This document shows, piece after piece, positions 1 through 32,685 of a DNA stretch of 32,685 nt. The translations under genes were made by a program, and so were the position numbers. Below the pieces are notes generated by a model that was given only the letters and a program-made list of their open reading frames with translations, had not been told where the DNA came from and ran no database searches. The stretch's first letter is position 1; every line of letters starts with the position of its first letter. Source of the DNA: a virus; the IMG/VR virus record IMGVR_UViG_3300007516_000004, positions 1 through 32,685 of that record; one strand, given 5' to 3'.

Positions 1-123
1 GCTTTTTCCCAAAATTTTGTAACTCGTCCATCCCTTGTTTTTTGTACGCACTCTAAATATAAAGCCTCCCAAATAAAAGGATGTGAACGGTCTTTTCTAT
101 GTATGGTTACAATAGCTTTTAAA
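1..123. repeat. Terminal direct repeat, copy 1 (identical to 32563..32685)
   Basis: Read base by base: 1..123 (gctttttcccaaaattttgt...caatagcttttaaa) recurs exactly at 32563..32685. It lies inside the recT reading frame, so it is most simply the overlap of a circular or circularly permuted assembly. Confidence 0.95.
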
Positions 124-416
124 TCGTTTTTTTCAACGCTGCCAGTAGTTGTTGCGCTCCATCCATCAAGCTGGCCTGTGCGTTCTGCTCGCTTTATATA
201 AACTTCGTACCCTGTGATAATACTCATTGTTTCTCCGTACTTAGATACGTGTATTTCACGCTTAAAAGGGTTTAATCCGAAGGCTTTAGCAATACTTAAA
301 TAAGTGTTCTTTTCGCCTTCATTTAATTTTGATGTTAAACCTAAATTATCTAAGTAATTAATAAGTTCATCATTTGTTACTACATTTTGAGTTGTTAATC
401 CTGTTGATTTTTCCAT
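1..416 (-). CDS. recT: RecT-family single-strand annealing protein, N-terminal part (gene wraps; continues at 32562..32256; about 240 aa in total)
   Basis: Not in the ORF track because it runs off the window. ATG at 416..414; hand translation MEKSTGLTTQNVVTNDELINYLDNLGLTSKLNEGEKNTYLSIAKAFGLNPFKREIHVSKYGETMSIITGYEVYIKRAERTGQLDGWSATTTGSVEKNDLKAIVTIHRKDRSHPFIWEALYLECVQKTRDGRVTKFWEKA has no stop down to base 1. The frame joins 32562 and runs into the track ORF 32256..32555. NPFKREIH, GYEVYIKRAERTG and QGFRLCF...MPYT are RecT-like. Confidence 0.85.
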   Translation of the reverse strand, partial: MEKSTGLTTQNVVTNDELINYLDNLGLTSKLNEGEKNTYLSIAKAFGLNPFKREIHVSKYGETMSIITGYEVYIKRAERTGQLDGWSATTTGSVEKNDLKAIVTIHRKDRSHPFIWEALYLECVQKTRDGRVTKFWEK

Positions 417-429
417 TTTGTCTATAAAT

Positions 430-531
430 TTAAAGTGTAATAATTATTAAAATTAATATTTCAACGGCTATGCAAACTAGCATTATCATCATGTTGCAAT
501 CTTCTTTGTGTTCGTTTCTACCTTGTGTCAT
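430..531 (-). CDS. Small hydrophobic protein (33 aa), hypothetical
   Basis: Below the track cutoff. ATG 531..529, stop 432..430. MTQGRNEHKEDCNMMIMLVCIAVEILILIIITL has one hydrophobic helix. It overlaps the end of 518..751 and ends 13 nt before the recT ATG. Confidence 0.3.
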   Translation of the reverse strand: MTQGRNEHKEDCNMMIMLVCIAVEILILIIITL

Positions 532-751
532 TTGCTAAGGTCTTATTAAGTTCACGTTCTAAAATTTCTCCAAAAGCGCAAACCTCTAGCATTGCTGTAC
601 AATCTTTATTGTTGATGACTACTTTAACGATTTGTATTTCTTCATCATTACCAGGATTGTTTAATCCGCTTGACTTTTGTGAGTGTGTACCATCAAAAAT
701 AATTTCTATGTCTATTCCATCTATTACGATGTCTTGTTTGTGGATGCTCAT
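518..751 (-). CDS. Hypothetical early protein (77 aa)
   Basis: Track ORF. Its ATG overlaps the TGA of the upstream 748..903 ORF (ATGA). No recognisable motif. Confidence 0.5.
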   Translation of the reverse strand: MSIHKQDIVIDGIDIEIIFDGTHSQKSSGLNNPGNDEEIQIVKVVINNKDCTAMLEVCAFGEILERELNKTLANDTR

Positions 752-903
752 ATTCTTTTCAAGTTTTTAGTTTTAGCTAATTCCTCCCTTACTAATTTGT
801 TAATATATAAATAAAGAGGTTTCGGTTTTGGCATTCCAAACTTATAAACAGTTCGAGTGCCATTTGGATAAGCTGTTGATTTAATGTTTAGTAGGCTAGT
901 CAT
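748..903 (-). CDS. Hypothetical early protein (51 aa)
   Basis: Below the track cutoff. ATG 903..901 overlaps the end of 896..1144, and TGA 750..748 overlaps the next ATG. MTSLLNIKSTAYPNGTRTVYKFGMPKPKPLYLYINKLVREELAKTKNLKRI. Coupling at both ends supports coding. Confidence 0.4.
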   Translation of the reverse strand: MTSLLNIKSTAYPNGTRTVYKFGMPKPKPLYLYINKLVREELAKTKNLKRI

Positions 904-1144
904 TTCCCTCCTCACTTTCTTTCATTTCCGCTACCATTTCGGCTGCTAATTCTGTATAGCCTAATCTGTTTGCTAGGTCGATACATGACAAGGCTTTGGC
1001 ATCTAGGTTTGTGGTATCAAACATAAATCTGATTAACTTGCAATTGTTCTCTTTGATGTCGTCTAATAAATACGATTTGGTGTCTCTAACCATCTTATCA
1101 AAGTTTTCCTTTGATACTGATAAAAATTTTCTTACTTTTGTCAT
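896..1144 (-). CDS. Hypothetical early protein (82 aa, acidic C-terminus)
   Basis: Track ORF and first gene downstream of promoter P1. No recognisable motif. Confidence 0.55.
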   Translation of the reverse strand: MTKVRKFLSVSKENFDKMVRDTKSYLLDDIKENNCKLIRFMFDTTNLDAKALSCIDLANRLGYTELAAEMVAEMKESEEGND

Positions 1145-1175
1145 GTCTGTAAAATTTTAAGTGTTTTCAATAATT

Positions 1176-1198
1176 AGCGGAGTGATTTTCACTTCGCT
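1176..1198 (+). terminator. Hairpin plus T-run, best oriented as a plus-strand intrinsic terminator (lies in the P1 leader)
   Basis: agcggagtga (1176..1185) / tcacttcgct (1189..1198): 10 bp with one G.U on the plus-strand RNA (C.A mismatch on the minus RNA), 3-nt loop, followed on the plus strand by ttttttcttt. The minus-strand downstream sequence is not U-rich. Confidence 0.45.
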
Positions 1199-1210
1199 TT
1201 TTTTCTTTAA

Positions 1211-1242
1211 CAAATGTAGTGTTTTAGGTTTGAAACTGCAAA
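1211..1242 (-). promoter_or_regulatory. Promoter P1 (Bacteroidota -33/-7 type, with the AGTTTCAAA block)
   Basis: Minus strand: TTTG(1242..1239)-cagtttcaaacctaaaacac-TACATTTG(1218..1211), 20-nt spacer, 66 nt upstream of the ATG at 1144. Confidence 0.7.
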
Positions 1243-1253
1243 GTTTATTTTAA

Positions 1254-1400
1254 TTATTGTTTAATAAATTTAATTCCATCAATTAATACCATTTCAAGTT
1301 TACCAGCTTTAATCTGATTATAAACCCATGTAGTACTTTTGTTGTGTTGCGTTGCGTAGGTGCTTACCTTTATCAACTGTGTTTGTTTTTCTTTTGCCAT
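1254..1400 (-). CDS. Small helix-turn-helix DNA-binding protein (48 aa, excisionase/MerR-like HTH fold)
   Basis: Below the track cutoff. MAKEKQTQLIKVSTYATQHNKSTTWVYNQIKAGKLEMVLIDGIKFIKQ. The pattern (V..A......T.Y..IK.GKL......G...I) is typical of HTH_17/Xis-type domains. The stop is 12 nt upstream of the P1 -33 box. Confidence 0.55.
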   Translation of the reverse strand: MAKEKQTQLIKVSTYATQHNKSTTWVYNQIKAGKLEMVLIDGIKFIKQ

Positions 1401-1405
1401 TTTTT

Positions 1406-1576
1406 TTAGTTTGTTAAAATAATTATTTCTTCTACTCTTTCCTTTACTTTATAGTAATAGTTTTCGCTGTAACTTATGGTTGTGTGTATTTTATCAAAAC
1501 ATACCATATCTACAATATTTTCTGCATTAACAGTAACCTTGTCACCGTTTTCTAATGTTAGTTCTATAAATTTCAT
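1406..1576 (-). CDS. Hypothetical early protein (56 aa)
   Basis: Below the track cutoff. The ATG at 1576 is 22 nt downstream of the P2 -7 box. MKFIELTLENGDKVTVNAENIVDMVCFDKIHTTISYSENYYYKVKERVEEIIILTN. Confidence 0.45.
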   Translation of the reverse strand: MKFIELTLENGDKVTVNAENIVDMVCFDKIHTTISYSENYYYKVKERVEEIIILTN

Positions 1577-1598
1577 TGTCTTAATATTAAAGTGTTCC

Positions 1599-1629
1599 CA
1601 AAGATAACATTAATGTTTGAAACTACAAA
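1599..1629 (-). promoter_or_regulatory. Promoter P2 (Bacteroidota -33/-7 type, with the AGTTTCAAA block)
   Basis: Minus strand: TTTG(1629..1626)-tagtttcaaacattaatgt-TATCTTTG(1606..1599), 19-nt spacer. 42/46 identical to the P4 region. Confidence 0.75.
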
Positions 1630-1644
1630 CTTTATTTTAAAATA

Positions 1645-1670
1645 AATAAAAAAACCCCGAATTAACGAGG
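1645..1670 (-). terminator. Intrinsic terminator ending the late/lysis operon
   Basis: Minus RNA: CCUCG-UUAAUU-CGGGG (5 bp including one G.U) followed by UUUUUUUAUUUAUUUU, 29 nt after the stop of 1699..2259. Confidence 0.55.
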
Positions 1671-1698
1671 TTTAAAATTAAATAATGTTTTGTAATCC

Positions 1699-2259
1699 CT
1701 ACCTCCGCAACCTTTTATATCCCATAAATCCAGCAAAAAGGATCAAGATAAACACGCCAGCACCAACGCCAATTTTTAGCCAATCGGTTTTGCTTTCTAA
1801 TTTCCTTTGCCCGCCGGAAACTTTAAATTTGTTTTGCGTTTTGCCGGTGCTATCCAAATTTATTATTTCAGAATGGTTAAAATTAAAGTCTGTAATCGAA
1901 TTATCTGATTTATTCGTTTTGGACATTTTTTGTCCTTTTGACTTTTGATTAATAACGGCGTTTTTAATGCGTCCTAACGTATCGTAATTTATAACCGTGT
2001 TAGTTTCCGTGTCAAAAGTATTATTGCTTTCAGTCGATTCTTTTACGTCCGCTTTTACTTTTACCCCTTTGCTATCCTTGCGCTCCGTTGTTTTTTTAAT
2101 TTCACTTACTTGTTCGGATTTGTTAACCTGTTTATTGAAAGTCTTATCAACTTTCCGGCTTTTACAACTTGACAAAAAAGCGATTAATAAAAACGCCAAG
2201 TAAATACAAAAAATATATAAGTGATTCCGCCCTTTTGGGGTGTTAAACATTGCTACCAT
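1699..2259 (-). CDS. Unimolecular spanin candidate (N-terminal lipoprotein signal plus C-terminal transmembrane anchor)
   Basis: N-terminus: basic n-region, hydrophobic LYIFCIYLAFLLIAFL, lipobox L-S-S-C. C-terminus: IGVGAGVFILILFAGFMGY followed by KRLRR. It is the last gene of the lysis cassette and overlaps the endolysin stop. Confidence 0.55.
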   Translation of the reverse strand: MVAMFNTPKGRNHLYIFCIYLAFLLIAFLSSCKSRKVDKTFNKQVNKSEQVSEIKKTTERKDSKGVKVKADVKESTESNNTFDTETNTVINYDTLGRIKNAVINQKSKGQKMSKTNKSDNSITDFNFNHSEIINLDSTGKTQNKFKVSGGQRKLESKTDWLKIGVGAGVFILILFAGFMGYKRLRR

Positions 2260-2636
2260 CTTGCTTCCGTCCCCCGGATATCATAGTGAACGAAGGATTT
2301 ATAAACACCAACGCCGCCCTGCTTCATTTTACCGCTTGCAATCAACTTTATTATAATTGCACCTAATTGCTTTGGCGTGTGGTTTGCGCTTACCAAATCG
2401 CCGGCTTTTGCCTGTAAATGTTGGCTACGTGGTGAACCTCCTATTTTGGTATTATATGCCTTATGCCTGTATGCTGAATTTAGATTTAAACGGCATTTTA
2501 TATAATCCCGCAAAACCTGCAGATTTTCCGCCAATTCCTTAACGTTTGCAAATAAACTATCCGGTACTTTTGTACCATCGTTGCATTTAAACTCCCTTAT
2601 GTGAAAGTTTGCCGTTAGTTGTCCTTTATCGCTCAT
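2253..2636 (-). CDS. Endolysin, peptidase M15-family (zinc D-Ala-D-Ala / L-Ala-D-Glu peptidase fold)
   Basis: NSAYRHKAYNTKIGGSPRSQHLQAKAGDL ... VHYD gives the H-x(6)-D ... H zinc-ligand pattern of M15A/DUF882-type phage lysins. Located in the lysis cassette. Confidence 0.8.
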   Translation of the reverse strand: MSDKGQLTANFHIREFKCNDGTKVPDSLFANVKELAENLQVLRDYIKCRLNLNSAYRHKAYNTKIGGSPRSQHLQAKAGDLVSANHTPKQLGAIIIKLIASGKMKQGGVGVYKSFVHYDIRGTEARW

Positions 2637-2639
2637 AAC

Positions 2640-2891
2640 CTATTTATCCAAAACTGATTTAATTATTTCCTGTACAAAAGTAAGACCACCATACCCACCT
2701 AAACCTATAAAGCCAACGGCAATCCATTTCCATTTAGTTATTAATTCTTCAATTATGCTCATACGTGTTTCAAGGCTTTCTAATCGGGGTTTATAACCAC
2801 CCTTTTCGTGAAACTCTGAACCCATAATCGCAACGTAAATTTCATTTACCTTTTTACCTAAGTCGTCAACTTTTTTTTCCAAGTTATCCAT
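2640..2891 (-). CDS. Lysis-cassette membrane protein (coiled-coil N-terminus, single C-terminal TM)
   Basis: WKWIAVGFIGLGGYGGLTFV is a hydrophobic helix. Position is between the holin-like gene and the endolysin. Confidence 0.45.
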   Translation of the reverse strand: MDNLEKKVDDLGKKVNEIYVAIMGSEFHEKGGYKPRLESLETRMSIIEELITKWKWIAVGFIGLGGYGGLTFVQEIIKSVLDK

Positions 2892-2894
2892 TGT

Positions 2895-3086
2895 TTAATC
2901 CTCTTTTTTAAAAATTACGTCTGCAATAAAATCGATCGATGCTCCTGCTATCAGAAATACCGTTGCTAAATACGGGCATTCTGCAAACACGGCCGCTCCA
3001 GAAATAGTTCCTATAAACACCTTTAAAGCTAGCAAAGTATCTTTGACTTTCTTTGGGTTTTCCTTGTAATAATTTCCTAATTTCAT
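2895..3086 (-). CDS. Holin-like protein (63 aa, two TM helices, charged C-terminus)
   Basis: TLLALKVFIGTISGAAVFA and YLATVFLIAGASIDFIADVIF followed by KKED. Lies upstream of the endolysin. Confidence 0.5.
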   Translation of the reverse strand: MKLGNYYKENPKKVKDTLLALKVFIGTISGAAVFAECPYLATVFLIAGASIDFIADVIFKKED

Positions 3087-3346
3087 ATTTCTAAACTTTC
3101 TGGCGGTAAAATCACAAAACCAAACTCTACAACTATTGCTGTTGCTCTTTCTTCTTTGTTCGCTCCGTATGCCAAATATTCTGCATTTGTCATTTCTTTG
3201 GATAGCTTTTCTATCAAATTATTTCCCTCATCTAAAAGGTTGATTTGCAAATTTAAAACGTCCTCAAAAAAAGGTTTAACACCCCAAATTAAATCTAGTT
3301 TAATTGCGTTCCTGTTTAAGCCATAAGGCACTTTTTGTATGTTCAT
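3083..3346 (-). CDS. Hypothetical protein (87 aa)
   Basis: Track ORF, overlaps its neighbours by 4 nt. Confidence 0.5.
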   Translation of the reverse strand: MNIQKVPYGLNRNAIKLDLIWGVKPFFEDVLNLQINLLDEGNNLIEKLSKEMTNAEYLAYGANKEERATAIVVEFGFVILPPESLEI

Positions 3347-3350
3347 GATT

Positions 3351-4175
3351 TTAAAAATTAGCTCGCATTGCTTGTGCGAAATTTACTATTTGGCTCATTT
3401 GGATTGCTTCTGTGTCGGTTAATCCTGACCCTATTGATGCAAATCCGCAAAGATGTACGCTAGGAAAATTAACAGTTCCATCTGCATTCCTGCCTAATAA
3501 ATAAACCGAAAAAGCGCTAGGCAAAACAGTATCGCCATTAAATGTTGTAGTAGCTATTTTTACGCCTTTATAAAAAACGGATTGTAATGATGAGCTTGTT
3601 CTTGTGCCGATTGTAAGCCCATCGCTACTTAAAGGTGTATAAGCTAAAATAGAAGATACGTTACCACTTAAATAATTAGCACTTGTGATGTTAATTTGAA
3701 GAAAACACAAAGGGCTTGTTTGAATAACTCCTATAGCAATTTGAGAACCTGTTAAATTATTTGTTGGTGTAAAATAACTTAAATGAGTACTATTTTCGGA
3801 TAAATGAGTTGCAGGTATTAGTTTAGTATCTGCCAATCCTGTCGAGCCATTTCCTAACATACCAGAATTTGAATGTGTAATACCGCCCGTATATGTCAAC
3901 CTAAAAGCAGCATCCAAATTTCTAGGGTCTTTAGCATTTAAGGCGTGTGATGCTGCTGTACCCCCTACAAATAAGTAACAAGCTTTTTCTAAATCCCACA
4001 CACCAATAGCTTTTTTACTTTCAATATTATGAACTATATACATCCTTTGCGCCAAATTCAAAGTAGTTCCTGTGGCTGCAATTGCATCTATTAAATTAGA
4101 TACATCCCTATCCCTATAAAGAGGTATAACACCTGCTAATTTTATCGGCTTTCCTTGTATGTTAAATATTGGCAT
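3351..4175 (-). CDS. Tail-fiber-associated structural protein; possibly a beta-sandwich (LamG/ConA-like) domain
   Basis: 274-aa beta-rich, Gly/Ser/Thr/Asn-rich ORF directly after the fiber gene. The fold assignment is only an impression. Confidence 0.35.
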   Translation of the reverse strand: MPIFNIQGKPIKLAGVIPLYRDRDVSNLIDAIAATGTTLNLAQRMYIVHNIESKKAIGVWDLEKACYLFVGGTAASHALNAKDPRNLDAAFRLTYTGGITHSNSGMLGNGSTGLADTKLIPATHLSENSTHLSYFTPTNNLTGSQIAIGVIQTSPLCFLQINITSANYLSGNVSSILAYTPLSSDGLTIGTRTSSSLQSVFYKGVKIATTTFNGDTVLPSAFSVYLLGRNADGTVNFPSVHLCGFASIGSGLTDTEAIQMSQIVNFAQAMRANF

Positions 4176-4179
4176 AAGC

Positions 4180-6321
4180 TTAAATTAAAAACCATTTATC
4201 AACACCATCACTATATATATGCCTACCTCCGTAATTTGTACTTATTACGCTTGTAGTTGCTCCATCTATTACGTCTGAACCTACCCTTGTAATTGTTATG
4301 TTGTTAGTCCCTGCTGCTCCGCTTTCGTCTTTTACTCTTAATGGTACGCCTGCTGGATAAGTGCTTGCTAATGGTAGTGTAATCGTCCTTGCTGCTGCTG
4401 TGCTTGTAACTCCTATGAGTGCGCCAAACCCCACCGTTGCGAAAACCACTGTGTAATTTACTGCTGTAGCTATTCTTACAAAGGCATCTTTTGTTTCTAA
4501 ACTACTAATGTCGCCTGCTGCGTTTTTAGTAAGCGCACTTAAAGGAACTGCATCAACCAATGAAGCATTCGCATTTTTAAACAGAAAATCATCAGCCACA
4601 CCATTACGGTAAATTTTTATTCTTTTACCAATTGTTTCTCCCCAAATAGAACCCTCAACCGTACCCGTATAACTTGCGCCAAAGGTTACTATAAATGATG
4701 CTATTGCGCTTGTACTTGCTGCTAAAACTAACCATGCGTTAGCAACCCCTGCCGTTCCAATTCCAATTCCTAAAAACTGCCATCTTTCAGTTACATTAAC
4801 AACCTGAGTTTTTAACCAATTAAACCAGCTTATCAAACCCCTACGTCTTACAACCTTGTTATCCTCTGTTGGTGTTGTTTGGGTTTGTAATTCTGCATCT
4901 GTTGCGAATATATTGTCTCCTGTATTCGTTCCTGTTATTCCTGCTAACTTAGTTTCGTCTGCGCTTGGATAACTTCTTTTAGCTGTGTTTGCTACAACAT
5001 CACTTGTTAAATCTGTATTTTGTAAATTCCCTAAACCCACTTGCGCTTTAGTAACAGCATGTGGATTAGTTGTAACATCTTGTGAATGGTCATAAGCTAT
5101 CTTACCTCTATCGCCTCTATAAGCTGTTTGGGCTGTTTCGCCTAAAGCTAAAGAGCTACCAATAGTCACATAAGAACTACCGCCCCATCTATAAGTAATG
5201 TTTGTGTCTAAAGCAATATAAATCTTTGCGTTTTCTCCCGTAGCAGGGAACGAAGCTAAATCTGCAAATTCTAAAACATCATCTACAAATGATGGTAATT
5301 GATTTGCTGGTACTGTTCCATTTACTAAATCGGCTTTATTACCTAAAGCGGTTGTATTAGCATCAACCTCTAATTTTAAAGCAATATCAGAACCGTTAAC
5401 TTGGGGTCTAAGCCTAAAATTAAATACTCCATTTTCTCCCCATAATAAATCAACTAGGAAGCTAGGTATTCTAGTAAATGAAATATCTTTAGAACCTTGT
5501 GTTACAGAGCCTACCCTAGCAATTTGAGTATTTGGGTTTCCATTGTATAAATCAGTAAGTCTTAAAGCACCTACTAATGCTTGGTCTATTGATGTATCTG
5601 CTAAAAATCTTTTTTTAGATGTTATATCTTGTTCTGTGTTAGTCGTTACAAATCCACTTAAATCAACAACAGGTGCGTTAACAACTGCGTCTGTAATTAA
5701 AACGTAACTTAATAAAACACTATTTGCAGGTGCATTTGGTAAAACTGCTGCTGCGCTTTCTGTACCCTCTGCTTTAATTATGGTGTTTAAATTTGTTCCG
5801 TAAAAAGCGACAAACCTCTGATTACCTGGGCTACTTAAACCTATACCTGTAAAAGTTGTTATTGAAGATGTTAAATATTGTAAGGTCAAAAATTTCCATG
5901 ACGAAAAACCTACTTTTAAAACACCAGTCGCAAAATCGGTAACGTCAATTTCTCCGCCCGATGTTAAGCCATCGACAATAACTAGGTTTGCTAAATCTTG
6001 CGCTGTACCACTATATCCACCATTTAAAACAAAATTATCTACGTTTTGAATAACAGGCTTATTCTTAATAAAGTCGTCTTGCGTATCGTCCGCCTGGTTA
6101 AAGTCTGCTTGTACATTTACCTCTGCAAATGATGCAATATTATCAAGCTTATTTTTTAAAACCGAGGTAAAATCATTTGCGCTTAAATCTTTGCCTAATT
6201 GCTTATCAACCTTATTAGTGTAAAGGTCGGTAAACATGTTCTGAACCTTGATAAATGCAGCTCTTAAAGCATCGCCAAAACCATCATTTGGACTCGAAGT
6301 GTTTAGATTTTCTTGTGCCAT
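4180..6321 (-). CDS. Tail fiber / receptor-binding protein
   Basis: 713 aa. Contains TNPHAVTKAQVGLGNLQNT, a motif common in phage tail fibers, plus long Gly/Thr/Ala/Val-rich beta regions. Confidence 0.7.
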   Translation of the reverse strand: MAQENLNTSSPNDGFGDALRAAFIKVQNMFTDLYTNKVDKQLGKDLSANDFTSVLKNKLDNIASFAEVNVQADFNQADDTQDDFIKNKPVIQNVDNFVLNGGYSGTAQDLANLVIVDGLTSGGEIDVTDFATGVLKVGFSSWKFLTLQYLTSSITTFTGIGLSSPGNQRFVAFYGTNLNTIIKAEGTESAAAVLPNAPANSVLLSYVLITDAVVNAPVVDLSGFVTTNTEQDITSKKRFLADTSIDQALVGALRLTDLYNGNPNTQIARVGSVTQGSKDISFTRIPSFLVDLLWGENGVFNFRLRPQVNGSDIALKLEVDANTTALGNKADLVNGTVPANQLPSFVDDVLEFADLASFPATGENAKIYIALDTNITYRWGGSSYVTIGSSLALGETAQTAYRGDRGKIAYDHSQDVTTNPHAVTKAQVGLGNLQNTDLTSDVVANTAKRSYPSADETKLAGITGTNTGDNIFATDAELQTQTTPTEDNKVVRRRGLISWFNWLKTQVVNVTERWQFLGIGIGTAGVANAWLVLAASTSAIASFIVTFGASYTGTVEGSIWGETIGKRIKIYRNGVADDFLFKNANASLVDAVPLSALTKNAAGDISSLETKDAFVRIATAVNYTVVFATVGFGALIGVTSTAAARTITLPLASTYPAGVPLRVKDESGAAGTNNITITRVGSDVIDGATTSVISTNYGGRHIYSDGVDKWFLI

Positions 6322-6323
6322 AA

Positions 6324-6788
6324 TTAATACCAGCCTATAATATTAGTTTTTACTTTGTCTTCGCATTGCTTGCCATATTCTGGAATGTCAATATCAGCCA
6401 TATATTCCTGAAAACTTACCATTACGCTGTTTGCCAATTGATTATATCTTGCCGAAAGTCTATCAATCTCTTTTAAATCGGTGCTTTGTTCGGGCTTTAT
6501 TATACCGTTATTCGATACCTTACTGCTATTCATTGCAATATAGTGTGAACAACTAAAATAAACAAGCATATCAATAACGTAATTGTTAAAGATTGTCGCA
6601 TAAATCCCATCGAGTGCGTTCGCTTCGTAATCAGTAGTTATTTTATCAAACAAAAGTAAACCTAAAACACGTTTTAAATCTGTGGTTTGTGCAATAAATA
6701 TAAACGGCTTTAAACTGTCGCTATCAATATTACCTGCAAAGCTAGTTAATGCCGGTATGTCGTTTTCATTTAGCCAAAGTTTAATCAT
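6324..6788 (-). CDS. Hypothetical virion protein, possibly a head-tail adaptor
   Basis: 154 aa immediately after the portal gene. Assigned by position only. Confidence 0.3.
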   Translation of the reverse strand: MIKLWLNENDIPALTSFAGNIDSDSLKPFIFIAQTTDLKRVLGLLLFDKITTDYEANALDGIYATIFNNYVIDMLVYFSCSHYIAMNSSKVSNNGIIKPEQSTDLKEIDRLSARYNQLANSVMVSFQEYMADIDIPEYGKQCEDKVKTNIIGWY

Positions 6789-7920
6789 TGCTTTCTAATT
6801 TATTTTCTTCTTCAAAATCCTTAAACCAGGGTACCATTTCGGCATTAATCAAATCTAATACTTTTTTTAATCCGCTTGTTAAAATATCTCGCAAAGGATT
6901 TATTTTTTTACGGTACAAAATTTTTAATGCCATTGAATATTCCTCTGCATTGTTAGAAAAACCGCCACCGCCTTGATCACCACTAAATAAAATCTTTGGC
7001 ATGCCATGTGAAATTTGTAGTTTTCGTTCTGCTTCTTCAGTAAATGAAACATTTTGCTGATTTAATTCTGGAGGGCTTAATTGGTCAACCGTTACGCTTT
7101 CTTCTGCTGAATCGTTAAAGGAAACAATTACGTTGCTTTGATTTGAGCTACCTGTTGCCATCTTGCGCACCTTGTCGGCTTCTGCTTTTGCTGTTTCGGT
7201 TGTGGTTTGCCTACCTTGATTATAATTAATTATAGTCATCATTGATAAGCCATTTTTAAAATGATTTATCGCTGAATTTCCTAACTCGCCTTCAACTTTC
7301 GCCCATGGAATGCCACTAATATAAGTAGGTACAGGAAAGAACGGTTCTGATGTCGGGCTTCTGATTAACATTATTTCCAAATCATTGCCTTTATATTCGC
7401 CTGTAAAACTTGGATATAATTGCGGGCGGTATTTATATTTATTTTGCCAATCGTATGAAAACCAATATCCGTTTACTTCTAAGTTTTGCATGTCATAACG
7501 AATAGCCAATTTATAAACAGGTACGTATTTAATTCGTATTGGTTTTTTAGTTGATGAATCCCAAATGATTTGCAGTCCGCAACCTCCGTATATATATAAG
7601 TCTTGGCAAAGCAATAAAACATCTTCATTTGATATGTATTGTTTTAGATTTGTTTTCGTTAATTCGTTTATCAACCCTTCTCCGTACATGTAAGATACAT
7701 AATCATTGATGATGCTACTATTTGTCGGGCTGTCATCATAAGCGTCCTTATACGTTTTAAAATTGATATTATTTGGGCCATTAAGAATATAATCAATTCC
7801 TTGACGTGGTTTTATATCAATAGGCTGGAATGCTGAAAACCTTTCTGGCGTGGCTTCAAAAGCAAAGGTTTGTAAACCCTTATTAGTATTGGAATCTTCC
7901 GTTTTGGCTGCCATATTCAA
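6781..7920 (-). CDS. Portal protein
   Basis: 379 aa. Central WAKVEGELGNSAINHFKNG and C-terminal EEAERKLQISHGMPKILFSGDQGGGG resemble the wing/clip regions of HK97-type portals. Confidence 0.6.
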   Translation of the reverse strand: MNMAAKTEDSNTNKGLQTFAFEATPERFSAFQPIDIKPRQGIDYILNGPNNINFKTYKDAYDDSPTNSSIINDYVSYMYGEGLINELTKTNLKQYISNEDVLLLCQDLYIYGGCGLQIIWDSSTKKPIRIKYVPVYKLAIRYDMQNLEVNGYWFSYDWQNKYKYRPQLYPSFTGEYKGNDLEIMLIRSPTSEPFFPVPTYISGIPWAKVEGELGNSAINHFKNGLSMMTIINYNQGRQTTTETAKAEADKVRKMATGSSNQSNVIVSFNDSAEESVTVDQLSPPELNQQNVSFTEEAERKLQISHGMPKILFSGDQGGGGFSNNAEEYSMALKILYRKKINPLRDILTSGLKKVLDLINAEMVPWFKDFEEENKLESND

Positions 7921-8206
7921 AGTTTTGTGTGTTTGTTCCTGCTTTTAAAATTTGTATTTTACCCAAATATAATATTTCGTTTCCTTTTTTAAGTTCAAAC
8001 TCGTATTTATTTAAAATAGCAAAGTCTAAAGGTTGTTCTGTTATTGTAATTTCTAATTTTTGACCTACTGTAAAAGTAAAAGCAGGTGTTAAAATAGTAT
8101 TATCAATTTCTTTTCGTAAAGATAAAGTTAAAATATCATTTGGTAAAGGATATTTTCTAGGAATTAATGAAAATTTTAGTAAGGTATTTAAAAATAATAC
8201 TTTCAT
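7883..8206 (-). CDS. Hypothetical virion-module protein (107 aa)
   Basis: Track ORF. Confidence 0.45.
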   Translation of the reverse strand: MKVLFLNTLLKFSLIPRKYPLPNDILTLSLRKEIDNTILTPAFTFTVGQKLEITITEQPLDFAILNKYEFELKKGNEILYLGKIQILKAGTNTQNFEYGSQNGRFQY

Positions 8207-8214
8207 TTTTAAAA

Positions 8215-8246
8215 ATATATAAAAAAAGCCGTAACAAAGTACGGCT
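8215..8246 (-). terminator. Intrinsic terminator (bidirectional geometry)
   Basis: agccgta (8227..8233) / tacggct (8240..8246), 6-nt loop, A-run on one side and T-run on the other. The minus RNA ends ...GGCUUUUUUU. Confidence 0.65.
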
Positions 8247-8267
8247 TTCTTTTAGTTTTTTATTGAT

Positions 8268-8819
8268 TTAAACAGCTACCGCTTTGATTGCCGCTGCATA
8301 TTCGATTAACGCCGGAGCGGTTAATAAATAAGTCCTCGAAAAATCGGGTTCCATAGTTTGGAATGTAACAGTTACACCGTTTAAATCTCCAATTGTTCCG
8401 CCGGTCTGATCGTCTGCAGTTATTGCCATCGCTCCGTTTCGTGAGCCAGCAATAGTTACCGTGCCGTCTTTTCTTTCGATAAACAAAACAACTTCGCCGT
8501 CTAATAATTTAGTAACCTCTGCAATCGTTTTAACACCATCGCCAATTGGTACATTTAAGATAATAGGTAAGTTACCAGTAACTCCTTTGCTTCGGTTGTC
8601 TCCACCTGCAACACCGTTTTCTACATAGTTTGCCGTTGTTGCTTTTACTTCATAACGGTTTATAGATAAGGCTTCAAATGATGGTGCAATCGTAACAACT
8701 CCAGTAACCGTATTTACAACTCTTACTGCTGAATTATAAACTCCAATACCTATCGCTAATATACCTGCTTCGCCTGATGTACAGGCTAATTTTCTGCTTC
8801 CGCTTAATGATACACACAT
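8268..8819 (-). CDS. Structural protein (183 aa) bracketed by hairpins; major tail/tube or decoration protein candidate
   Basis: Beta-rich, Gly/Val/Thr-rich ORF between the hairpins at 8836..8855 and 8227..8246. Function not recognisable. Confidence 0.4.
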   Translation of the reverse strand: MCVSLSGSRKLACTSGEAGILAIGIGVYNSAVRVVNTVTGVVTIAPSFEALSINRYEVKATTANYVENGVAGGDNRSKGVTGNLPIILNVPIGDGVKTIAEVTKLLDGEVVLFIERKDGTVTIAGSRNGAMAITADDQTGGTIGDLNGVTVTFQTMEPDFSRTYLLTAPALIEYAAAIKAVAV

Positions 8820-8835
8820 ATTAATTTTATTTTAA

Positions 8836-8855
8836 AGGGAGGTTTTACCCTCCCT
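8836..8855. terminator. GC-rich hairpin after the capsid gene (partial terminator or RNA stabiliser)
   Basis: agggagg (8836..8842) / cctccct (8849..8855), 6-nt loop. The T-run (gtttattttt) is on the plus-strand side; the minus-strand side is only uuuaaaau. Confidence 0.45.
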
Positions 8856-8863
8856 GTTTATTT

Positions 8864-9886
8864 TTAGCCTACGTATAAAACGTTGAACTTTTGATTTGCA
8901 ACGTGTGCGCCAATTGTCATAATTGATTTGATAAACATATCTTCACGGTTCAAAGCGATTTTATCTATGTTCATCGTGTTGTTATCAGAAACTAGATCAG
9001 TATTCCAAAAAATATGAGACTTCAAAGCAACGATAACTACGTTGTTAGGTATTGGCACAAATTCGATAACTACACCGTTAAAGAAAAACTCGGTTGCTCC
9101 AGGGTTTACATCAAATGGTTTGTTAAAATCGGTAACTACATTGTTAGCCGCTACAATCATTTGCTTCAAGTTCTTTGGAGCGTAAATAATAGGCTTTTCA
9201 GTGTGGTCTAAAATTTCAGCTGGTATTGCTGCATATATTTTGTCAAATTCTGCCTTGATGTTTGCAGCGGTTAAAGTAGTACCTGCTACTTTAATTCTAG
9301 TTCCTAATCCAGCGACCTGACCTGCGTTAGAATTGTTGTAAATCATTTTAGTTACAACGCCATCAATCTGACTTGCTGTCAAAGCTGCTACCAATGTTTT
9401 TTCTGCTGCTCCTACCGATGCTTGACCTGTTCCATCGGTTAAAGCTGCTACTGCTGTTTTAGTCGCTGCTGTTGCACCTTTCCAAAACTCGTTTTCCAAC
9501 GCTAAAGAAATTTGCTTTGCGTAAATTCCACCAATAACAATGCGCTCAAATTCGCTTGACGTGTTATTGTAAGCACCTGCTGGCATATCTCTTTTGAAAC
9601 GTGTAAAACGCAAATTGTCGGGGCAAAATTCTTGGTAGAACATCCCTTTAGTTGGCGTAACCACGCTGTCAAATGCTGACAAAGTTCCTGCGCTTGTAGG
9701 GTCTCCACAAGTAAATTCCTGAAACGTTGCTGTTGCACTTGCTTCTATGAATATTGTTTCGGCTTTTACGTCCGTTTCAAATGTTACTAAACCTTTAGCG
9801 ATTGTTTGATTTTCAAAAAGTATCTCTTCGATAATCGGCTCGGCCGCTACGCCTTTGATTGCTACTGAATTATAAGTTATTGCCAT
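8864..9886 (-). CDS. Major capsid protein
   Basis: 340 aa. Follows the protease/scaffold gene and is followed by a strong hairpin. Size and composition are typical of HK97-fold capsids. Confidence 0.65.
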   Translation of the reverse strand: MAITYNSVAIKGVAAEPIIEEILFENQTIAKGLVTFETDVKAETIFIEASATATFQEFTCGDPTSAGTLSAFDSVVTPTKGMFYQEFCPDNLRFTRFKRDMPAGAYNNTSSEFERIVIGGIYAKQISLALENEFWKGATAATKTAVAALTDGTGQASVGAAEKTLVAALTASQIDGVVTKMIYNNSNAGQVAGLGTRIKVAGTTLTAANIKAEFDKIYAAIPAEILDHTEKPIIYAPKNLKQMIVAANNVVTDFNKPFDVNPGATEFFFNGVVIEFVPIPNNVVIVALKSHIFWNTDLVSDNNTMNIDKIALNREDMFIKSIMTIGAHVANQKFNVLYVG

Positions 9887-9902
9887 GATTTTTTATTATT
9901 TT

Positions 9903-10133
9903 TTATTTATTAGCTATTTTTTTTGCGAGTGCCTCAGCCTCTTTTTTTGCCTTTAATTCTGCTTTTTCTTCGTCCGTTAATTCCGGCTTTGATTTTTCAA
10001 AATCTTCTTTGCTTGCTTTTCCACTTTCAATAAGGTACTCCGCAATTTCGTCTGTTAGGTTTGTTTCGTCAATTCTGGTATTTCCACCAAAAGGACTAAT
10101 AAATAAACCCTCTTTTAATTTGTACTTTGCCAT
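9903..10133 (-). CDS. Hypothetical head-module protein (76 aa, Lys/Glu-rich C-terminus)
   Basis: Track ORF between the protease/scaffold and capsid genes. Confidence 0.45.
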   Translation of the reverse strand: MAKYKLKEGLFISPFGGNTRIDETNLTDEIAEYLIESGKASKEDFEKSKPELTDEEKAELKAKKEAEALAKKIANK

Positions 10134-10136
10134 ATT

Positions 10137-11057
10137 CTATTTATTAGCTCTAAATCTTTCTACTGGACTCATTTCCGCATAAGTCTTAACTTTCTCATTT
10201 GGCAGGTTTTTTAAAGCAATTGTTTCGGCTTTAAATGTTTCTAAGTCCGTAACTGCTTTTAATTTTTCGGCGCTCATTGTTTCAAGCGTTGTGCCATCCT
10301 CAACTGTTTTAGCTTGCATAACTGAAAGTTGTTCTTTGAGGTCTGCATTCTCTGCCATTACTGAATCGTATTTGGCTTGCAGTTCTGCCATCGGATCTGG
10401 AGCGTCTTCTGCAACTAATAATGGTTCATCTACCATTTTTTCTTCTTCAGGTGTTACCATAAAAACAGACTTAGCCGCTTCTATAACCTCTTGAATAAAT
10501 GACTTTTTTTCTTCCGTATTCATATTTATTTGATTTGTAATTTCGTAATCTAAAAATGCCTCAACTGAAAGTCCATCAACCTTACCAGTCTTAACAAAGT
10601 TCTCCCAAACATCTTGATTGTCTATTTTGTAGCCGATAATTAAATCGTCTTGCAAAACATCCTGCATCATTAATGTTTTAGATTTGTCAATCTCTGGATT
10701 GTTGACCATCCAACTTTCAATCGGATATACACCGTCTATTTTATCTTCGGAGTGATTAAGGTTCATCTTAACTAAACCCTTATTATTGCTTCTAAAATAT
10801 GACTGCTGTATCTGCTCAACCGTTTGCTTACTAAAAAAAACATTTGCAGGTTCTCCATTTACGTCCTTTCTAAAAATCATTTTATTAGGACGCATAGCAA
10901 CCGAGTAAATAATTCTCTTTTCTTCATTTGCAAAAAAGGTCGGAGTTTCAATTTCACTAGCAAAATGCGAAAGTTTAGTTTCTACTGCTGCACCAAATAC
11001 AAGCGAAAAACTTTCCACTTCGGTATTAGGTTTTAACTTAGCTTCATAAACTTTCAT
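10137..11057 (-). CDS. XkdF-like prohead protease / scaffold fusion
   Basis: AMRPNKMIFRKDVNGEPANVFFSKQTVEQIQQSYFRSN...MNLNHSED...YPIESWMV resembles PBSX XkdF (S78-type), and the C-terminal third is an acidic coiled coil. Start moved to ATG 11057 (MKVYEAKL) because the track N-terminus (to 11123) is hydrophobic and runs into the upstream terminator stem. Confidence 0.5.
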   Translation of the reverse strand: MKVYEAKLKPNTEVESFSLVFGAAVETKLSHFASEIETPTFFANEEKRIIYSVAMRPNKMIFRKDVNGEPANVFFSKQTVEQIQQSYFRSNNKGLVKMNLNHSEDKIDGVYPIESWMVNNPEIDKSKTLMMQDVLQDDLIIGYKIDNQDVWENFVKTGKVDGLSVEAFLDYEITNQINMNTEEKKSFIQEVIEAAKSVFMVTPEEEKMVDEPLLVAEDAPDPMAELQAKYDSVMAENADLKEQLSVMQAKTVEDGTTLETMSAEKLKAVTDLETFKAETIALKNLPNEKVKTYAEMSPVERFRANK

Positions 11058-11102
11058 GAAACAAAAATGAACATAAAAAAATAGGTAGGTCGAAATGTGG
11101 CA

Positions 11103-11139
11103 CACAAAAAAAACCACATACAAAATAATGCATGTGGTT
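11103..11139 (-). terminator. Intrinsic terminator closing the moron
   Basis: Minus RNA: AACCACAU (rc of 11132..11139) - 12-nt loop - AUGUGGUU (rc of 11112..11119) followed by UUUUUUUG. 21 nt after the stop of 11160..11354. Confidence 0.65.
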
Positions 11140-11159
11140 TAGAATATTAAGGTGTGTTT

Positions 11160-11354
11160 TTATTTTATTTTTAAAAATTGAATTTCTTTGCCGTTATCCA
11201 TTTGTTTATTGTAATCTAATTCAACACGCAAAGAGTTTAATATTTTACCTGCACTATTAGACAACTCTTTTGATAGATTTATAGTCATCTTTTTTTCTTT
11301 TGTTTTTTGATAGTTATCTAATAAGCTATCTCTTAGTTCTGTAATGTTTTGCAT
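11160..11354 (-). CDS. Hypothetical moron protein (64 aa)
   Basis: Track ORF. Overlaps the upstream ORF by 22 nt. Extremely AT-rich. Confidence 0.45.
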   Translation of the reverse strand: MQNITELRDSLLDNYQKTKEKKMTINLSKELSNSAGKILNSLRVELDYNKQMDNGKEIQFLKIK

Positions 11355-11824
11355 AATCTTATTGTCTTAATAATTAATCGTTTAACTTCTATTAATTCAG
11401 GTGTGATTTGTTCTTTTTTAAAACCGTTTTTATTTAACTGAATTTTTATATATCTATCGTCTGTTTTTTGACTTGATAATATAAATTTTTGAGATATTTT
11501 TTCTTTGTTATTTTGGTAATATTTTTCAGATATTTTTTTGCAAACTTTTGGTTTTTTAACCCGGTATAATCTTTGATATTTATTTATTTTATCTGGATTA
11601 TTTTTTTGGTATTGTTTAGCATAAAATAATCTATCATTATTATTTAATGAATAATAGTTTTTTGCTTTATTAAGTATTTTTTTTTTATTATTTAAGTAAT
11701 AAATACGCTTTAATATTCTTTCGCATATTATACAATATGTGTACAAACCATCTTTGTTTTGTTTATTTTTATTAAACAAAAATACATCCTTAAGCTCTAA
11801 ACATTTTTTACATTTTTTTTCCAT
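11333..11824 (-). CDS. Zinc-ribbon, Lys/Tyr/Asn-repeat protein (163 aa); probable DNA-binding moron product
   Basis: CxxC at residues 5/8 and 31/34. Repeated YY.NNK/KYYQNNKEK-type segments. C-terminal ITPELIEVKRLIIKTIRL. No nuclease catalytic motif seen. Confidence 0.5.
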   Translation of the reverse strand: MEKKCKKCLELKDVFLFNKNKQNKDGLYTYCIICERILKRIYYLNNKKKILNKAKNYYSLNNNDRLFYAKQYQKNNPDKINKYQRLYRVKKPKVCKKISEKYYQNNKEKISQKFILSSQKTDDRYIKIQLNKNGFKKEQITPELIEVKRLIIKTIRLCKTLQN

Positions 11825-11832
11825 TTTGTCTT

Positions 11833-11892
11833 ATAAATAAAAAACCTCTTTAGGTTTCATGTGCTTTGACTCACAATCCACCAAAAGAGGTT
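11833..11892 (-). terminator. Terminator-like hairpin in the P3 leader (possible attenuator)
   Basis: aacctcttt (11843..11851) / aaagaggtt (11884..11892): 9 bp, 32-nt loop. The minus RNA continues UUUUAUUUAUAA. It lies between the P3 -7 box (11938) and the ATG at 11824. Confidence 0.45.
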
Positions 11893-11937
11893 CTTTTAAA
11901 TTTTGTTTATGGCTTGATGTCAAAGTCAACCAATAAT

Positions 11938-11968
11938 CAAATATAAGATTTAACTTTGAAACTACAAA
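11938..11968 (-). promoter_or_regulatory. Promoter P3 (Bacteroidota -33/-7 type, with the AGTTTCAAA block)
   Basis: Minus strand: TTTG(11968..11965)-tagtttcaaagttaaatct-TATATTTG(11945..11938), 19-nt spacer. Confidence 0.7.
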
Positions 11969-11974
11969 ACAAAT

Positions 11975-12112
11975 CTACTTTTTATTAAAGTACTGAAACA
12001 ATACGTCCGATATTAATTCACTAATCGAGCATTCTTTTTTTTTGGCTTCATTTCGTAACTTCAAAACAAGCCACATTCTAGGGTAAGTAACCAATCTATT
12101 AGTTTTTGGCAT
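11975..12112 (-). CDS. Ribbon-helix-helix (CopG/Arc-like) small protein (45 aa)
   Basis: Below the track cutoff. The ATG overlaps the tape-measure stop (TAATG). MPKTNRLVTYPRMWLVLKLRNEAKKKECSISELISDVLFQYFNKK shows a beta-strand (RLVTYP), helix, turn, and SISELI...L..Y helix pattern. The stop is 7 nt from the P3 -33 box. Confidence 0.5.
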   Translation of the reverse strand: MPKTNRLVTYPRMWLVLKLRNEAKKKECSISELISDVLFQYFNKK

Positions 12113-13959
12113 TATATAGAATTAGAGTTTATTTTATTTCTATCCGCTGCTTGCGCTGTTGTAATTGTCTTGCTAACTACATACGCTTGTATTGGCGGTT
12201 GATTTGATGCGCTTGTAGAAACTGCTGTTGCTATTTGATTTTCTCTACTTGCTTGGAAATCTACTTGCGGTCTGGCAGTTGCTCCACCTCCGCCACCGCT
12301 ACCGTTCGGAGTGCTTCCGCTTAATCCACCACCTCCTCCGCCTAATGAACTCAAAGCTTTACCAGTACTTGCTATAATTGTGGCAATATTTAAACCTGCA
12401 TTTATTTTATTTGCAACTACTAATTTACCTGCCGCTAAAACTGATGCTCCAGCGGTAGGAATAGCTAAAGCTGCTCCCGATGCAACCGCTGCTGCGCTAG
12501 ACGCTGATGTCGCTGTTATTGTACGACCAATTGCTACCGCACTTTCTGCAATTAAAGCCGCCTTTTGCAATTTTTTATTTTTGCCTGCAAGCATACCAAA
12601 CAAATTCAAAGCTTTGTCTGTTATTGAAAATTTTGCAGCTTCTAAATCTTCCGCTAATTTCAACATTGACGCATCAACTGCTTTTTTATCTGCTGCGATT
12701 TTTTCGTCCGCAACCTTTTTTTCTTCGGCTCTTTTTAATTCCAGTTCCTTTTCTAAATTGCCGAATTTTTCAGCATTTAAAATAGTTAATTCAGCGGTGT
12801 CAATACCTTTTTTCTTTAGTATCTCAATCTCTTGGAACGCTCTTTCTTTTTGCCTAGCTAGTTTTTGTTCTTCGGTTTTATCTGCAAAATCTTCGTTTGT
12901 TTTTCTAATTGCATTTTCGGCATCGGCTCCTTCTTTTAATAGCGCAATCCTTGAATCTTCAATTAATTTAGCATCGGCAAGTCTTTTTGTTAATGCTTCT
13001 TTATTGAGTGATTTTTGCTCATTTCTTAAACTATTTTCATTAGCTAACTGCTCGGACTCTTGCCCTGAAATACGTTCTTGAATATCTGAAATTTGCAATA
13101 AAGCTGCTGCCCTTTCGTCAAGATTTGCGGAGCTTTTACCCTCTTGTTTAATCCTTAAATCTGAAACGCTTTTAGCTAAATTAGCAATCTTTAACTCTTC
13201 TTGCGCTTGTTGTTTTAATGTTCCGGCTAGCTGCTTATTAAGCTTAAAACGCTTTTCAATTGAATTACTTTCGTCATCCCTTTGTTGTCTTATTATTTCC
13301 GCTTTCTTTTGGAAATCTAATTGTATTTTATTGCTTTCACGTCTGGCTGCTGTTAGTTTATTTTCAGCATCGGCAAGGCTGCCACTTGCTTTGATATTAC
13401 TTGAAACTGCATTTGTTATATTTTGCAATCCGCTTGCAGCAGAATCTAATCCCAAAGCTCTTAATCCTTTTTGAATTAAAACCGAGGTTTCTATAATTGC
13501 ATTTCCTACTGTTTCAAAACCTTTAACAATACCATCAATTAGAAATGTAGCTACTGGCTGAAGTACCTTTAAAAGACCACTAAACAAGCCACTAATTACC
13601 GCAAGTCCTTTGCCTAATTTATTGCCTCCTTCTTCTGTTGATAAAAAAGATTTACCTAATAATGCAACAACTCCGACAATAACAGTTAAAACAGCACCTA
13701 TTGGATTTGCAACCAATAACCACATTTGTTTTAGCATTGCTTTGAAACCCGAAATTGCACCACCAATCGGGCCACCTAATTCCTCAAGTCCTCCGCCCAA
13801 ATCTTTAGTAGATTTTGATGCTTTCTTTTGCGCTCCCTCTACACCTTCAGTTGCTTTGGTTGTCTTATCTAACTTAGTAGTTACACCATCAACTTTACTG
13901 CCTATTGCATCTGCGTTCGTTTCAAAGGTAAGCTTGATTTTTTGTTCTTTATCTTCCAT
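12112..13959 (-). CDS. Tape-measure-like protein
   Basis: 615 aa. Hydrophobic segments (WLLVANPIGAVLTVIVGVVALLG), a long Lys/Glu/Ala coiled coil, and a C-terminal poly-Gly tract (GGGGGGLSGSTPNGSGGGGG). Confidence 0.7.
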   Translation of the reverse strand: MEDKEQKIKLTFETNADAIGSKVDGVTTKLDKTTKATEGVEGAQKKASKSTKDLGGGLEELGGPIGGAISGFKAMLKQMWLLVANPIGAVLTVIVGVVALLGKSFLSTEEGGNKLGKGLAVISGLFSGLLKVLQPVATFLIDGIVKGFETVGNAIIETSVLIQKGLRALGLDSAASGLQNITNAVSSNIKASGSLADAENKLTAARRESNKIQLDFQKKAEIIRQQRDDESNSIEKRFKLNKQLAGTLKQQAQEELKIANLAKSVSDLRIKQEGKSSANLDERAAALLQISDIQERISGQESEQLANENSLRNEQKSLNKEALTKRLADAKLIEDSRIALLKEGADAENAIRKTNEDFADKTEEQKLARQKERAFQEIEILKKKGIDTAELTILNAEKFGNLEKELELKRAEEKKVADEKIAADKKAVDASMLKLAEDLEAAKFSITDKALNLFGMLAGKNKKLQKAALIAESAVAIGRTITATSASSAAAVASGAALAIPTAGASVLAAGKLVVANKINAGLNIATIIASTGKALSSLGGGGGGLSGSTPNGSGGGGGATARPQVDFQASRENQIATAVSTSASNQPPIQAYVVSKTITTAQAADRNKINSNSI

Positions 13960-13960
13960 T

Positions 13961-16117
13961 TTAGTAATTCAAAAGCTCTAGTTTAGTTTTACCTGTTGTA
14001 ATATCAATAGTCGCATCAATTATAGTGAATTTATTTTCTCCTATTATAATATCATTCTCTAGTCTAAAATCTCTAATTTGTTCAGCGTTTAAAGTTAAGC
14101 TAAAATCTTGCTTCATTACGTTTTGATCTACATATCTTTTAATAATGTCGCTATAATATCTGCTAAATAAATTATCCCTTAAAGCTAAATTGTTTAATAC
14201 CAAAACTGAAAATGCAAAGCTTTTTAAATCGGTTGTATAAGGTAAAACTTGGATGTAGGATGTTATTTCCTGAGTAACTAATCCACCATATAATAAATTA
14301 CTTTGCACCCCGAATGATTTATTTAATGGCTTATTGCCATGCGAATAAAATATAACTAATTCCCCAAAGTTTGGTGTATATCTTGGCTCGCCGGTTTCTA
14401 ATATTTCAGGACTGCCACTTTCAAAACCATACATCGTTGTAATGTCGGCCGCTCCTAATATTCCGACTGGAGGTATCAAAGTAAAATTAGTTTCAACTTT
14501 ATATTCTTTGGAATCTTTCGGCTTTAGTTCTGGAAAATTAACTTGGCCATATTCATTTCCTGAACCTGTTTTGTAATCTACATTTGATTTGAAATTACTA
14601 TCAGCATGCTTTAAAATGTAATAATTGAAATCGTCCTGACTTGACTTTTCAACTTCTTCAATATCGGCTATATATGTAACCTCTTTTTTATTTGCTATAA
14701 TATCTTGTGGCGTGTACCAGTATAAACTATCGTCATCTGGAGTTACGTCTAAGACTGCTATATTAAACGCTTTGAAATAAGATGTCAAAAAGTCAATAAC
14801 TTTAATAGATGGTAAGGCATTAATTAAATTAATAGTAGAACCGCCCATTTGAATATTATTATTATTGAAATTAGAATCATAAAAAAATGTAGATTGTGTT
14901 CTATTTATAATTCCGAAAACTCTAATCTGCTTATAATATTTAAAATTAAATTCAACCTTTGCGTTGCTCCAAATTGCGGAGGTATTAAAGCTAGTTTTTA
15001 TATTAAATTCTAATTCGTTGCTTAATAAAAATATATCTGGTATTTGAACCTCACAAACTAATGTACTACCTGTAATCTCAAAAGTCTGGTCTATGAAAAA
15101 ATCATCGTTTCCCAGCTTGTTTAAAAATATAGTAACGGCTGCTCCTGTTTGAGCATCCATTAAAATAACATTTTCAAAAGTCAAAACCAAAGTAACAAAA
15201 TTTGTATAGTTTGTATCATTGTTATTTCTAACTATCTTAAAACTATTATTTGCTGTGTTTGACGTGATAACATATTTTCTAGGACTTGGTATATTCTCAA
15301 TTCTTATTTCGCTTCTATATTCTAAGAACCCTAAATTTGTTAATAAGATAAAAGTTGATTTAACATTCGATGTCAAAGTGTTTTTAGATAGGCACCAAAT
15401 ATAAGCGTCCTTGTATTCTGTTAAATTTTCTAGCGGAGCGTTAATTAATAAGCCATACTTTTTTTTAATCAACTCGATGACCGTAGAAAAAGAAATTGCA
15501 GGTCTTAGCTCCGCACCTTTTATAACTTTATTTGATGTCGGGGAGTTTGCAGCATCAAAAGCAATATTATCAAATCCTAATCCATTACCGTTGTATTGTA
15601 GAATCCTATTTGTGCTTGCTAATGGCACAAAGTATTTTATTGGCACGCCTTGGATGTTAGTTGATGTAATTGCTTGTAATGAATTTTTAATTACTAAAGG
15701 TGTATAGCTTATAACCTTATCCCCGAGCATGTCGATTGTATCATCCCCTATTTTATCCTTTAAGGATGCCATTGTAGTGGTAAAACTTGCCGTTATAATG
15801 TCTGGTTTACCCATTTTATAAGTGATTTTTTCAAGTTTTAAGATGCCATTTTGATTTAAAAGGCTGTTTACATATACTTTACAGTTCAATTTTCTGTAAT
15901 CAAATGGCTTAATTACGTCCGTATTGCCGAAAAACCCCAAAGAAATTAGATTATTTGGCGTTGCTTTAAAGGTAAAGTTCAAAGAATACGGTGAAAATAT
16001 CTTTGAAATGTCTTGCGTATCTTTGAAAGTGTATCGCATAGGGATGCTTTCGTCATTCTCGAGGTCTAATTTTGAGTAATTTAAGCGGTCTAAAGAAACA
16101 AATACTTCAGTTATCAT
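13961..16117 (-). CDS. Large virion structural protein (718 aa), function unassigned
   Basis: Track ORF, Asn/Ile/Phe-rich and beta-rich, immediately upstream of the tape-measure-like gene. Confidence 0.5.
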   Translation of the reverse strand: MITEVFVSLDRLNYSKLDLENDESIPMRYTFKDTQDISKIFSPYSLNFTFKATPNNLISLGFFGNTDVIKPFDYRKLNCKVYVNSLLNQNGILKLEKITYKMGKPDIITASFTTTMASLKDKIGDDTIDMLGDKVISYTPLVIKNSLQAITSTNIQGVPIKYFVPLASTNRILQYNGNGLGFDNIAFDAANSPTSNKVIKGAELRPAISFSTVIELIKKKYGLLINAPLENLTEYKDAYIWCLSKNTLTSNVKSTFILLTNLGFLEYRSEIRIENIPSPRKYVITSNTANNSFKIVRNNNDTNYTNFVTLVLTFENVILMDAQTGAAVTIFLNKLGNDDFFIDQTFEITGSTLVCEVQIPDIFLLSNELEFNIKTSFNTSAIWSNAKVEFNFKYYKQIRVFGIINRTQSTFFYDSNFNNNNIQMGGSTINLINALPSIKVIDFLTSYFKAFNIAVLDVTPDDDSLYWYTPQDIIANKKEVTYIADIEEVEKSSQDDFNYYILKHADSNFKSNVDYKTGSGNEYGQVNFPELKPKDSKEYKVETNFTLIPPVGILGAADITTMYGFESGSPEILETGEPRYTPNFGELVIFYSHGNKPLNKSFGVQSNLLYGGLVTQEITSYIQVLPYTTDLKSFAFSVLVLNNLALRDNLFSRYYSDIIKRYVDQNVMKQDFSLTLNAEQIRDFRLENDIIIGENKFTIIDATIDITTGKTKLELLNY

Positions 16118-16124
16118 AATTGAA

Positions 16125-17618
16125 CTATCGGATATTTAAAATTTTATTATTAGTTTCCTCAAATTTAAGATTATAATCTATTGCAATCTTATCATTTAGC
16201 CTTGTTTTACGTGTGAAATCTTCATCAACAATAATAACTGGTATCTGCTGATGCGTTTTAAAGCTACCAATATACTCAGCCGTTATACTTTGACTATCAA
16301 TTGTAATTTCGGTGTTATCAATCGTTACAAGCGTGCTATCAATTGTGATGCCTACTGTTGTAACCAGTTCTAAATCTCCTTTAAATCTAATTAAATAAAT
16401 CTTTGGTGAATAAACAAGTTCCTCGACAATTGCAGTCATGTTTTCTTCTAAGCTCCCGGTATTGATTATGTAACTTTGCTTAACCTCTAAAGAGTTGCTA
16501 ATTCGTGAGTGTGTAAAAGTATTATCTACCTGAGATGGGTCTCGGTGTGAAACATTCGCATCGCTTCTTTTAATTGCACTTGATGCTGTAAATTTTCCAT
16601 GTGGTGTAAAGCTTTCCCAAAGTCCTAATTTGTTAATGAATATAATTAATGATGGATCAAGTGTGCATCTTAATTTAGTAGGTGTAACTGGATTATATTT
16701 TACAATATTTGCAGTCGTTCCATTTTCTACTGTCTTAGTGAAATCAAAATCCTGAAAGAAGTAATTAGATATTTTAGGATTATAAAACTTTTCAACCGGT
16801 ACAACAAATCCGCTGGCACCATAATTTTGAACGCCATTGTCCCCGATTATATTCTGCTCATAATTCCACCTATAACCGAGCGTTACAAAATTAGTAGAGG
16901 TAAATGTTTTAACTCCTAAATCTGTTTCTATAACGGCCTGAAGAAATACACCTTGGTTTGTAATCGCTGGAGCTGCTGCTCTATTGTACGCAAAGTTTGG
17001 GTTAATATAAGGACGTATTAAATCGCTTATCTCAATAGATATATAATTATCGGCTTGACTTACCTTTGATTTGTTTAGCGTGATATTAGCTATTGCTAAG
17101 GCTTTGTTTTGTGCACCATCCCAAATAAATAGACTTACTTTGATAGAGGTTTCTAAGCCAATAATAGAATGTCTAATAAACAATGGACTGTTACAAAATT
17201 TAATCTTGCTTGCTGTATCAATTGCCGTTCTATTTATAATCGGCAAATCTTGCGGTAAAGGTGCAACGTCTGGAATGTCGACTGTTGAAATGGTAAATGT
17301 ATATCCTGTACTAATTACGGTTTGCGTAATAATACCTCTAAAGCCTGCATAGTCTGTAAATATTATATTACTGCTAATGCCTTGGAATGAAAATGATAAT
17401 AAGTCTGCCGCTAATGTCGCTGTAAATAAGGCGCTCGGAAATATAGCATTGGTAATAAAATATTGGTGCCATTCATAAATAGATAATCTACTACCGCTAT
17501 CATTTTGAACGCTGATTGAGCCTGGTATTCCTGTTATCGTATCAATATAATAAATTACAAAGCTATCAAGCTTTTGCACCGATAATTGATGTTCAACATT
17601 AATCTTACTTACTACCAT
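16125..17618 (-). CDS. Virion structural protein (497 aa), function unassigned
   Basis: Track ORF, beta-rich, following the gp10-like pair. Confidence 0.5.
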   Translation of the reverse strand: MVVSKINVEHQLSVQKLDSFVIYYIDTITGIPGSISVQNDSGSRLSIYEWHQYFITNAIFPSALFTATLAADLLSFSFQGISSNIIFTDYAGFRGIITQTVISTGYTFTISTVDIPDVAPLPQDLPIINRTAIDTASKIKFCNSPLFIRHSIIGLETSIKVSLFIWDGAQNKALAIANITLNKSKVSQADNYISIEISDLIRPYINPNFAYNRAAAPAITNQGVFLQAVIETDLGVKTFTSTNFVTLGYRWNYEQNIIGDNGVQNYGASGFVVPVEKFYNPKISNYFFQDFDFTKTVENGTTANIVKYNPVTPTKLRCTLDPSLIIFINKLGLWESFTPHGKFTASSAIKRSDANVSHRDPSQVDNTFTHSRISNSLEVKQSYIINTGSLEENMTAIVEELVYSPKIYLIRFKGDLELVTTVGITIDSTLVTIDNTEITIDSQSITAEYIGSFKTHQQIPVIIVDEDFTRKTRLNDKIAIDYNLKFEETNNKILNIR

Positions 17619-17970
17619 AACCGCTTGATATTTTTTCCATTATTTGACTAACTACTATATTAACACTATCGTCTAAATTGTCATTAATTGCCTCCTGTAA
17701 TTCATTTGGTGCCTGAAACTCTCCGTAATAAACCTGAACTAAAAGCAAAACTGTATCGGTTAATGGCTTATAGTTTACGGAATCTCTTAAAGTTCCGCCC
17801 GCTTTTCTCAAACTACCTTTTGAACCTACTCTATCTGTTAAATAAAATTGATCTTTTGCAACACGTGACTGGTCTTTGGCTTGCTGATAAACCTTTTCGC
17901 CCAGTTCCATTAACTCGGCTCTTATAATTTTATCCGCTTTTACCTGATCCTTAGTCCTTCTTTTTGCCAC
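17605..17970 (-). CDS. HK97 gp10-like tail-completion / head-tail joining protein, paralog 2
   Basis: GTLRDSVNYKP...LLVQVYYGEFQ parallels DTGFLRRSISYTV...IFVQVFYGEFK of the adjacent ORF. Confidence 0.5.
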   Translation of the reverse strand: MAKRRTKDQVKADKIIRAELMELGEKVYQQAKDQSRVAKDQFYLTDRVGSKGSLRKAGGTLRDSVNYKPLTDTVLLLVQVYYGEFQAPNELQEAINDNLDDSVNIVVSQIMEKISSGYGSK

Positions 17971-18328
17971 TATTTCTAATTCTATTTATCAAGCTAGATA
18001 CTGCTGTTGTGCTTTGCCTTAGTTTACCTACTATGCTACCTAAAGAGTTCCTACCTGTGTTAATCTTGCCTTCTTCTAAGATACGTCTATTAACATCGGT
18101 GTATCTTATACGCCACTTTACACCGCCTGGCATTAATCTTCTTGCGTTCGATTCTAGCTTTGAATTATTTTTAAACTCACCATAAAAAACCTGAACAAAT
18201 ATATAAACATCCTTTTCAACTGTGTAAGAAATAGAACGTCTTAAAAATCCAGTATCAACTCTTGCAGAAGATTTGGAAAGGTCGACTACCTTTTGTGCAA
18301 TCGCTCGAATCTCTTTAGTTTCTAGCAT
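17951..18328 (-). CDS. HK97 gp10-like tail-completion / head-tail joining protein, paralog 1
   Basis: DTGFLRRSISY is the characteristic DTG.LR.SI motif of the HK97-gp10 family. Confidence 0.55.
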   Translation of the reverse strand: MLETKEIRAIAQKVVDLSKSSARVDTGFLRRSISYTVEKDVYIFVQVFYGEFKNNSKLESNARRLMPGGVKWRIRYTDVNRRILEEGKINTGRNSLGSIVGKLRQSTTAVSSLINRIRNSGKKKD

Positions 18329-18774
18329 CCGCTGCCTCTATTTGGTATTGATAGTTCAATTGTTATCTGATGACCATCTAAACCGTTCTTATTAAAATCC
18401 TGTAAAACTGTTGTTGTTGTCTGGCTAAAAAGTTCTATATTATTATCAAAGTTATTTGCTTTAAATTGGTTTAAGAATCTAGTTAAAACTGATAAAGTTT
18501 CGTTCCAATTGTCTATTAAGTTAATATCTAATCTTAATTTACTGTCTAGCTTTACAGGCTTAATATCTCGTTGCTGTACTGCTGTGATTAAATACCTTGC
18601 TACTATTGCATCTTCTAAAATCTCGCTTTGTAGATAGTCTAAATTGACTAGCATGTAAATATTTTCTTTGTTGTTGTCCATGTTCTTAGTCTGTACCATA
18701 GATATGGTATTAACTAAGTCGTCCGCTTCAAATTGGTTTACTAAGAATGTGGTTAATAATGATAGCTCGTTCAT
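18322..18774 (-). CDS. Hypothetical virion-module protein (150 aa)
   Basis: Track ORF. Its ATG overlaps the TGA of the upstream tiny ORF. Confidence 0.5.
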   Translation of the reverse strand: MNELSLLTTFLVNQFEADDLVNTISMVQTKNMDNNKENIYMLVNLDYLQSEILEDAIVARYLITAVQQRDIKPVKLDSKLRLDINLIDNWNETLSVLTRFLNQFKANNFDNNIELFSQTTTTVLQDFNKNGLDGHQITIELSIPNRGSGC

Positions 18775-18884
18775 TTTATAAAACTAGATTTATTTTCTTC
18801 ATGTCTAAATTCAAAAAATATAGGTTCAATTAACCAGCATTTAAAACCTAAACAAATACTTGCTATTTTAAGTTTTAGTTTCAT
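18771..18884 (-). CDS. Tiny ORF (37 aa), hypothetical
   Basis: Below the track cutoff. MKLKLKIASICLGFKCWLIEPIFFEFRHEENKSSFIK. ATGA overlap with 18322..18774. Confidence 0.3.
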   Translation of the reverse strand: MKLKLKIASICLGFKCWLIEPIFFEFRHEENKSSFIK

Positions 18885-18885
18885 T

Positions 18886-18987
18886 TTACTTTAAATTTTC
18901 TGCAATTAAAAAAGACAAAAATAATGCGAAACTTAAAACAGATACGCATAATAAAACAAAGCCTAAATGTTTAATAAAACTATCCAT
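18886..18987 (-). CDS. Tiny membrane ORF (33 aa), hypothetical
   Basis: Below the track cutoff. MDSFIKHLGFVLLCVSVLSFALFLSFLIAENLK has one TM helix. Its ATG is 9 nt after the stop of 18997..19479. Confidence 0.3.
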   Translation of the reverse strand: MDSFIKHLGFVLLCVSVLSFALFLSFLIAENLK

Positions 18988-18996
18988 ATAATTAAT

Positions 18997-19479
18997 TTAC
19001 TTTAAATTTTCAACTGTTTTCTTCCTCAATAAATATTCAGACCAAAAAAGGAAATATTTTGTATCATATTCAAATACTACCTTTGGACTAACTCCCTCAA
19101 ATGTAGCACAAATATAAATCATTTCCATATAACCACCGTAATCCTTTGCAAAGTTTTCACGTTCGATGCTGCCTTGCGTAATTTCTCCAGTACTCGGAAA
19201 TCTTGGAGGGTTATATATCCACGGAAAACTATCTTTTACTTCTTGGCTTTCAATCATATACAAAGCAACAGCAAATGTTTTTACATTTTCTGGAATCTTT
19301 AAAAATGGTATTCTGCTTTTTACCGTTGCTTTGACGAATGATTGATCGTCCTCCTCTTTAATAAATGTTTCTAAATCTATAAAGCGACCAGCTTTTTTAA
19401 ACGATACATCAATTTTAAATAAGACTTTGATATTTAAAAACAATATTAAGCCTTTCCAAATTTGTTTCTGCATCGCCAA
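18997..19479 (-). CDS. Hypothetical protein (about 158-160 aa)
   Basis: Track ORF. The track start at 19479 is TTG; the first ATG is at 19473. Overlaps 19415..19597 by about 60 nt. Confidence 0.5.
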   Translation of the reverse strand: MAMQKQIWKGLILFLNIKVLFKIDVSFKKAGRFIDLETFIKEEDDQSFVKATVKSRIPFLKIPENVKTFAVALYMIESQEVKDSFPWIYNPPRFPSTGEITQGSIERENFAKDYGGYMEMIYICATFEGVSPKVVFEYDTKYFLFWSEYLLRKKTVENLK

Positions 19480-19597
19480 ATAATTCTTTTAAAGTTTTTA
19501 AATTTTTTAATTCGCTTTTATTTAGCTTTCGGTAATCGGTCTGCAAAAAAGGGAATAGCCTTTGTAAATGCAAGCGGTTTGTTTCTTTCTGTGTCAT
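19415..19597 (-). CDS. Hypothetical protein (60 aa)
   Basis: Track ORF, 4-nt overlap with the upstream ORF. Confidence 0.4.
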   Translation of the reverse strand: MTQKETNRLHLQRLFPFLQTDYRKLNKSELKNLKTLKELFGDAETNLERLNIVFKYQSLI

Positions 19598-19785
19598 GGT
19601 TTTTTAAAATTATTAATGTCAAGTTCTTTTAGGGTTGCAATAGTTGCTTCTATTTCGCCACTGTCGGCATCTGCCATGTCATCAAATGAATAAATAAAAT
19701 GATCGTTTCTGAAAATATTATGATGTCTGTAAATGTGATAGCCGTTCAATTTTAGCCACTCATAAAAATCATTCCAATTTGTCAT
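19594..19785 (-). CDS. Hypothetical protein (63 aa)
   Basis: Track ORF, 4-nt overlap with terL. Confidence 0.45.
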   Translation of the reverse strand: MTNWNDFYEWLKLNGYHIYRHHNIFRNDHFIYSFDDMADADSGEIEATIATLKELDINNFKKP

Positions 19786-21014
19786 AATGGCATTGGTGTT
19801 TTTTTGGTTAACGTTTCCATCTCGTGATACCTAACTGCATCAATTGCGTGGTTAAAGTCATCAATTGGTTTATTTACTTTTAATCCTGTTTGCTTATCCT
19901 TATCCCAGCTATACTTTCTAAACTCTGAAATTAGATTAACGCTTTGCGAAGTTACTAAATATTCATTCGTTTGCATTATTTGAATCCCAAAATTAACAGA
20001 TCCTGGTCCTTTCTTAACTCCGATTGATCTAATGCCTAGTTTTTTTAATTCTGCTATTGATTTTGGTTCTGCAGAATCACAATAACAAGGCAATCTTTGG
20101 TTAATTCTTTTAGCTATTTGACTATTAGTTAATTCTTTTTGATAACAAATTTCATTTAATATCCTTTGACCGTTCCATTTGTAAACCTCAACTATGGCAG
20201 TCGGATCGTTTGTATATCCAAAATCTAAACCGTAACCAATCAAAATAGCATCCTCAGGTAAATTATCAATTATTTTCCAATTGTTAAATATTACACCTTC
20301 TAAATTACCTATTAACCCTAAACCGTAAACCCTCCACCAATTAGACCAATATCCGTTTTTAATATTGTTTTCTGCAAATAATTCTGTAAAATCTAAATCT
20401 TGATATTTATAGAATCCTTTTTTTAAAGCTTTTTCTATTTCCTTAATAATAGATAAACTTAACCCTTCATTGTCTTTATATGTTAAGGTTATTTCTTCGC
20501 TATCTTCATCGTCTTTTAGCTCGGTGTTTATCCAAAATTCATTTGAGGGATTGTAATCGAGCCAAATTTCTAAGTCTGTCCTAATCGCTAATTGATGGTA
20601 AGTTTCGAATTTTATATTGTTACACTCATTTATGTACAGAATATTTCGCCTTGGCCCTCTGACTTTATCTTCTTGATCTGCACTAAAAAATTCAATATAG
20701 CTACCACTAATAAAATGATAAGTTAATAAGGTTCTATTCCAGTTGCCATCTATATACCTACCTGTTGCCCTCATTATCTTCAAAAAGTCTTTTATTGCGC
20801 CTTTTCTTAAATGTGGTATAGACTCGGAAACTACCGAAATTTCTAATAAATTATTTCTTGCTGCTTTGTCAATTAGTATAGGTAAAACACCGTAAGTTTT
20901 ACCCGCTGAGGTTCCACCAGGTATTTTTTTTATACGCTTTGTTAGTTTGCGTAATTTTTTTATTGCTGTTGTATAAATAAATCCGTTAGCTTCTTTAGTC
21001 GTTGTCATCCCCAA
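19782..21014 (-). CDS. terL: Terminase large subunit
   Basis: Walker A PGGTSAGKTYGV near the N-terminus, 410 aa, C-terminal nuclease-like region with conserved acidic residues (DYNP, DSAEP). Preceded by a small-subunit candidate. Confidence 0.85.
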   Translation of the reverse strand: MGMTTTKEANGFIYTTAIKKLRKLTKRIKKIPGGTSAGKTYGVLPILIDKAARNNLLEISVVSESIPHLRKGAIKDFLKIMRATGRYIDGNWNRTLLTYHFISGSYIEFFSADQEDKVRGPRRNILYINECNNIKFETYHQLAIRTDLEIWLDYNPSNEFWINTELKDDEDSEEITLTYKDNEGLSLSIIKEIEKALKKGFYKYQDLDFTELFAENNIKNGYWSNWWRVYGLGLIGNLEGVIFNNWKIIDNLPEDAILIGYGLDFGYTNDPTAIVEVYKWNGQRILNEICYQKELTNSQIAKRINQRLPCYCDSAEPKSIAELKKLGIRSIGVKKGPGSVNFGIQIMQTNEYLVTSQSVNLISEFRKYSWDKDKQTGLKVNKPIDDFNHAIDAVRYHEMETLTKKTPMPL

Positions 21015-21414
21015 ATAATGGTTGCTCTACAATTTGTTTGTTTTCTGTTTTATCAACTAGACCGTTTAACCGTTGTGTAATTGATGAATTATAAAAACCT
21101 AATAAACCACCGGTTATTTGATTTTCTCTTATTTCGGTCTTTATACGCGTACAGATACCAATAAAGTCATTGTAACAAGCGTCTTGATTTGTAAAATATT
21201 GTTCGATGCAACCTATATTTTCATCCCAGCAATATCGTTTAAAACCCTCAAGTGTCATTGGTAATTTTTGCGCATCAGTTACCCTATCGCCCTCTTTGCC
21301 CACATATTGAACTTTAAGCCACTGCTCGGCTCTTTTTTCTAAGTCAAACTTATATCCGTCAAAAACAAGTTTCAGGTCGGCAGGTTTTTTAAAAATGCGT
21401 GTTGGGTGCGCCAT
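20995..21414 (-). CDS. terS: Terminase small subunit candidate
   Basis: 139 aa directly upstream of and overlapping terL. KLPMTLEGFKRYC resembles the P.T..G...YLG segment of gp3-type packaging proteins. Confidence 0.5.
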   Translation of the reverse strand: MAHPTRIFKKPADLKLVFDGYKFDLEKRAEQWLKVQYVGKEGDRVTDAQKLPMTLEGFKRYCWDENIGCIEQYFTNQDACYNDFIGICTRIKTEIRENQITGGLLGFYNSSITQRLNGLVDKTENKQIVEQPLFGDDND

Positions 21415-21419
21415 AACAT

Positions 21420-21450
21420 CAAAAATACAAATTATCGTTTATAAAACAAA
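21420..21450 (-). promoter_or_regulatory. Promoter P5 (consensus -33/-7, without the AGTTTCAAA block), directly upstream of terS
   Basis: Minus strand: TTTG(21450..21447)-ttttataaacgataatttg-TATTTTTG(21427..21420), 19-nt spacer. Only 5 nt separate the -7 box from the ATG at 21414. Confidence 0.55.
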
Positions 21451-21460
21451 ACGGCATTAA

Positions 21461-21640
21461 CTAAGCCGGTTGCTTCCATTTTATTATTTGATTTTGTTTT
21501 ATTCCCATTAAATTCCTGACTACCCTATAACCGCTTTCACTTTCGTAAAGTCCGTAAGGACGTTCAACCTTGATAAGAGTTTCAATTTCGCCGTTGTTTA
21601 CTTTTATCTGAGTACCTAAATCTGTTAGTCTTTGTTCCAT
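21461..21640 (-). CDS. Hypothetical protein (59 aa)
   Basis: One residue below the track cutoff. MEQRLTDLGTQIKVNNGEIETLIKVERPYGLYESESGYRVVRNLMGIKQNQIIKWKQPA. Overlaps the upstream ORF by 16 nt. Confidence 0.4.
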   Translation of the reverse strand: MEQRLTDLGTQIKVNNGEIETLIKVERPYGLYESESGYRVVRNLMGIKQNQIIKWKQPA

Positions 21641-21879
21641 AATATCGGTGTGTTACTTATTACGTGCTTTATTTCATCAAAAGTAGGTTTGCTATTTAAT
21701 GATAACATAACTTTAACATTTAAACAAGCATCGATTAAGGCTTGGTTTGCTACTTCTTTTGCATATAATTCAATAATTTCCTTTGTGAAATCTGATTTTT
21801 CGTAAGGGAATAAACTATCCCAATAAACGCCAAAGGTTTTATATGCAACCTCGTTTTTTATTTCATCTAATGTTTTCAT
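21625..21879 (-). CDS. Hypothetical protein (84 aa)
   Basis: Track ORF. Confidence 0.5.
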   Translation of the reverse strand: MKTLDEIKNEVAYKTFGVYWDSLFPYEKSDFTKEIIELYAKEVANQALIDACLNVKVMLSLNSKPTFDEIKHVISNTPILWNKD

Positions 21880-22085
21880 ACCAATATATCAAGATAAAAA
21901 TTAATTTTCGATTTTAGGTTTTTCTGCATTAAGGCGATATTAGCATCTGTAAAGCGTTTATACTGTTTCCCCGACAACTTATTCATATATCCTTGGTGCG
22001 TTACCTCCATGAGCTCTGCCATCGCTTTGTTGGTCAATCCGAAGTAGTCCTGTACTTCGGATTGTTTTAGGTGGTTTGGGGTCAT
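21876..22085 (-). CDS. Small HTH DNA-binding protein (69 aa)
   Basis: SEVQDYFGLTNKAMAELMEVTHQGYMNKLSG has a helix-turn-helix pattern. Confidence 0.45.
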   Translation of the reverse strand: MTPNHLKQSEVQDYFGLTNKAMAELMEVTHQGYMNKLSGKQYKRFTDANIALMQKNLKSKINFYLDILV

Positions 22086-22279
22086 TTTAGTTTATTTGGG
22101 TCGGTTTCATTAAAAATATGCTGTGCAATTCCTATTTGCTGCATCCAAAGTTCACTTTCTGTTTGCATTTTATGGTTTAAACAAACATTTAATAACTTAC
22201 CTAAAGCATTTCTCAGCTTTATGTTTTCATCTGTAATATGAATAATTATTCTTGATGCTTTAGTAAATGAATCGTCCAT
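22082..22279 (-). CDS. Hypothetical protein (65 aa from the first ATG)
   Basis: The track ORF 22082..22300 begins with TTG. The first ATG is at 22279 (MDDSFTK...). Confidence 0.45.
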   Translation of the reverse strand: MDDSFTKASRIIIHITDENIKLRNALGKLLNVCLNHKMQTESELWMQQIGIAQHIFNETDPNKLK

Positions 22280-22289
22280 TGTTTTTAGT

Positions 22290-22448
22290 TTAAAACTCAA
22301 AAAGTGTTTTAATTGTTAAAATCCATCCAATATCAGCTTTTGTTTTTATGCACTTAGAGTCTAAATAAACATCGTATTTATCGTTTTTAAGATAACAAGA
22401 GAATTGATGTTTAAACTCTCTTGTTGTGAACTCTATAACTTTATCCAT
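22290..22448 (-). CDS. Hypothetical protein (52 aa)
   Basis: Below the track cutoff. Its ATG shares one base with the TGA of 22448..22648. MDKVIEFTTREFKHQFSCYLKNDKYDVYLDSKCIKTKADIGWILTIKTLFEF. Confidence 0.35.
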   Translation of the reverse strand: MDKVIEFTTREFKHQFSCYLKNDKYDVYLDSKCIKTKADIGWILTIKTLFEF

Positions 22449-22648
22449 CATAATATCAATCCAACTGTTAAATCTTGTTCATCACACACTATTTCTGCTT
22501 TTAGCTTTGATAAAACTTTTTTAAGCTTTAAAACGTCTTCAATTGAAACGCAATACAAAATTATAGTTCCGTAAGTAACCAATGAATTTTTTAAGGTAAT
22601 GCCGTATTTTTTTGTTTCTTTGGTAATTTGATTTGCTAAATTTTTCAT
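22448..22648 (-). CDS. Hypothetical protein (66 aa)
   Basis: Track ORF. A perfect -7 box TATATTTG (rc of 22679..22686) lies 30 nt upstream, but the -33 position reads TTCG. Confidence 0.45.
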   Translation of the reverse strand: MKNLANQITKETKKYGITLKNSLVTYGTIILYCVSIEDVLKLKKVLSKLKAEIVCDEQDLTVGLIL

Positions 22649-22692
22649 GTCTTTTATTTTTTAGTGTTTTGCTATGCTCAAATATAAGGTTA

Positions 22693-23097
22693 TTATTTAT
22701 TAACCCGAAATACTTTTATCATATTAAAGTAAAAAACAATTCGCTTAGTATTTTCTATTATTAACCCAAACTTTTTTGCTATACGATAATTAGACGAACG
22801 AAGATTAAGTCTATTAACTTGGTCTTCTAATTCTGATCTGAATAATTCTAAATGATTCGATGTTTTCCATTTATTGCAAACCCTACAAGCTGGCATGAGA
22901 TTGTCAAAATGATTGACATCGGTTTCTTTTAAATGATTTAAGAACTTTGGTATTCCATATTTATTAAGAATACGTCTATTAAAATCATATTGAGGTACAA
23001 TGTGATCAACTTGCATTTTCTTTATTTCTAAAGTTTCTCCGCAATAGCCACAATGACCATTATATTTTTCATGTACTAATTTTCTATTTATCTTCAT
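22693..23097 (-). CDS. HNH endonuclease
   Basis: CGYCGE...VDHIVPQ...NLMPACRVCNKWK gives the zinc-finger cysteines and the H-N-H catalytic pattern. Confidence 0.85.
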   Translation of the reverse strand: MKINRKLVHEKYNGHCGYCGETLEIKKMQVDHIVPQYDFNRRILNKYGIPKFLNHLKETDVNHFDNLMPACRVCNKWKTSNHLELFRSELEDQVNRLNLRSSNYRIAKKFGLIIENTKRIVFYFNMIKVFRVNK

Positions 23098-23504
23098 TTA
23101 GTTTTTAGTTTCAATTCATCTTGAAAGTAAGACTTAATAAGGTTTACTGTATCTTCAAATCCCCATGAAAAAAAAGCACAATATCCAAAGCTATTTAATT
23201 TATCTATTGACTTTTGCTGATTTAGCAAGTGATCGTTTTTAGATGCTTTTATTTCGCCATTTTTTTTAAATGGTGTAATTACCTTTAATTCAATAAAAAG
23301 TCCTTTATAGGTTTTATTAGGCTGTAAGATTAACAAATCTGGACAATGAAAATTACTATTTTGTATATCTTTATTTCTTTGCGCTTGCGGAGCTGTCAAA
23401 TAAACACTTGCAATTGTATCACTTAAGAAAAAAACGTTTGGATATTGCAATTTTAAAAATTTACAAATTTGCTTTTGCAAAATATATTCTGGCTGATTTT
23501 TCAT
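23094..23504 (-). CDS. VRR-NUC domain nuclease
   Basis: CPDLLIL...GLFIELK (the PD-(D/E)xK core of VRR-NUC), followed by Q..SIDKLNSFGY. Confidence 0.7.
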   Translation of the reverse strand: MKNQPEYILQKQICKFLKLQYPNVFFLSDTIASVYLTAPQAQRNKDIQNSNFHCPDLLILQPNKTYKGLFIELKVITPFKKNGEIKASKNDHLLNQQKSIDKLNSFGYCAFFSWGFEDTVNLIKSYFQDELKLKTK

Positions 23505-23506
23505 AA

Positions 23507-24928
23507 TTAAAATTTAGAGCTTTGTGGCATTGTATTTATATTTTCTGAAATTTCTTCGAACGGATCAAAAGATTCATTTTCATTTTCAAACCTTTGAAAT
23601 TTACCAACGAATTTGCACCGAGCAGTATCTACTATACCATCCCTGTTTTTTGCGATTATTATTTCAGTTAGTCCAAAAGTAGAATTACCGTTTTCATCTT
23701 CTTCAATTCCATAATATTCTGGTCTGTAAAGAAACATTACAACATCTGCATCTTGTTCGATTGAACCAGACTCCCTTAAATCTGATAGCATCGGTTTTTT
23801 ATTTCCACCTGGCCTAGATTCAACAGCTCTGCTTAATTGAGATAAAGCTATTACAGGGATATTTAAATCTTTTGCTATATGTTTTAAACCTCTTGAAATT
23901 TCGCTTATTTCCTGCTCCCTATTTGCACCTTTTTTATTAGAACCTGAAAGCAGTTGCAAATAATCAACAACAATTAATTTTATATCATGCTTTTGCTTTA
24001 ACCTTATAGCTTTAGCTTTAACTTGGTTGATGGTTAAAGTAGAACTTTCATCAATAACTATTTTACAATTAAATAATTTATTTGATGTTTTTTCTATTTT
24101 TATTTTTTGCTCGTTTCTTAAATTACGCCTTTTAATCGCTTCTAGTTCAACCTCACTTTCTGCTGAAATTATACGATCTGATAATTGTTCTTTCGACATT
24201 TCAAGTGAAAAAATAGCTACTGGTAAGTTTTGATTTATTGCAGCATTTCTAATAAAATGCAAAGCCATTGCGGTTTTTCCCATTGCAGGTCTAGCAGCTA
24301 AAATGATTAAATTATTGTTTTGCCATCCATTAGTTATTTCGTCAAGCTCTGACAAGCCCGTAGAAATTCCAGTTAAGCCCTCTTTTAAGCCCTCACAATA
24401 AAGTTTATATCTTTCTGATACTAGACTATCAAATGTAACAAAGTCTCGACCTAGAGTGCCCGAAATCATTTCGTAAAGATTATTGGTAGAATACTCAATT
24501 GTTTCAAATGGATCACTTGTATCATCATAAGAATTTTTTATTATTTCAGTACCTAGCCTGATTAAATCCCTTTGTATAAATTTTTGTTTTATGATTTTAG
24601 CGTGAAACTCAATATTTGCAGCGGATGCAACTCTATTTGTTAACTCTGTAATGTAGAAAAACCCTCCAATAGATTCTAAATTACCATCCTTTTTTAATTG
24701 TTCACAAACAGTTAAAATATCAATTGCAATTGCATTATTACTTAATGTAATTATTGCTGAATAAATTTTTTGATGATTAGGTTTATAAAAGCATTCATCA
24801 TTTAGTATATCGCTAACATTTAATAGTGCTGTTTTCTCCAGCATCAAAGCGCCTAAAACTGCTTCTTCTAAATCTAAAGCTTGCGGAGGTAAATATCCTG
24901 TAGTTGTTAATTGTTTTAGTCTGTTCAT
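23507..24928 (-). CDS. dnaB: Replicative DNA helicase DnaB
   Basis: N-terminal PPQALDLEEAVLGALMLE, Walker A ARPAMGKTA, Walker B IVVDYLQL, SRAVESR... 473 aa. Confidence 0.9.
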   Translation of the reverse strand: MNRLKQLTTTGYLPPQALDLEEAVLGALMLEKTALLNVSDILNDECFYKPNHQKIYSAIITLSNNAIAIDILTVCEQLKKDGNLESIGGFFYITELTNRVASAANIEFHAKIIKQKFIQRDLIRLGTEIIKNSYDDTSDPFETIEYSTNNLYEMISGTLGRDFVTFDSLVSERYKLYCEGLKEGLTGISTGLSELDEITNGWQNNNLIILAARPAMGKTAMALHFIRNAAINQNLPVAIFSLEMSKEQLSDRIISAESEVELEAIKRRNLRNEQKIKIEKTSNKLFNCKIVIDESSTLTINQVKAKAIRLKQKHDIKLIVVDYLQLLSGSNKKGANREQEISEISRGLKHIAKDLNIPVIALSQLSRAVESRPGGNKKPMLSDLRESGSIEQDADVVMFLYRPEYYGIEEDENGNSTFGLTEIIIAKNRDGIVDTARCKFVGKFQRFENENESFDPFEEISENINTMPQSSKF

Positions 24929-24931
24929 TTT

Positions 24932-25741
24932 TTATGAGTTTTTAAGTTTTCGTCTTTTAATTGCGTTTTTCTCGGCTTGCGAAAAATAAACTATTTCTTT
25001 AGGTTTTGCTTTTACTGTTGCTAATTTTTCAACCCAATTAACATCTTGCCATTTACCATCTTCAAATTTATTAGATTGATTGCCGATAAATGAATTTATA
25101 GAATGCTTAAATTCTGGTTCTTTTTCCTTTATTTTTTTATATGCTTCAAATTGAGTTAAGAAATAAGACTCATCTTTTAAGGTTGTTAAAAATGCTAATA
25201 CTAATCTTTGCTGTTTTATATGGTTTTGGTTTTCAATTGAAAAATTAAAGAAAGAAAGAATATTTGAAATGTCGGTTTCCTTTACTTTACTTTCATTTAC
25301 TTTACTTTCCTTTATATTGGTTTCGTTTGGGTTATCGTTCGCTTTCGTTTCGGTTATGCTTTCGCTTTCGTTTCGGTTAGCGAAAATTAACCCATTTGGT
25401 TTATTTTGGGTTAATTCTTTCTTTGGTCTGCCACCTAATAAGCCGTTTTTTCTATTAGTAATAGTCTGAACCTCTTTGCTTTGTAGTTGTTCATTTAAGA
25501 AATTGATAATAACAAAGTCTTTTTCAATCTTAATTACTCCACAATTAATTAAAGTATTTACCTTTTCTTCATTGTCTCTAAATTTTTTTAATAAATTGAC
25601 AAATGTCAAATCACAATCTTTGCTCCAGTAGTAAGAACAAACGTTTATAAAAAAACCTTGAGTATCAAAAGTCTCTAAAGTAATATCTCCATTAAACCAA
25701 TCATTAATATAAAATTTAAAATATGGAAGTTCTTTAGCCAT
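24932..25741 (-). CDS. Replication organizer / initiator candidate (DUF1376/YdaU-like N-terminal domain)
   Basis: LPYFKFYINDWFNGDITLETFDTQGFFINVCSYYW fits the YF.FY..DW....L......G.Y..L....W pattern. Low-complexity central linker. Immediately upstream of dnaB. Confidence 0.5.
   Translation of the reverse strand: MAKELPYFKFYINDWFNGDITLETFDTQGFFINVCSYYWSKDCDLTFVNLLKKFRDNEEKVNTLINCGVIKIEKDFVIINFLNEQLQSKEVQTITNRKNGLLGGRPKKELTQNKPNGLIFANRNESESITETKANDNPNETNIKESKVNESKVKETDISNILSFFNFSIENQNHIKQQRLVLAFLTTLKDESYFLTQFEAYKKIKEKEPEFKHSINSFIGNQSNKFEDGKWQDVNWVEKLATVKAKPKEIVYFSQAEKNAIKRRKLKNS
25281..25416. repeat. Iteron / inverted-repeat cluster inside the replication gene (putative origin of replication)
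   Basis: tttactttactttc occurs twice (25281, 25296). tttcgttt[g/c]ggtta occurs three times, starting at 25321, 25343 and 25366 (spacing 22 and 23 bp); copies 2 and 3 are identical over 19 bp (25338..25356, 25361..25379). A perfect 10-bp inverted repeat, aattaaccca (25385..25394) / tgggttaatt (25407..25416), has a 12-bp spacer. Confidence 0.55.
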
Positions 25742-25807
25742 TTTTAAAACCTCCTTTACTAAAAAAAATAATATATAATTTTTTCATTTATTTATAATTT
25801 AAAAACC

Positions 25808-26137
25808 TTAACTAATTACTAATTTACCATCAACTATATTAATATTAAACCTATCGTAATCAAGTGATTTAATAATTTCAAAAGACCTATCATTATAGTT
25901 TAGTATTTCAATATTTCCTAAATCATTTAATAAAATTTTTTGGTTTATTTCCTCTGAAAGTATATAAAACAGAATTGAATACTTAAAATTTTTTAATTTT
26001 TCTGATTGATAAGACTCGGGATCAGATTCGGTTATTTTATAAATACCAAATTCATGAGCGAAAACAGTTCCTTTGTTTAATAAAATTTCCATTTCAATGG
26101 TATTAAAACCATTGTCATCCATTAATTGTAAATCCAT
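25808..26137 (-). CDS. Hypothetical protein (109 aa)
   Basis: Track ORF. Confidence 0.5.
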   Translation of the reverse strand: MDLQLMDDNGFNTIEMEILLNKGTVFAHEFGIYKITESDPESYQSEKLKNFKYSILFYILSEEINQKILLNDLGNIEILNYNDRSFEIIKSLDYDRFNINIVDGKLVIS

Positions 26138-26185
26138 TTTTATATTGTTTGTTATTATTTTTAAAACATTTTATAGCCAAAGAAA

Positions 26186-26347
26186 TTATGATACTAATAT
26201 CTTAAGCTTATCTTGCTTGTCTTTTGATAGCTGCCTTAAACCTTTCATACACATATAGAAGTAGTTTGGTTTCACTCCTATTTTTTCTGCTAGATATTTC
26301 TGTTTAAATCCTGACTTTTCAACTTTAATTTTTAATAGTGTTTCCAT
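26186..26347 (-). CDS. Cro/XRE-like HTH regulator (53 aa)
   Basis: Below the track cutoff. METLLKIKVEKSGFKQKYLAEKIGVKPNYFYMCMKGLRQLSKDKQDKLKILVS has the typical ..G..Q..LAEK.GV....... G.R pattern. It is the first gene after the terminator at 26410..26458. Confidence 0.5.
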   Translation of the reverse strand: METLLKIKVEKSGFKQKYLAEKIGVKPNYFYMCMKGLRQLSKDKQDKLKILVS

Positions 26348-26409
26348 ACCGCTAATATAATGTTATTAATTAATATATCAAATAGTGTTATCATAAATAA
26401 ATTAAATAA

Positions 26410-26458
26410 ACAAAAAAACCCTAAAGAGTTCGTCCGGCTAGACTCCCCCTTTAAGGTT
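26410..26458 (-). terminator. Intrinsic terminator after the methylase operon (bidirectional geometry)
   Basis: aaccctaaagagt (26417..26429) pairs imperfectly with actccccctttaaggtt (26442..26458). The minus RNA ends ...GGGUUUUUUUG. About 55 nt after the stop of 26513..26809. Confidence 0.6.
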
Positions 26459-26512
26459 TTATTTAAGTTTTAGATTGAAAGTAGCCGCTTTCATTTTACT
26501 CCGCTAAGATAC

Positions 26513-26809
26513 TTAAAATAAATTAAGTTGCTCTCCTAAATTGTCTTTTTTGAACCATTGATTTGCCCGGTTTTTAATTTCCGCAATAGTAATTAATCGC
26601 GTTCTTTCGATTGTAATTCCTTTGCTGTCGCCCATCCACCTTACAGGATGCGAAGCCCCTCCAATACCGAACGCATCGCTCCAGCTTTTACCGGCTTTCA
26701 ATTGCCTTAAAACATAATTGTTGGCAACGTGTTGGAAAGCCGCATCAATAATTTTATCGTTTAAAGTTGTTGGTTTTGGGTGGTCGTATTTCATAATTTG
26801 CTTAAACAT
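26513..26809 (-). CDS. Hypothetical protein (98 aa), last gene of the SNF2/methylase operon
   Basis: Track ORF. Overlaps the C5-MTase 3' end by 19 nt. Confidence 0.5.
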   Translation of the reverse strand: MFKQIMKYDHPKPTTLNDKIIDAAFQHVANNYVLRQLKAGKSWSDAFGIGGASHPVRWMGDSKGITIERTRLITIAEIKNRANQWFKKDNLGEQLNLF

Positions 26810-27888
26810 TGTTCGTAAATTTTTGATGCAATTTGAGCTGTCATTATTGGAGGTACTGACATTCCAATAAGGTATTTTACTTTGATTTTTAAGAAATTAT
26901 AATCACTTGGAAATGATCCGCCTTTTATTATATCTTCATCGTGTAAATAGTTGTGACAATCATCTCTAAACTCGCCACTATCGTATGCACTTAAAATAGT
27001 TTTTAACGGTTTTGAGCGGTCAACTTTTGAATAACTAAATAACTTTTCTTTACCAATTAGTCGACGTGTGCAATTACCAACTGATTCGCCAATATTTACT
27101 TTATCATACCATTCTATTACCGATGGATATAATTTCCGCCCAGGTTTACCACTATCAAAATCTTTAAACGGTATTTCTCTTTCATTAAAAAACATTTCAA
27201 TTTTTGGCACCTCCGTAAACATATCAGCATAATGTAAAAATGGTTTAGCTAAATCTTTTCGTAAACAAATAAAGAAAACCCTTTCACGTCTTTGAGGCAC
27301 TCCCATTTTTGAAGCGTCTAATAAAAAGTGTTGACAATAGTAACCGGCTTTATCAAATTCTTTATATATTTTACGAACGTATGCTTTAGCTTCTCCCATC
27401 AAAAGTCCTTTGACGTTTTCTGCAACTACAACTTTTGGCTGTAACTCTTTTGCTAAATCTATAAAATCAAAGAATAAAGTATCTAAAACTTGTTCAGCTT
27501 GACCCTCTCTAAATACCTTTTCTTTGCCCCAATCTTTTTCTCTGTTTCCAGCCATACTAAAAGAGCTGCAAGGTGGTGAACCATCTAAAATGTCCAAATT
27601 ATAGAGTTCTTTTGGTAAATCTTTTCGTTTTGCAAAGGTTGTAATTGATTCCAAAAATGAAAACTTAGGATTGTGATTTTCTTTGTAAACCTCAATCATT
27701 TTTTTATCAATGTCGTTATGTCCGATAACATCAAAACCCGCTAATTTGTAGCCAAATGAACTGCCGCCACCGCAAGCAAAACAACTAAATACACTACCTT
27801 TGTCTTTTGTAAAAACGGTATCTTTTAACGTCCAATTATAATTAAATTTATGTTTCATATACTTTCTATCCTCCCAAACTTTACCCAC
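26791..27888 (-). CDS. DNA (cytosine-5) methyltransferase
   Basis: Motif I FSCFACGGGSSFG, motif IV GSPPCSSFS, motif VI VVAENVKGL, motif VIII QRRERVFFI. Confidence 0.9.
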   Translation of the reverse strand: MGKVWEDRKYMKHKFNYNWTLKDTVFTKDKGSVFSCFACGGGSSFGYKLAGFDVIGHNDIDKKMIEVYKENHNPKFSFLESITTFAKRKDLPKELYNLDILDGSPPCSSFSMAGNREKDWGKEKVFREGQAEQVLDTLFFDFIDLAKELQPKVVVAENVKGLLMGEAKAYVRKIYKEFDKAGYYCQHFLLDASKMGVPQRRERVFFICLRKDLAKPFLHYADMFTEVPKIEMFFNEREIPFKDFDSGKPGRKLYPSVIEWYDKVNIGESVGNCTRRLIGKEKLFSYSKVDRSKPLKTILSAYDSGEFRDDCHNYLHDEDIIKGGSFPSDYNFLKIKVKYLIGMSVPPIMTAQIASKIYEQCLSKL

Positions 27889-28046
27889 CTTTCCACATCT
27901 TCAACCCGATTAGATATTTCATTATTATCAGACGTCAACCAGTCATAATAAAACGGCTTAACTTTGCCGATTCTTATTAGTGTTAAATCTTGTGTAAAAT
28001 TGTCCATAATCGTTATACGGTATTTCTTAGTGGGTGTTAGGGTCAT
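27855..28046 (-). CDS. Hypothetical protein (63 aa) between the two methyltransferase genes
   Basis: Track ORF. Its ATG shares one base with the upstream stop, and its 3' end overlaps the C5-MTase start by 34 nt. Confidence 0.4.
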   Translation of the reverse strand: MTLTPTKKYRITIMDNFTQDLTLIRIGKVKPFYYDWLTSDNNEISNRVEDVERWVKFGRIESI

Positions 28047-29065
28047 TAGAATAACTTTTCCTGCTTAATAGTTTTTTTAAATCTCTTTGCAGCTTCTTTA
28101 CAGTTTAAAATAGCTTGCTTATAATAGCTATCTTTAAGTTCAATTCCAATAGCCTTTCTACCCATGCTAACAGGACTAAAAACCTCACTACCTACGCCCA
28201 TAAACGGAGTTAAAACAATTTCACCAGGATTAGAATATAATTCTACTAATCTATCAATAACATCTAATTGTAATGGGTGTACGTGTTTCTCGTCGTCTTC
28301 TTCTCTGCTATCTCTAAATGGTAAAACATTATCAATTCTAACATCATCCCAAACGCTAGACGCGTAACGCTGCCAAATGTAATGATTTAGCTTAGTTATG
28401 TTTTCATCTTCATTAATAGCCTTTAAATGCTCCCATAATGTAACCTCATTATAGTTTGAATTATTAGCATTGTTGTAAGCTCTTAAAATATTTGGCAAAA
28501 TTGGAGTTTCTCCAGCATAATGATTCATACCATAAGGATGCACTACAGGCACTAAGTTTTCGCCTTTTTTTGTAAAAATTAATACATAATCTGGCATAGC
28601 AGTAAAACACTTAGTGCTATCTTCTACTATAAACTTGTGCATTAAAGATTGAACCATTGTTCTCATTCTTACTTTTAAAGGTTCTTTCCAAATCGTAATA
28701 CGGTTTCTATACTCAAATCCGTACTTAATATGTAGCCTTATAATTTCATTTGGAAAATCCCAAAGTCTGCAAGTGTTATCAAAAACATCGGTACAATGAA
28801 TGGCCGTAATACGGCCAGGTTTTGTAACTCTTGAAATTTCTTTTATTAAAAATTCGTATTGGTCTAAAAATTGTTCTTTGTTTTCGCAATTGCTAAAATC
28901 GTTTTCGCTTGAGCTGTAATTATATAATCCAGCAAACGGAGGACTATAAACCGATAGGTCTATACTTTCGTCTTTTAATGTCGGCATTACCAGCATGCAA
29001 TCAGAATTATATAAGCTATAATTATCTGTGTGTACTTGGTCTTTTACTTTGTTTTCTTTTTTCAT
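28046..29065 (-). CDS. DNA methyltransferase, N6-adenine/N4-cytosine (beta class)
   Basis: The catalytic motif SPPF (DLSVYSPPFAG) precedes the AdoMet motif FMGVGSE (VLTPFMGVGSEV) near the C-terminus, which is the beta-class order of N6_N4 MTases. Confidence 0.8.
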   Translation of the reverse strand: MKKENKVKDQVHTDNYSLYNSDCMLVMPTLKDESIDLSVYSPPFAGLYNYSSSENDFSNCENKEQFLDQYEFLIKEISRVTKPGRITAIHCTDVFDNTCRLWDFPNEIIRLHIKYGFEYRNRITIWKEPLKVRMRTMVQSLMHKFIVEDSTKCFTAMPDYVLIFTKKGENLVPVVHPYGMNHYAGETPILPNILRAYNNANNSNYNEVTLWEHLKAINEDENITKLNHYIWQRYASSVWDDVRIDNVLPFRDSREEDDEKHVHPLQLDVIDRLVELYSNPGEIVLTPFMGVGSEVFSPVSMGRKAIGIELKDSYYKQAILNCKEAAKRFKKTIKQEKLF

Positions 29066-29067
29066 GT

Positions 29068-30435
29068 CTATAAAAATTTTGGTGTAATTAATTCTTTGTT
29101 AAATTCTTTTTGTGTGTGTGTAAAAACTCTATTTACGTTATCTGTTAGGTTTTTGTGTAGTTCAATAGCTTTCTTTGTCTTTTGGTCTAAAGCTTCTAAT
29201 ACACGTGTTTGTCCATCCGAAATAACCATATCAATAGTAACATCGTTTTTTTGTCCAAACCTCCAAAAACGTCTATAAGCTTGGTACATTTGTTCATAAC
29301 TCCATGTCGGAAAAAAAACAGAATGATTACAATGCTGCCAATTTAAACCCATACCAGTCATTTTAGCTTTAGTAATTAAACGTTTTATTTGTCCATCGGC
29401 AAACGCTTTTAATATTTCTTCTTTTCGCTCAATACTTTGACTTCCTATTATTTCAACCGCTTCTTTATCATTTGCTTTTAATATTGCGCTTTCGTTATTC
29501 GTATTGCACCAGTAAACAGAAGTTTTATTTGCTGCTAAATCAATAGCTTTTTCACATCTTTTTTGTTCTGTTTGTTTTTGTTCGTGTCTTACCTCTATCA
29601 TAGATTTAGCAGTAGGAGTAAACATTTGTATTTGACCGCTTATATCAATTAAAGATTCATTCTTTACAATATGTTTATTTACGATTAGTTCAGGTAGAAT
29701 ATATCTATCATTACTAAAACCTAAATCACTAGGCATCTTACACATAATAGACCATTGATTAACCCATGCAAAAAAATCATTTTCAGCATGTGGCTTTAGA
29801 TAAAACTTTTCGCCAATATTTCTATTTGAATTATCTACGCTGTTTTGATTATTTTTAAAAAACTTGCCTAACATGTCAACATAACCCATATATCCTAGAG
29901 CTTCGGAGCTGGTTCCTAATTCTATAAAATCGTTTGGACTTGGAGTTGCTGTTGATAAAAAACGATAAGGAACTTTTTTTATAAAGGAGGTTATTTCGTT
30001 TTTAATCTTACCATCAAAGTTTTTTAATATGCTGCTTTCGTCGCAAATAACGCCTACGAAATCATTACTATTAAAATAGTGTAACCTTTCGTAATTGCAA
30101 ATAACTATTTTCTTAGTGTGCTTACCATCTTTTGAATATTCAATATCGTCAATGCCTATTTTTTCAGCTTCTAATAAAAACTGAAAAGCAACGGCCAAAG
30201 GCGTTAATATTAAAACTTTCTTATTAGTGTGTAAAACTACATTGTAAGCTTCTGAAAGTTGCATTAAAGTTTTACCTAATCCAGTATCAATAAAGTTTCC
30301 TATTCTACCTTTACGGATTGATTTTTCAATAATAAACTTTTGGAAATCAAAAGCAATATCGGGATACCATGTTGATTTAAATCCGCTATCACCGATAGAA
30401 TGTTTTTTTTGTTCTAAAAATTCTAAGTAATTCAT
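29068..30435 (-). CDS. SNF2-family (DEAD/DEAH-like) helicase
   Basis: Motif I DTGLGKT, motif II VICDESS, motif III STATPSPN, C-terminal GMGLNWQ...YQAYRRFWRFGQ (motifs V/VI). Confidence 0.85.
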   Translation of the reverse strand: MNYLEFLEQKKHSIGDSGFKSTWYPDIAFDFQKFIIEKSIRKGRIGNFIDTGLGKTLMQLSEAYNVVLHTNKKVLILTPLAVAFQFLLEAEKIGIDDIEYSKDGKHTKKIVICNYERLHYFNSNDFVGVICDESSILKNFDGKIKNEITSFIKKVPYRFLSTATPSPNDFIELGTSSEALGYMGYVDMLGKFFKNNQNSVDNSNRNIGEKFYLKPHAENDFFAWVNQWSIMCKMPSDLGFSNDRYILPELIVNKHIVKNESLIDISGQIQMFTPTAKSMIEVRHEQKQTEQKRCEKAIDLAANKTSVYWCNTNNESAILKANDKEAVEIIGSQSIERKEEILKAFADGQIKRLITKAKMTGMGLNWQHCNHSVFFPTWSYEQMYQAYRRFWRFGQKNDVTIDMVISDGQTRVLEALDQKTKKAIELHKNLTDNVNRVFTHTQKEFNKELITPKFL

Positions 30436-30450
30436 CTTTTTAATTTGTCT

Positions 30451-30507
30451 ATAAAAAAGTAAATCCTGAACAGGTCAGCGGTAGTAGTCGCCTCCCCATT
30501 CAGGATT
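30451..30507 (-). terminator. Terminator-like long-loop hairpin in the P4 leader (possible attenuator)
   Basis: aatcctgaa (30462..30470) / ttcaggatt (30499..30507): 9 bp, 28-nt loop. The minus RNA continues UACUUUUUUAU. It lies between the 42-codon ORF and the SNF2 ATG (30435). Confidence 0.45.
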
Positions 30508-30563
30508 GTTAAAATTTGATTATTACCGCTACTACTCGGTTTTTTTAATACGCTGATAATATA

Positions 30564-30692
30564 TCAAACTAAAATTACATTACCGTTTTTAAACGTATAA
30601 ATATTACCTGAAATTTCACTTGGATAAACTTTTTTACCTTTAAGAAAGAAGTTAATTTTGTTTAGGTTTTTGTCTCTTATTACTACTATCAT
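30564..30692 (-). CDS. Short leader ORF (42 aa), hypothetical
   Basis: Below the track cutoff. The ATG at 30692 is 24 nt after the P4 -7 box. MIVVIRDKNLNKINFFLKGKKVYPSEISGNIYTFKNGNVILV. Confidence 0.35.
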   Translation of the reverse strand: MIVVIRDKNLNKINFFLKGKKVYPSEISGNIYTFKNGNVILV

Positions 30693-30716
30693 TTTGTATT
30701 AATTTTTTAGTGTCCC

Positions 30717-30747
30717 CAAAGATAACATTATAGTTTGAAACTGCAAA
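30717..30747 (-). promoter_or_regulatory. Promoter P4 (Bacteroidota -33/-7 type, with the AGTTTCAAA block)
   Basis: Minus strand: TTTG(30747..30744)-cagtttcaaactataatgt-TATCTTTG(30724..30717), 19-nt spacer. 42/46 identical to the P2 region. Confidence 0.75.
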
Positions 30748-30753
30748 CTTTAT

Positions 30754-31125
30754 TCATACTTTACTTTGCAAAACTAATATTTCACTATTCGGGCCTTTAT
30801 ACGCAAACCATAAACCAATATATTTATTGAAAGAAAAATAAGAAATGTTATTTAGTTTGCAAATGGTTTTAATACTTAGATTTGGATTTTCTACAAAATC
30901 TTCAATTATTCGAGCCACTTTAGGATTGTTTTTTACTTTTGCATAAATCTTTTTGCGCCTTAAGAATATTTTATCTATATGTATGCCCATAAGTTGCGCT
31001 CTAAGCCTAACTGCCATTATACTCCGATTAGTTTTCTCTGCTATTTCCGCTACTCGATTAGAGGGATAAAGCTCTTTTACAAGCGCTATTTCTGATCGTG
31101 TCCAATTCTTTTTATTTAAAGTCAT
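30754..31125 (-). CDS. DNA-binding protein (Myb/SANT-like HTH)
   Basis: WTRSEIALVKELYPSNRVAEIAEKTNRSIMAVRLRAQLMG is SANT/Myb-like, and a second HTH-like segment (IKTICKLNNISYFSFNKY) follows. The stop is 7 nt from the P4 -33 box. Confidence 0.45.
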   Translation of the reverse strand: MTLNKKNWTRSEIALVKELYPSNRVAEIAEKTNRSIMAVRLRAQLMGIHIDKIFLRRKKIYAKVKNNPKVARIIEDFVENPNLSIKTICKLNNISYFSFNKYIGLWFAYKGPNSEILVLQSKV

Positions 31126-31810
31126 AACTCAACCCCCTTAAAACTAAAACACCTACCTGAGCTAATTCTTTTTTGTAACATTTATTATCGTTCACGTCCT
31201 TTGCAACCTCTCCAGCTTCTTCAGTCAACAAACTAACTAACTGATATTTACTTTTTACAAAGTCTGGATGTTTAATTTCGGCTTGCTTTAGTTCGTTTAA
31301 AACTAATTCTATTGCCGGTACGTATTTTAAAGGTATTTCGATTGATACTGTGTTGTGGTTAATTGGCATTTTGTTGATGAATTTTTGGTATGATTTTAGT
31401 TTCCATCTGTCGTCAATATTTACATGGCTTGAAAATTTACCATTTCTAAAAATAAAATAATTTTCAATTCCAGTAAAATAATTATCTTCTTTATACCCCA
31501 AAAACTCCGCTACTTCTTTAACCTTTAAATATTCTGATTCATTGCTAATCGGTATAGCAAACTCTTTTGGGTTAAGTAGGTTTTTTAGTTGTTTTAGGGA
31601 TATGATTTGTTTATTTTTGGGAAGTACGTTTTGCCATGCAACACTATTATGACGCATCCAAAAATAAATAAAACTACCTATAATTCTATAATTTTGATTT
31701 TTATATAGGTTTGCCATATTATCATTTGCAAAATGGTCTTTCAATATATCATAAGCTTTTTTAGCTTTTTCTGGCGTATCAATTAATACGCAAATTTCTT
31801 CTTTTTTCAT
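31112..31810 (-). CDS. Protein with a C-terminal MazG-like nucleotide pyrophosphohydrolase domain
   Basis: The C-terminal 70 aa (HPDF...LVSLLTEEAGEVAKDVND...ELAQVGVLVLR) carry the EExGE signature of the all-alpha NTP-PPase fold. The N-terminal 160 aa are unassigned. Confidence 0.4.
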   Translation of the reverse strand: MKKEEICVLIDTPEKAKKAYDILKDHFANDNMANLYKNQNYRIIGSFIYFWMRHNSVAWQNVLPKNKQIISLKQLKNLLNPKEFAIPISNESEYLKVKEVAEFLGYKEDNYFTGIENYFIFRNGKFSSHVNIDDRWKLKSYQKFINKMPINHNTVSIEIPLKYVPAIELVLNELKQAEIKHPDFVKSKYQLVSLLTEEAGEVAKDVNDNKCYKKELAQVGVLVLRGLSYDFK

Positions 31811-31813
31811 GGT

Positions 31814-32263
31814 TTAAAACTTAATTGTAATTGAAGATTTTGTGAATTTAGAAGATACTCCGTAAACTGTATTTTGATTTTCGTCTACTGTATTAACTTT
31901 TGATTTTGTTGCTTGGTTTATTAATAATTCACGCTGTTTAATCTTGTTTTTTAAATCAGCCCAAACCAAATCTTCATCATAGTTTAGGCTTTCACGTGGA
32001 TTAACAGGATTAAACTCTACACCGTTAAAACTATCCTTAGTGATAAAATCTATATCATTTCTTAGCTTATCAACTGCGCTATCAATAACGGCTTTTAGTC
32101 TTACTAAATTTGATAAAACTTTTTTAGGTTCTACAATACCATCATTAAAAACAGAATTAGCTAAATTTAAGCCTGTTAATTCTGCATCTCTTTTGCTAAA
32201 ATCGTGAGAATACATAAGAGCCAAATCTTCGGCTCTCATGTTAAAAAATAATTCCTTAGACAT
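31814..32263 (-). CDS. Hypothetical protein (149 aa) downstream of recT
   Basis: Track ORF. Overlaps the recT 3' end by 8 nt. No motif recognised. Confidence 0.5.
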   Translation of the reverse strand: MSKELFFNMRAEDLALMYSHDFSKRDAELTGLNLANSVFNDGIVEPKKVLSNLVRLKAVIDSAVDKLRNDIDFITKDSFNGVEFNPVNPRESLNYDEDLVWADLKNKIKQRELLINQATKSKVNTVDENQNTVYGVSSKFTKSSITIKF

Positions 32264-32685
32264 TATTAGTTTCCCTTTCTAAAATTTCATTTTGTGAATG
32301 ATTAAAAGAAAACTTTGCTTTTGATTTTTCTAAAACTTCTAAATCTCCAGCTTTTATTTTTTCTACTAATTGACCAAACATTTTTATAGGCATTTCGGGG
32401 AGTATAATTTCAACCTCTTTAACTTCTTCGTGTGTTGTGTCCTCGATAATAGATTCTAATTCATTTGGCATTTCATCAGACGTGTAAGGCATTCCAGCAA
32501 GTTCATCTGAAAAACACAACCTAAAACCCTGTGAAATTGCGACTTTTTTAGTCATAAAGGATGCTTTTTCCCAAAATTTTGTAACTCGTCCATCCCTTGT
32601 TTTTTGTACGCACTCTAAATATAAAGCCTCCCAAATAAAAGGATGTGAACGGTCTTTTCTATGTATGGTTACAATAGCTTTTAAA
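32256..32685 (-). CDS. recT: RecT-family protein, C-terminal part (the frame stays open to the window end; 32563..32685 duplicates 1..123)
   Basis: The track ORF 32256..32555 starts at an internal Met. Upstream codons (TTT TCC GCA ...) continue without a stop through the repeat and are in frame with 416..1. Confidence 0.85.
   Translation of the reverse strand, partial: LKAIVTIHRKDRSHPFIWEALYLECVQKTRDGRVTKFWEKASFMTKKVAISQGFRLCFSDELAGMPYTSDEMPNELESIIEDTTHEEVKEVEIILPEMPIKMFGQLVEKIKAGDLEVLEKSKAKFSFNHSQNEILERETNNV
32563..32685. repeat. Terminal direct repeat, copy 2 (identical to 1..123)
   Basis: See copy 1. Confidence 0.95.

What the first reader, a model, noticed from the sequence alone, without database searches (positions are those of the whole stretch)
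1211..1629. Four promoters share an invariant 14-nt block TTTGYAGTTTCAAA on top of the Bacteroidota -33/-7 consensus
The four promoters, read on the coding strand:
- P1 (1242..1211): TTTG-cagtttcaaacctaaaacac-TACATTTG
- P2 (1629..1599): TTTG-tagtttcaaacattaatgt-TATCTTTG
- P3 (11968..11938): TTTG-tagtttcaaagttaaatct-TATATTTG
- P4 (30747..30717): TTTG-cagtttcaaactataatgt-TATCTTTG

All four fit the known Bacteroides/Flavobacterium primary-sigma consensus (-33 TTTG, about 19 nt, -7 TAnnTTTG). That consensus does not specify the spacer, yet the first 10 spacer bases (YAGTTTCAAA) are invariant in 4/4. The block forms a partial palindrome, GTTTG-N6-CAAAC, with 5-bp arms in P2 and P4 and 4-bp arms in P1 and P3. 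A fifth consensus promoter (P5, 21450..21420) lacks the block, so the block is not needed for promoter identity. It is therefore a candidate operator or a phage-specific promoter-class signature. All four sit at module boundaries.
Basis: partly seen in the sequence, partly recalled or inferred. Interest (0 to 1): 0.7.

Follow-up and report, generated by a model that had tools for sequence, protein, structure and literature searches.

The report
Host-type strong promoters reused by phage
The four phage promoters really do share an exact 14-base block, but the same block sits at the same promoter position in over a hundred Bacteroidota genomes, mostly before tRNA, rRNA and ribosomal-protein genes, so the phage is copying the host's strongest promoter type rather than carrying its own operator.

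Summary
Observation confirmed. TTTGYAGTTTCAAA occurs exactly 4 times (0.02 expected by chance). All copies are intergenic, on the coding strand, and 9-10 nt upstream of a TAnnTTTG -7 box.

The interpretation as an operator or phage-specific signature is not supported. Of the 80 genome titles shown, 73 name Bacteroidota taxa. Two composition-matched scrambled blocks gave 9 hits each, none at the 19-nt spacing.

Among the host hits, 42 of 120 lie directly upstream of a tRNA gene. Others precede 16S rRNA operons, SRP RNA, and genes for ribosomal proteins L21, L19, S16 and S12, IF3 and HU.

In an unbiased sample of 122 TTTG-N19-TACCTTTGCA promoters, the block matches or nearly matches the commonest base at each spacer position. 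Near-exact copies are over-represented and enriched before tRNAs.

Within the phage lineage the block sits in a homologous promoter cassette (AAAATAAAG + block) at mosaic junctions, gained or lost between close relatives.

Best reading: these are host sigma-A promoters carrying an undescribed, phylum-wide extended -33 element. Interest is moderate, and lies more in the host element than in the phage.

The parts
1211..1242 (-). P1: block TTTGCAGTTTCAAA (1242..1229), 10 nt, then -7 box TACATTTG (1218..1211). The TTTG-to-TA spacer is 20 nt. It lies upstream of ORF 896-1144.
   Evidence: An orthologous P1-like promoter with the same 20-nt spacer is present in relative L463 and absent in L084/L464.
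1599..1629 (-). P2: block TTTGTAGTTTCAAA (1629..1616), 9 nt, then -7 box TATCTTTG (1606..1599). It lies upstream of the 56-aa ORF 1406-1576 and the 47-aa ORF 1260-1400.
   Evidence: A P2-like promoter with the same terminator tail is present in relative L084/L464.
11938..11968 (-). P3: block TTTGTAGTTTCAAA (11968..11955), 9 nt, then -7 box TATATTTG (11945..11938). It drives a structured leader and the endonuclease-like ORF 11333-11824.
   Evidence: It lies in a roughly 900-bp segment that is absent from relative L467.
30717..30747 (-). P4: block TTTGCAGTTTCAAA (30747..30734), 9 nt, then -7 box TATCTTTG (30724..30717). It lies upstream of a 42-aa ORF and the SNF2 helicase and replication module.
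   Evidence: It is not present upstream of the helicase in the 80 best helicase relatives.
21420..21450 (-). P5: a consensus TTTG-N19-TATTTTTG site without the block, 5 nt before the small-terminase start codon.
1652..1673 (-). Intrinsic-terminator-like hairpin plus T-run ending the lysis module, immediately upstream of P2. This terminator-tail-plus-promoter cassette is shared with L084 and with L463 position 1033.
1176..1198 (-). Hairpin in the P1 leader, conserved in L084 and L463. Its T-run is on the + strand.
   Evidence: z -3.5
11839..11896 (-). Long hairpin followed by a U-run inside the 108-nt P3 leader. The order is promoter, then terminator-like structure, then gene.
   Evidence: dG -27.5 kcal/mol, z -3.4
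30462..30507 (-). Hairpin plus U-run between the 42-aa ORF downstream of P4 and the helicase gene.
   Evidence: dG -33.3 kcal/mol, z -4.8
11975..12112 (-). 45-aa ORF resembling a ribbon-helix-helix protein. It ends 7 nt before the P3 block.
   Evidence: Weak PHROG 'transcriptional regulator' hit (E 0.0035) and no Pfam hit. It is conserved in relatives L466, L467 and L470. The RHH assignment was made by eye.
1260..1400 (-). 47-aa ORF between P2 and P1 (MAKEKQTQLIKVSTYATQHNKSTTWVYNQIKAGKLEMVLIDGIKFIKQ). It looks like an excisionase or MerR-type helix-turn-helix protein.
   Evidence: Sequence. No Pfam or PHROG hit. It is conserved in L084. The HTH assignment was made by eye only.
11333..11824 (-). 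163-aa endonuclease-like ORF driven by P3 (PHROG endonuclease / endonuclease VII). It is probably a mobile gene.

Best explanation
The four sites are promoters read by the host's primary sigma factor (Bacteroidota sigma-A). They are copies of one homologous promoter cassette.

The invariant block is not a phage invention. TTTG followed by YAGTTTCAAA, placed 19 nt from TAnnTTTG, matches or nearly matches the commonest base at each position of the -33-proximal spacer in Bacteroidota promoters. The exact block occurs across the phylum, mainly at the most heavily used housekeeping promoters: tRNA, rRNA, SRP RNA, ribosomal proteins, IF3 and HU.

The phage therefore carries four copies of the host's top-class promoter. 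These would recruit host RNA polymerase efficiently with no phage factor, in front of three units. P2 and P1 precede the early and recombination genes, P4 precedes the replication module, and P3 precedes an inserted endonuclease cassette.

What is shown: the sequence, the spacing, the phylum-wide recurrence, the link to stable-RNA and translation genes, and the cassette homology and mosaic distribution.

What is inferred: that transcription starts about 5 nt after each -7 box; that the block raises promoter strength; and that it does so through direct contact with, or DNA shape read by, the sigma-A holoenzyme (an 'extended -33 element') rather than through a separate factor.
For: Recurrence elsewhere:
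Of the 80 titles shown, 73 name Bacteroidota taxa including Prevotella, Bacteroides, Muribaculaceae, Alistipes, Bergeyella, Riemerella, Cloacibacterium, Capnocytophaga, Chitinophaga and Cyclobacteriaceae.

Controls:
- Two composition-matched control blocks gave 9 stretches each in the whole viral collection. None had the 19-nt spacing, and the contexts look like coding sequence.
- Real hits use the 19-nt spacing in 96 of 115 distinct host cases and 26 of 30 distinct viral cases.

What the host copies drive:
- 42 of 120 host hits are followed within about 60 nt by a tRNA gene, of many anticodons.
- Others precede 16S rRNA operons, Bacteroidales SRP RNA, and cobalamin and SAM riboswitches.
- Others precede ribosomal proteins L21, L19, S16 and S12, IF3 and HU.

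Unbiased sample of 122 TTTG-N19-TACCTTTGCA promoters from metagenomes:
- The commonest bases at the first ten spacer positions are C, A, A/G, A/T, T, T, C, A, A, A, followed by an A-run.
- 18 of 122 lie within 3 mismatches of the block, against a mean of 1.5 for 2000 scrambled blocks.
- 6 sites have 0-1 mismatch, against 0.84 expected if columns were independent.
- A tRNA gene follows 9 of 18 near-block promoters against 18 of 104 others (Fisher p = 0.0045).

Phage lineage:
- Seven block promoters in three related genomes keep all 14 positions, while both flanks vary.
- Sites are present or absent at orthologous positions.
Against: - There are no transcription-start or expression data for this phage or its unknown host.
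- Sequence alone cannot separate direct holoenzyme recognition from a conserved host factor binding at -31..-22.
- Exact blocks are rare among host promoters: 1 of 122 in the unbiased sample. Six tRNA promoters in the fetched loci that were not selected for the block lacked it. It is therefore not required for strong promoters.
- Both collection scans were capped, so true frequencies are unknown.
- The four phage copies are homologous, so part of their identity reflects common descent.
- The closest cultured relatives by large terminase (Flavobacterium psychrophilum phages, 53% aa) do not use the block; FpV9 was the one checked.
Confidence: 0.65

Rival explanations
1. The block is the binding site of a conserved host transcription factor or nucleoid protein that co-regulates the translation apparatus (tRNA, rRNA, ribosomal proteins). 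It overlaps the -33 region, and the phage promoters plug into that regulon.
For: - The block behaves as a unit: there is an excess of 0-1 mismatch copies over the expectation for independent columns.
- It is enriched at a functionally coherent gene set.
- It shows a TTTG-N6-CAAA dyad.
Against: - The block includes the sigma-contacted TTTG itself and keeps a strict 19-nt distance to the -7 box. That is what a core-promoter element would do.
- The dyad is only 4 bp per arm, and the flanks do not extend it beyond A/T richness.
- No candidate factor was identified.
Confidence: 0.2
2. The block is an operator for a phage HTH or RHH regulator, or the signature of a phage-specific promoter class that sets the timing of four transcription units.
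For: - The block is a partial palindrome.
- A small RHH-like ORF ends 7 nt before P3, and a small HTH-like ORF lies between P2 and P1.
- P5 lacks the block.
Against: - The identical 14-mer sits at the same promoter position in over 100 bacterial genome stretches and in unrelated viral contigs. In the bacteria it precedes tRNA, rRNA and ribosomal-protein genes.
- The -33 and -7 boxes are of the host type.
- No phage sigma factor or RNA polymerase turned up among the proteins scanned.
- The RHH-like ORF is conserved in relatives that have no block promoter next to it.
Confidence: 0.1
3. Beyond being promoters, the repeated cassettes (terminator tail + AAAATAAAG + block + -7 box) act as short homology patches. 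Recombination at these patches shuffles modules between related phages, as described for the promoter-stem-loop cassettes of T4-type phages.
For: - Cassettes lie at junctions that differ between close relatives. P1 is present in the window and in L463 but absent in L084/L464. The 56-aa ORF is inserted after P2 only in the window. P3 comes with a roughly 900-bp endonuclease insertion.
- L463 position 1033 combines the upstream part of P2 with the downstream part of P4.
Against: - Only three related genomes carry the cassette in the data fetched.
- No recombination breakpoints were mapped.
- Mobile genes often carry their own promoters without the promoter taking part in recombination.
Confidence: 0.25
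4. The block has no function of its own. The four promoters are recent duplicates, and the 10 spacer bases are identical only by descent.
For: The four sites and their counterparts in relatives are clearly homologous beyond the block.
Against: - Within the same alignment the 9-10 nt after the block and the 9 nt before it vary at most columns, while the 14-mer has no change other than C/T at one position, in 7 copies.
- The same block recurs at unrelated host promoters.
Confidence: 0.05

Closest known systems
Bacteroidota primary-sigma (sigma-A / sigma-ABfr) promoter: -33 TTTG, about 19 nt, -7 TAnnTTTG (Bayley 2000, Vingadassalom 2005 and Chen 2007, as cited in PMC7366714 and PMC9723704)
   Same: Same -33 and -7 boxes, same spacing, and intergenic position in the same orientation as the genes. 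The host copies of the block are ordinary chromosomal promoters of this type.
   Different: The published descriptions I could read call the spacer 'AT-rich ... of variable length' (PMC7366714) or give only -7 variants (PMC9723704). They do not mention YAGTTTCAAA or its link to tRNA, rRNA and ribosomal-protein genes.
E. coli stable-RNA promoters (rrn and tRNA promoters with near-consensus hexamers, UP elements and functional spacer sequence); from general knowledge
   Same: This is a subclass of housekeeping-sigma promoters with extra conserved sequence and phased upstream A/T tracts, concentrated at translation-apparatus genes.
   Different: The sigma factor, the consensus and the position of the extra element differ. 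Here the element lies inside the spacer at about -31..-22, not upstream of -35. No biochemical data exist for it.
Strong phage-derived Bacteroides promoter P_BfP1E6 (Whitaker et al. 2017, as described in bioRxiv 10.1101/2025.03.18.644028)
   Same: It is a phage promoter read by host polymerase that outperforms native rRNA and rpoD promoters. This fits the idea that Bacteroidota phages carry optimised host-type promoters.
   Different: I could not obtain its sequence, so I do not know whether it contains the block.
Promoter-stem-loop mobile regulatory cassettes of T4-type phages (PeSLs, Arbiol et al. 2010); from memory
   Same: Repeated cassettes of an early promoter plus a hairpin, at the borders of variable genes.
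   Different: Recombination at the cassettes is not shown here. The hosts and the promoter consensus are unrelated.
Phage operators such as lambda OR/OL or P22 Arc/Mnt (RHH) operators; from general knowledge
   Same: A short, partly symmetric sequence overlapping a promoter, next to small DNA-binding-protein genes.
   Different: Operators are specific to a phage and its repressor. This sequence is shared verbatim with host housekeeping promoters across a phylum.

Membership tests
Bacteroidota sigma-A (-33/-7) promoter | -7 box TAnnTTTG | tested here: met
   The boxes are TACATTTG, TATCTTTG, TATATTTG and TATCTTTG at 1218..1211, 1606..1599, 11945..11938 and 30724..30717.
Bacteroidota sigma-A (-33/-7) promoter | -33 TTTG about 19 nt upstream of the -7 box | tested here: met
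   The spacers are 20, 19, 19 and 19 nt. Host block promoters use 19 nt in 96 of 115 distinct cases.
Bacteroidota sigma-A (-33/-7) promoter | Intergenic, in the same orientation as a gene and upstream of it | tested here: met
   All four lie in gaps of 61-150 nt on the coding strand.
Bacteroidota sigma-A (-33/-7) promoter | Transcription start about 5 nt downstream of the -7 box | not testable with these tools
   This needs 5'-end mapping. The position rule is taken from PMC9723704.
Phage operator / phage-specific promoter class | The sequence is confined to the phage and its relatives | tested here: not met
   It occurs in at least 115 distinct bacterial genome contexts and 30 distinct viral contexts of unrelated sequence.
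Phage operator / phage-specific promoter class | Dyad or direct-repeat symmetry beyond what the promoter boxes supply | tested here: inconclusive
   Only TTTG/CAAA (4 bp) is invariant. A fifth pair is present in P2 and P4 only. Host flanks add only A/T pairs.
Phage operator / phage-specific promoter class | A phage-encoded sigma factor, RNA polymerase or regulator that recognises the sequence | tested here: inconclusive
   No sigma factor or RNA polymerase family appeared among the 24 small or unknown ORFs scanned. Not every ORF was scanned, and binding cannot be tested here.
Stable-RNA-type strong promoter subclass (as in host) | The same element lies in front of tRNA, rRNA and ribosomal-protein genes of the host phylum | tested here: met
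   - 42 of 120 hits precede a tRNA gene.
- Two precede 16S rRNA operons and one precedes SRP RNA.
- Others precede L21, L19, S16, S12, IF3 and HU.
- In the unbiased sample a tRNA follows 9 of 18 near-block promoters against 18 of 104 others.
Stable-RNA-type strong promoter subclass (as in host) | Higher activity than promoters lacking the element | not testable with these tools
   No expression data are available.
Mobile promoter/stem-loop cassette (PeSL-like) | A repeated promoter-plus-hairpin unit at the borders of genes that vary between relatives | tested here: met
Mobile promoter/stem-loop cassette (PeSL-like) | Recombination breakpoints inside the cassette | tested here: inconclusive
   L463 position 1033 looks like a hybrid of the P2 upstream part and the P4 downstream part. 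Too few genomes are available to decide.

The most novel reading that the evidence does not exclude
TTTG-YAGTTTCAAA, with core TTTG-N4-TTCAAA followed by an A-run, is a discrete promoter element that has not been described before and is conserved across the classes of Bacteroidota. It would be either an extended -33 element read by the unusual sigma-A holoenzyme or the site of a conserved factor. It marks the translation-apparatus regulon (tRNA, rRNA, SRP RNA, ribosomal proteins, IF3, HU), and phages and prophages of the phylum repeatedly capture it for their own genes.
Probability: 0.3. Interest if true: 0.65.

Novelty: new variant of a known kind. Interest (0 to 1): 0.45.

Why it matters
For the phage, this makes the four sites ordinary in kind. 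They are strong host-polymerase promoters on a mobile cassette, not a new regulatory switch.

The useful by-product concerns the host phylum. Bacteroidota promoters are described as a -7 box plus a weak -33 TTTG with an unspecified spacer. A specific 10-nt continuation of the -33 box, found verbatim from Prevotella to Chitinophaga and concentrated at stable-RNA and ribosomal-protein genes, would refine that model.

It would also give a testable handle on how growth-related genes are transcribed by the unusual sigma-A. And it would offer a simple design rule for strong promoters in Bacteroides and Flavobacterium engineering.

Tried and rejected
- Megablast of the first 12 kb against GenBank phages found no match. 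The closest cultured relatives by large terminase are Flavobacterium psychrophilum phages at 53% aa. One of them, FpV9, has no block promoter.
- I looked for P4 conservation upstream of the SNF2 helicase in the 80 best of 433 relatives. None has the block.
- I looked for P3 conservation next to homologues of the tape-measure-like protein and of the endonuclease ORF. None has it.
- tRNA promoters in the fetched host loci that were not selected for the block: only 8 were usable, 6 had a -7 box, and none had the block. This is too few for a frequency estimate.
- In the genome loci, 1-2 mismatch variants at other -7 boxes were very rare. This is uninformative because each locus was ascertained by an exact hit.
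- Rfam found nothing on the window or downstream of the large repeated viral locus.
- Literature: no paper in the library contains AGTTTCAAA together with Bacteroid* and promoter. The Whitaker 2017 and Chen 2007 papers are not held. No supplement with the P_BfP1E6 sequence is held.
- Divergent-promoter idea: the reverse strand of P1 and P3 reads TAnnTTTG across the block, but P2, P4 and the host consensus do not. I rejected this.
Full report
**Observation.** The 14-mer TTTGYAGTTTCAAA occurs exactly four times in the 32,685-nt window. Dinucleotide-preserving shuffles give a mean of 0.02 matches, and none of 100 shuffles reached four. There are no one-mismatch variants, and looser matches are near chance. 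Each copy is followed after 9 nt (10 nt in P1) by a TAnnTTTG box. On the coding strand the full pattern TTTG-N19/20-TAnnTTTG occurs only five times: these four plus P5 (21450..21420), whose spacer is unrelated. All four sit in intergenic gaps and point the same way as the genes. The palindrome is as described, but only TTTG/CAAA is common to all four.

**Context.** Every sizeable ORF is on the - strand. The two ends of the window repeat 123 nt exactly, so this is a complete, circularly permuted genome of 32,562 bp. GC content is 32%. It has no close relative among deposited phages. Its large terminase is 53% identical to those of Flavobacterium psychrophilum phages.

Read along the coding strand, the layout is as follows:
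- P4 is followed by a 42-aa ORF, a hairpin, the SNF2 helicase, the methyltransferases and DnaB.
- P5 is followed by the terminase genes and part of the structural module.
- P3 is followed by an endonuclease-like ORF, then capsid, portal, fibre and lysis genes, ending at a terminator (1673..1652).
- P2 is followed by two small ORFs.
- P1 is followed by small ORFs and a RecT-like gene that runs across the window junction.

**Is the block phage-specific?** It is not. About 80 of these are one repeated locus. The remaining 37 loci, together with that repeated locus, give 30 distinct block-to-(-7) sequences, from contigs of 28-55% GC.

The same scan of one genome per bacterial and archaeal species also stopped at its limit, with 120 stretches and 115 distinct sequences. 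Of the 80 titles shown, 73 name Bacteroidota taxa. These span Bacteroidales (Prevotella, Bacteroides, Phocaeicola, Muribaculaceae, Alistipes, Paludibacteraceae), Flavobacteriales (Bergeyella, Riemerella, Cloacibacterium, Capnocytophaga), Chitinophaga and Cyclobacteriaceae. The seven exceptions fall into two groups. Some have the wrong spacing. The others are short MAG contigs whose sequence looks like a Bacteroidota phage.

**Controls.** I ran two blocks of identical composition: the reversed block and a scramble that keeps the TTT and AAA runs. Each gave only 9 stretches in the whole viral collection. None had the 19-nt spacing, and the contexts look like coding sequence. By contrast, 96 of 115 distinct host hits and 26 of 30 distinct viral hits have exactly 19 nt between TTTG and TA. 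That is the spacing expected of working promoters of this type.

**What the host copies drive.** In 42 of the 120 genome hits a tRNA gene starts within about 60 nt of the -7 box, with many different anticodons. A sample of the remaining hits includes:
- two 16S rRNA operons, at roughly 290 and 310 nt;
- the Bacteroidales SRP RNA, starting at the predicted start site;
- cobalamin and SAM riboswitch leaders;
- genes for ribosomal proteins L21, L19, S16 and S12, for IF3 and for HU.

One further hit precedes what I read by eye as ribosomal protein L3; this was not confirmed by Pfam. Around the exact block the host promoters share phased A/T tracts upstream, an A-run after the block, and an extended -7 box TAyCTTTGCA.

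**An unbiased view of the spacer.** The scans above required the block, so I also sampled promoters without constraining the spacer, using TTTG-N19-TACCTTTGCA in metagenome contigs. This gave 122 distinct sites.
- The commonest bases at the first ten spacer positions are C, A, A/G, A/T, T, T, C, A, A, A, followed by AAAAA. The phage block therefore matches or nearly matches the commonest base at each position, although each position carries only 0.1-0.4 bit.
- Eighteen of 122 sites lie within three mismatches of YAGTTTCAAA. The mean for 2000 scrambled versions is 1.5, and only 0.05% of scrambles reach 18.
- Copies with 0-1 mismatch are more frequent than independent columns predict (6 observed, 0.84 expected; P about 0.0005). 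The block therefore behaves as a unit.
- A tRNA gene follows 9 of 18 near-block promoters, against 18 of 104 others (Fisher p = 0.0045).
- Exact copies are nonetheless rare (1 of 122). Six tRNA promoters in the fetched loci that were not selected for the block lacked it. The block is therefore a feature of a subset of strong promoters, not a requirement.

**The phage lineage.** Two IMG/VR contigs are close, syntenic relatives at 60-89% aa identity.
- L084/L464 has a P2-like promoter with the same terminator tail. There it sits directly in front of the homologue of ORF 1260-1400. That genome lacks the 56-aa ORF, and it lacks P1 altogether: the stop codon runs straight into the conserved hairpin.
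- L463 has a P1-like promoter (block, 20-nt spacer, TACATTTG, the same hairpin and the same downstream gene) behind a different upstream gene. It also has a second block promoter whose upstream half matches P2 and whose downstream half matches P4.
- In the alignment of these seven promoters the 14-mer is unchanged apart from the C/T position, while most columns on both sides vary.
- None of the 80 best relatives of the helicase (80-85% aa) has a block promoter upstream of it.
- None of the 17 relatives of the tape-measure-like protein has one downstream.
- In L467 the RHH-like ORF is followed directly by the protease/scaffold gene. P3, its leader, the endonuclease-like ORF 11333-11824 (PHROG endonuclease / endonuclease VII) and ORF 11160-11354 therefore form a roughly 900-bp insertion. 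The slot they occupy holds different genes in L466 and L470.

The block promoters are thus one homologous cassette, found at mosaic junctions and gained or lost between close relatives.

**Mechanism.** The simplest account is that these are host sigma-A promoters of the best available grade. The -33 and -7 boxes and the spacing are canonical. The extra ten bases are what the host itself uses at tRNA, rRNA and ribosomal-protein promoters.

With TAnnTTTG at -12..-5 (position rule from PMC9723704), the block spans about -35..-22 and the A-run that follows in host promoters spans about -21..-17. I infer, but cannot show, that the block increases promoter strength. This could be by contact with the holoenzyme or through DNA shape, since TTTCAAA plus an A-tract should narrow and bend the helix.

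A conserved host factor binding there is the main rival. The unit-like behaviour of the block and the coherent gene set fit that idea. The inclusion of the sigma-contacted TTTG and the rigid spacing fit a core-promoter element better.

The operator idea is not needed, and it is hard to reconcile with the host distribution. A phage protein could still bind there. Weak family matches suggest small regulators next to P3 and P4. The ORF between P2 and P1 has no family hit, and I call it HTH-like only by eye.

Pure descent without function is unlikely, because the block is a conserved island between variable flanks.

A further, non-exclusive role as a recombination patch, as in the T4-type promoter-stem-loop cassettes (recalled from memory), fits the mosaic pattern but is not demonstrated.

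**Comparison with what is known.** The papers I could read describe the Bacteroidota promoter in two ways. [quoted passage not shown] The other gives variants of the -7 box only (F. psychrophilum, PMC9723704). No paper in the searchable library contains AGTTTCAAA together with Bacteroid* and promoter.

Strong phage-derived promoters are already used in Bacteroides engineering. P_BfP1E6 is stronger than the rRNA and rpoD promoters (bioRxiv 10.1101/2025.03.18.644028). I could not obtain its sequence or the original paper. Older subscription papers (Bayley 2000, Chen 2007) were also not available, so I cannot exclude prior mention of the block.

**Verdict.** The promoter assignment is well supported by sequence. 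The 'operator or phage-specific signature' reading is not supported. At the level of the phage, this is a new member or variant of a familiar thing: repeated, near-optimal host-type promoters on a mobile cassette. The more interesting result is the by-product, a discrete extension of the -33 element, conserved across the phylum and tied to stable-RNA and ribosomal genes, that I could not find described. It deserves a direct test.

**Side observations.**
- Three of the four block promoters are followed by strong hairpins before the main gene, and two of these have U-runs. P3 may therefore make a short RNA of about 95 nt or be subject to attenuation.
- Rfam recognises nothing in the window.

Noticed in passing
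window 1-123 and 32563-32685: The two ends of the window are an exact 123-nt direct repeat. The sequence is therefore a complete circular or terminally redundant genome of 32,562 bp. A RecT-like ORF runs across the junction.
   Followed up: partly
window 11826-11937 (- strand): P3 is followed by a 108-nt leader with a long hairpin (11896..11839) and a U-run before the endonuclease-like gene, so the order is promoter, terminator-like structure, gene. It could be a small RNA of about 95 nt or an attenuator. There is no Rfam match.
   Followed up: partly
window 30436-30692 (- strand): Downstream of P4 lies a 42-aa ORF with no family hit. It is followed by a very stable hairpin (30507..30462; dG -33 kcal/mol, z -4.8) plus a U-run, just before the SNF2 helicase start.
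   Followed up: partly
window 11124-11974; loci L466, L467, L470: The slot between the RHH-like ORF and the protease/scaffold gene is hypervariable among relatives. It is empty in L467 and holds different small genes in L466 and L470. In this phage it holds an endonuclease-like ORF with its own block promoter. L466 and L470 share a different conserved terminator-plus-promoter-like cassette there.
   Followed up: partly
L084 2780-2900 / L464 2118-2200: The closest syntenic relative carries a tRNA-Met-like gene immediately upstream of its terminator and P2-like block promoter. The window itself has no tRNA gene (ARAGORN).
   Followed up: no
L001-L118 (about 80 loci, e.g. L001 2279-2309): About 80 IMG/VR contigs of 80-157 kb, mostly from one sample (3300045988), share one nearly identical block promoter locus (cctgtttgTTTGTAGTTTCAAAataaggtcTTATATTTGcggtgtccatccgtt...). 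Its downstream sequence is conserved and has no Rfam match.
   Followed up: partly
L169 (contig JALFSR010000100.1, labelled Clostridiales MAG): Besides the exact-block promoter that brought it in, this 8-kb stretch has four Bacteroidota-type promoters that begin TTTGCAG and end TAYATTTGCA, with varying versions of the block. It looks like a Bacteroidota phage or prophage that was binned into the wrong genome.
   Followed up: no
window 1176-1198: The conserved hairpin in the P1 leader has its T-run on the + strand, where it scores as a terminator. No + strand genes are evident there.
   Followed up: no
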